Shown one piece after another: positions 1 to 64,000 of a DNA stretch of 64,000 nucleotides (position 1 is its first letter; each line of letters starts with the position of its first letter). The DNA lies in the NCBI GenBank assembly GCA_951406725.2, contig OX597815.1, positions 113,398,001-113,462,000 of the forward strand. Reading direction: 5' to 3'. Under the pieces are notes generated by a model that did not search any database, was not told the DNA's origin, and saw only the letters and a program-made list of their open reading frames with translations. This DNA is from Octopus vulgaris. Taxonomy: Eukaryota. Made by a program: the position numbers and the translations under genes.

Positions 1-30
1 TACATACATACATACATACATACATACATG

Positions 31-84
31 TCATGGTGCACCTGAGCACTATATGCAATAATTTCATTATTATTATTATTATTA
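31..84 (+). mobile_element. CR1-type LINE extreme 3' tail remnant
   Basis: GGTGCACCTGAGCACTATATGCAATAATTTCATTATTATT matches the reverse complement of the 3' tail of the CR1 fragment at 58481-58520. Confidence 0.55.
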
Positions 85-770
85 TACACAGTAGGCTATA
101 GAAGACACTCACCCAAGGTGCTACACAGTGGGATTGAACTTGAAGTTATGTGGCTCTACAGTAACTAGTGAACCTCACAGCCATGCCTATATCTGCCAAA
201 GATTATTAAAATTACAACCAGTTTTTGTTTCTCAGATAAGAATTTTGACTGAATACTGACTTCTGTAACATTCAAGGTTAAAAATGCCTGGCATTAACAA
301 GCGTGATAATATTTAACTGATATGGCTTTACAAGAGAATATATAGATGAACACTGTTTTTTAACTGTTGAAGTGAAGAAACTAGGCTGACTTATTTGTCA
401 TTTAAAGAAAGAAAGACTAACACTCCTACTTCACTTGTTCTATTCCACATTGTAACGTGTAACCTACTGTCTAGTATATCTTGCCTAATTCTACCTAAAG
501 CATACAAACTATCATAATACATACCCCCATGCACCCCCACATGCACACAAACAAAATGTCAAGTAAATTATACCTAATACCCACTCTATTTCAAGTTGAT
601 GAAGAAACCTTTATGCAATCATACAGCCTGCTAAAAACAACAGCCAAATCTTCAAATCATACTTGAAAAAGAAACCATTGGACAGTATAGTCTTGGCCAA
701 TAAAAATGATATGACTGACTGACTGTAATGTCTTTAATCATAGCTCTACTCAATCAGGGATGATGTGGAT

Positions 771-771
<1 letters not shown>

Positions 772-832
<61 letters not shown>
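772..832. repeat. (AAT)n microsatellite
   Basis: Pure TAA run. Confidence 0.95.
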
Positions 833-834
<2 letters not shown>

Positions 835-859
835 ACACTCAGTACACAATTCTCCTCCT

Positions 860-1215
860 CATCATCATTGTTTAACGTCCGCTTTCCATGCTAGCATGAG
901 TTGGATGATTTGACTGAGGACTGACAAACCAGATGGCTGCACCAGGCTCTAATCTGATCTGGAAGAGATTCTACAGCTGAATGCCCTTCCTAATGCCAAC
1001 CAAGGCACAAGGGCCAGTCAGGCGGTACTGGCAACAGCCACACTCAAATGGTGCTTTTTACATGCCACCGGCACGGAAGCCAGTCAGCTGCTCTGGCAAC
1101 GATCACGCTCAGGTGGTGCTCTTAGCACTCCACTAGCACAGATGCTAGTCATCGAATTTGATTTTGATTTCGATTTCACTTGCCTCAACAGGTCTTTGCG
1201 AGCAGAGTTTAGTGT
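860..1215 (-). mobile_element. 5'-truncated RTE-clade LINE (3'UTR only)
   Basis: CATCATCATTGTTTAACGTCCGCTTTCCATGCTAGCATG is the reverse complement of the 3' end of the ORF-bearing copy at 13213-14609. Confidence 0.8.
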
Positions 1216-1363
1216 CTAGTTTAATGTTTAAAAAACTGTACCACACCTCAGGAAAAAAAAACTAACACAATGCAATACTTGGAAGAGTTTGCTCTGAGTG
1301 GGTTGTGGAGCCAATACTAAACCTTATTTTGGTTCTGTGTTGCACTATACTGTGCTTTCTTTT

Positions 1364-1406
<43 letters not shown>

Positions 1407-1690
1407 TATATATACATACATATATATGTATGTATATGTAATATATATGTATAGGCGTAAGAGTGGCTGTGTGATAAGTAGCTATAGGTGTCGGAGTGGC
1501 TATGTGGTAAGTAGCTATAGGTGTAGGAGTGGCTGTGTGGTAAGTAGCTTGCTTATGAACCACATGTTTCCGGGTTCAGTTCCACTGCATGGCATCTTGG
1601 GCAAGTGTCTTCTACTATAGCCTTGGGCTGACCAAAGCCTTGTGAGTGGATTTGGTAAACTGAAACTGAAAGAAGCCCGTTGTATATATG

Positions 1691-1744
<54 letters not shown>

Positions 1745-1812
1745 ATTAGGGAATGAATCCAAAATTACAGGGAAAAATTATTTTAAAATATTGATATTTT
1801 TAGATCAAAAAT

Positions 1813-1856
1813 CCACCTGAAGATTGTCGGTAGCAGACATGAAACATTTGTAGTGG
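1813..1856 (+). ncRNA. minimal type-I hammerhead ribozyme motif
   Basis: CCAC-CTGAAGA-T-TGTC(GGTAGCA)GACA-T-GAAAC-ATTT-GTA-GTGG. Stem I CCAC/GTGG, stem II TGTC/GACA, GUA cleavage triplet. Confidence 0.7.
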
Positions 1857-1940
1857 CGGTTTATTTAATTTATATTAAAATTTTATGTATTGATTAAGTC
1901 TTTCCTTGTTTGGTTTTAAAATAGTGGTTTTGTCTCGAAT

Positions 1941-1987
<47 letters not shown>

Positions 1988-2208
1988 TTATAAAATGAGA
2001 TAGGGGTTGAAAATTCAACCCACCATGGGATAATATATATCCAATATACTGCCAGATAGGTACCCAACAAGAGTACCAATGAGTATTATATTATATAAGT
2101 GTAGCATTATGATGTATAAGTTTTTATATTTTACATTTTTATATTTTTATATTTATATGTATATGGTTATATAATATTTTTCACAATTATAACAAATTTA
2201 ATTTAATT

Positions 2209-2316
2209 CTCTGAAGAGGCCGTGGGGCATCCTTGTTAATGCCTCATTTATACCTGCCTTTATGGCTTATAGGTTAAATGAGGTATGACTGCCCTCACTG
2301 CCGAAACAGCTGTCAG
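2209..2316 (+). ncRNA. type-I hammerhead ribozyme motif with long extended stem II
   Basis: CT-CTGAAGA-GGC...GCC-GAAAC-AGCT-GTC-AG. Stem II extension GGGCA/TGCCC and TGCCTCATTTA/TAAATGAGGTA. Stem I weak. Confidence 0.65.
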
Positions 2317-2508
2317 TTTTGATTTAATTGCATATTATATTTGAAATTTTTTACTTATATCTCTTTATCTTTTTACTATTACTGTATATCTCATTTTGTA
2401 TAATGCCTTTACTCATATGTAATGGTGTATTAAAGTATTGATTGGGTATCATCGGATAGTTGATGTTTTATTGATTTAAGTATGTTTCTCCATTCTCTAA
2501 TTTTGTAG

Positions 2509-2548
<40 letters not shown>

Positions 2549-3585
2549 ATGTGTGTGTGTATATGTTTGTGTGTATATGTTTGTGTGTATATGTTTGACC
2601 CCCCAACATCGCTTGACAACCAACGTTGGTGTGTTTACATCCCCATAACTTAGCAGTTTGGCAAAAGAGACCGATAGAATAAGTACTAGGCTTACAAAGA
2701 ATAATTCCTGGGGTTGATTTGCTCGACTAAAGGTGGTACTCCAGCATGGTCACAGTCAAATGACTGAAACAAGTAAAAGAGTAAAGAGTATATGTACTAT
2801 ATATATGTGTATAATATATATGTATATGTAATATATATATGTATGTGTAATATATATATGTGTATGTATGTTTACCTCTTTTTCATTCAAATCTTTAATT
2901 TCTTATACATAGTCAGCTGTAGTCTGATAGGTTGTTACTGTTGTTTAGATGCTATTTCAAGCAGGTCAAGTCATTATGTATGAGTTCCCTCACTTGTGGT
3001 GGTAACATGGCACTGAAACTCATGGAACCAAACTTCCATCCAGTACAAATAAACACAGACACCTCTTTATTAGACCAACAGTACAAAAACGTTTTAGATA
3101 CAGGATTGAGGTTTAACAGACAAACGTGCTCTCTCTATCTCTATCTCTCTTTCTCTCTCTCTCTCTCTCATAACACACACACATACATACACTCACATGC
3201 ACACACACACAGTACACACTGTATGCTTTATTTAATAATTAAGGGTTCACTTGCTGTTTCTAGCCAAGAGGATAAAGCAAGTACTGTATCAACCACCTAC
3301 TTCTTTCTTTCTAATCAGTAGCCCACATGAGGAGATAAAACAGCTTCAAAGTGTCACAAGAAGTCAAAATATTACCACCTCTGGAAAGGATGGCCATCAG
3401 TTTACAAGTTATATCTCTACCATTTTTTTCTTCCTAAATCTTTATCTTATTTTGTCTTTTACTTATTCTCTTTTTCATTTCCATGACTATCCTATCTGAT
3501 TAAAACCAATGCATAGTTCTAACCTTTCATGAAGACAAGTTTTGCTTTTCTTGTTTTCACTACTTTTGGTTATGTTCTGAAGTTA

Positions 3586-3651
<66 letters not shown>

Positions 3652-4179
3652 TGCGTGCGTGTGTGCATGTGTGTGTGTGCATGTGTGTGTGATAATCAGC
3701 CAAGTTGATAACCCTTTGATTTATCAGCATCTGTAGCTTCAAGGCAAACACTGGCTGAATTCTTTGTTTTCTAGTTAACTAGGAAGCTAGGAAAACCCAT
3801 ACATACACACTTGTAAAGGGCCCTATTCTTGAAAATAAAAGTATAAGTAGATCTATTTATTAGACCTAAGGGTCTGTTTATCATTTGCTAATTCTTATCT
3901 TTAGCCATGAAACTGGGGCTGGTGGTGGCCATGGTGGGTATTCTAATGTATTTTAACCCAATTTTATTCTTTTTTTTTTTGTGTGTGTGTGTCATTACTG
4001 TTTATTTATCTGTAACCAACTTTGGTGATTCTGTTTCATCTTCATGAAGGAAAGCAACAGAAAGATGTAAATTGAACCTCTCCAAAATCTCAACTTTTTC
4101 TTTTTTAGTGTAGTCTAAGTGTAAATTTATACATGTTTCAGGCAATGTCCTTTAAGTCCTTCATGTTCACTTCACAACT

Positions 4180-4476
4180 ATTTGGTTGGGTTCAGTTCCA
4201 TTGCATGGTGTAGCACCCACCAGGTTGACCAATATCTTGCAAGTGAAGCTGATAGATGGAAACATAGTGAAAGGTGATCATTTGAGTGTGTGTATGTCTC
4301 TGTGTCTGTTTCTTGCTGCTTAATAACCGGTGTTGGTTTGTTGACATCTCTGTCATTTAGAAATTCTGCAAAAGAGACCTATTGAACATGTACTGCGGTT
4401 GATCTAACTGGTCAAACCCTTCATGGTGGTGCCCCAGCATGGCTGCAGTTCAATGACCAAATACATGTAAAAGAAT
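4180..4476 (+). mobile_element. diverged SINE family A copy
   Basis: GGGTTCAGTTCCATTGC head region and ...GCCCCAGCATGGCTGCAGTTCAATGAC 3' end. Confidence 0.6.
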
Positions 4477-4550
4477 ACACACACACACACATACACAGAT
4501 TGATAACAAAAACTTTTGGGTAGAAATTCAAAATTCCTTCAATATATGTG

Positions 4551-4603
<53 letters not shown>

Positions 4604-4949
4604 TGTATAAGTCGGATATATGTATATGTACGCACATACATATATATACATACATTAATATATATATATGTATGTGCGTACATATACATATATCACACTT
4701 ACACATGCACACACTCGAACACGTCAGTCACTAGCCCCTATTCACACACACCATTCTCACATACACACCCATGCTTGTGCACGCCTTCATTTGGGATAAC
4801 GAGCACTTTATTATCTCCCTTTCTTTCAACCTCCTCTTTCAAACTATTCTTCTAATCATTTGCCATTCTTGACCACTAAATCTACAAGTTTTTTTGCATC
4901 CTCTTTCTGTTTATTTTCTTATATTCCTTTCTGTTGAAGAGCGTATATA

Positions 4950-5097
4950 TACAATGGGCTTCTTTTAGTTTCCGTCTACCAAATCCACTCACAAGGCTTT
5001 GGTCGGCCTGAGGCTATAGTAGAAGACACTTGCCCAAAATGCCACGCAGTGAGACTGAACCCAGAACCATGTGGTTGGGAAACCAGCTTCTTACCAT
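4950..5097 (-). mobile_element. SINE family A 5' half
   Basis: TTCCGTCTACCAAATCCACTCACAAGGCTTTGG...ACTTGCCCAA...ACTGAACCCAGAACCATGTGG. Confidence 0.75.
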
Positions 5098-5200
5098 ATA
5101 CATTATATATACATTTTAATATATATAATATATATTAATATATATAATCAAAATAAGCAACAGTATATCAAGAAATGATATAATATATATATATATATGT

Positions 5201-5399
5201 ATGGCACCTGTGTCGGTGGCACATAAAATCACCCACTACACTCTCGGAGTGGTTGGCGTTAGGAAGGGCATCCAGCTGTAGAAACACTGCCAGATCTGAC
5301 TGGACTGGTGCAGCTTTCGGGCTCCCCAGACCCCAGTTGAACCGTCCAACCCATGCTAGCATGGAAAGCGGACGTTAAATGATGATGATGATGATGATG

Positions 5400-5400
<1 letters not shown>
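5201..5400 (+). mobile_element. 5'-truncated young RTE LINE 3' end with (GAT)n tail
   Basis: Apparently identical to the reverse complement of 55370-55548; both antisense ORFs begin with the same 53 aa. Confidence 0.85.
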
Positions 5401-5434
<34 letters not shown>

Positions 5435-5556
5435 ATATATATATATACATATTATGTGTATGTGTGTGTGTATTAAAATGAAGATGAAAGATCTTTGCCA
5501 AGCTACAAGCTTATAATGTTGGTTTCCCAGAATTCTGTTGTAGGATTTCTCATTTA

Positions 5557-5682
5557 CGCCAGCTGAGTGAACAGGTGCAACGTAAAATGAAGTGCTTTGT
5601 TCAAGAACACAATGCATTGCCTGATTCAGGAATTGAAACTACAATCTTATGATCATGTGTGCAACACCCTAACCCCTAAGCC
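5557..5682 (-). mobile_element. SINE family C 5' part
   Basis: CAGCTGAGTGAAC...GTGCTTTGTTCAAGAACACAA similar to 14990-15125. Confidence 0.6.
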
Positions 5683-5721
<39 letters not shown>

Positions 5722-7535
5722 TCATATATGTATATTCATATGTTTGTGTGTATATGTGTAAGCATGTAGGTATGCATTTCTGTACATTGTTGTTGTTAGT
5801 GTTATTGTGTAGCCTTAGTCAGCTCTGTTTTGACAGATGTAAAATCACTTGACTGGTATTATTCTAGCCAAGGTCACCCCATCTTTATTGTAGAATTACA
5901 TCCTGATATAATTCTAGTCACTTTATTGTTTACATATAAATAATGGAGCAAAAATTAGGGCCAAACATGTACCGAGAACACTTGTAAAAATTGATATGGA
6001 GTTTATGGAGTATTACTTTTGCTTGCTGCATTGAGCATCTGAGTCATGTCCATAGAAGAATAATTCAATTGTGTTTCTATTTTTACTTAATGCTATTGTT
6101 CAGTTCACATTTATGGTAAACAAGTGAGAAACTGCTTGGTTTTGTTGTTGTTGAACCTCAGCTCAACTTGAAATGAGCAATCCTGTGATCAAAGATATTT
6201 AAATTGTAACAGTCTTATCATTTATTTTCTTATTTACTTTTTTCAGGTAGTATGTATCGAGGGTCACATTAACTAATGTGCTCCTTGCCTTTTGAGACAT
6301 GAAAATGTAATTTGAGGGAAATTTGATGCTATTTCTAACAGGTTGAGTGGTCACTTAGAAGAAAACCCCTATGTACTTATTTTTAAGGAGAGAGTTATGT
6401 AAGAAGTTGGTACTGAATATAGTTTTAACCTGTTTCAGAGCTTCATTTCTTCATCTCTGAATTGAAATCCTGCTTCAGTCAGTTTTGGGGATTAAATTAT
6501 TTGTAATATACTACAGGTTGAATTATATACTTGAACTACCAGCCAATAAGTGAACCTTCCTTTACACCAGGGGTCCCAATATGGAGTGTGAAATGGAATT
6601 TTAGGATTGCAGCAAAGAAGAAAAATATATATTTTAGTAAAATTGCTTTTTAGAATTTAACTATTAACTAACTCTTAAAAATAACTTTATTGTGTTAAGC
6701 ACACCAAGAAATTTAACCCTCAAGAGATTAAGACCAATTACTGAGTCCTTGTTCCATTAGGAACAACACATATGTGAATCTAGATTCATGTTTTCTTTTG
6801 TCAATGCAAATTACAGTCATCAAGAAAGTTCTATGTTTTGATGGCCGTAAATGAAAAGCAGGATCAAAGAAGTTATTGAATTTTATGTTCATAATTGTTT
6901 TTGATTTCACTCTAGTTATTCATTTGCTTTCTTATTACTCAGTTTATATTAGAATTTTTTTTCACTTTGTTTAAATCTTAACTTTTGAGTTTAATTTGTT
7001 CACTGTATGTGGTTCAAGTTAAATTAATTTGTTACCAGAAAATCGACGTTTTCACCTTCAAATGTGATATTATTTCTGTAAGAAGGGCTGGATGTGGTGT
7101 TGATGGTGTTGAAGAGCAGTAATTCTTGAAATATGCATAACACTCATTACATATTTTAGGCCCTTGTGGCCTAAAATAATGGCATCATTATCTTTCTAAG
7201 AAGCAAGAAAATTAAACACTTCTGAGGAGTGCAGGGTATAGAAAAGACTAACTTGCTAGAAATAGCAATTGAATTTCTGTCAAGTCATATTCTATCAACT
7301 CAAAAAAAAAAAAAAAAAGAGCATAGAAGACATTCAAAAATGTAGTTTTGTAAATTTATGACATTTGAAAAAAAACTATTTTGCAATTGAAATACCTCAT
7401 CCAAAGGTCAGTACACTCAGGGCTGACCTAGAGTTAAACATAAGATTTTCACAATTGAAAGTACCTTTTATCATAGATCTATTCAGTAACAAATGACCTG
7501 GGACTAAACACCAAGAAAAAGTGTTATTATTGTTT

Positions 7536-8045
7536 TATTTACATTATCTACATTCGACAGATATTTGTCCTCCTCTTGTTTGCTGTTAACATGTTTCTTC
7601 AGGTCTCTTGGGGAAATTCTGAACCTGGGTTCTCATTCCTAAGGTATTGTTCAATGTTATTTTTATTATTAATCATTATTATTATTATTATTATTGTTAT
7701 TGTTCAGGTCAGTGCTTGAAATCGAACTCGGAATCTTGAGGTTAGTAGCCCGCACTCTTAACCACTATGCCATTTACCCGTAGGCAAAAATGGCGTAGTG
7801 ATTAAGAGCGTGGGCTACTAACAGTGACCTGAACAATAACAACAATAATAATAATAATAATAACATCTAAAAATACCTTAGGAATGAGAACCCAGGTTTG
7901 AAATTTCCCCAAGACACCTGAAGAAGGCTGGAGGGTATATCAGCCGAAACGTTGTGTTAACAACAAACAAGATGGGGACAAATATCTGTCGAATGTAAAT
8001 AATGTAAATAATGTACATGATTCCTCATCTCTTAAATATAGAACA
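7536..8045. mobile_element. head-to-head inverted dimer of a tRNA-headed, hammerhead-containing short element
   Basis: Arms 7537-7775 and 7787-8009 are reverse complements. Each has an A-box TGGC(A/G)TAGTG, an (AAT)n linker and a shared body. TTATTATTGTTT flanks both sides (7524-7535, 8046-8057). Confidence 0.8.
7914..7957 (+). ncRNA. minimal type-I hammerhead ribozyme motif
   Basis: ACAC-CTGAAGA-A-GGCTG(GAGGGTATAT)CAGCC-GAAACGTT-GTGT. Stem I ACAC/GTGT, 5-bp stem II, palindromic AACGTT in place of stem III. Confidence 0.75.
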
Positions 8046-9204
8046 TTATTATTGTTTGTTGTGCGTGATCATCTAGATGCTGTCTACTTGGGTTTTCCCA
8101 TCTGTGTAGTTAGTTAAATACTTAGTACAAGATATGTTTTTTTTAATGTACACAGTATTAACATCAGTAATTTGGTGAGAACTGGTGTTTGTAATATTAG
8201 TTACCATACTGACACTTGGCATGGCATAGTGTGAATTATTTTTCAACATGGTAAACAGCTGAATTCTTTCTCAATTTACATGTGAATAATCACAAATTTG
8301 TGAGTGTGTGTGAATATGTTTTATTACATATATAAATACACAATTATATACAGACACGTGCATGCACACATACCTTCAAAAATGTATGCACACACACACA
8401 CACACAAAAATGTATACGCACACACACATATGCGTACTCACGCAAACAAACATCTACATCTCTTATATGTATACACATATACTTAAGCACCCAGATATAC
8501 ATATATCTATTCTCACACACACACACACACCAGTGAAGTTTCCTGACAAAAATGCAAAAAATTTCACAGAATGTCCTATCTAGTAAACACCAACCATTTT
8601 GAGATTATATGCGTACATTGCAGTACTTGTTTAGGATATATTCTACCATATAGATAAGCAGCAAATAGTCAGTTATATCTCCTAGTTTAGTGCTTGACCA
8701 GAATTTGACCTTTTTGTTTGCTTAGCTCTTTTCATACCAACCTGCTTGTTATTGCCTCTGGTTCCATGATATCACACTTCTTACATTAAAGTATTTATAT
8801 TTGAACTAAAATATTCTTATGTTCCAAATTCCAGTTTAACCCATTAGTGCCCAATTCTTTTTATTTAATAAATTAGCAAAAATCTTTTTTATACAACTTT
8901 ATCTGATACTAAATATATAAAAAATTTTTATTACAATATTCGAAAGACACCTCATAAAAAAGGACCATGAGCACTAATGGGTTAATAGTGAAAATACTAT
9001 TTTCAAAATTAACTAAAATAAGCATCATGGCTGTGTGGTTAAGAAGCTCCCTTTGTGACCATACAGTTTTAGGTTCAGTCTCATTGTACAGCACTTGAGC
9101 TAATGTCTTCTATATAGCTCTGGATCAATCAGTGGCCTATGAGTGAACTTAGTTGACAGAAACTGTACAGAAGTCCATTGTACTTATACATACATACATA
9201 TATT

Positions 9205-9605
9205 TCTTTTAATTCTATTTATTTCAGTCATTTGACTGCAGCCATGCTGGAGCACCACCTTTAGTCAAACAAATCAACCCCAGGACTTATTCTTTGAAAG
9301 CCTAGTACTTATTCTATCAGTCTCTTTCACCAAACTGCTAAATTACAAGGACGTAAACACACCAACATTGGTGGCATTGGTGGCGGGGACAAACACACAC
9401 ACATATACGACGGGTTCCTTTCAGTTTCTGTCTACCAAATCCACTTACAAGGCTTTGGTCAGCCCGAGGCTATAGTAGAAGACACTTGTCCCAAGATGCC
9501 ATGCTGTGGGACTGAACCCAGAACCATGTGGTTGGTAAGTAAGTTACTTACCACACAGCCATTCCTGCACCTATAGCTACTTACCACACAGCCACTCCTG
9601 TGCCT

Positions 9606-9607
<2 letters not shown>
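9205..9607 (-). mobile_element. full-length SINE family A with duplicated head
   Basis: Reverse complement of the family A sequence; 33-bp head unit present twice (~9542-9607). Confidence 0.85.
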
Positions 9608-9653
<46 letters not shown>

Positions 9654-9809
9654 ATTTAGGGATGGTCATGTTACCAGTTTAGCCAATAAAAACACACGCA
9701 CTATATCTCTGGTGTTAATTTGCTTCAGCTTTATTTTATTTTTTATATTAATTGTATTTCAGCCAGAGTCCTTTCATCACAATACATGCTCAATACAACA
9801 ATATCTGTT

Positions 9810-10189
9810 TCAACACGGCACATAAAAAGCACCATTCAACCATAATCATTACAAGCATCACCTTACTGGCACTTGTGCAAATGGCACATGGAATAATATT
9901 CGAGCAAGGTCACTGCCAGTGCCACTAGACTGGCTATTGTGCAGGTGGAATTTAAAAAACACCATTTGAGCATGGTCGTTGCCAGTACTGCCTGACTGGC
10001 CCTTGTGCCAGCATGTAAAAGCACCCACTACACTCTGAGTGGTTGGCGTTAGGAAGGGCATCCAACTGTAGAAACTCTGCCAGATCAGATTGGAGCCTGG
10101 TGCAGGCATCTGGTTCACCAGTCCTCAGTCAAAACGTCCAACCCATGCCAGCATGGAAAACAGACATTACTTGATGATGATGATGATGA
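9810..10189 (+). mobile_element. RTE LINE 3'UTR fragment
   Basis: GTGGTTGGCGTTAGGAAGGGCATCC motif and (GAT)n tail. Confidence 0.8.
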
Positions 10190-10292
10190 TATATATATAT
10201 AGGGAGAGAATTCACAAAAAAACAAAAGACGAAGACAGGTGGTGTAGACGAAAACAGATGTATTAGTTTAACTCTCGGGCAGTGAAAAAGTG

Positions 10293-10326
10293 TTTAACAT
10301 TTTGAGCCTACACTCTTCCACAGAAA
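10293..10326 (-). other. decayed hammerhead motif inside a short PLE-like remnant (10201-10352)
   Basis: Minus strand TTT-CTGTGGA-A-GAG(TGTAGG)CTC-AAAATGTT-AAA. A related truncated copy TTTCTGTTGAAGAGCGTA lies at 4928-4945. Confidence 0.45.
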
Positions 10327-10517
10327 GGAACACAGAGAGAAACAAGAAGAAAAAATATATATATGTATGTATGTATATATATATATGTATGCATATATAT
10401 ATGTGTGTATACATATATCTGTGTGTATACATATATATATATGTATACATATATATGTATATATATATATATAATAAAATATTAGGGAATAAATCCAAAA
10501 TATGTATGTATATATAT

Positions 10518-11211
10518 AAAATAAATATAAGAGAGTGGTCACTATATGGCTCACTCTAGCACCAGTTAATCCAAAAGGTTTCAACCACAAAAATACATGT
10601 TTCCCATGAAAGTCAGTACGATTGTTAGCTCACACGGACAGGGCATATAAAAAATAACAAATACAGATTATTTTGGGACAATTGTTTCGCTATTAATGAA
10701 TTAAATGTAAATTTACTTACAATAAAATCCACTTGTAGCTCTTCAGCCAAAACTATCTGGATGAAATCCACTCAATCACACGCCAGATTTTACCATAACG
10801 ATAAATACGCGTGTGGTTCAATTGATTACATCCGACGTTATAATTCAAATGCCCCAACTAACAGCGCGCCAAAATTTGGCGCGCTGTTAGTTGGGGCATT
10901 TGAATTATAACGTCGGATGTAATCAATTGAACCACACGCGTATTTATCGTTATGGTAAAATCTGGCGTGTGATTGAGTGGATTTCATCCAGATAGTTTTG
11001 GCTGAAGAGCTACAAGTGGATTTTATTGTAAGTAAATTTACATTTAATTCATTAATATTGTCCCAAAATAATCTGTATTTGTTATTTTTTATTTGCCTGT
11101 CCGTGTGAGCTAACAATCGTACTGACTTTCATGGGAAACATGTATTTTTGTGGTTGAAACCTATTAACTGGTGCGTGAGCCATATAGTGACCACTCTCTT
11201 ATATTTATTTT
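10518..11211. mobile_element. ~694-bp near-perfect palindrome of a PLE-like terminal repeat
   Basis: Centre GCGCGCCAAA-A-TTTGGCGCGC at 10874. The arms differ by a few small deletions. A single arm recurs at 28639-28990 and its terminus at 54351-54390. Confidence 0.9.
10671..10752 (-). ncRNA. type-I hammerhead ribozyme motif
   Basis: TTTTGG-CTGAAGA-GCTA(loop ~43 nt)TAGC-GAAAC-AATT-GTC-CCAAAA. 6-bp stem I, canonical core, GUC triplet. Confidence 0.8.
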
Positions 11212-11342
11212 GTAAAAATATTATAATATATTATAAAATATTATAATAATCCAGGTTTCTCGGAGCACTAGGCCATTGGTGTAGAATAGATATACTATTA
11301 AATTAGTATCTAATTCTCTCACCCTTATTAATTAATTATGTA

Positions 11343-11402
<60 letters not shown>

Positions 11403-11548
11403 TGTGTGTGTGTGTATACATATATATGTATACATATATATAGATATTTATATATCTATGTATATATATGTATATATATATATATACATATGTATATATG
11501 TATGTATATATATATACACACACACACTCACATGTGTATATACATGTG

Positions 11549-11609
<61 letters not shown>

Positions 11610-12343
11610 ATGTGCAGGTGTCCCCAACTACCATTCTTTTGTGTATGTTCCCATAACTTAACAGTTCCAGCCCCAAAAACCGATAAAATTTGTTTGACCT
11701 AAAACTTTCAAGACAGTACCCCAGTATGGCTGTAGTCCAATGACTGAAACAAATGAATGATAGTGTATTCCACTAAAAGTATGACTATACAAGAGCTAAT
11801 CAGAACTTTCCAGAGATTGTATTGAATATGCCTGATCAGTGGCAGCTGGGAATTCTTCCTCCAGATTTATCTCAGCAATATTGAATATACTGATATCATT
11901 CCTTAACCCTGAATTCTGCAGTAATATTCCATACTATTTTAGAGCTGAGATAGCCATCATCTGTGTTCCATGTGTTGCTGTCAGATAACCTTCTTCACTC
12001 CATGATAGAGATGATGGTCATAATGAAGATAGTAAAAGGAATGAGTTGAATAATATGCTATCAATGGTAAACAAATTTGTTGTTGTTTAACCCGGATCAG
12101 CTCTTATCAAATGGCTATCCCATTCTTTTTTTATATTTTTTTTATGGCACTGCACAAGCACTTTTATATGGCACTAGCATGAGTGCTTTTTACTTAGCAC
12201 CAGCACAGGACTCTTGCAGACCAATCCTCTTTACCAGAGGGAGGAGCCTTAACACTTCTGCTGTGGAGTACGGGTCTTCTTGAGTACAACAAGGTGTCAG
12301 GTGTCTTGATCCTTTGTCAGAACATACATACATACACACATTC

Positions 12344-12396
<53 letters not shown>

Positions 12397-12734
12397 TACA
12401 TACATACATACACACATACATACATAGTGTGTGTGTATGTGTGTGTGTTTGAATAACTTTTTTATTATTTTAAATTTTACTTGTTTTAGTTATAGGACTG
12501 TGCCCTTGCTGGGGTATCACCTTGAAGGGTTTTAGTCAGAAAACTCAGCCCCAGTGATTATTTTAAGTCTGATATTTAATCTAATGTTCTCTTTTGTTGA
12601 ACGGTTAATCTAAAGGTATGCAAACAAATCAACTTCTGTTGCTGAGCAATGTAGGGATAGATACATAAAAGAGTAACTAAACAGAGACTTCCTTATCAGA
12701 TTGTTTGTTTATCTATTTACATGATTCTGTGTAA

Positions 12735-12861
<127 letters not shown>

Positions 12862-13084
12862 AGAATAATAATAGTAGGGAATATAATTCCAAACTTACAG
12901 GGAAAAATTCAATTTAGCAATTAATCAAATTTCACAATATATAATATATGTATATAATTAAGAGAAATAACGTCTATTAAGCAATTCAATAATGAAAGAC
13001 ACTATCCATATTAAATAGAAAAAATTTAAATATGCTATAATAAATATTATTTAAAAAATCAATGAATTAAATAAACATTAAATT

Positions 13085-13198
13085 GACTATGCACATTTTG
13101 TGACTATATGTTTAAATCGATAATAATAAAATCAATACTATTGAAATTAATTCGATTTAAAATAAATTCAATTTAAAAATATAGCTACTCTTCAGGTC
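13085..13198 (-). other. decayed hammerhead motif
   Basis: Minus strand GAC-CTGAAGA-GTAGCTATAT...ATATAGTCAC-AAAATGTGCATA-GTC. Stems I and II retained, GAAA mutated. Confidence 0.5.
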
Positions 13199-13212
13199 TA
13201 AAATGATAAAAT

Positions 13213-14065
13213 AACCTAGCCAAAACCAAAGTCCTAATGAGTAGGAAGGTAGACAAATCACAAACGCCCTCAGGTAGATGGCCCTGCTCGATCTGTAGAA
13301 AAGGTGTAGGTAAAAACTCTATAAGATGCACAAAGTGTAAGCTATGGACACATAAGAGGTGCAGCAATGTCAAAGGAAGGCTAACTAGGAAAATAGTTTT
13401 TGTTTGTGGCAGATGCTCAGGAGCAATAAACACTGAAAATGTGCAGAGACCAACTTCTACCACATTCCAGGGAGAAAAACTAGAAATAGTTGATAGCTTC
13501 CATTACCTAGGTGACCAAGTCAGTAGCGGGGGTGGGTGTGCTGAAAGTGTAACTGCTAGAGTAAGAATAGCCTGGGCAAAGTTCAGAGAGCCCTTACCCC
13601 TGCTGGTAACAAAAGGCCTCTTGCTCAGAGTAAAAGGCAGACTGTATGATGCATGTGTACGAACAGCTGCTACATGGTAGTGAAACATGGGCCGTGTCTG
13701 CTGAGGGCATGCGTAAGCTCGCAAGAAATGAAGCCAGTATGCTCCGATGGATGTGTAATGTCAGTGTTCATACTCGACAGAGTGTAAGTACCTTGAGAGA
13801 AAAGTTGGACCAAAGAAGCATCAGATGTGGTGTGCAAGAGAGACATTTGTGCTGGTATGGTCATGTGATGAGAATGGTTGAAGATAGTTGTGTGAAAAAG
13901 TGCCACACCCTAGCGGTTGAGGGAACCTGTGGAAGAGGTAGACCCAGGAAAACCTGGGACGAGGTGGTGAAGCACGACCTTCGAACTTTAGGTCACACTA
14001 AGGAAATGACTAGAGACCGAGACCTATGGAAGTATGCTGTGTGTGAGAAGACCTGGCAGGACTAG
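13213..14065 (+). pseudogene. RTE-clade ORF2 C-terminal region (end of RT, PHD-type finger, C-terminal domain), frameshifted near 13670
   Basis: NLAKTKVL...C4HC3 finger...LEIVDSFHYLG...ARVRIAWAKF...LLHGSETW...MLRWM...WYGHVMRM...GRGRPRKTW are typical RTE/Bov-B-like motifs. Confidence 0.9.
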
Positions 14066-14579
14066 TGAGACCATAACCCGCGGCCTCTGACTGGGATGTA
14101 GCCAGTCAACTTATGCATAACTTTCCTTCTTGGGACACAAAACTCCACTTGTGAAGACCCGTTGAGGCAAGTGGAAATCAGAACCAAAATCGAAGTCGAT
14201 CAACCTCAATGGAAATTGCAGCTGTGATACCAGTGCCGGTGGCACGTAAGCGAACCATCCGATCGTAGCCATTGCCAGCGCCGCCCCGACTGGCCTCCAT
14301 GCCGGTGGCACATAAAAAGCATCATCCAATCATGGCCGTTGCCAGCCTCGTCTGGCCCCCGTGCTGGTGGCACGTAAAAAGCACCATCCAACCATGGCCG
14401 TTTGCCAGCCCCGTCTGGCACGTAAAAAGCACCCACTACACTCATGGAGTGGTTGGCGTTAGGAAGGGCATCCAGCCGTAGAAACATTGCCAGATCAGAC
14501 TGGGCCTGGTGCAGCCTTCTGGCTTCCCAGACCCCAGTTGAACCGTCCAACCCATGCTAGCATGGAAAGCGGACGCTAA

Positions 14580-14609
<30 letters not shown>
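13213..14609 (+). mobile_element. 5'-truncated RTE-clade LINE (ORF2 end + 3'UTR + (TGA)n tail)
   Basis: ORF2 remnant runs directly into the 3'UTR shared by many shorter copies in the window. Confidence 0.92.
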
Positions 14610-14611
<2 letters not shown>

Positions 14612-14781
14612 TGTATGTATCTAAGAAATAAATGTATTGTAACAATAAATAATCGAATAAAATTTAACAATATTAATGAAAAATAAAATCATAACTTACC
14701 ATATTGAAGAATACCAATTGAATTGCTTAATAGAGGTTATTTCTCTTAATTATATACATATATTATAGATGCAAAAATATA

Positions 14782-15126
14782 AAGGGGGTAAAGACCCCCT
14801 TCGGTCATGAGTGACCATGGGTTTGCACCTAGAGAGTTACCCTCTGAGGCACAAGTCTGGGCAAGGTTGTTTTATGGAAGACCAGTAGTCGCCCATGCAT
14901 ACCAGCCTCCCCTCTCCACGCCACCAGTGTTATCCAAGGGAAAGACAAAGGTCGATACAGCTTGGCACCTGTGACGTCGCAACTCATTTCTACAGCTGAG
15001 TGAACTGGAGCAACGTGAAATAAAGTGTCTTGCTCAAGAACACAACACGCAGCCCGGTCCGGGATTCGAGCTCACAACCTCACGATCGTAAGCTCGACGC
15101 TCTAACCACTGAGCCATGCGCCTTCA
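14782..15126 (-). mobile_element. full-length tRNA-derived SINE family C
   Basis: Minus strand GGCGCATGGCTCAGTGGTTAGAGCG...GAGCTCGAATCCC (A/B boxes), then GTGTTCTTGAGCAAGACACTT core. CpG-rich, probably young. Confidence 0.85.
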
Positions 15127-15269
15127 CATATATGTATATATGTATATGTGTAAGTATGTATATATATGTACTTTTGTATACTTAGCAGTGCTTAAATAAT
15201 AATAACAACAATACCTGACATCTTTGGGTCATATTGACACCATTACCTCTCATAACCTCTCTCTCTCTT

Positions 15270-15384
<115 letters not shown>

Positions 15385-15524
15385 TATTTATTTATACATC
15401 CTTCAGAAAAGGAAGGGTAACTGCTATGTCAATTCATTGACTCTAGTTATCAGTTTAGACTGTTGTTGTACATTCTTGTTGATCCTTTTTAATGTTGTAC
15501 ATGTCTTAGCTACACTTTGAACTA

Positions 15525-15738
15525 GGGTGGCAAGGTGGCAGAATTATTAACACGCCAGACAGAGTGCTTAGCAGCATTTCATCCGTCTTTACCTTATGGG
15601 ATCAAATTCCACCAAGTTCAATTTTGCCTTTCATCCTTTTAGGTCAATAAAATAAGTGCTAGTTGAAAAGTAGGGTTGATGTAATCAACTTACCCCTCCC
15701 CTGGAATTACTGGTCTGGTATCAAAATTTGAAATCAAT
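15525..15738 (+). mobile_element. SINE family B
   Basis: GGTGGCAAGGTGGCAGAAT head and TTTGCCTTTCATCCTTT..GGTCAATAAA central domain (resembles the Meta/MESC SINE domain; not verified). Confidence 0.7.
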
Positions 15739-16409
15739 ATGAACTGATAGCATGTTATCTTCGCAAATAAATTTCATCTGTCTCTTTGATTCAACTTCAG
15801 ACTCAGTTTAAAAATAAACCCTCAGAATAGTTGTTTCAAATAATTGCTATAAAGAGTTTCTTGAAGAACAACTCTATAGAAAATGTATAAAGATTTCCAA
15901 TAAACAGAACAATATACATACACACCTATATACACTCACACAGGCATGCATATGTGAGAGATCACACTCACACATGCATGCATACAAACCTGTATATGCA
16001 TATAATCATATGGAAACAATTTGTTTATAAGTGCAATAAATTCTTGTAATTAATATATAACTGATTAATATTTTCATTGTTTCAACATTCCAGCTTATTA
16101 TAATTGATGGTGTTGGGCTAAGGATAATAGAAATATTATGTTGTAATATTATTTATTTGTTGTTTTTTTACATTTAATTGTATACTTATTTATTTATTTA
16201 TTTATTTTTACTTAAATATATTTATCAGGTCAAAACTCTACATCCTTACGTTCGTTGCCTAGATTAAAAGCAAAACCCAAGTCTGTGCTATTTTAGCTTT
16301 CCTTTTCAAGAGTTTTTTTTGTTTAACTCAAATCTGGAGTTTTTTGTTGCCATTGGCATTTATTATCATCGTCGTCATCGTCGTCGTCATTATTATTATT
16401 ATTATTATT

Positions 16410-16622
16410 AAGGCAGCAAGTTAGCAGAATTGTTAGCACACTGGGCGAAATGCTTAGTGGTATTTTGTCTGCCACTACATTCTGAGTTCAAATTCTGCTG
16501 AGATCAACTTTGGCTTTCATCTTTTTGGGGTCAATAAATTAAGTACTAGTGAAACACTGGAGTCAATGTGATCAATTTGAGCCCTCCCACAAACTTCAGG
16601 CCTTGTGCCTTTAGTAGAAAGA
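16410..16622 (+). mobile_element. SINE family B
   Basis: AGGCAGCAAGTTAGCAGAAT...GAGTTCAAATTC...CTTTCATC..GGGGTCAATAAA. Confidence 0.75.
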
Positions 16623-16663
16623 GTTATTATTATTACTATTATTATTATTATTATTATTATTAT

Positions 16664-17425
16664 TGTGTTGCATATGGATGAGAAGAGCTGTGTGAAGAAG
16701 TGTTACTCCCTAACAGTAGAAGGAACCCATGGAAGAGGAAGACTCAGGAAGACATGAGATGAGGTGGTGAAGCATGACCATCAAACAATGGGCCTCATAG
16801 AGGCAATGACAAAAGACTGAAACCTCTGGAGATATGATGTGATTGAGAAGACCCAGCAAGTAAAATGAGATCATAGCCATAGCTTACATCAGTGTCGCAT
16901 AACCAGCCCATTTGAATTGAATCGTGGAGTGACATGCCATGCTTGAGGAGACCTATTGAGTCAAGCAAAATCAAAATCAAATCAAATGGAAATTGTACAT
17001 GTGGCCGATGCCAGTGCTGCCTGACTGGCTCCTGGACTAGTGGCACACAATAAATACTATTCATGCGTGGGTCGTTGCCAGTGCCACCTGACTGGCTCCT
17101 CATGCCAGTGGCACATAAAAAGCACCATCTGAACGTGGTCAATGCCAGCCTCCCCCAACCACTGCCCTGACTGGCCTCTGTGGCAGTAGCACATAAAAAG
17201 CATTATCCGAATGTGGCCAATGCCAGTACTGCCTGACTGGCTCCCATGCTGGTGGAACGTAAAATGCACCCACTACACTCTCAGAGTGGTTGGCGTTAGG
17301 AAGAGCATCTAGCTGTAGAAACATTTCCAGATCAGATTGGAGTCTGGTGCAGCCTCCTGGCTTGCCAGTCCCCAATCAAACCGTCCATTGCATGCCAGCA
17401 TGGAAGACAGATGTTAAACAATGAT
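16664..17425 (+). mobile_element. 5'-truncated RTE LINE (ORF2 tail + 3'UTR)
   Basis: Translates VLHMDEKSCVKKCYSLTVEGTHGRGRLRKT*DEVVKHD, homologous to 13865-13980. Confidence 0.85.
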
Positions 17426-17433
17426 TATTATTA

Positions 17434-17648
17434 AGGCAGCAAGCTGGCTGAATCGTTAGCACACCGGGCAAAATGCTTAGTGACATTTCATCTGATTTTA
17501 CGTTCTGAGTTCAAATTCCACCAAGGTTGACTTTGCCTTTCATCCTTTCAGGGTTGATGAAAAAAGTACCAGTTACACACTGAGGTCGATGTGATCAACT
17601 ATTCCCCTCCCCACAAATTCCAGGCCTTGTGCCTATAGCAGAATGGAT
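17434..17648 (+). mobile_element. SINE family B
   Basis: GGCAGCAAGCTGGCTGAATCGTTAGCAC...GTTGACTTTGCCTTTCATCCTTTCAGGG. Confidence 0.8.
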
Positions 17649-19038
17649 TATTATTGTTGTTGTTGTTGTTATTATTTAAGCACTGCTAAGTGTACAAAAG
17701 TAATTTAATATTCTAGCTTTAATGTTATTCCGTCTGATTGTGTGTGGGCCGTTGTATTAAGTCATACTACCACTGGTGGAATAAGAATCATTGACGCTAC
17801 TTTATCCCTGCTAAGTTTTATAATATATTGGAAATTCGAGAAAGTAGATGGGGATAAATAGAAGCCTGGTTGTTTTTCCGAGCATACTCTGACTTAGACT
17901 ATTTTTAGTTTTGTTAATTTGACTACAGATTACGGTCTTATATTTTAGTAGAGAAGGAGATGGGGTAAACGTGACACTCATGTCTTAGTTAAAGGACATA
18001 AGCTGTATAAATAAAGTGAATTGGTTTCAAATGGGATTTGAAATCAATTCTTGAACATCACTAGTCGAGCTGTAAACATAGACTATTACTAATCTAGATT
18101 TAGTTTTAAAGTGTATCTCAAAGAAATTGAATTTTAGCTTTTTGTTTTTATTTACTAAGTATTACATAGCCTGTCACTTTTTTTTTTTTTCCATATTTAA
18201 ATATATATTATATATATTTGTAACCTTGCTTGAAAATTAATTTGGATCTGTAATACTTCAGATATTATATAAGTCTTACTAGTGAAAGGTCATAGTTTCA
18301 ACACAGTTCTGTCTCTCTTCTCTTGAACAGCACAATTAATGGCCACAAGCTCCATTAAGATAACTGGACATCACAATCTCTCATAATTCCTCATGGTGAC
18401 TTCAGGTTCATAATTGCCAAAACTCAAATGTCTATATAAAAATTCTGTTCTGTTCAAGCTTTAGTTCTGGTTGCAGCCATAATCCGGAGGGTGGGAGGAG
18501 GCGAGAGAGAGAGTATAGACATTTGGTCCATTATGTTCTTTTGGCCAGTGCCTTTATGAGAGAATACATAAAAAGACACGGTCACCCTTTAGCAAACTGA
18601 ATGATGGTGGCTGGGATGCTTTTTATCACAACTGATGGGTCCATCTATATTATTTTAGTGAAAGGGAAAAGAAATCTACTTCCTCTTCATTTACTTCATT
18701 GTAATAAAAGGCAATCTTGATATCCAACTTAACATGGATGTTTTACTAGAACACTAGATACTGCAGTATTCACCTTCAGAGGTCCTCTCGTAGATGCATG
18801 GTACATAAAAGAACACATATATGTATCATTAGCAGATGTCGTGATTTCAACATTCTACATCTCTTCAGTGACAGGTGCCCACTCGCCACATGCCACCCAA
18901 ATCTCACTGCCAACAATATGTAGAATTACAGTGTTTTATCAAGCACTGATGTCACAAATAACCAGCAGGTTTATTAAAAAATAATTATTAGTGATAGAAG
19001 CAGTATTAATACCAAATACCATAATAATGATAATAATG

Positions 19039-19094
<56 letters not shown>

Positions 19095-19221
19095 TAAAAC
19101 TGAACTGTAGAACGATATTTAACCCTTTAGCATTCAGATTACTCTGTCAAATATAATGCTTATTTATTCACATTTTAAAAAATTAATTGTATTGTAGTTT
19201 TGAAATTTCAAAGATGTGATT

Positions 19222-19550
19222 CATCATCATCATCATCATCGTTTCACCTCCATTTTCCATGCTGGCATAGATTGGACAGTTTGACTAAAGACTGGTAAGC
19301 TGGAGAGCTGCACCGGGTTCCAATCTGATTTGGCATGGTTTCTGTGGCTGGATACCCTTCCTAACACCAACCACTCCAAGAGTGTAGTGGGTGCCAGTTA
19401 CATGACACTGGCATCGGCCACAACTACAATTTCACTTGGCTTGACAGGTCTCCTCAAGTATGGCCTATTACCCAACATTCGAAGGGTACTTTTTATGTGC
19501 CACTGGCATGGGTGCGAGTTATGCGACTATGATTTCACTTGGCTCGTAGT
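19222..19550 (-). mobile_element. RTE LINE 3' fragment nested in MITE
   Basis: (CAT)n tail; candidate TSD TGTGATT at 19215-19221 and 19551-19557. Confidence 0.75.
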
Positions 19551-19639
19551 TGTGATTTTTTATTCATCTTTAGAATGACATTGCAGGGTAGGTATAAGAG
19601 GGTGGATCTGGCCAGTTAGAACATAAAACAAGAATATAT

Positions 19640-19872
19640 TTATTTCTTTATTGCCCACAGAGGGCTAAACATAGAGGGACAAACAAGGACAGATAAAGGG
19701 ATTAAGTCAATTACATCGACCCCAGTGCATAACTGGTATTTATTTAATCGACCCTGAAAGGATGAAAGACAAAGTCAACCTCAACGGAATTTGAATTCAA
19801 AACATAAGGACAGACGAACTACTGCTAAGCATTTTGCCTGGCATGCTTACGATTCTGCCAGCTTGCCACCTT
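19640..19872 (-). mobile_element. SINE family B nested in MITE
   Basis: Reverse complement of family B; AGAATATATT present on both sides. Confidence 0.8.
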
Positions 19873-20297
19873 ATTAACAGGTAGAATATATTGGGCTGGA
19901 TATGACCTGTTTAAATGCTAAAGGGTTAACCTATAATTTAATTGTTTTTGGCTGAAAAGACATCATAAAGTTCCAATCATATACTTGTAACGAGGAGTTC
20001 CAGTACAGACCGAAATACACAAATTTGATTCATATTTTTATGATGCTTTTATGTACATTCATGTTTTATATTTTATATCAATTTTTGCACAAATATATAT
20101 GTACATATATGTGTATGTATGTATATTTACATACATTCATGATAATCTAGAAACTTGACTGAGGAGAGAATGCCACAAATGGTCCATCCTTGTTTTGTCC
20201 TTCTTTTTTGTTGTTCTTCCTGTCCATCTTCATATTGTTCATCTGTAAAGATATTTTATTGTCATCTGTTTTATTCTTGTTCCATTTTTTTATTTAA

Positions 20298-20328
<31 letters not shown>

Positions 20329-20383
20329 AGTATTTATATGTGTGTCTGTCTTAGTGTGTATAGATATATATATTTATATATTA

Positions 20384-20528
20384 TATTAGATGAAAAATCA
20401 AAACTAAGGCAGGATGAGTATCTCAAGTCATTTACAATAATTAATTATTGATTATGAATTACTCTAATTAAATTATTCTAAATGACTTTAGATGCTTATT
20501 CTGCCTTAGTTTTGATTTTATCTTAATA
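20384..20528. repeat. short-spacer inverted repeat (~60-bp arms), possibly PLE-derived
   Basis: AAAATCAAAACTAAGGCAG...AGTCATTTA / TAAATGACT...CTGCCTTAGTTTTGATTTT. The right arm continues past the Helitron insertion. Confidence 0.7.
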
Positions 20529-21704
20529 CTAGCAGTATCGCCCGGCGTTGCTCGGGTTGTAAGGGAAATAACTATATAAGCATTTTTAGGGAGTTATAGC
20601 CAAAAAATAGGAAAAAAATGCATTAAAAATGGAAAAAAAATTAAGGTAAATTTTTTTTTTAAATCGTTGACACATCGTAGATATTTTTAGAGAGTTACTT
20701 CCCTTATATAAAAGCGAAAAAAATGCATTAAAATGGAAAAATATGATGGTAAATTTTTTTAAATCGTAGACTTATCGTAGACGCGCGCTAATACCCAGAA
20801 GGGTTCGATATGAATCACAACTATAAAATACCCGCTTTTGGTTAAACTGCTCCGCAAAATGTGGGAGTAGTTACGAATCTAAATCGAAGGGGACAGACAC
20901 ACAACTTCACTTTTATATAAAGATGCTTTTTTTTTTCAGTCATAGAGTTAGATTTATGAAGGTCTTCAGTAGAAAATCCTTCGAATTCTGACTCGCTGCT
21001 TGATATAATGAAATTCGTATCCATTTTTTGTCAGAATTACAAATTTTGAAAACACAATAGGAACAAATTTCGGAAAAAAATCTCCCATAATTCACGGAAT
21101 TAAAATTACACTTCGATTTTTGTACAAAACTGTATTTGAAGTGTTTACGAAGTATAATACGTGTTTTCACGAATGTACTAAAGAGATTTACTCTGATATT
21201 CTCATTTAAATATGAATAGGTAAATTCAGGCGGTTTGGTAACGAAAGGGTTTATATAAGTGTCGTCTGTTTACACATAAACACTGTTTCATACTTTCAGT
21301 TTAGTCTTCCTCAAATCACTCTGTCGCTAATTTACTCTCTTCCAAGAACATTTTCACTCACTCTTATCTGTTAGCTTCCCATACATTTTACTCATGTATC
21401 TATCAGCGTGATAGACAGAAACAAATATTACATCTAGTTTCACTTTATTCGTTGCACACTGTGTGTGTGCGTTTGCGTGTGCTGTAAACCAGACTAAGAA
21501 AAGCATTTGACATACACACCAGAATGTGAGTTTTCTGTAAATTTTGCTTAATTGGAGTTAAAATTTTAAAAACTGGACCTGGCATGACGCGATGCATTCT
21601 ACTCTTAAAAATGCTAGGTAAATTGTAATTGAAGAAATCCTATATTGTAGATTTCTATAACTCCCAAAGGGAGGCAGATAAAATCTGCCTTTTATAATAA
21701 GAGA
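20529..21704 (-). mobile_element. non-autonomous Helitron, composite (two 5' ends, one 3' end)
   Basis: Minus strand 5' A|TCTCTTATTATAAAAG (21704), 3' hairpin CCCGAGCAACGCCGGG then CTAG|T (20529). No TSD. Second 5'-like end A|TCTTTATATAAAAG at 20923. Confidence 0.8.
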
Positions 21705-21854
21705 TAATATATGCTTGCTATAACAGAACCCTCACACGGATCCCTAGATCCAGCCATAGCTGTGATCTTGGAACCTAATGGTCGACCAACAATAGCACTT
21801 ACCCAACGTACCTGTTTGTCTAGATCACAAATGAGCTAATATATGTGTGTGTGT

Positions 21855-22014
21855 GTGCAGGTGTGGCCCAGTGATAAGAAGCTTGCTTCCCAACTACATG
21901 GTTCCAGGTTCAGTCTGACAATGTGGCACCTTGGGCAAGTGTCTTCTACTATAGCCTCAGGTCGACCAAAGCCTTGTGAGTGGATTTGGTAGAAGGAAAC
22001 TGTAAGAGGCCCGT

Positions 22015-22060
<46 letters not shown>

Positions 22061-22240
22061 TGTGTTTGTGCCCCCACCATCGCCTGACAACCAGTGTTGG
22101 TGTGGTTCGGTAAAAGAGACCAATAGGTTAAGTACTAGGCTTACAAATAATAAGTCCTGGGGTTGATCTGTTTACTAAAAGATGCTGCTCCAGAATGGCC
22201 ACAGTCAAATGACTGAAAAAAGCAGAAGAATAAAAGAATA
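21855..22240 (+). mobile_element. full-length SINE family A
   Basis: Head, CCTTGGGCAAGTGTCTT core, internal (TA)n, 3' end. Confidence 0.85.
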
Positions 22241-22244
22241 ATAG

Positions 22245-22275
<31 letters not shown>

Positions 22276-22474
22276 TTATGTATTTGTGTACTTGTCACAT
22301 TCTTTGTACATCCCTCTTTAAATTGTATAATGTCTCTTATCTACTCCTTCCTTTCATAATTTCTAAATGTGCTCCTTTTAAACTCCGCATTATATTTTCT
22401 GTCATTGTAACTCCTAAGGAAAATTTCCAATGTTTTGCATCTCTTCAATTTCTTATGACTAAAAAAAAGAAAAG

Positions 22475-22505
<31 letters not shown>

Positions 22506-22630
22506 TATTAGTAGTAGTAGTATTAGTATTATTATTCCGTAGTTTTATTTTTATCATGTGCTTTCACTGCACTACTGAACACAGCTGTGTGCCTTGGGTA
22601 TAATTATTATTATCATCATCATCATCATCA

Positions 22631-22682
<52 letters not shown>

Positions 22683-23400
22683 CATTATTATTATTATTAT
22701 TGCCAAGGGATTGGTAGAATTGTTAACACATTGGATAAAATGTTTTGAATTATTTCTTCTGGCTCTGCCAAGGTTAACTTTTCCTTTCATCCCTCCAGGG
22801 TCAGTAGAAAAAGGAAAAGAATAACAAAGTACCAGTCATGTACTGGAATTTACCAGATTAACCACCTTCCCATTAATTTCTGGTTTTGTGCCTGTATAAG
22901 AAACAATTAAAAAGTTCCATTTTGTTTAGGCTTTCATAAGTCCCACTGTGCTTAAAGACTGAACAAATCTTTTCTCTTGTGTCACCAACATCAGTTATAA
23001 TAGCAAGGTTTAAAAGTCAAGTGTTTATTGAACTCAAAGCAGTGATTAAACCCTTCTCAGTAGCTACTTTCAGCAGAGTCTGTTTGCTTGACATTTACAA
23101 CAAGCCATAATCACCGTTTATTGTGCATCAACTTTGGACGATTGTGTTTTATGGCAGTTCCTATAATTGAACACATTTGCCATTTTCTGACTGACAATAT
23201 TTGTGTAGTTGCGTGTGTGTCTGTGTGTGTGTGTGCATGTGTGTGTGTGTTTGCCTGTATGTGTGCATGCGCATTAACATAAGCATACATGTCTACATAC
23301 ATTACATGCATACATAATTGTGTGTGCGTGTCTGTGTACAAAGAGGGTGATAGGTTTGATGATATAGATAGGGGAAATAGAACTCTATACTTAAAACAGA

Positions 23401-23444
<44 letters not shown>

Positions 23445-24190
23445 TTTTTTTTATTGTCTGTAAGGCTACTGACTGAAGAGCTTAAAGTCATGCAACAACA
23501 CTTATGAAAATCTTTGGTAAGTGCTGTGGCATGAAACACACACACATGCACTCACACAAACAAACAAAATTCCCGCATAATTTGTTCAGAATGGTAAACT
23601 ACTTGGAATAAAGTACTCAAACTATAAATACTGAGAAGGGACATGTTTTAATTAAAATGAAAACGAATCCAACAAAAATGATGTCAAGAACTATGAAAGA
23701 AACAAATCAATTTGTAATGGATTCACTGTTTTAATTAAAACTCATATAACATGCATTCACTCATACATGTATACATATATGTACACATGCTCACACATTC
23801 ATGCATTCACACACACACACACACACACACATACACACAATCCCCCTCTGTGTTCATAGTCTTGCAAGTTACATTGCAATGTCACTGGTGATGACTGATG
23901 GCACAAAATATGCAGGCAGTACATGCTGAAAAGTGGTTGATGTCAGGAAGAGCATCTAGTTATAGAAACCACGGCAAAGTAGACACTGGAGCACGATGTA
24001 GTCATTGGGTCCACTGGATTCTATAAAACTGTCCAGCTCATGCCAGCATGGGACAGGAACATTTAATGATGATGATATGCACATATATCTATGCAGTGGA
24101 ATCTAAGTTCACCTAAGTGAAATATTTAATTACTGAGCCTATATAATGACTTAATAGGTAGTTGGTGCTATGACTTTATGCCTGCATCAA

Positions 24191-24417
24191 TTAACCCTTT
24201 AGCATTCAGATTACTCTGTCAAATGCAATACTTATTTATTCACATTGTTTTGAATTAATCATACATTATCTATTTGTGTTGTGATTTCGATGACGCGCTT
24301 CTTTATTTTTGAATGACATTGTATGGTAAGCGTGAGAGGCTGAACATGGTCAGTCTGTATATAAAGCAGGTATAATATTTGGGCTGGATATGGCCAGTTT
24401 AAATGCAAGAGGGTTAA
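24191..24417 (+). mobile_element. piggyBac-type MITE (uninterrupted copy)
   Basis: TTAA TSDs, terminal inverted repeats CCCTTTAGCATT / AATGCAAGAGGG. Confidence 0.85.
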
Positions 24418-26659
24418 ACTAACATAGAGAATGGTTCTCAAATATACAACATAAAGAAAATATAGAATATTTGTTACAGGCTGCTTCACAGAACATCTAG
24501 ACGTTTTGCTGACAATTCACTTCATCAGCTGCCAGTAAAGCAGAAACGTTTGCTCATTTAGCCATGCAATATATTATCAATGACACTAAGATTGATTGGT
24601 ATATAAATTGATGAGGAACATGCAAAGGAACAAAGCCATCACCTTGTATATTACTGATCTCAGAATGGCAATGAAGATAACCTCAGAGTGCTCTGCTAAG
24701 GGAATATAATAAGTTAGTGTGCTTAAATATATGCCAAGTTATATAGTAAATACATACACATAAAACTTAGGTAGTATAAGAGAGAGAGTGTGCATATAAA
24801 TTTTAATACCTAGAGAAGATAAAATATTAATTTTGTCGAAATGTTATCATGCAAATAATTACAGATTGTTGAAGAATCAATAAAAACAACAATGTTGGAA
24901 AGGAAATTCTAATCCAGACTCATCAATATTTAAATTTAAATTTCATTCAAATGCCACGGCTGTGTCAATGCTGAATGTACATTTCTGTGTTTTTCCCCAA
25001 GACACCTTCAGTGACAGTTTTTTTAATGGCCTGTTACAAAGGATTGACCTTTTGTAACTACTTCTTGTAATTAATCGCTCTCAGTGGAACAGTTTTACCA
25101 AAATAATGCACCCCCTCTGCTTTTTTCTCTTCCTCTATCTTTTGGTATCATTTTGAAAGTACTGAATTTTTTCTTTGTCTTGTTTTTCTTTCTCTCTAGT
25201 TCTTTTATTTATATTTATTTATTTGTTAAAGATACATCCGCAGAATCTTGATTCTTCCTGTCATTGTTGTTATTTGTTTTGGATTTTATTGCATAACCTT
25301 GATTCTTCCTGTTGTTGTGGAGTTTATATGTTGTTTGCATAAAAATACATGATAATGTGTTTTGTAAATATCAATAGGAAGCGTCCTGTTCTCATTTCTT
25401 TTTTTAACAATATGAAATGGTAGAGCTTGTGGAAAATGAATCTCTTTGAGTATTAGATGATCTAATACTTCATTGTTTAGACAACATGTTCAAAATATGG
25501 AGATGTTCCAAAATACCAAAGGGATATTTTAAGTTAACCTTAATGTCTGAGAAAACTTGTTGCAAATAACAAAATCTTTCAGAATATTAAGCAAAAGTTT
25601 GTTTCAATATTTAGTTACATCTAAATTATATTTCAATTGATTGCTTTGATCTCCAATTGTCATCAAGTGTCTTGTTCTTGGACATGTCTGTATTACCAGA
25701 CAAGGCTTAAACTAGTGTTAGATGAAGTAGTAGCAAGTGGTTTGTTAATATAAGAAAGAAAGAGTTATGGAGACATTTCCAAACCCTTAGGTACATCAGA
25801 GTTAAATTTATAACAGAATGATCACTGGTAAACTTACTATTAAGCATAGCTTATAATCAGAACTAGAACCCAAGAAATAATTGCATGTCAGAACAAGACT
25901 GTTATCCTGATCTTCATTTGAGTATGCAACTAGCTTTGTACTCTTTTTACCTGCTTCAAGCCTATTTGAGAACTTTAACTCAGCACTTCTTTTGCAATAT
26001 TATGGAAATATTTGTTAATTTTGTCATCCCCCACTTTTGTAAATAGTAGGCTTTCCTTACCTCATAGTTCTTATGGTACATATTTATACCTAGATCAATG
26101 GTGCATGTTTATACCTTGATTAATAATGGTGAATTTATCCAATTGCCTAAAACTAAAATACATGTAATCATGTGGGTGAGATTTCAGTAACAAGATTATT
26201 AAAGAAACTAAAATCTCAACATGCTATGCTTAAAAGAGTCCACCGTCACTGACCTACATGAACTGATATATATATAGTTAAGCATGTTATCCATTGACGT
26301 GATGCTGTCATGATCATCCACATAGCAATCTCAGTGACTGTAATAAGATACAAAACCATTGAGCCATGAAAGATGATTTGGTAGTTTTTTAAATCAACCA
26401 GCTGCGACTCTGATTACAATTTCAGTACCACAGTCTCTGAGCATTGTTGTCATGTTTCCAACAAAAACTGCTTGTGTAACAGGGAGAAGTTATTAAATTC
26501 CTGAAAGTCATATAGTAGGAGCAGTCGACATTGACATAGATAAAAGTGGACCTAAGGAACACAATATGTAGATGGTAATATCATTTGTGAATGGTGTCGT
26601 GGTGGTATATAATACAATTTATGCACAAATATGTGTGTGCATATACATACACACATACA

Positions 26660-26775
26660 CACATACATACATATACACACATACATACATATATATACAT
26701 ACATACATACATTCATACATACATACATACATACATACATACATACATACATACATACATACATACATACATACA
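26660..26775. repeat. (TACA)n microsatellite
   Basis: Long ACAT run. Confidence 0.9.
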
Positions 26776-28375
26776 TGCATGTAGTATGCATACCCATATA
26801 TAATGTTACTGTAAATGGGAAGCTACTCTATGGGGGAGGGACTATCCTATGACTAATGGCTAAGCCTAATAAGTAGGACTAATGTATCTATGCAAATTAT
26901 GTTTGTCTATGTACATATATGTGTGTAAGAGTGTGTGTTTGTCTATATATATATGTATGCATATATATATCTATTTATACATCCATACTTGTGTGTGTGT
27001 GCGTGTATATACATACATACATACATACATACATACATACATACATACATACATACATACATACACACACATGCATACATTCATCTGTATCTATATACTT
27101 CCAGCTGGTTTACACTGACCTTTCAGGGTAATTTTCTGTTGTCTAATTAGCAAAGTACTGCACACACCTCGTTAAGTACAATGACTTTACACGTGACAAT
27201 GTTCATTGGCAGAAATTAGCAATATTTCATTTAACTAAATGACCACCAATTGCTGAGATTTCTCTTGCTTTTATTGTCTTTTGTTTCAATATTTATATTT
27301 ATTCTGACATATATATATATATATATACATATATATATGTACATATATATATATATATATACATTCCTTGGAAAGTTAATTTATCCCCCAATTAGTCCAC
27401 ATATTTTTCCTTGTTACTTTATGGTTGGTTAAAAGCTTTATCATCTAACATTGGTTTATTAACACTGATTTGTAAAAAAATTGTTTGGTTCTTTCTCTCT
27501 CTCTCTCTCTCTCTCTCTCCCTCTCTCTCTCTCTCTTCCTCTCTCTCTCTCTCTCTCCCTCTCTCTCTCTCGTGAATGTGTATAAATATATATATATATA
27601 TATATGTATATTGTATTCATTTTTTTTTTTCATTTTGATTTAATCTCTGGCCTAATTTATTTTCCCTCCCTCTTTATTTATCGGTCTTTTCATTTGAAAC
27701 AATAACTGTTAAACAGATGCTGTTTTGAATGTCAAGAGATTTGTAATTCTACACACAGATTGTCATCATAAATACACGCAAACACAAGCACCACAGTGAT
27801 TAGTTGTTGGCTGTTCACTCAGTGTGTAAATTTACTCACTCACTGTTGATGTCACAGACATTGTGTCTCTTCTCTCTGCTGTTTCTATTGCCACAGCAGT
27901 GTCCTCGGTTCCTTGGATCTGTTTGATTTCATTCCCTCTCTACTCATGCACTCCAACTCATTTGCCTCTCCTTCTCTTGCCACCCTTAACCACATGCTAG
28001 CCTCTATGCCCATTTCTTCCTTTACAGGATATCCATCCTCTGGAATTCACTTTCCTTGCAAATATTCAAGAGGAATACTAATCATGCCAGTCTCACTGAT
28101 CTCAGAGTGTCTGCAATAGCCTTGGTGCAATCCATACCAAGTGCATGTATAAAATAAAAATGGTGAGAGATGTATCTGTGATAGAGTAATCTTGAAAAGG
28201 TAACCCTATCGTAGGAAGAAGATATTTATTGCAAAAGTCAGATCAAATTTAAGAATATTGATTCTGGAAACAAAAAGGATTCAAAGAGAGCTGTTTTATT
28301 GCATACCTACCTAACTGATGCTAGCATAACTATGATTAAACTTGGAATAATAATAATGGAGTGAATTATCAGCTT

Positions 28376-28414
<39 letters not shown>

Positions 28415-28463
28415 GTAACAGAAAAGGGGAATTTCAGTTGTCCCCACGTGGTGGATTGTAATG

Positions 28464-28515
<52 letters not shown>

Positions 28516-28602
28516 AAGCTTTCTAAAGATTACAGATAAATTCCTCTATTTACATAATATTGAGGTCTCTTTCATTCTTTTGTTGTCTTACCATTTCTAT
28601 CA

Positions 28603-28634
<32 letters not shown>

Positions 28635-28638
28635 TGCA

Positions 28639-28990
28639 GGCGCGCTGTTGGTTGGGGCATTTGAATTATAACGTCCGATGTAATCAATTGAACCGCACGC
28701 GTATTTATCGTTATGGTAAAATCTGGCGTGTGATTGAGTGGATTTCATCCAGATAGTCTTGGCTGAAGAGCTACAAATGGATTGTTGTAAGTAATATTAC
28801 ATTTAATTCATTAATAGCGAAACAATTGTCCCAAAATAATCTGTATTTTTGTTATTTTTTATTTGCCCTGTCCGTGTGAGCTAACAGTCGTACTGGCTTT
28901 CATGGGAAACATGTATTTTTCGTGGTTGAAACCTTTTGGATTAACTGGTGCTAGAGTGATCAATATAGTGACCACTCTCTTATATTTATA
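28639..28990 (+). mobile_element. single arm of the 10518-11211 palindrome family, between (TA)n tracts
   Basis: Colinear with 10878-11211 and retains segments deleted there. Confidence 0.9.
28759..28834 (+). ncRNA. type-I hammerhead ribozyme motif
   Basis: TTGG-CTGAAGA-GCTA(...)TAGC-GAAAC-AATT-GTC-CCAA. Confidence 0.8.
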
Positions 28991-28991
28991 T

Positions 28992-29025
<34 letters not shown>

Positions 29026-29500
29026 ATGACATTAGGAAGGACATCCAGTCATAGAAACCATACCAAAAAACTGAGATACTGGAGCAAAACATGGTCTGCT
29101 GTCTCATTGGTTCCTGTCAAAATGTCCACACGCATGCCAGCATAAAAAGCAGACATAAACGTGTTGGTGGTGGTGATGGTTGTTGTGGTGATATCAACAG
29201 TAATATTTGTCACTGTTCTGAATCTCTTACTTTTTTGTAACATTCTGCTCAAATCTACCTAGCATTACAGAATACTGATAATCTAACCATCAACTACCTG
29301 TGACCTTAAAACAGCTGACTATTCTAGCGACAGAATGAATCATCAGCTTTCAAGCAATACACTCTGCTGCATATATTGAGTACATTTTCTTCTATTTGTA
29401 CACCCAAACATTTCTGCTTTCTGTATGCAATATATAAGGAATGCTGAATGCGAACTGTTTGATTGGTTGTAATGGGAGCAATGTTACAATAGATCTTCTA

Positions 29501-29648
29501 CAGGCATGGGCAACATTTTTTGAGAAGTGGACCACATGATACATGGTTCATCATCAGGTGGGTTGCACTACTAAAAATTCAAAGTAATTTTTTTTTCTAT
29601 TGATGTGCCATTCAAAAAGCCCCATGGGCCACAGTTTGCTCATGACTG
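29501..29648. mobile_element. hAT-type MITE remnant
   Basis: TIRs CAGGCATGGGCAA / TTGCTCATGACTG (11/13); flanking 8-mers ATCTTCTA / ATCTTGTT. Confidence 0.6.
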
Positions 29649-29926
29649 ATCTTGTTTCTATCGTGTATAGATAGTAGTGAACTTACTATGAGCTACTTAA
29701 TAAATATCTTATCCATTCAGCCATTTCACTTTTTCATGTATATATGAGCAGTATCTGTACGTAAAAAACTTGAGTTATTGACTAAATATCACCCTGATTA
29801 CTCTCTTTATTGTAGTTTTGTAGTTGGATTACGACCCATTCAGGAATGTTAAGCATTTCACATACTTTTAAAGCTTAACCTACAATTTGCTATATAATAT
29901 ATGTTATGTTCATAGGTAAATTTGGC

Positions 29927-29957
<31 letters not shown>

Positions 29958-30470
29958 ATGTGTGTACTTACATACTTACGTACTTACATAAGTTAGTTAT
30001 ATCACCATCATCATTTAATGTCCATTTTCCATGCTGGCATGGATTAGATGGTTTGGCTGGAGCTGGTAAGCCAGAGAGCTGCACCAGGCTCAGGTCGTCT
30101 GTCTTGGCTTGGTTTCTATGGCTGGATACCCTTCTTCATACCAAACACTACAGAGTGTACTGGGTATCTTTTACAAGTCAGTAGCATGGATGCCCTTTTA
30201 TGTGCCACTAGCATGGGTGTCTTTTACAAGTTTGATTGTAACAGTTCTGGGTGTCCACTATTCCATGGACTGAACCTGAAACTATGTGGCTGGGGAACAA
30301 ACTTCTTACCACACAGCCACACCTGCAATATATATTTATTTTTTAACATCTTGACATACATAACAATCCTAGCTTTTGAATTTGTTTACAATGAAAGCTT
30401 TCCACTTGTTCTACTTATAAATCCACTACACTTGTACTTTCAGTCACAGCTATCCATTCAATTACTGGCT

Positions 30471-30518
<48 letters not shown>

Positions 30519-30543
30519 GGTGGTGGTGGTGGTGGTGGTGGTA

Positions 30544-30988
30544 TTTAGCCCCAGGTCAGCTTGAATAAAACAGACCTATGATCAAATGTATTTCAGCTTT
30601 GATTGTTGTATATTCTTCTTATGTGCAGGAAATCCAGGACCACCCTACCCAACATATCTCTTTTGAAGATGATGTGTTGAAGGAGTGTTGATTACTATTT
30701 CTAGCAGGTCAAGCAACCATGAAAAGAGCCCTGTGATATACATGTATAGTTTCTAACCATATTGGGGACAATATTAGACAGACAAGTGAAGAGGTCTCTA
30801 AGTGGTCATACGACCTGCTTGAAATAACAGCCAAATTTACTTCAGATCTACCACCTTGTAAAAAGAAGGATACATTGAATAATGGGGTCTTAGATAAGCT
30901 ATACCTTAAAAAATTATGACATGATCATGGGTGGAATACCTTTGATCATGGGTCTGCCCAATCAGAACTGACATGAAGCTAAACAACA
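30544..30988. repeat. two inverted copies of an old dispersed repeat (family E)
   Basis: TTTAGCCCCAGGTCAG..AGACCTATGATCAAA vs TTTGATCATGGGTCTG..CTGACATGAAGCTAAA. Related copies near 620-775, 6150-6360, 7250-7510, 37080-37265 and 40470-40660. Confidence 0.55.
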
Positions 30989-31639
30989 TCAAGACATGCT
31001 GACTGTAAAATTCATTAAAAATGAATGTAAACTTCGTTTGGTAACTTAAGCCAAAAAAAAATTTTAATCTGATAGAAATTAACTGAAGGAAATCCCTCAA
31101 AAATAATTGACACAAAGGTGAGCCAAAACTCCTATAAATTTATATAAAAAGAAAACTAAAAATTTGGAGAAAAGTTTAGAGGAAATTTGAACTAACTGCA
31201 AGAAGAGATAAGTCATCATCACCATCATTGTTGTCATCATCATCCTCATTATCATCATTGTCATTATCATTATTGTCATCATCATCATTATCATCTTCAT
31301 CCTCATCATCTCTTAGTGTCCTTGTTCCATGTTGGCATGGGTTAGGTGGTTTGACAGGATCCAATGGGTCCAAGAACTGACTTGTGCTCTAGTGTCTGCT
31401 ATTACATGTTTTCTACAACTGGATGCCCTACCTAAAGCCAACCTCTTTACACCGTGTTGTGGTTCTTTTACTTTGGCACCGACACTACTACAGTCACCAT
31501 GCACAGAATGATAACAACAACTATTACAAGTTCTTTATTAAAGTCACACTAAATATAATTCAAGCAACTGATGGGCTGTTAACTTTGAAGACAAGTAATG
31601 TTTCCTTTAACATTTCTTCATTCTTTTTGCATTACCTTA

Positions 31640-32254
31640 GCAAAAAAGGAGAAAAGTTTGGCATAAGAGGAATTATATGCAGTGTACAAGAGGAGACTGC
31701 ATTGGTTTGGTCACGTGATGCAGATGGATGAGGGCAGTTGCATAAAAAAGTGCTGATCAATTAAAGTGGAAGGAAGGTGTGGAAGAGGGAGACCCAGAGA
31801 GATATGGTATAAAATATTGAAGGCCAATCTCAAATTGTTGAGCTTTACAGAAGAAATGACAGAGGGGCAAGATATGTGGCACATTGCTGTACTCAAGAAC
31901 CACCCACCACAACAGAATTGATATCCTAAAACCAAGGTACCACATCAAAAGCACTGGTGCTGGTCCCACACAAAAAGCACTAGTGCTGGTCCCACATAAA
32001 AAGCACTAGTGCTGGTGCCACACTGGTGATGGTGCCACATAAAAAGCACCGGTGCTGGTGTCACAAAAAAGCACTGGTGATGGTGCCACTATGCAAAAGC
32101 ACCCAGTATACTCTATAAAGTGGTTGGCATTAAAAAAAAATCCAGTTGTAGAAACCAAGCCAAACAGACTATGGAACCTGGTATAACCCCTGGCCTTGCC
32201 AGTTCCTGTCAAGTCATGCCAGCATGGAAAGCAGACGTTAAATGATGATGATGA
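31640..32254 (+). mobile_element. older RTE LINE 3' fragment with ~27-bp tandem repeat in 3'UTR
   Basis: GIICSVQE..LHWFGHVMQMD..CIKKC*SIKVEGRCGRGRPREIW. AAAAGCAC(T/C)(A/G)GTGCTGGT units at 31947-32100. (GAT)n tail. Confidence 0.8.
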
Positions 32255-32268
32255 CATATATATATATG

Positions 32269-32332
<64 letters not shown>

Positions 32333-32619
32333 TCAGTGTGCATTCAAAGCAATGGTTAATAAATTTATGAAACTGGTATGCTTTTAAATCTCTTTAACAA
32401 TTCACAATAATGACTTTTATTACTTTTATTACTACCTCAGTTCATCTAATTGTATATATCTATCATTACTTTTCATAAAAAGCCTTTACTTTTTTTGATT
32501 TCCAATGTGCATTTTCACTTATTTTTCTTCTTACATTTCCACGTGTAGTTTCTATTTTCTTTTTTTAACATACTTCTATTATATATATCATCATCATCGT
32601 TTAACGTCCGTTTTCCGCG

Positions 32620-32681
<62 letters not shown>

Positions 32682-32915
32682 ATGTATATATATATATATA
32701 TATATTTGAGTAGTTGAATGAATTATCTTATTATTCGAAAGATAACCGATACCTGGGTAGCAAATTCACATCAGAAAGAACACGGTTGAAAGGATATTTG
32801 TTAACTAGTCGTTCAACTCCATTCTTTCATATACTTATATATATATATATAAACATACTTCTATTATATATATATATGTGTATATATATATATATATATA
32901 TAAACATACTTCTAT

Positions 32916-33000
<85 letters not shown>

Positions 33001-33335
33001 AATTAACAGAATGAGATAAAAATCCAAGGCTGTGAAAGATTACAGAACAGTTATAAGTAGGTCTTACAGCTGTTTCCGGGATATTTTATATATACCATTC
33101 TGCCTAAATAATGGAACTACAGATACAATATCCCTGCATATCTCACATCTATTTTCATTCCTCCACTTCACTCTCTATTCCATATCTTACCTAGAGTAAC
33201 TATTGCTTAACCATTTTATTACACCATCTCCGATGAAGGGATATATAAAATATCCTGGAAACAGCTGTAAGACCTTCTATTTATAAATGTTCTAAAATCT
33301 TTCACAGCCTTGGATTTATATCTCATTCTGTTAAT
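33001..33335. mobile_element. PLE-like inverted-repeat element
   Basis: ~92-bp arms 33001-33092 / 33240-33335; hammerhead motif overlapping the right arm. Confidence 0.75.
33227..33272 (+). ncRNA. hammerhead motif with variant core (CCGAUGA)
   Basis: TCT-CCGATGA-A-GGGATAT(ATAAA)ATATCCT-G-GAAAC-AGCT-GTA-AGA. Confidence 0.6.
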
Positions 33336-33524
33336 TTTTTTATATGTACACATGCTGATATATGACCTACGTTGGATTCCTCATTCACATAATCACCTAA
33401 TCCTGGAGCTTAACTATAGCTCCAGGATTAGGTATATAGTAAGTCAATAGCACCTACTCAGCATTACCTGACACCTTTGGGTCTTATTGACACCATTACC
33501 TCTTATAACCTCTCTCTCTATATA

Positions 33525-33582
<58 letters not shown>

Positions 33583-34891
33583 ATATGTATACATACACAC
33601 ACATATAATAAAAATGGCAGGACAAGATATGATGGGAATTTGGTGACTATTTCTAACAGGTCAAACAACCATATAGAAAATCCATTTTGTGTGTGTAATG
33701 TCTTAACAGTGAGTAGAATTTAAACATGTTTCATATTTGAAAACCTGACATTTTTTGCACAGTACACTAACAAAAATAGACAGAGAGAAATGGTGTCTAC
33801 TTTGTCATTGGTTATTGCACAACACAACAAAGACACTGTTAGTTAATATATACATTCATAGAGATCTTTATTTAATCCAAAATGTTTAGAAGAAACACCA
33901 TTTAGTTTGTTTGTGGTTTTTGTTGTTTATTGTGTGGGGGAGTAGATCTATGTCTGGTTAGGTCTGATTTAGTCCTTTCTTTCACCAATAAACACACCAA
34001 ATACTTTTTCTTAATTTTAATTTTGTTTTCTTTGAAAAAAAAACCCCACTTTGAAAGGAATTCTTCACAAAAAACACTTGTTAACTAAATACTTAAAATA
34101 CTATAGCCTTTCACCTACCACCATACTTTGAGGGGTTCTGACATTTCTATTTGTGCTTTATTTTATTTTTCTAACTATTCCAAGACTAATCATTACTGTT
34201 TAGAAGTTTTTTTTTATTTGCTTTTTTTGTTTATTTGTTCCCTTCCATACCCCTTTTTTATGGTATTTTATTTATTTTACTATAGAGTTTCATTCCACCC
34301 ACCCCTTTACTTAAACAAATGGATTCTGTTTCAGTGAACTGTGGCCATTTTCAGGCTAAAGTCCTCTTGTAAATATCTGCCTCTTTGAGAGTCTGTGCAT
34401 ATATGTGTATGTTTGTGCAAGTGTGTGTCAATGAGTTTTGTGTCTTTGCATGTGTAATTGTGTAAATTACGTATCTGAATGTGTGTTTGTGGGCTTGTAC
34501 AATACTTTTGTAATTTAGAGAACATTCCATAAGGACCACTGTATATATAAACACCATTTTCTCTTTTGCCCTCTCACCCACTTTCATTCTGCCCTCTCTC
34601 TGTCTCTTTCTCACTCTCTCTCTCTCTCTCTGAACACAACTACAAATACCCATTCTATCCATCTACTTAGAACTGATTGAGGTTTCAGGAACAGAACCTG
34701 TCCACTGAATGTTTTCTTTATCTGCTAGATTAAATGTCTTCACTGTCAATTCTACTTTGAAAACAGTCCTACCCTTATCTCTGATACACAAAGGGACACT
34801 TTTTAATCTACTTCCACACTATAGCTACTGCTTTCATTCCTACCCTGCTACCATACACATTTCATTCTCTCTATCTCTCTTTCCTTCTCAC

Positions 34892-34954
<63 letters not shown>

Positions 34955-36000
34955 CTGCACAAAATACACATAGTCCCCACCCTCTCAACTTCCAAGCCCA
35001 AGATATAAACACCTACACACTGGCAAAAGAAACTTCAGACCAACATCCACCTAACCACTGACACCATTTATTATTATCTAGTTCCATTAAAGTTGATTGA
35101 ATTATTTACCAAACCTAACCCAATAACATGACTGTTTAACCCAACACTTGAAAGGATAGAAAACTAAATCTACAAACTTCAAGACAGAAAATTTTATTCA
35201 CATTTATTTATATATTTTACAAATTTAATTTATTTGTTTTATACTTGAAACTAGCAAAAACAGTAACGTTAAGACTAAATAGCTTACATTATTTAGTTTA
35301 GCCCCTCTCTGTTCAGAGTTCAAATCCCACTTGGGTTGATGTTTCTCATTTATCTCTCTAGGATTGAGAAAATAAAAATATTTGCAATGATAGGCTGAGA
35401 CTAAATTTAGTTGGCTTTGAATCTCTCCTGGAGATACTCACTTTGTATCCTGTCCAAAGGGACATTTATTTCATGACATATAAGTACATAGAAAGAAAAT
35501 AAGCTTCTGATAGCTTCAAGGTGAAGTTTTGTTATTGGAAATTACATGAAGAGAAAGACATGATTGAATGACTGAATCTATAACTTTCCACAAGTTAGTT
35601 TTAACTTGCAGACAATACAAAGTTTTACCCTAAAACGAGCAGACAATACAATTTCACTTAGCAGGCAACACAAACAGTTTTGCTTTAAATCTAGAAGCAA
35701 AGAGTTTCAAGTAACTGGCAACACAGTTCTATCATAAAAGTAGCAAACTACACAAATAGTTTGCCTTAACAGAAGCACCCAGAACAGTCTGTGAAGTGGC
35801 TGATGTTTGAAGGGTATCTAGTCATAGAAACCATGCCAAAACAGACAATTGGAGCCTGGTGGCCAGCTCCTGTCAAAAACCCTCCAATTCCTACCAGCAT
35901 GGAAAAAAGACATAAAATGATTATGATGATGATGAACTTAAAATGAGCTAGTTAGAAAATCTTTATAAGAGATGAAAGCAGTAACTATTGTGAGAAATAA

Positions 36001-36310
36001 TACTTATTGCCATTTGAATATGGCTGTTCTGTAGAAACTGATGTTACTGCATTTTTTAACCCCAGGAGGACGCCTCCTCTAGCTGGTTATTCAATGCAAT
36101 CTGCACCTGATATATATTGCAAAGAAGTCAAAGCCATACAGTCTGGTGGCTCCATGGCTGGAAGATGTTAGGGGTTCACTTCCCTGCTTACAATATATAT
36201 GGGGTGCAGATTGCATCAAATAACCAGCTGGAGAAGGGGGTCCTTCTCGGGTTAAAAATAGCAGTAATATCGATTCCTACAGAACAGCCATTTTTAAGTG
36301 GCGATAAGCA
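36001..36310. mobile_element. foldback element (~120-bp imperfect arms, ~70-bp spacer)
   Basis: ATGGCTGTTCTGTAG..AGCTGGTTATT..TGCAATCTGCACC..ATATATATTG is mirrored at 36191-36310. Confidence 0.75.
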
Positions 36311-36660
36311 TTACTTCTGAACTTAAAATTGATAACCTTAATATAACATTTTTATTTATTCTTGAAGGGATCAGTTTTTTCTTTTTTTTTTCTAGAAAAG
36401 AATGGTAAGCCAATAGATTGGTCTAGTCATTTTATGTTAGTTAACTAAAAGGATATGGTATTTTTGTTTTAGAATTATTATATCTATATAAATGACAATC
36501 TCTCTTAAGACATAGCAAGTAGATACACATTTTATTTGAACAAATCAATAAATGTAATCATCTTTGCAAGGTCAGCATTACCAGCATCTAGTAATAAATT
36601 AGGGCAATTCACTTCATTGCACCCAGAAAGGGTTCCTAGCTTCCGCTTTATGATAAGGTA

Positions 36661-36970
36661 AAGACCTCCTTCAGTCATGAATGTCCATGGAATTGCACCT
36701 AGAAAGTTCCCCTCCAGGCAAAGTTGTTTATGGAAGACCAGCTGTAGCCCATGCATACCACACCATTGATGTTATCCAAGGGAAAGGCAAAAGCCAATAC
36801 AGTTTGGCATCAGCAATGTCACAACTCATTTCCTAAAGCTGAATGAACTGGAGCAACGTGAAATAAAGTGTCTTGCTCATAAACACAACACACAGCCTAG
36901 TCCAGGAATTGAACTCACTACTTCATGACTGTGAGTCCAATGTGCAAACCACTGAGCCATGCACCTTCAC
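36661..36970 (-). mobile_element. SINE family C with 13-bp TSD
   Basis: Homologous to 14782-15126; TTATGATAAGGTA at 36648-36660 and 36971-36983. Confidence 0.85.
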
Positions 36971-39679
36971 TTATGATAAGGTACTGCCTGATAGATGACA
37001 ATCCTAAAAACAAATATCAAGAAGAGCCCTGAACAACAGCAAACAACAAATACACTCTTGACCAATGAGAAGACTTCTATGGAATCATACATGTTAGAAA
37101 TAGTAGGCAAATCTCCATGAAATCACAAAATCACATCCTTCAATTTGCAAAAAAATGACTGAATTGGATAATGTAATCATTAAAAGAAAAGACCTGATGA
37201 TTATAACTGAAATACTTTTATTCTTAGGTTTGTTCATTTAAGACTGACTTCCAGTTAAACCACAGCAACAGTGTTTTATCTCTTTCTAATTACACACATT
37301 AATAGAATTTGCTACCACCTAGCCAAATAGGGAGGTTGCTTATGAAGACAAATGAACAGGTTGTGGCTTCCACATTAACCATAACAGTAAGGATAGGATG
37401 AATAAAGGCAGTATAAACCTACTTCTGTCTCTCATAGCCAAGTGGCTGTATCTGTTCAGCCTTTTGGTTCATATCACAGTAACACAGCTTTATTGTAGTG
37501 TTAAGGAAATCTTCAGTGTTAGAACACTGAAAGTGTGTTTGAATTAGTATAGGTTGGCAGATAGTACGATAATACAGTCGAAAATGTATGCCAACATATC
37601 TCGTCCCAGAACCATGTCTGCATTGTAAAATAGAGGCTTAAAAGCATGGCTGACATAAAATATTCATTGACATAAAATAAAAGTGATAAGAAAGAAAACA
37701 CAAAAATATATAATGGTTTAGATCAGAAAAGAAAGGCAGTGCCCACAACCCATTTTTCAAACCTCCAAGATTGGTCATCAGAGGATAGGGCAAAATTATC
37801 TCAAACCAGAAATCTGACCAGGACATTTGCTACTAAAAACGCCCAAGGGACAGGTGGTGCTATTGAAGTGAGCAATAATTAGGTCTAACACTGAAAACTG
37901 TTTGAAAGAAGAAAGAAGAAAAAAAACACTATATTAAGTTGGTTTTTGGCTTTAATAGCAAAGAATGTTTAGATTAAAACATGTTCATAAACAAAGAAAA
38001 AAGAAAATGAAATATGTATCAGTGCAAATCCTATTAGAATATGTTTCAGCTTTTGATCAGCTGTAGACTTCTAGTTAAAATGTAACTAAACAAAACAAAT
38101 TCAAAAATTTGATTCTTATCTGCAGAAGGAAATCTTTCTTGATCACACACACAATCATTTGTCTGTTTTTCTTTGAGCAAAACAAGGGACTATTCTTAAC
38201 TCTCCCACTATAAACAGGCACAATGTAGTTTAAAATTTCTTGATTCTGTTTTTCTTTTAGATGGTCTCTGAGTTAGTATTGGGAGTGGGTGGGTGGGTGG
38301 TGCCTTCTTAGCAAACACTTGCCAAAGTATTCACTTCAGATATATAGTGATACCAAAGACATAGATCTATAGCTTGTTTGTTTAAGTTCTATTCCACTCA
38401 ATCAACAATAATAATAATGATAATAATAATAACAACAACAACAACCTCATCACATAGAACAAGAACAACAGCAGCAAGTAAGATTAGGAAAGAATTGTGA
38501 TGTTCAGTGATAATAAGTGAAACTATTCCAAATGGGCATTGAAACTGGATTCTGGGTTTTATTTGCTGAGAATTTACTATTGTGCCAGGTGTCTGAAATA
38601 ATTTGATTTAAGCATCCCAGTATTTAACTGGTACTTATTTTGTGAACTCCAAAAGAATGTGAAACAAAATCACTTTCTCCCTACACCCATCTTGCGAGTT
38701 ATGAACTAAGAATATAAAATTATGTAACTAAATACTGCAAAGCATTTTGTCCAACACTCTACTGATTCTGTCAATCCACAGACCAATGAATGAATATCCA
38801 TTATAGACAAAATGGTCATAAATTTTGTTGAAGGTTGTAGTCAGTCAGATTGACCACTGCTTCTCCCCAGCACTTAACCAATGCTTATTTTATTATATTT
38901 TTGCCTCAGGTTTTTAACTGGTATTTTATTGACTCCTGTATTTAAATGCTATTTCATTTTATCAGCCCCCCACCAGTTCTTAACCTGTGTAAATCGGATC
39001 AACTTCATTATATAATTGGTATTTATTTGGTCAGTTCTTGTATTTGACTAATGTTTGCTTTACCAATTCCCACTACCAGTTATTAACAGGTATTTATTCT
39101 ATCATCCACCCACTTAGTTCTTAACAGGTGTCAGTTAAATCAACCTCAATATTTTATTTGTACTTATTTTATTAACCCCACTACTAAACAGAAACTTTAT
39201 TTTTTTTCAACTTAATTGTTACTTATTTTATCAACTCCAGAGGGATAAAAAGAAACCCCAAGCCATTCCCAATGAGCTTCAAACCCAGAACCTCGTGTGA
39301 TGTAGATAAAATATTCTAAATAATATAAGGCATTTTGAACACATGGTTGCTTAGGTTAAACTTAGTTATTCTGAAGAGCATGTGTATTTAATTTTTTTTT
39401 CTTACATAAAATGAATTTCTTAAAGTTTTTAGTCATGTGTATAGTACTCTTTCACCCTCTTTTGGGATTGTCAGCATGGCATAACTCAAAACCCAAATTA
39501 AGTTAAATTCAATATTCTATGAAGTTTCTTAAAAGGAGAGGCAGTAAAAGATAGAATATAGTTTATAGCTTAAAGAGATATATTTCTTGTCTTTTTTATC
39601 CCTACCCCATGCCCCCATCCCCCAACTGGTCTCTAGCACACTAACAACAATGATACTACTGTTCATGTAATAGTTTCAA

Positions 39680-39900
39680 ATGTTTCAAATTTGAGCACAG
39701 AGCCAGCAGTTTTTGAGGGATGAGTTAAGTCAATTACATCTACCCCAGTATTTTACTGGTACTTATTTTTTTTTTTTGATACTGAAAGGATAGTTAATAA
39801 AGTCAACCTCGGTGGAATCTGAGCTCCAAACATAAAGACAGACAAAATGGTGCTAAGCATTTTGCCTGGCATGCTAATGAGTCTGCCAGCTCACTGCCTT
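39680..39900 (-). mobile_element. SINE family B
   Basis: GCTAAGCATTTTGCCTGGCATGCTAATGAGTCTGCCAGCTCACTGCCTT is the reverse-complemented head. Confidence 0.75.
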
Positions 39901-40745
39901 GCTGCTATTACTATAATGATAGTGATGATGATAAATGACATTAACCATTTGTTAGTCTTCTAAGGAAGTATGAAAGATAGCAAAGACCAATGTCTTGTTC
40001 ATTATACCAGTTTACAAAGTTGCTGTTGTTGCTAATATCATTGTCTTTTTTTTTCTTTTCTCCAGATTCAAGATTCACAACTAACCAACCAACCAACTCA
40101 CAAAATTAATAAGTAATATACACTTCCCAGTGTATATAAAAGAACAAAGGAGGAATTCTGTAAGTTGGTATATTATATCATATTGTGCTCTGTATATCAA
40201 GTCTTGTTGTCACAGTTGTAAACCAAATTTATGAGCAAGACAGTACATAACAAAGAATGTTTTGTTACTAAGTACAAAATGCTTATTTATTATTTTTTTT
40301 ATTGTATGTAGTGTGTGTGTATGTGTGGAGAGAGTAGTTAAACCTAATTAAACTTATTACAGTATTTTACATTTCTTTTTCATAAACTTTCCATCACCCC
40401 ACAAAATAAAGATGTTTGGCATTCAACTCATTATCTTTAAGCTAAGGAAAATAAGAGCCTATGAGGGAACCTGTGTGTGGTTGTTAGACATGCTAGAAAT
40501 AGCAGCAATATCACCATCAGATCACACCCGCAAAGACTGACGGAAACATCATATAATGTAGTTCTACATATATGATGTCTGAATAAAAGATGAAATGGTC
40601 ATGTCTTGAATGTCTTTGATCATAAGGCCTTCTGAATCAAGGTTGACCTGGGGCTAAACAACTGCCAGTTTCCTTGGGGAAAGGGATATATATTATTGAT
40701 TTTTCCCTAATATATGAGTTACACTTATTTAATCACTCTCTAGAG

Positions 40746-41178
40746 TAGTGGTTGTCATACCTTGTGTGCCCCACAAGATTTTGTTGTTAAAAGTTATGTG
40801 CAATAAATTGGTTACACCTCTACAATACACAAAACATTTTAACAAATCTTTTTAATACAATTCTGAATAATATTTAACCCCTTAGTGTTTAAACTGGTCA
40901 TATCCAACCAAAATATTTTATCTGTTTTTAATGTTCATACTAGCTAGATCTAGCCTCTCACACCTTGCCTACATTGTCATTCTAAACATGTGTTATTACA
41001 TCATCAAAATCTTGGAGCTACAAGATAATACAGGATTGATTCAAGATAATCATTATATTTGACAGAGTAATTAGGATGCTAAAGGGTTAATCATAAACAA
41101 TATGATTTTTTTTCAGCATTGAATTACTAGAGAGTCCAAAGGGTTCCATAGATAAAAAAAAATGGTTGAGAAATACTG
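40746..41178. mobile_element. hAT (Charlie-like) MITE with nested piggyBac-type MITE
   Basis: Perfect 8-bp TSD CTCTAGAG (40738-40745, 41179-41186); degenerate TIRs TAGTGGTTGTCATACC / GGTTGAGAAATACTG. Confidence 0.75.
40874..41090 (-). mobile_element. piggyBac-type MITE
   Basis: TTAA-CCCCTTAG...ATGCTAAAGGG-TTAA; reverse complement of the 24191 copy. Confidence 0.8.
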
Positions 41179-43964
41179 CTCTAGAGAAATGAAAGATAAA
41201 AACCAGCTGCACCAGCATTTGAACTCAGAATGCTAATAGCTGGAACTAAATAGTGAAAAGCATTCAGTGTTGCACTCAACTATTTCAGCCCTAACCCTAA
41301 TCTGAAAGAATTTAAAAGCAATTGCTTGTGAGATTTTAAGCCAAACCTTAGAAGGTCGAAACTGAATACTTCAAGAAAATTTAGTGCAACACTTTACTTC
41401 TGTCAATTCACTTGGCTAAACAAATAATCAAATTTAAATATCTGAATAATGAAATAAAAATAAGCTTCATTTCTCAAATTTATTGGTTTAGTTTTTTGCT
41501 TTTTAAAGTTTTTAATTTATCGTGTTCCTGGGTTAAGTTTGGTAAAATAATACATCAACTTTGCATGTAACTAAATAATCAGTGATGTCAGTAGTTTTGT
41601 GACTTTTGGTTCAAGGCTTGTTGTGCCAGTACAGATATATATGTGTGCTTATTTCTGTAGACATTCGAGTTTGTGGGTGTTTATCTCTATGTGTGTGTGT
41701 ATGAATGCATAGTATCATCATCATCACCATCATTTAACATCCACCTTCCATGCTAGCATAGGTTGCACAGTTTGACAGGGGCTGGTATGCCAGAGAACTG
41801 CACCAAGCTCTACTCTCTGCTTTGGCATGGTTTCTACAGTTGGATGCACTTCCTAATACCAAGGATGCACTTCCTAGTACTTGTTGGATGCACTTCCTAA
41901 TACCCAATGCACTTCCTAATACCTTTCTGTATATGTATATATGTATGTGTATATATGTGTGTATATGTGTATGTATGTGTGCACGCACACATGTGCATGT
42001 GTGTGTCTGTGTGTAGTACAGGCATGGCTGTGTGGTTTGTAGGTCACTTTACAACCATATAGTTTCAGGTTCAGTCCCAATGCATTGCATGTACAGCACA
42101 TTGGGCAAATTTCTGAATAGCTCCACATATATACATACACACAATTTGAGGAAATTTTCTCCTGTAAATAATATCAGTATTCATACATATAATTCCAGTC
42201 TCAAATGTTTTTATTTTTCCCAAAAATATTTTTCATAACAGTTTTTTATATCATTCATCTTTAATTTACTATACTCTGTTCTCATAAAGCAAAAGTATAT
42301 ACGCTTTCCACACACATTCACCCTGTATATTCACCCAGTCATGTTAGAAAAATAAACCAATATAATAATCTTGGGTTCAGTGTCCAATCAAAGTCCAGTA
42401 TCACATTCAAGATTGCCTGCATTTCCCCCAGTTTTCTGTCAGCTTTTTCTATTTAAGATTAGATGGACATTCTTGTTCTAATCTTCAGTACCATCTGTAA
42501 AATCAGAAACATTAAACTCGAAGTAACAATTAGAGGAATTCTTAGGCTTCTGACATCATTTTTACAAGGAAAAGATAGAATTTACTTCAAAGTTTTAGCT
42601 TCATAGCCTTCATTGATCTGATAATAAGGGCTACTAAAGAAATATTTCAAGGTAGCACTCAACCTTTGCCTTTTCTTTTTATTTGTTTCAGTCATTGGAT
42701 CATGGCTGTGCTGGGGCACTACTTTGAAGGATTTTTATCAAACAAATTAACCCCAGCACTTATTTACTGCAGATAAGTTGCAGGGACATAAACAAACCCA
42801 CAAGTAGTGATAGAGGACAAAAACAAAAACACACATAGACATATACCTATAAATACAACAGGCTTCTTTTTGGTTTCCATCTACTAAATCTACTCACAAG
42901 GCTTTAGTTGGCCTGATGTTACAGTAGGACTGAACCTTGAGTCATGTGGTTTAGAAGCAAGCTTCTTACCACCAGTTATGCCTGTGCTTTTTAAATATAA
43001 AAAAATGTTTTGTCTGAAAGGTGGTAAGTGATCCTTCAACTTAATGCTTCACAGTTTTTCTCCATAATTATACATAAAATGGACATGTGTATGGACAGAT
43101 ATATAAACCATGTTGGTGTTAGGAAGGGTGTCCAGCCATAAAAGTCATGCTAAGCAGACACTAGAACTTGATGTGATTCTTGGAAACATCAGTTCCTGCC
43201 AAACATTTCAACTTATACCAGCATGGAACATGGACATTAAATGATGATGATGTGCACACATGCATGCATTCAAGTTCAAAAATTCAACATAACTTAGTAC
43301 TCTGAGTTGTAATGAATTTCTCAACTTAAATTATTTACACTACCATCTCAGTCTTGAGTTCTCTTTTTTTTTTTTGTTTTGAAAACTACTTGGCAGACGA
43401 ATTTGGTACAGCACCAGACAATTTGCTTTTTCGCCTTTATAATATATCTCTTTGCATCATGAGTTCAAATCCCATGAGTTGATTTGGCCTTTGAACCTGT
43501 CTGGGTTGATAAAGTATTTCAACAAATGATGTCTACTACATTCCACCTCTACAAACATGGGGCCTTGTAAGTAATATAAGAAAAGAAATTATAGAGTTAG
43601 CAGAGTGCCAGAGCCAGACATTTTATATTTCGAGGGATTGACTTTAATTGTTATCCCTTTGGAGTTGACAAAATTAGCATCAGGAATGTTCTGTTGTGGG
43701 GAAAGGACAAATTAAAACAATGTAATCCTCTCCCCAAAAGTGAAACATTCTGTCATCATCGTCATCCTCATTTAACATCTGCCTTCCATGCTGGCTACTA
43801 TTTTATTATGATTATTATTATTCAAAATGCTTTCCAGGATTCTGTCTATTAATAAATTCTGCATTCAAATTCTGCCTGGGTTGACTGGGCTTAATGTAAT
43901 AAAATTATCCCTCTCCTCTAGCTGGCTGGCCTTGTGACAAAATTCAAAACTATTATTATCATTA

Positions 43965-44281
43965 TTTTATTTATTTATGCGTCCTTTTCAAGCCTAGCCA
44001 GGCTCATGGGCCCGGTTTCCCGGTTTCTATGGCGCATGTGTTCCCCCCAGCTGGACGGGATGCCAGTCCATCGCACTGTTACGCAAGAAACAGGAAGAAA
44101 GAGTGAGAGAAAGTTGGGTCGAAAGAATACAACAGGGGTCGCCACCACCCCCTGCCGGAGCCTCATGGAGCTTTAGGTGTTTTCACTCAATAAACACACA
44201 CAACGCCCAGTGTGGGGATCGAAACAGCGATCCTCCGACCGCGAGTCTGCTGCCCTAACCACTAGGCCATTGCACCTCCAC
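43965..44281 (-). mobile_element. tRNA-derived SINE family D with 13-bp TSD
   Basis: Minus strand TGGCCTAGTGGTTAGGGCAGC..GTTTCGATCCC, GATGGACTGGCATCCCGTCCAG domain, (TAAA)n tail. ATTATTATCATTA at 43952-43964 and 44282-44294. Confidence 0.85.
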
Positions 44282-44676
44282 ATTATTATCATTACTATTC
44301 CAATAACTGCCATGATAGTTTCTTTATTGGCCACAGGAGTCCACTACATAAAATAGAAAAATACATAAATAAATAATATAAAATAAAATGACAAATATGT
44401 GTTAAGTTTCTATTCTGATGACATTTTCAGTTTATAAATTATCTTTCCTGTATCTTGAGTTCCTTTGACAGATCTGCATTTAATTTAGGTTAAATATTTA
44501 TTATCTCCCTTGATTGTTTCCTCACTTATCCCTTGCAGTCAACTATTATTGTTGTTTCTCATTACATTTTTTTCTCTTTTATATTTTCTAATTTTCTAAA
44601 ATAAGCTCGCAATGGTTTGCTTGATGGTGTTATTTTATATTTTTATTTGCTTTGTTAATATCTTGTTTTTTGATTA

Positions 44677-44720
<44 letters not shown>

Positions 44721-45083
44721 GCTTTTCTTTTTTTATATATATATTGGAGGTGGGAGTTAGAACTATTAATGTTTAGTTTGAAGAAAGTATGTTATGTTAA
44801 AGTTTGTCTGGGAAGACGTAGGAAGGGTGGAAAGAAGAATGTGAAAGAGATAGATTTCCAGAGGGACTCCGTTCTGGGAGTAAAGATTTCCACAATGTGT
44901 TTATGTATGTATTTATATATTTGGACATGAAAAAGTCACAACAGAAAGCAGATAAATAAAAAAAAAACCCACCTTGGTACATACGTACATAAATACATAC
45001 ATATACACATATACATACATGCATACATACATATTTATATGCTCACATATATATGTATATAGCAAAAGGATTGTTTCTATTTT

Positions 45084-45126
<43 letters not shown>

Positions 45127-45229
45127 TATCTTTTATCTTTTACTTGTTTCAGCCATTAGACTGTGGCCATGCTAGGGCACCGCCTTGAAGAATTTTGAGT
45201 CAAATGAATCAACCCTAGTACTTATTGAA

Positions 45230-45265
<36 letters not shown>

Positions 45266-45352
45266 TCGGTAAACCATAAATCTGAAAAAGAAGCACACTC
45301 TAAGTTATAGAGCAGCTTATAATATAAATAAAGTTAGTTAAGGCCAGTTTAA

Positions 45353-45413
45353 GGGATTATCCTGGGTTTCACATCCATAAGGCATTTAGCTTTACAGCAT
45401 ATCATCAGATTCC
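45353..45413 (-). other. hammerhead motif, cleavage triplet mutated
   Basis: Minus strand GGAAT-CTGATGA-...CTGTAAAGC(TAAAT)GCCTTATGG...GAAAC-CCAG-GAT-AATCCC. Confidence 0.5.
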
Positions 45414-45521
45414 AAAACCTGTTGGCTTAAGCCCTCTCTAGTGAGTAGCCTCTCTAGAATACGGAGGGGGAAAGGACCTCGCTAGTCAATGTCAACAACA
45501 GGGGATTGTGTCTCCCTTTGA

Positions 45522-45750
45522 CTATTGATCACCAGTGACCCTGTTATCCTGTGGGTTCCAATAGGCTAACAGGAATTTCCTGAAATGCAAGCATGGTCTG
45601 AAGACCTCCATTCTGGGGTAAAAGATGTTCCCTGGGCCGAAGGAGTCATTTAGAATTCTCACCCATTCCGTAATGCATAGTTTACAGCGCTTGGTCCCAT
45701 TTATGTAGGAGCCTGAATTTTCTAGGGTAATCAATAGCCAGACGAAGACA
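45522..45750 (-). pseudogene. PLE ORF C-terminus (GIY-YIG endonuclease C-terminal region)
   Basis: SYINGTKRCKLCITEWVRIL...NIFYPRMEVFRPCLHFRKFLL fits the recalled PLE pattern Y-x5-C-x-L-C-x2-E...N-x-R-x-E-x4-C-x-H. Confidence 0.7.
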
Positions 45751-45828
45751 ATCCCCTGTTGTTGACATTGTGAAGCAAGGTCCTTTCCTCCTCCATATTC
45801 TAGAGAGGCCTTAAACCCAATAGGTTTT

Positions 45829-45889
45829 GGGATCTGATGATAAGCCATAAAGCTAAATGCTTTATGGACGTGAAACCCTGGTTATTCCC
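45829..45889 (+). ncRNA. type-I hammerhead ribozyme motif
   Basis: GGGAT-CTGATGA-TAAG-CCATAAAGC(TAAAT)GCTTTATGG-ACGT-GAAAC-CCTG-GTT-ATTCC; base of stem II imperfect. Confidence 0.6.
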
Positions 45890-45915
45890 ATAAACTGGCA
45901 TTATCTAACTTTATT

Positions 45916-46676
45916 CATCATCATCATCATCATCATCATCGTTTACCATCCGCTTTCCATGCTAGCACGGGTTGGACGATTTTGACTGAGGGCTGGCGAA
46001 CCAGATGGCTGCGACAGGCTCCAATCTTGATTTGGCAGAGTTTCTACAGCTGGATGCTCTTCCTAACTCCAACCATTCTGAGAGTGTAATGGGTGCTTTT
46101 TACGTGCAACTGGCATGGGGGCCTATCAGGTAGTACTGGCAACGACCTCGCTCAAATCTTTTTATACATGCCACCAGCACAGGTGCCAGTAAGGCGACGC
46201 TGGTTACAATCACGCTCAAATGGTGCCCTTTTACGTGCCACCGGCATGGAAGCCAGTTGGCTGCTCTGGCAATGATCATGCTTGGATGGTGCTCTTGGCA
46301 CCCTACTAGCATGGGCACAAGTGCCAGTAAGGCGACGCTGGTAATGATCACACTTGAATGGTGCCTTTTATGTGCCACTGGCACAGAAGCTGGTTAGCCG
46401 CTCTGTCAACGATCATGCTCGTATGGTGCTCTTTGCACCCCGCTTGTACGGATACCAGTCATTGAATGTGATTTTGATTTCACTTGCCTCAACAGGTCTT
46501 TGCAAGCAGAGTTTAGTGTCCAAGGAAGGAAGAGGTATGCATAAGGGGATGGTTACGCTCCTGGCATGAGCCACAGGTTATGGTCTCATTTGGCTTGCCA
46601 GGTCTTCTCAAGCACAGCATATTTCCAAAAGTCTTGGTTGCTAGTCATTTCCTTAGTGAGGCCTAATGTTCGAAGA
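45916..46676 (-). mobile_element. RTE LINE 3' fragment (subfamily with duplicated 3'UTR block)
   Basis: (CAT)n tail; colinear with 54485-55191; reaches the ORF2 terminus. Confidence 0.85.
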
Positions 46677-47076
46677 GGTGCAGGAGCAGTTGTGTATTAA
46701 GTAGCTTGCTTACCTACCACATGGTTCTGGATTCAGTCCCATTGCGTGACACCTTTGGCAAGTGTCTTCTACTACAGCTTTGGGCTGGCCAAAGCCTTGT
46801 GAGTGGATTTGGTAGACTGAAACTGCTAGAAGCCCATCATGTATGTATGTATGCATATATGTATGTATGTATGTGTGTTTGTGTGTCTGCGTTTGTACTG
46901 CCACCATTGCTTGACAATCAATGTTGGTGTATTTACATCTCCATAACTTAGCACTTCGGCAAAAGAGACCAACAGAATAAGTACAAGGCTTACAAAGAAT
47001 AAGTCCTGGGGTTGATTTGTTCAACCAAAGGTGGTGTTCCAGCATGGCTGCAGTCAAGTGACTGAAGCAAATAAAA

Positions 47077-47080
<4 letters not shown>
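46677..47080 (+). mobile_element. full-length SINE family A
   Basis: GGTGCAGGAG head through GACTGAAGCAAATAAAAGAAT. Confidence 0.85.
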
Positions 47081-47115
<35 letters not shown>

Positions 47116-47371
47116 CATGGCTGGCATCTTACAGTTTCCATCTACTAAATTGTCTCACAAGGCTTTAGTTGGCCTGAAACTATAGCAGAAGACACTTATT
47201 CATTGTGCCATGCAGTGGGATATATCTGTATGTAAGTATATATGTATGTATGTCATTGTTCAGCTTTATTTCAAGATTTCTTGGCAATAGAAAAAAGAGC
47301 CGCTTTCTAACCTAGATCCAAGGTTCCTCCATTGGAATTTCAACATCAACAACAGGATATTTTTGTTTGTA

Positions 47372-47403
<32 letters not shown>

Positions 47404-47939
47404 AGTGTGAGTGTGTGTGTGTTTGTGCATGTACACACACATGTATAAGAAAAAACTATAAAAACAAAATGTGCAGGCATGGCCATGTAGTTAAGTTCAT
47501 TTCCCTATCACATGGTTTGGGGTTCAGTCCCACTGTGTGATACTCTGGAGAAATATCTTCTAATATATCTTGTGCCAAGTGAATTTAGTAGATGGAAACT
47601 GTGTGGAAGCCCATCATATGTATGTATATACATGGATGTGTGTTTGCATGCATATGTGTGTGTTTCTGTTTGTTCTCAGCTGGTACTGGTCTGTTTATGT
47701 CTGTAACTTAACACCTCAGTTAAAATGACCAACTGAATGAGAACCAAACTTAAAATACAAACTAGAGAAGATTTGCTTAACTAAACTATCAAGGCAGTGC
47801 CCCAGTATGGCCACAGTTTGGTGACTGGAAAAATAAAAGAATACCATAGAATATATATAAATAAGTTCTTTACAGAACTATATTTCTTAGTTTGCTCAAA
47901 AACAATTTAGGCGTTATAAAACTGTGAAAGACATGCAGG

Positions 47940-47983
<44 letters not shown>

Positions 47984-48743
47984 AAACAAGCATTACTGAA
48001 TATGTTTAAGCATACAAAGTTAATTATCTCTAATTTTCCTAACAAGGTTATATGTCACACACCTCTTGGTAAAAGCTGTGAATATGTTTCTCATCATTTC
48101 TCTGTGTGTGTGTGTGTGTGTAACTTAGCCAGAAGTGAAGGAAACATGTCTGATCTAACTTAAATTGTTGCACTGTACAACACTAAATGGTATAATACAA
48201 ATATAGCTATTTAAAAGTCATGTTAAAAGTGGCCTTGTCTTGGAGAATGTTTACTCTAAAAGCCAACCTCGTACTCACTCCATCAGGCAAGCAGCAAGTA
48301 GCATTGGTGTTGTAATATAAGATATGGTGTACCCAGGACATTAAGTCCAGAAAAACAACTATTTTAGTGCTGGTGGAGTCTTACTAAATACACCTGGTTC
48401 TACTTGACAGCTCAATGTTTGACATACATGCAAGTTAAGGAGAAAAACAGCTACAATAAAGCACCTGATTCATTCAAGGAGTGGCTATAACATATTATAT
48501 GATACTAAGACACTCATGCAAGAAATACAGGAATGTGTGTGTGTGTGTGTGTGTAGGTAGGTATGTAGGTATTCACATACTAAATCTATATTTGAAATAA
48601 GAAATTTACCTACCTGTGGTAAGTAAAAAAGTAAGTAAATATCTAATAGAAAGACTTCCCAAGTCTTGAAGACTGAGTTAGCATTTAGATAGACACTGTT
48701 TATAAGATTTGAAAAGTCTTATCTGAGCATGGAAAGAATAAAC

Positions 48744-49130
48744 CTCGATGGTGGTAATTGCAGGACATCCAAACCTTGGGTCATCTTCAAGACTCTCCCT
48801 TCTCCTCCTAAATTCAGCAGCCCACTTCTGCACTGTTGATGAAGCTGGAGCATCATCCACTAATGTAGCAATCATGTCAACATGAATATCATTGGAGGCT
48901 AAAACCTTTTTCTGTTGGTACTTGATAACACCATGATGCCAAATTTTGTCCATTCTCAAGAGAAATCACTACTAGTTACATTTGAAGTTTTCTTTGAACA
49001 GTCAGATGTCAGCTTACCTGGAAAGAAACTATGCAGTTATCAAGAAGTGCTGAAATTTATGCATGCAAGATTTTACAGCTCTGGCATCACTGCTTTATAG
49101 TCAACCTATGAACTTTTCAGCCCACCCTTG
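48744..49130 (-). mobile_element. mariner transposon 5' fragment (TIR + transposase N-terminus 48953-48744)
   Basis: MDKIWHHGVIKY..DIHVDMIATLVDDAPASSTVQKWAAEFRRRRESLEDDPRFGCP matches the mariner HTH and the (S)GRP motif. TIR-like AGGGTGGGCTGAAAAGTTC upstream. Confidence 0.85.
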
Positions 49131-49529
49131 GATGTTGCAACACTTACCCTAATTAATAAAATGAATTATAAAATAATAGAATAAGTAAATAGATAAATAA
49201 ATAAATAAGCCATTTCCCCCATTACTTATAGTATAACCACACCCACTATACAGCATTAATTGCCAGCCATTTATAGTACAATAGCATTGTTTAAGCCAGC
49301 CAGTCATAACACAATATCTACCCCTTAATCCAATCTATTATTTAACACCCTTCTTCAGCTATAAAAGAAATTGCAGACATGACTTGATGACTATAAAATT
49401 TCAAGCCTGTTTCCTTATACATTAACTGCCTGGCTATTCACACTATTCTAATGCCTGAGCAGTTGTGTCAGTGACCGGGTTGCCAGTGTTTGACAAAACT
49501 TTTTGACGCTTGATAATATTCAGTAGCAG

Positions 49530-49743
49530 TACTCTTTTTTACTCTTTCATTAGACTGCAGCCATGCTGGAGCACCGCATTTAGTCGAGCAAATCGATCCC
49601 AGGACTTATTCTTTGTAAGCCTAGTACTTATTCTATCGGTCACTTTTGCCAAACCGCTATGTTACGGGGATGTAAACACACCACCATCAGTTGTCAAGCG
49701 ATGTTGTGGGAACAAACACAGACACACAAACACATACACACAC

Positions 49744-49786
<43 letters not shown>

Positions 49787-49960
49787 TGTATATATGACGG
49801 GCTTCTTTCAGTTTCCGTCTACCAAATCCACTCACAAGGCTTTGGTCAGCCCGAGGCTATAGTAGAAGACACTTGCCCAAGGTGCCATGCAGTGGGACTG
49901 AACCTGGAACCATGAGGTTGGTAAGCAAGCTACTTACCACACAGCCACTCTTGTGCCTAT
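49530..49960 (-). mobile_element. full-length SINE family A
   Basis: Well-preserved reverse-complement copy. Confidence 0.88.
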
Positions 49961-50462
49961 ACAGTCAAGAAATAAAACATAAATGAAAATAATAGTATAT
50001 AAATGTTTTAAATTACTATCATTGCTCTTCTAGTAGGTGTAATTGTTTTATATGCATTTGTATATATGGGTGTTTATGTATGTATGTGTGTGTATAAGTA
50101 TAAATACGTGCATACCTACACATGTGTATGTGTGTGTGTGTGTGAAATATTATTAAACACATATACTAATGTATATGCTTTTTGTGGCTTTTCAGCATCA
50201 CGTGCCCACCTGGGTTGAAGGCACATATGTATTTAATAAAGATTTTTTTTTTTTTAAATGACAAAACATCAATGTCGCTTCCAAATGGGATTGAGGGTGA
50301 GTTATCTCACCTGTCCATGGCTCTCAGGTGTTTTAACATTGGCGACATGAGAGTTATATACTCTACTACATCATTGCAGCCACTGGAAAGTACACAAAAC
50401 ATATACATTAGTATATGTGCTTAATAATATTTATTATACTAGAGCTACTTTTACCTTATATG

Positions 50463-50513
<51 letters not shown>

Positions 50514-50756
50514 GGGAAATAAGAAAATGGAGAGGATATAAAATTGACAAACATCAGCCTGTGAACACTCCATTATATCTATTTATCAAATGATAACAAA
50601 CAGGTGTTTAAGTGGTACAAGTAAACGAATGAGATCAACCAATAATTACGCAAACAGATAGTAAGCACTTGGTTAAAAATACGTAGGCACACATCCAGTA
50701 GTGTATTGGATATTTAATATTCCTTAGATGGTTTATTAACCTCTAACTCATACAGA

Positions 50757-51020
50757 CATCATCATCATCATCATCATCATCGTTTAATGTCCGTTCTCCA
50801 TGCTAGCATGGGTTGGATGGTTCGACCGGAGATCTGGGAAGCCAGAAGGCTGCACCAGGCTCCAGTCTTATCTGGCAATGTTTCTACAGCTGGATGCCCT
50901 TCCTAACGCCAACCACTCCGTGAGTGTAGTGGGTGCTTTTTACATGCCACCTGCACAGGTGCCAGGCGAGGCTGGCAACGGTCACAGTCGGATTGGTGCA
51001 TTTTACGTGCCACCGGCATG
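50757..51020 (-). mobile_element. RTE LINE 3' fragment
   Basis: (CAT)n tail and CTACAGCTGGATGCCCTTCCTAACGCCAACCACTCC. Confidence 0.85.
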
Positions 51021-51032
51021 GACATATATAAG

Positions 51033-51066
<34 letters not shown>

Positions 51067-51074
51067 CATATTAG

Positions 51075-51154
<80 letters not shown>

Positions 51155-51274
51155 TATATATATATATACACATAATATATATATATATACACATAAATAT
51201 ATATACATATATATATATTTTGGGGGATTTGGTTTGCAAGATTCTTTTTGTGAGTTCATGTGTTAAAGCATAAT

Positions 51275-51455
51275 CTGTTGTGTCTGGGGAGAGTCATTCT
51301 CTTTTGGTGCCTTATAGAGAGTCAAAACTATTGAAAAAGTTGCAAGACGGAATGAAAATTTTAGAAACATAAAAAATAAATAAGTGAAAATTTTACCCGT
51401 GAGTGTGTTGAATTATAAGGCACCAAAATAGAATGACTCTCCCCAGACACAACAG
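51275..51455. repeat. 42-bp inverted repeat with ~97-bp spacer, within an element flanked by (TA)n
   Basis: CTGTTGTGTCTGGGGAGAGTCATTCT.TTTTGGTGCCTTATA and its reverse complement. A second diverged copy of spacer+arm lies at ~51625-51752. Confidence 0.75.
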
Positions 51456-53014
51456 TATATATATATATATATATATATATACATACACACACACACACAC
51501 ACACACATACACTCAGTCCACTATGTGGGGTGATTGGTGTTAGAAAGGGCATCCAGTCGTAAAAACCATACCAAAACAGACAGAGAAGTGTGGTGCAGGC
51601 TTCTGCCTGGCCAGCTCCTGTCAACGACTATTAAAGAGGTTGCAAGAAGCAACGAAAGTTTTACAAAAGTAAATAAGTAAATGAGTGGAAATCGAACCGG
51701 TGAGTGTGTTAATTAATAAGGTATTAAAACAGAATGACTCTCCCCAGTCACAATAAAATATATGTATGTATGTACGTATGTATGTATGTATGTATGTATG
51801 TATGTATGTATGTATGTATGTATGTATGTATGTATGTATGTATGTATGTATGTATGTATAAATATGTGTGTGTGTGTGTGTTATGTATACATGTGCATAA
51901 ATTTTGTACATATATTATATAAAGTATAACAGTAACAGTAACAACAATGAATCTGCATACCAATAGGTCGTGGTGGTGGTGGTGGTGGTGGTGGTAGAAG
52001 AAATAGCAGCAGTAACTACAGCTATATTATTATCATTATTAGTTGTGATAGTTGCAACCATGGTAGTAGTAGTTGCAATAGTAGTAACTACATACATAAC
52101 AGGAAGTTAAGCAAGGAAATGGCCTGAAATATCAAGATAAGTCAAACAGTCTACCAACTGTTTACTAGTGTCAGCTTCCACTTGTTTAATTTAATCTAAA
52201 GGATTGGTTGGTTTATGTTAAAGCAGCCCACGGTCTTTTAGTTGTGATGGTGGTGGTGGTGGTGGTGGTGGACACATGGAATTGTGTTGGTGTTTGCGGT
52301 GGAAGTTATACTGATGGTGGAAGTGTTCATCTTATTGGTAGTTGTGATGGTAGAGGTGGTAGTAGTTTGTGTTAGTCATAGTAGTGTTGGTGGTGGTGAT
52401 GTAGGGGGAATTTTTTTTTTCTATTAATGTCCATTGAGCATAGATATAAATAATAAGGTAAAAGCTAAACATATCACCTTTACCATCATTATTATTGAGT
52501 GAGAGAGCAATGCATGCCATCAAAGTGACACTGGGGTACATACAAATATATGAAGCCCAATACTCCTGTCATGACTACCCATCTGATAAGAGTACACTGG
52601 GCACATGCATCACAACCATATGTGCATGACATTGTGATCTCATATCAAAATAAACAGTGCATGACCTTGCAGGTGGGGTCTCATCTAGAATTTTCTTCAG
52701 CTTGAGTAGCCCATCCTGCTCAAAAGGTTCCAAAATGTTTCCAGAGATGAATTATTCAAACTCCATATAATTCTTCTCAGCACATGGCTATGATGCTTCC
52801 CCACTACTCGTGCTCATGACAAGAGATGCACATATCATCTGCCTCTAAGGGACATGCTCAACTGGTTACAATCAAGGAACTAACAAATCAGCAGTATTCA
52901 GCAAAATATTTGTTGTTGCCCATCTTTAGTAACCAAGACAAAACAATGTACGTGATAACACTTCCAATCAGTTAAGATCAGCAGCCATTAGAGCCACTGC
53001 CTTGTACTGCATCA

Positions 53015-53412
53015 GGTCATTCTTCAGTACTTCATCCAATGTCTTTTTGGGTCTCCCAATTCCATGTGTTCCATCTAATTTGAGAGATTGGCACTTCTTT
53101 ATAGAGCTTTCGGCATCCATCTACATCACATAACCAAACCAGCACAGTCTTCTCTCTTGCACACAGCAACTAATTCCTTTTATGTCCAACTTCTCTCTCA
53201 AAACACTAGTACTCTGTTGAAGAAGTACACTTAAATTATATATTCAGTGGAGCATACTAGCCTCATTCCTTTCTAACCTTTGCATGCCTTCTGCATTCAG
53301 GGCCTACATGTATACATACATCATACAATTTTCCTTTCACTTGGAAAGAGAAACCTTTAATAGCCAACAGAGGTAACAGCACACTGAATTTCATCCATCT
53401 TATTCTTATTTT
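53015..53412 (-). pseudogene. degraded RTE ORF2 fragment
   Basis: KIRIRWMKFSVLLPLLAIKGFSFQVKGKLYD and VLREKLDIKGISCCVQERRLCWFG..GIGRPKKT, homologous to 13560-13980. Confidence 0.8.
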
Positions 53413-53434
53413 AGCTATATGAATGTGTGCGTGT

Positions 53435-53465
<31 letters not shown>

Positions 53466-53524
53466 CATGCGTGTGTGTGTGTGTGCGTGTGTGTATGTGT
53501 GTGTCTGCGTGTATAAGCACACAT

Positions 53525-53750
53525 GTGAAGGTGCATGGCTTAGTGGTTAGGATATTGGGTGCATGATCATAAGATTGTGGTTTCAGTTCCTGGATTAGAC
53601 GATGTATTCTGTTCTTGAGCAAAGCACTTCATTTCATGTTGCTCCAGTTCCCTCAGCTGGTAAGAATAGGTGATACTACAATGGACTGGCATCCCATCCA
53701 GGAAAGAATATACCTCAGAGAAACAAGGAAACATTCTCTAGGCTCCTTAT
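53525..53750 (+). mobile_element. SINE with family C head and family D-like body
   Basis: GAAGGTGCATGGCTTAGTGGTTAG..GTTCTTGAGCAAAGCAC, then ATGGACTGGCATCCCATCCAG. Confidence 0.65.
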
Positions 53751-53784
53751 GAAATAATGTGGACTAACCGTATATATATGTACA

Positions 53785-53843
<59 letters not shown>

Positions 53844-54025
53844 GTATTTATTTATTTATGTATGTATGTATGTATATATATATATGTATATCTATATGTA
53901 TGTATATATGTATGTGTATATAAAGTTAATCCAAACAGGAAAACACAAAGAGAAAACACAACAACGCGAGGACGTGGAACAAATATAGTATTATTGGACG
54001 CTCAGGAAGGAAGGGAAGAAGGAAG

Positions 54026-54060
54026 GTTTAAGGTTTCAAGCAGAGCTCTTCGTCGGAAAC
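54026..54060 (-). ncRNA. variant/decayed minimal hammerhead motif in PLE-like remnant 53922-54128
   Basis: Minus strand GTTT-CCGACGA-A-GAGC(TCT)GCTT-GAAACCTT-AAAC; stem I GTTT/AAAC. Confidence 0.55.
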
Positions 54061-54289
54061 ATAGGAGAAGGAAAGATCCAGAGAAGGGAAGACAGGGGAC
54101 AAAAAATCGCCAACGGTACACACGGGGTATATATATGCATATATGTATGTATGTATGTATGCATGTATATATATGCATATATATATATATATGCATGTAT
54201 ATATATGTATCTATATGTATATGTATATATATATGAGTATATATATGTATGTATATATATATATGTATGTATATATATATATATGTATG

Positions 54290-54320
<31 letters not shown>

Positions 54321-54386
54321 ATATGTATATGTATGTATATATATATATATGTGAGCCATATAGTGACCACTCTCTTATATTTATTT

Positions 54387-54426
<40 letters not shown>

Positions 54427-54484
54427 TATATATATATGTGTATATATATATGTATGTATATATGTATATATATGCATATATATA

Positions 54485-55191
54485 TCATCATCATCATCAT
54501 CATCGTTTAACGTCTGCCTTCCATGTTAGCATGGGTTGGAGGATTTGACTGAGGGCTGGCGAACCAGATGGCTGCACCAGGCTTCAATCTTGATCTGGCA
54601 GAGTTTCTACAGCTGGATGTCCTTCCTAGCACCAACCACTCCGAGAGTGTAGTGGGTGCTATTTACATGCCACTGGTATGGGGCCAGTCAGGCGGTACTG
54701 GCAACGACCTTGCTTGAATCTTTTACACATGCCACCAGCACAGGTGCCAGTAAAGCGATGCTGGTAACGATCACACTCAAATGGTACCTTTTACGTGCCA
54801 CTGGCATAGAGGCCAGATAGCCGCTCTGGCAACGATCACGCTCGGATGGTGCTCTTAGCCCCCTACTAGCACTGGGCTCAAGTGCCAGTAAGGCGCCACT
54901 GGTAACGATCACACTCGAATGGTACCTTTTATGTGCCACTGTCACAGAAGCCGGTTAGCCGCTCTCTCAACGATCACGCTCGTATGGTGCTCTTTGCATC
55001 CCGCTTGTACGGATACCAGTCATCGAATATTCACTTTGATTTCACTTGCCTCAACAGGTCTTCGCAAGCAGAGTTTAGTGTCCAAAGAAGGAAAAGATAT
55101 GCATAAGTGGGCTAGTTATGCCCCTGGCATAGGCCACGAGGTTATGGTCTCATTTGGCTTGCCGGGTCTTCTCAAGCACAGCATATTTCCA
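54485..55191 (-). mobile_element. RTE LINE 3' fragment
   Basis: Colinear with 45916-46630. Confidence 0.85.
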
Positions 55192-55347
55192 ATATATGTA
55201 TATACATATATACGTATGTATATATATTGTATGTATATGTATATATATATATTATGTATGTGTATATATATATTATTGTGTATATATATATATATATTAT
55301 TGTATATATATATATATTATGTATGTGTGTATATATATATATATATA

Positions 55348-57354
55348 TCATCATCATCATCATCATCATCATTTAACGTCCGCTTTCCATGCTAGCATGG
55401 GTTGGACGGTTCAACTGGGGTCTGGGGAGCCCGAAAGCTGCACCAGTCCAGTCAGATCTGGCAGTGTTTCTACAGCTGGATGCCCTTCCTAACGCCAACC
55501 ACTCCGAGAGTGTAGTGGGTGATTTTATGTGCCACCGACACAGGTGCCAGACGAGGCTGGCAAACGGCCACGCTCGGATGGTGTTTTTTATGTGCCACCG
55601 ACACAGGTGCCAGACGAGGCTGGCAGACGGCCACGCTCGGATGGTGTTTTTTATGTGCCACCGACACAGGTGCCAGACGAGGCTGGCAGACGGCCACGCT
55701 CGGATGGTGTTTTTATGTGCCACCGACACAGGTGCCAGACGAGGCTGGCAGACGGCCACGCTCGGATGGTGTTTTTATGTTCCACCGACACAGGTGCCAG
55801 ATGAGGTTGGCAAACGGCCACGATCGGATGGTGCTTGTTACGTGCCCACAGCACGGAGGCCAGTCGATGCGGTACTGGCTACGGCCACGTTCGGATGGTT
55901 TTCTTATGTGCCACGTGCCACCGGCACTGGTACCACAAAGATACAAATTCCATTGATGTTCATCTATTTTGATTTGTTTTGATTTTCACTTGCCTCAACA
56001 GGTCTTCACAAGTGTCACAAGAAGGAAGGTATGCACAGGTGGACTGACTACGTCCCAGGTAGGGGCCATGGGTTATGGCCTGACTAGTCTTGCCGGGTCT
56101 TCGGATGGTGTTTTTATGTGCCACCGACACAGGTGCTAGATGAGGCTGGCGAACGGCCACGATCGGATGGTGTTTGTCATGTGCCCACCGCACTGACTAC
56201 AGCACTGATGGATTTCTTGTGTGCCACAGGCACTGGTACCACAAGATACAAATTCCATTGATGTTCATCTATTTTGTCTATTTTGATTTGATTTGATTTG
56301 ATTTGATTTTCACTTGCCTCAACCGGTCTTCACAAGTGTCACAAGAAGGAAGGTATGCACAGGTGGACTGACTAGTCTTGCCGGGTCTTCGGAAGGTGTT
56401 TTTATGTGCCCCCGACACAGGTGCCAGATGAGGCTGGCGAACGGCCATGATCGGATGGTGTTTGTTACGTGCCCACAGCACGGAGGCCGGTCGATGCGGA
56501 ACTGGCTACGGCCACGTTCGGATGGTTCTCTTGTGTGCCACCGGCACTGGTACCACAAAGTGTGTGCCACCGGCACTGGTACCACAAATATACAGATTCC
56601 ATTGATGTTCATCTATTTTGATTTGTTTTGATTTTGATTTTCACTTGCCTCAACAGGTCTTCACAAGTGTCACAAGAAGGAAGGTATGCACAGGTGGACT
56701 GACTACGTCCCAGGTAGGGGCCATGGGTTATGGCCTGACTAGTCGTGCCGGGTCTTCGGATGGTGTTTTTATGTGCCACCGACACAGGTGCTAGATGAGG
56801 CTGGCGAACGGCCACGACCGGATGGTGTTTGTTATGTGCCCACAGCACGATGGCCAGTGATGCGGTACTGACTACGGCCACGTTCGGATGGATTCTTGTG
56901 TGCCACCGGCACTGGTACCACAAGCGGTACTGACTACGGCCACGTTCGGATGGATTCTTGTGTGCCACCGGCACTGGTACCACAAAGATACAAATTCCAT
57001 TGATGTTCATCTATTTTGATTTGTTTTGATTTGATTTTCACTTGCCTCAACAGGTCTTCACAAGTGTCACAAGAAGGAAGGTATGTACAGGTGGACTGAC
57101 TACGTCCCAGGTAGGGCCCACGGGTTATGACCTGACTAGTCTTGCCGGGTCTTCGGATGGTGTTTTTATGTGCCACCATGTTCCCACAGCACGGAGGCCA
57201 GTCGATGCGATACTGGCTACGGCCACGTTCGGATGGTTTTCTTGTGTGCCACAGGCATTGGTACCACAAAGATACAAATTCCATTGATGTTCATCTATTT
57301 TGATTGATTTTCACTTGCCTCAAGCAGGTCTTCACAAGTGTCACAAGAAGGAAG
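55348..57354 (-). mobile_element. RTE LINE 3' end with internally amplified 3'UTR array
   Basis: ~62-bp unit repeated about 5 times (55525-55835), plus a larger block recurring at ~55962, 56278, 56612, 57010 and 57294. Confidence 0.88.
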
Positions 57355-57900
57355 ATATATATATATATATAAAATGTATGTATATATATATATACATATT
57401 ATGTATGTATATGTATATATATATATATATATGTGTATGAATATATGTGTGTATGTATATATATATATATATATATTATGTATGTATATGTATATATATA
57501 TTATGTATGTATATGTATATATATATATATGGATGTATATATGTGTGTATGTATATATATATATATATATATATTATGTATGTATATGTATATATATATT
57601 ATGTATGTATATGTATATATATATATATATTCTCTATGTATATGTATATATATATACATATATATATATGTATGTATTTGTATATGTATATATATATTAT
57701 GTATGTATATGTATATATATATATATATTCTCTATGTATATGTATATATATATACATATATATATATGTATGTATGTATTTGTATATGTATATATATATT
57801 ATGTATGTATATATATTATTTATGTATTTATATATATATAATGTATGTGTGTATGAGTGTGTGTGTGTGTGTGTACATATTACGTATATGTATGGATGTA
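57355..57900. repeat. compound (TA)/(TATG) microsatellite with ~100-bp higher-order periodicity
   Basis: Marker ATTCTCTATG recurs at ~57629 and ~57727. Confidence 0.8.
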
Positions 57901-58207
57901 TGTACACCTACATATTCACGCCTTTCCACTTGAGATATCTTTCACTATCAAAGATGACCATTAGCATTAAAGATCCGGTTTATCTATGAGAACAGTTGGT
58001 GTTCCTCATTTTCAAACTCACTTTCTTTATTTATTTCATCCATCTGCTGATGCTTTACTAACATAGGTTGGGCAATTCTGTAAATTCTTATATTGTCATG
58101 AAATATTTGCAGCAGATGTTTTCAAACAACCTCTTGGTACATAAACAAAGTACTTGACTGAAGAAGCTAAATGAAAGCGATGGGCAACTGATCTTTTTTC
58201 AGCTGTT

Positions 58208-58363
58208 AATATTTAACTCTTTAGCATTTAGATTACCGTAAATTTCTGAGTATAATCTGCCCTTGAGTATAATACGCAGGGGATTTTTAGGAGACTTTAC
58301 CTCTGAAAAACCTAAACCTTGTGTATAATACATACTCCTTCTCTAACTTGAGTCATGCATAAT
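58208..58363 (+). repeat. 156-bp direct duplication (partner 58936-59091)
   Basis: Identical except TTCTGAG/TTCCGAG. Confidence 0.92.
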
Positions 58364-58480
58364 CTACTTGATCTCAGTCGAAATCAAGTAGATTTATGAT
58401 TGAAATGACTGAACTCATGACAATTCCATCTTTTTTGTAAATTATGGACTACATTGCTTAATGGGACTTCCTTTATTTAT

Positions 58481-58940
58481 ATAATAATGAAATTATTGTA
58501 TACAGTGCTCAGGTGCACCACAACTTGTCAGAAAGTGCGTATAAAGTATATGCAGTAATGTACATATGTCTGGAAAGCGAACAATGTATGAGTCAGATAC
58601 ATGCTTGTGTGTGTATGGAGGGGAGAAAATCAGGTGTAGTGTTGGCGAATCTCAGAAAGCATGGAAGTTTTGAAGGATGCAGTGCTCCGACAACTAACAA
58701 CTGATGCCGGCAGTTTGTTCCATGCTTCAGCAACTCTCAGCGTGAAAAAATGTTTCCTAAAGTCATGGGAGCTGTGCTGTTTTCTGACTTTGTAAATATG
58801 TCCATGGGTGGAGTTTGAAAAGGTGCTCAGAGTTATTGTTTGTAAGATGGTTGATAATTTTATGGGTGTCTGCCAAGTCAGCTGCCAGACGTCGGAGTTT
58901 CAATGTGTCCATACCCAGGGAAGTAAGGCATTCAGAATAT
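58481..58940 (-). mobile_element. 5'-truncated CR1-clade LINE (ORF2 end 58940-58630 + 3'UTR)
   Basis: YSECLTSLGMDTLKLRRLAADL..HGHIYKVRKQ..FRKHFFTLRVAEAWNKLPASVV..ASFK matches the CR1 ORF2 C-terminal consensus pattern. Confidence 0.88.
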
Positions 58941-59885
58941 TTAACTCTTTAGCATTTAGATTACCGTAAATTTCCGAGTATAATCTGCCCTTGAGTATAA
59001 TACGCAGGGGATTTTTAGGAGACTTTACCTCTGAAAAACCTAAACCTTGTGTATAATACATACTCCTTCTCTAACTTGAGTCATGCATAATTAAGCCAGC
59101 AGCACCTAGTCAAACAAACACTTCCACACATGCATAATACAATAATGGTGATGTTCTTAACTGTTATATGGATATGTAAATATGTTTGCAAATTGTTTTT
59201 GTTAAATGTTATTCTGTGTTCTGAATATTTTTATTTTAATAAATGTTGCTTACTGCAAGTTATGGATGATTCTTTTATGACTTCATTGCTTTCAGGCTTA
59301 GCTTAAGGTATTTTCACGCCCAACATCACAAAATGCATCTGAATAAACATTGCTGGACAGCAAATAGAGACTTGGACATTGCTTAGAAAATATTTTTCAT
59401 TTTTAACCTCGTATATAGTACGCACTAGGGATTTTGACCTTTAAATTTTGGGAAAAAAATGAGGATTTACAGTACTCTGTCAAATGTAATCCATATTTAT
59501 TCACATTGTTTTCAATTAATCATGCATTACCTTGTAGTTTAGAAATTTCAGTTGTGTGATTGTCATTCTAAACAATGGCATTGTAATGTAAGTGTGAGAG
59601 ACTGGATCTGGTTGGTTTGAACATAAAACAGGAAGAGTATTTGGGCCAGACATGATCAATTTAACCCTTTAGCATTCAAGTTTCTCTGTCAAATATAATG
59701 CTTATTTATACACATTGTTTCAAATTAATCCTGTTGTCTTGTCACTTTTAAGATTTCAATGATGTAATTGTTTACCTTTTGAATAATATTGCAAGGTAAG
59801 TGTGAGAGGCCAGATCTGGCCAGTTTGAAGATAATGCAAGTAGGTTATTTTAGCAAGATATTACTTGTCTAAATGCTAAAAGATT
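58941..59885 (+). mobile_element. two adjacent piggyBac-type MITEs, the first interrupted
   Basis: TTAACTCTTTAGCATTTAGATTA|..|CTCTGTCAAATG..; the second copy starts TTAACCCTTTAGCATTC at ~59662. Confidence 0.75.
58964..59472. mobile_element. Tc1/mariner-superfamily (CCGTA-ended) non-autonomous element
   Basis: TA|CCGTAAATTTCCGAGTATAA ... ATTTACAG|TA, inserted at the TA of the MITE sequence GATTACTCTGTC. Confidence 0.7.
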
Positions 59886-60384
59886 GTTGTGGATGCCCCC
59901 AGACGATGACGTGGGCTAGCCCAATACATAGACATAGAGGGAGAAGTCTAGATGTCGGGAGTTGAGTAGAGGTCATCCGAACATGCGATATAACAAGGGT
60001 TAAAATGGCAGAGTACAGTTTGAGGCAGATTTGCCTATTTCACACTGCTTGTGTGACCAAAGAGAAGTTCTCTGATTGCCTTTTCTATCACTAGTCACTT
60101 TATAGCATTCACAGAGTACATTTGATCATGCTACTGACTCTAAAGGGATTTTTTTTCAAACAGAACAAGAGTTCCTTCTGTTTTGTATCCATTTTAATTC
60201 AGATTTATAGCTTTACAAGATGGTTTGCCTTTAGTACAGCTTGTGAAGTCCGTGTCTTTTGTGCATTTTTCTATATAAATTTGTCTATAATGAAACAATA
60301 TACAAAGAAAAGCTGTATTTCAATTAAATTCAAAAACGCACACATATTCAGAATTCATATTTGTACATACATACATGCCTACAT

Positions 60385-60419
<35 letters not shown>

Positions 60420-60535
60420 AATATTTATGTGTATATCCTAATGTATAGAAATGGATAAAAATGTATGTGCATGTATGAAATCCTGTTTGATAGATGAAAT
60501 TCAGTGCACAGTATTTATGAAACTGATACAGATCA

Positions 60536-60580
<45 letters not shown>

Positions 60581-60955
60581 GCATACACACACATATGTAT
60601 AGTGTGTGGCATATTATTTACATGTCAAATTTTAATTGTATTTGTGCATGTGTATGTGTATATATGTATGTACCCATATAGGTGTATTTGCATGAATATA
60701 GTGTCTCTAGGTTTGTGTAGCTATGTTGTGTATGAATGCATCTATATAGGCTTATATATTATGTTTGTGATCATTGTGTGATTGTGTGTGTGTGTGTTCA
60801 TGTGTGTGTATGCATTTATATCTATCATGTTTCATTGATGTATATGTGTGCATGTTGATTTTCATAACTACATCTATGTGTGCATGTATATGCCTGTGTG
60901 ACTGTATGTGTATATACATGAATGCATGTTTATAGCACAGTATATCTGTTACACT

Positions 60956-61024
<69 letters not shown>

Positions 61025-61296
61025 TAGCATGATTAAAAGTCTTGAAATGAAGGTTCCAATCTGTTAGCTTCTCTCACCCCACGTTATGTTTATCTCTCAG
61101 TGGGTGTAACTTGATCCAAAACAACCACCCTGGCCAGATGTTCTTTGAGACACAAGCTATCTGTTAAGGAAAGCAAGCAACAAGGAAAATTTCTTCAAGC
61201 CCCTTTAGATTGACCAAGAAATTATTTTGATGCAAAGATAATTTTTCAGAACACACAGAACCTCTTCTAACAACATACAGACCCCCCTAAAAAGGC

Positions 61297-61349
<53 letters not shown>

Positions 61350-63934
61350 TGATGATGATGATAATAACAACAACAATTTTTTCTCCATATTTATTTTTGG
61401 TTTGTTTTTGTTATGCATCTATTTTACACTTTTCATACATAAATGGTAGTGTTTTGTTGGATAAAATTTTCTGTTTTTACAGCTGCAACCCTACCCTTCC
61501 TTCATCTCTTAGGTACATGATGTATGATTGGAAATGTTTTCAGTTATTCGTCTTATTCATGGGCAGAATACCATGTCTTTGGTAATGTTTTGAATTCACT
61601 GCTCATAGTCAATAAATGTATCTATTCTTGCTATTTGTCTAGAGTGCCGGACAAACAACTCCTTGTGGTATTTGATTTCACCCTATTATATTCTGAGTTT
61701 AATTCATGCCAGAATAAACTTTGTTTTCAACTTTCTGGGATTTAATAAAAAAAAAATTTAGTAATATAATGAAGTTGATTTAATTAATAATAGCGGTCCC
61801 CGATAATTGTTGTCATTGGTGCCATCACTGCCTCCACCGCCGTCATAGTTGTTATTCAAGTTCACAGAATCATCTAAGCATTGTTAAAAATACTTTGCAA
61901 TATTTGTTCTAATTCTTTACATTTTGAGTTCAACTCCTGCTGAGGACAATTTTACCCATCATTCTTTCAGGGGTCAGTAAAATAAGTACCACTTGAGTAC
62001 TGGGGTCAGTGTTATAGATTTCTGCCACCCTTTAAAATTTATTGGCCTTATGCAAAATTAGAAAGACTTATTGTTGTTGACTCCCTAATGTAAAGACATC
62101 TTTTTGATTCTACTTTCAAAACACATTCTTTTCAAGTATTACCAAATAAAATGTTTGGATTACATGTAAAATTAACTGAAATTGCTTAAGAAGAGATTGC
62201 TCTCAATACCCAGTTATCCAACAGATAAAAGAAATTTGCTTCACAAGCTTTTAAAATTTTATTTACATTTGATATTTTCACATCCAAGATGGTTACCACA
62301 CATTATTTTCCACACAACGAAGCACCACAATGGCTAAATGAACTAAATGAACCAGAAGACAAAAAAAAAAACAATTAATTGAAGATGTACCAAAGACTTA
62401 CATAATTTGGAAGACTGCAGAATAGCAACTCTTACATAATTCCAGATACTGCAGCTTGCTTATAGCAGCTGTGTAAAGGCAGGTCTTCTTTTAATAAAAA
62501 ATTAACAAAGAACTTTTTTTAGCCATTACAGTTACAAGAAAAAATGTGTAGATGAGAGAATGTTATAAAACTGCAGTATTTCTTTGCTGCAGGAGACAAT
62601 CCAGGAGAAGGAAAGAGAAAAATTATATGCCTGTACTTGCAAAAAGATGAGAGAAGTGAATAACACTTTCCTTCACATCATACTTGATACTTTTTGCAAG
62701 TGTCCCAAGTCTTCCAGAACATATGGAGAAAAACATCATCTCAGTTGAAAAAGGCAAATACTGTGGTGCTCTCTGTTGTATATACAAAACTGAAGACAGC
62801 CAAAACACAGGATTAAATTATCAAACCTCTGACTAAACATTCGCACCCCAGTATGTGGCACAAATAAATGCAAGAGTTGCAATAGGAAACACTGAATATG
62901 GTGTAGGCCCTGACTAATAGTGACTTTTATGTTTCAGTTATAGAAAATAGTGAAAGCAGGTTTAACAAAAGATGATCTATGGTGAAGGGGAATCAAAATG
63001 TACTTGTGAATCCTAATGACACCAAAAGACACAGAACCACTCTGGAAATGTGCTAAATAGAAGGCATTAAGACAAAGACCATAAGATCAATGACATAGTG
63101 CAAGAGTTTTCAACCATTTTTTTTTATCTATGGACCCCTTTACTATTTTAATCTGGTCGATTCCCATAGTCATTTGATATTTAAAAACTAGTTTTATAGA
63201 AACTTCTTTCAAAATTTCTATCAAAATTTCTACACATTAACTTGTGTAAGTTGAACTACATAAAATGTTGGAGAAAGAAACCTTGCTGTTTCTTGCAATA
63301 GGTACCAATACAGATAAATATACCCAAATACTCTGTTAAAGTAGGAAGAGAGAAAAGAGAAACAAACCACAGAAAATGAAGACTTAATATAAAACAGTAA
63401 AAACAGGTGAAAGGGAACATTTTGTTCCAAGCAACAATGAAAGATAAGAAAATGAAGACAATAAATCTGAACAGATTCACCCTGCTTTGAAAGCCAACAG
63501 TTTATTAACACATCTGTGGTACTAGAGAGTATTTTTAAAAAGTTAGAATGACACCAAAACAATCACATTCAGAATATAAACAGCATGCAATAGATAGATT
63601 ATTAGTAAAATTATAATGAAAACATTGTACCCAACTTAAAAGAGAATTCCCTCATAATGTTCTTGTTTGAAAACACTAAACCTCTTAAATGATGTTTGCT
63701 GGTGCATTCATTTGCACACAAATACAATTTAAGAAGTGATTTAGTGAATGAGGTCACTCAGTGCCCTAACTCCACCTAGCCGGAAAATTTTTCATTTCCT
63801 ATTTCCTTCAATTATTATTACATCTTATTTTAATCATGATGTGTGTAATTGCACTTATTATATCCATACAAGTATGCGTGTATGCATACATATTTATGTG
63901 TGTATTCATGTATGTAAATACGTCTATGTACATA

Positions 63935-63975
<41 letters not shown>

Positions 63976-64000
63976 ACACATGTTTGTTTACCTTTAAAAT

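Follow-up and report, generated by a model that had tools for sequence, protein, structure and literature searches.

A tRNA-headed, hammerhead-bearing short element of Octopus vulgaris that is probably a non-autonomous PLE

Introduction

The window, a 64-kb (64,000-nt) stretch of the Octopus vulgaris genome, contains a pair of inverted short elements in which a tRNA-like head stands before a hammerhead-bearing body. This arrangement raises the question of which machinery transcribed, copied and inserted them. A preliminary description proposed a Pol III-driven SINE/retrozyme hybrid, inserted as one unit and possibly mobilised by PLE machinery. Each of these terms has a background in published work, which is cited here from excerpted text throughout. 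Schistosome Sm-alpha combines a tRNA-derived promoter with a hammerhead, and the excerpts of PMC6765202 and PMC2770079 name no PLE partner for it. Animal retrozymes have been proposed as non-autonomous PLE derivatives (bioRxiv 10.64898/2026.07.22.740005, PMC7229834, PMC7761336), and the excerpt of the bioRxiv report never mentions tRNA, a promoter or Pol III. PLE insertions exhibit features that are absent from LINE insertion, namely truncation at the 5' end, an adjoining copy in inverted orientation that is likewise 5'-truncated, and a tail of 30-40 bp on one of the ends (PMC8557442).

Based on the sequence features described below, we consider it likely, though well short of certain, that the element is a non-autonomous PLE with a tRNA-type head, probably transcribed by Pol III. 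This SINE-like parasite probably relies on Penelope enzymes for its copying, and not on the LINE enzymes that normally copy SINEs. The locus itself is best read, with reasonable but incomplete confidence, as one old insertion of an element of ~290 nt that comprises a tRNA-like head, (AAT)n and a PLE pseudo-LTR end.

Architecture of the locus

At the locus, a minus-strand arm (7535-7779) and a plus-strand arm (7782-8044) lie inverted to each other and are joined head-to-head at 7780-7781 (Table 1), in agreement with the original placement of the meeting point at ~7780. Over four aligned blocks, 178 of 198 columns are identical (~90%), leaving a difference of ~10% between the arms. Each arm runs from the tRNA-like head through the (AAT)n-rich spacer to the body; the repeat is internal, not terminal, and the head-spacer-body junction is identical in both arms. 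Contrary to the statement that both arms share the same body, the right arm bears an additional 33-nt extension (8012-8044) that is absent from the left.

Table 1. Coordinates of the features of the studied locus within the window
Feature	Position	Strand	Remark
Left 12-bp direct repeat (probable target-site duplication)	7524-7535	+	Last base overlaps left-arm end
Left-arm body, tail-less class	7535-7659	-	Outer end corresponds to 8011 of right arm
Left internal (AAT)n-rich spacer	7660-7703	-	
Left tRNA-like head	7704-7779	-	A box 7772-7762, anticodon-like loop, B box 7727-7719
Central junction, imperfect palindrome	7773-7790		Centred on 7780-7781
Right tRNA-like head	7782-7831	+	A box 7791-7801, one mismatch; B box lost
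Right internal (AAT)n-rich spacer	7832-7862	+	
Right-arm body, PLE pseudo-LTR-like module	7863-8011	+	Geometry as in control PLE families
Minimal type I hammerhead	7913-7958	+	Right arm
Optional 29-33-nt PLE-type tail	8012-8044	+	Right arm only
Right 12-bp direct repeat	8046-8057	+	With A8045 forms ATT at junction

The flanking 12-bp direct repeat noted at the outset was confirmed: it is AT-rich and of low complexity, and its 12-mer occurs at only two places in the 64-kb window (7524 and 8046), while its 11-mer is also present inside the left spacer. A flanking repeat of at least 12 bp arises by chance in 0.15% of 4000 random pairs and in 2.5% of 3000 AT-rich pairs. The junction hairpin (7765-7800) has a predicted energy of -14.2 kcal/mol, and the whole inverted pair, folded as RNA, reaches -271 kcal/mol versus -104 kcal/mol for 30 shuffles. 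In run X1, one of the public runs described below, contig depth rises 10-30-fold at 7462-7527, just outside the left direct repeat, perhaps owing to a low-copy repeat.

tRNA-like heads and hammerhead

The left A box matches the consensus at 11 of 11 positions. A B-box core begins 45 nt downstream of the A-box start, at 7727, with its last base off-consensus, and the transcription start (+1) would lie at 7779. Pairs of A and B boxes at tRNA spacing, scored with a general box consensus, occur twice in the window versus 0.06 in 200 shuffles. In the right head, a 27-nt deletion at 7822/7823 took out the B box; the A box is preceded by a 2-nt insertion and carries a mutation at its last G. In the studied copy, only the left arm has a 5' end of SINE type, with A and B boxes spaced as in a tRNA. 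The cloverleaf is weak: ARAGORN makes no tRNA call at default settings and recovers the left head only once the threshold is so low that the window yields 316 calls; in Rfam, neither a tRNA nor a hammerhead match appears in the window even at E<=10 (0 matches at gathering, 11 weak unrelated matches at E<=10). The original proposal that a tRNA-type promoter layout is joined to a hammerhead-bearing body is supported.

The two arms have lost different parts, as originally described. The left arm keeps its B box and the 5' half of the hammerhead core (7603-7597), but has lost stem II (a deletion of 23 nt) and also the GUU triplet (3 nt). The right arm lacks the B box and keeps a complete hammerhead, in which stem I (7913-7917/7954-7958, 5 bp) is followed by the core (7918-7924), an unpaired A7925, stem II (7926-7931/7940-7945, 6 bp) and GAAA (7946-7949). 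A palindromic ACGU (7949-7952) takes the place of stem III, and the cut after the GUU triplet is predicted to follow U7953. The hammerhead fold is the MFE structure (-13.0 kcal/mol), with an unremarkable z-score of -0.2 to -0.6.

Minimal hammerheads of metazoan PLEs are characterised in PMC4209133 by a long stem II, a short stem I, an unpaired nucleotide before stem II, the pair G10.1-C11.1 and a palindromic 15.2-16.2. The right-arm hammerhead has the features of this minimal type I class, including G10.1-C11.1 and the palindromic 15.2-16.2. In the same excerpt, a single minimal motif is inactive and dimers are weakly active. Across 40 distinct flank pairs from the window and the control loci, which are related and not independent sequences, the free stem-I positions pair at a mean of 2.0 bases versus 0.87 in shuffled sequences, a value as high as the observed one occurring in 0 of 2000 shuffles; the studied copy pairs all four free positions.

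Abundance and inverted joints of the family

Parts of the stretch are contained in 20 public runs from 11 studies and five organisms. Contigs of 4 of the 24 listed runs were aligned to 7330-8290 at 82% likeness, yielding 37,509, 17,301 and 28,600 contigs in runs of three organisms and 1,379 in a run guessed to be RNA; none of the listed runs is recorded as RNA. In run X1, the summed depth is 20-60 in most flank bins, 1-6.5 million in the right-arm body and up to 1.8 million in the left head, where summed contig depth is not equivalent to copy number. The three organisms are related, and the family is very abundant in each, perhaps with 10^4-10^5 copies. Because it is so abundant, the family is probably already present in repeat libraries, where it is likely labelled as a SINE. 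Within the 64-kb window, no further copy of head or body was found; a 16-nt match at 24992 and a 12-nt match at 12308 were considered and rejected, as neither extends. Exact body or hammerhead patterns had 0 matches in viral, metagenome and prokaryote genome contigs.

The hammerhead core is kept in this family: its only common non-CpG variant lies at the free position 7922 (73% T in run X1), and the CpG positions 7945, 7946, 7950 and 7951 vary at 8-18%. For the B-box core, no variant at or above 5% is listed, although positions near the masked repeat may be dropped. The preliminary description held that its reading would fail if the consensus lacked an intact hammerhead core or B box. No such loss is seen, since the family majority retains the hammerhead core and no common B-box-core variant is listed. 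In run X15, guessed to be RNA, loose ends at 7950/7952 resemble small deletions, not cleavage ends.

Among the best 15 of 189 joints, 13 are head-to-head, leading from an antisense arm to a sense arm; of these 13, 11 fuse the head (7740-7784) to a body that starts at 7892-8004 and two are body-to-body inversions. The remaining two of the 15 are one arm switch and one internal deletion. These 13 joints display the PLE-derivative feature of an inverted copy that adjoins the 5' end with variable truncation. For most joints the support is a single contig whose shorter side spans 19-60 nt; five of the rows are found again in a second organism, and one is found again in the run guessed to be RNA. 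In addition, 130, 72, 105 and 4 contigs continue at 7773 with a palindromic consensus. This run-on suggests a self-complementary 5' end of the family, recurrent full dimers, or both. At 7774, 7776 and 7782, the majority letters of the family render the centre more symmetric than in the studied copy. Since inversions between head and truncated body recur at many junctions, the dimer appears to be a routine insertion product, not a special unit. Of the earlier claim that the dimer was inserted as one unit, the single insertion event is therefore retained, while a dedicated dimer unit is not, since variably truncated inverted joints recur family-wide.

The joints also bear, indirectly, on whether head and body belong together or occur independently elsewhere, the other condition under which the preliminary description would fail. 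An ordinary tRNA-(AAT)n SINE might lie beside a member of a separate PLE fragment family that targets (AAT)n microsatellites, the two not travelling together. PLEs favour ATT and microsatellites (PMC11167929, PMC8557442). Moreover, the summed depth of the head is about one third of that of the body in X1 and lower in X8, so that many bodies may lack heads, and contigs do not cross the two (AAT)n runs, both of which were masked in the alignment, so that no record can span head and body. A search of predicted proteins for head-body linkage gave no matches and carries no weight either way. However, the junction between head, spacer and body is the same in both arms, whereas a body inserting by its own 5' truncation would yield variable junctions. 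Fusion of the 5' end of the head to a truncated body, as seen in 11 of the best 15 of 189 joints, is likewise unexpected for an independent SINE. We accordingly regard chance juxtaposition as improbable.

A translated copy of the body constitutes the annotated N-terminus of three O. sinensis isoforms, which indicates that the family is present in Octopus. The N-terminal ~36 residues of LOC115224785 (P0002, P0003, P0005) correspond to the translated body, hammerhead included. The product is a cysteine-rich, receptor-like membrane protein, and the N-terminus of the O. vulgaris record P0004 differs; the O. sinensis N-terminus probably reflects a copy exonised in the 5' UTR and mistaken for coding sequence. 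We also considered whether the open frame that crosses the body is a remnant of a PLE ORF, an interpretation rejected for now because only the O. sinensis gene model matched; against the ORFs of the control loci, the frame had no match better than E=0.05.

The presence of a body copy within a Pol II gene model, together with the weak cloverleaf, would be compatible with a passenger head. In that case the element would be PLE-mobilised, its RNA would be made by read-through of Pol II or from a promoter in the pseudo-LTR, and all that the head would mark is a fusion in a master copy. The longest cDNAs, however, end ~12 nt or less from the inferred +1 (7773-7784), as an internal promoter predicts. 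Furthermore, neither sense arm contains a T4 run, versus three T5 runs on the antisense strands, albeit in small numbers. A head without a role in transcription thus seems unlikely, and a tRNA-type promoter at the head of a PLE-mobilised element is the preferred interpretation.

Two 3' ends and control PLE loci

Among the rows listed, outer ends fall at 8044 in 345, 267 and 332 contigs of the three organisms, and at 8012 and 8015 combined in 185, 141 and 181. The tail-less share is ~35% in each of the three organisms among these rows, beside which there are 1,163 further loose-end rows. These ends lie +91 and +58-62 nt past the predicted cut. At the studied locus both classes are represented, the short one by the left arm and the long one by the right. 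An optional tail with two 3' end classes is a feature of PLE derivatives; its length here, 29-33 nt, is at or just under the quoted 30-40 nt. The 3' poly(A) or simple-repeat tail of SINEs is absent, and the sharp ends at 8044 and 8012/8015 lead into mixed flanks.

For comparison, a pattern for the hammerhead of the element retrieved 122 metagenome loci, of which 121 were analysed (104 distinct sites). These loci contain 40 long ORFs, and nine were picked for a Pfam scan: three had no match and six matched RVT_1, two of these narrowly missing the curated cut-off and one of the six showing GIY-YIG as well. Three families with 56 copies besides 3 references were scored. The ends of family A are located at +67-74 nt past the cut in 15 of 24 copies and at +103 nt in 7; those of family B at +39-48 nt in 10 of 23 and at +79-84 nt in 11; and those of family C at +53-58 nt in 4 of 9 and at +87-91 nt in 3. 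The two end classes are ~33 nt apart in each of the three families. An inverted upstream arm was detected in 17 of the 56 copies. Wherever a tailed forward arm was accompanied by a detected inverted arm, the latter was tail-less (6/6), as at the studied locus; in most other pairs, the tail of the partner was not visible to the script. Among the 77 control sites with 250 nt or more of upstream sequence, none has a head with A and B boxes, and none of the 121 loci yielded an autonomous PLE that shares the element body, similarity being confined to the hammerhead. Two loci, L029 and L055, carry tandem RT ORFs of 830-880 aa with a hammerhead between them and are apparently intact tandem PLEs in metagenome contigs. 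The two 3' ends, the inverted joints and the RT-linked control geometry together strengthen the suggestion that PLE machinery is the likely mobiliser.

The same observations weigh on the possibility that the dimer originated from two insertions, from a later inverted duplication or as a MITE/foldback DNA element, and not from one retrotransposition. The ~10% divergence of the arms fits such an origin, although it is also compatible with two related templates; the direct repeat is AT-rich, with its 11-mer in the left spacer; and no empty site is found among the joints listed, the contigs breaking at both flanks. Nevertheless, the pairing of one tailed and one tail-less arm recurs in 6/6 scorable controls, and the inverted junctions are variable across the family. 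Minority letters at 7922, 7987 and 7991 (27%, 34% and 17% of X1 depth) are common to both arms, which favours one template or one subfamily. Because the 33 nt are present on one side only, the dimer ends are not terminal inverted repeats. A separate origin of the arms is thus highly improbable, and a single PLE-type insertion remains the preferred reading. An Sm-alpha- or retrozyme-like route, in which Pol III multimers are cut by the hammerhead into monomers or circles and then copied by LINE or PLE, would account for the head followed by a hammerhead (as in the excerpted accounts of Sm-alpha), the conserved core and the two of the best 15 of 189 joints that start at 7955/7956, adjoining the predicted cut, but is very doubtful given that no head-to-tail joint occurs among these 15, that no start pile-up is listed at 7954, that family ends lie 58-91 nt beyond the cut and not at it, that the minimal hammerhead is inactive as a monomer in the excerpt of PMC4209133, and that ~0.6 of 15 joints would lie within 2 nt of the cut by chance (a hand estimate). 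The term retrozyme hybrid was therefore abandoned: the copies occupy opposite strands, their hammerhead belongs to the minimal, dimer-dependent type, and the head-to-tail tandem with two same-strand hammerheads that typifies retrozymes does not occur in the inverted arms or the best 15 of 189 joints. The expectation of circular RNAs finds no support for the same reasons of strand and joint.

Proposed mechanism of insertion

ATT is where a Poseidon protein nicks its target, both strands of which it extends; synthesis begins internally, at two sites that set the limits of the tail, on RNA that has not been cleaved (PMC11167929). The behaviour of PLEs described in the excerpts of PMC11167929 and PMC8557442 accounts for the ATT junction and for a tailed and a tail-less arm joined at their 5' ends. 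On this model, Pol III would transcribe the octopus element from the A and B boxes and, with no T4 on the sense strand, read past its end. Pol III is suggested by the boxes, the longest copies ending near the inferred +1 and the lack of a sense-strand T4. A PLE RT/GIY-YIG protein, deduced from the insertion footprint, would then bind the 3' module and nick AT-rich DNA. Internal initiation of the cDNA, either at 8044 or ~30 nt away at 8012-8015, would produce a sharp end without a poly(A) tail; such initiation by the RT would tolerate run-on transcripts. Both target strands would presumably be extended, one per start site, and the products joined head-to-head. Usually one arm would be 5'-truncated; here both are full length and would have met at the self-complementary 5' end, where two cDNA ends may have annealed or a single cDNA folded back.

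The template would have been uncleaved RNA, because a cut at 7953 would remove the head. The minimal hammerhead may then be a retained feature of the pseudo-LTR and not a device for monomer release, since it needs a same-sense partner and none exists in the inverted pair. The left hammerhead and the right B box would have been deleted during later decay. The dimer can thus be viewed as an ordinary PLE insertion product, and the new part is the combination of head and pseudo-LTR. Whether the family is a true Pol III SINE-equivalent of PLEs, in which a tRNA promoter joined to a pseudo-LTR has reached perhaps 10^4-10^5 copies via PLE RT/GIY-YIG, we regard as an evenly balanced question.

Neighbouring repeats in the window

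Two other hammerhead-bearing repeats in the 64-kb window also form inverted structures. The first is an unrelated repeat of ~370 nt, present as a full-length head-to-head dimer at 10500-11235 (10500-10870 on the minus strand, 10878-11235 on the plus strand) with a 7-nt AT centre, as a single copy at 28639-29010 and as a 3' fragment near 54351. It bears a type I hammerhead-like motif with a palindromic stem III loop, its copies lie in AT-rich or (TA)n sequence, and no tRNA head was recognised in it. Between the arms of this dimer 1 of 334 aligned bases differs, and of 14 differences from the copy at 28639 they have 13 in common, which favours the copying of one template, or gene conversion. Its right arm alone has four small deletions, one of which removes the GAAAC core. 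In both dimers, 7535-8044 and 10500-11235, exactly one arm has lost the hammerhead through a short deletion (n=2), and this one-arm loss may reflect a symmetry-breaking decay of palindromes.

The second structure, at 45324-45918, is an inverted repeat whose arms each contain a motif resembling a hammerhead core; the 119-aa frame that separates them has no Pfam match. We take this frame to resemble the C-terminal end of a PLE ORF, and the structure probably represents an inverted PLE insertion in truncated form. Short spacers also separate the arms of further inverted repeats at 35993-36318, 32988-33348, 20394-20519, 46737-47220, 51275-51455 and 50145-50432; no hammerhead core was seen in the first four. 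Two overlapping frames at 13210-14065, one with a PHD-finger match, presumably resemble the 3' portion of an RTE-type LINE. The window also contains further SINE heads of tRNA type, each with an A box, at 15116 (-), 36959 (-), 44269 (-) and 53536 (+), with sequences unlike that of the studied element.

Implications and comparison with known systems

If the proposed reading is true, a third, PLE-dependent class of passengers would exist beside LINE-dependent SINEs and LTR-dependent TRIMp3. The element of ~290 nt would delimit the minimal cis-signals for PLE reverse transcription, and dimers of full length joined head-to-head would follow from its self-complementary 5' end. The short junctions of the family, which number in the thousands, would provide a natural data set on the origin of PLE tails and inversions; counts of tail use, inversion junctions and target sites among the copies would bear on how tandem and inverted PLE structures form. 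Among recently active octopus SINE families, 893 of 900 are unclassified (PMC13282606), and a PLE passenger could reclassify part of this fraction. Read-through transcripts of inverted pairs would form long double-stranded RNA, a possible ADAR substrate; RNA editing was not seen in X15 (guessed to be RNA), where A>G differences match those of the DNA runs.

Like tRNA-derived SINEs, including those of octopus, the element has A and B boxes at tRNA spacing, is shorter than 300 nt and is very abundant. Unlike them, it lacks a 3' poly(A) or simple-repeat tail, its repeat is internal, and it exhibits two 3' end classes and inversions. Octopus tRNA-derived SINEs were reportedly described by Ohshima and Okada in 1994, and the family names are OK, OR1 and OR2. 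A tRNA-headed, PLE-dependent element was not found in the literature searched, to which most subscription journals, Repbase and Dfam did not belong. Within the excerpted texts of the octopus and mollusc repeat papers PMC13282606, PMC8967140 and PMC10294476, hammerheads or ribozymes are not mentioned, and the excerpt of PMC6962438 reports 235 hammerheads in the giant squid with no link to a SINE.

The resemblance to Sm-alpha and Sj-alpha lies in a tRNA-derived promoter followed by a hammerhead and in a high copy number. Those elements form tandem repeats in which the hammerhead frees monomers from multimers, whereas the octopus element is inverted and has a minimal hammerhead and PLE tail ends; this distinction is drawn from review descriptions, and not from sequence alignment. 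With animal non-LTR retrozymes (PMC7229834; bioRxiv 10.64898/2026.07.22.740005), the element shares a short, non-coding sequence, a type I hammerhead and proposed mobilisation by PLEs. Retrozymes are head-to-tail tandems with at least two hammerheads and circular RNAs, whereas the octopus element has a tRNA-like head and no tandem joint among the best 15 of 189.

MRC1, a known non-autonomous PLE derivative, and other Chlamys derivatives (PMC8557442), as well as PAc Poseidon (PMC11167929), exhibit the same minimal type I hammerhead, an optional 30-40-nt tail at one end, an inverted copy directly at the 5' end with variable 5' truncation, and an AT-rich target, as far as their excerpts describe them. 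The octopus element differs from them in its tRNA-type head with A and B boxes and in its internal (AAT)n. Pol III-headed passengers have so far been framed in the excerpt of PMC10886601 as SINEs (non-LTR) and TRIMp3 (LTR). TRIMp3 elements (Cassandra, Helenus and Ajax), for which an origin by SINE insertion has been proposed, likewise place a Pol III promoter on the cis-signals of a non-LINE retrotransposon. They rely on LTR machinery, with PBS, PPT and, in Ajax, a 5-bp TSD (PMC10886601), and the octopus element would represent their PLE counterpart.
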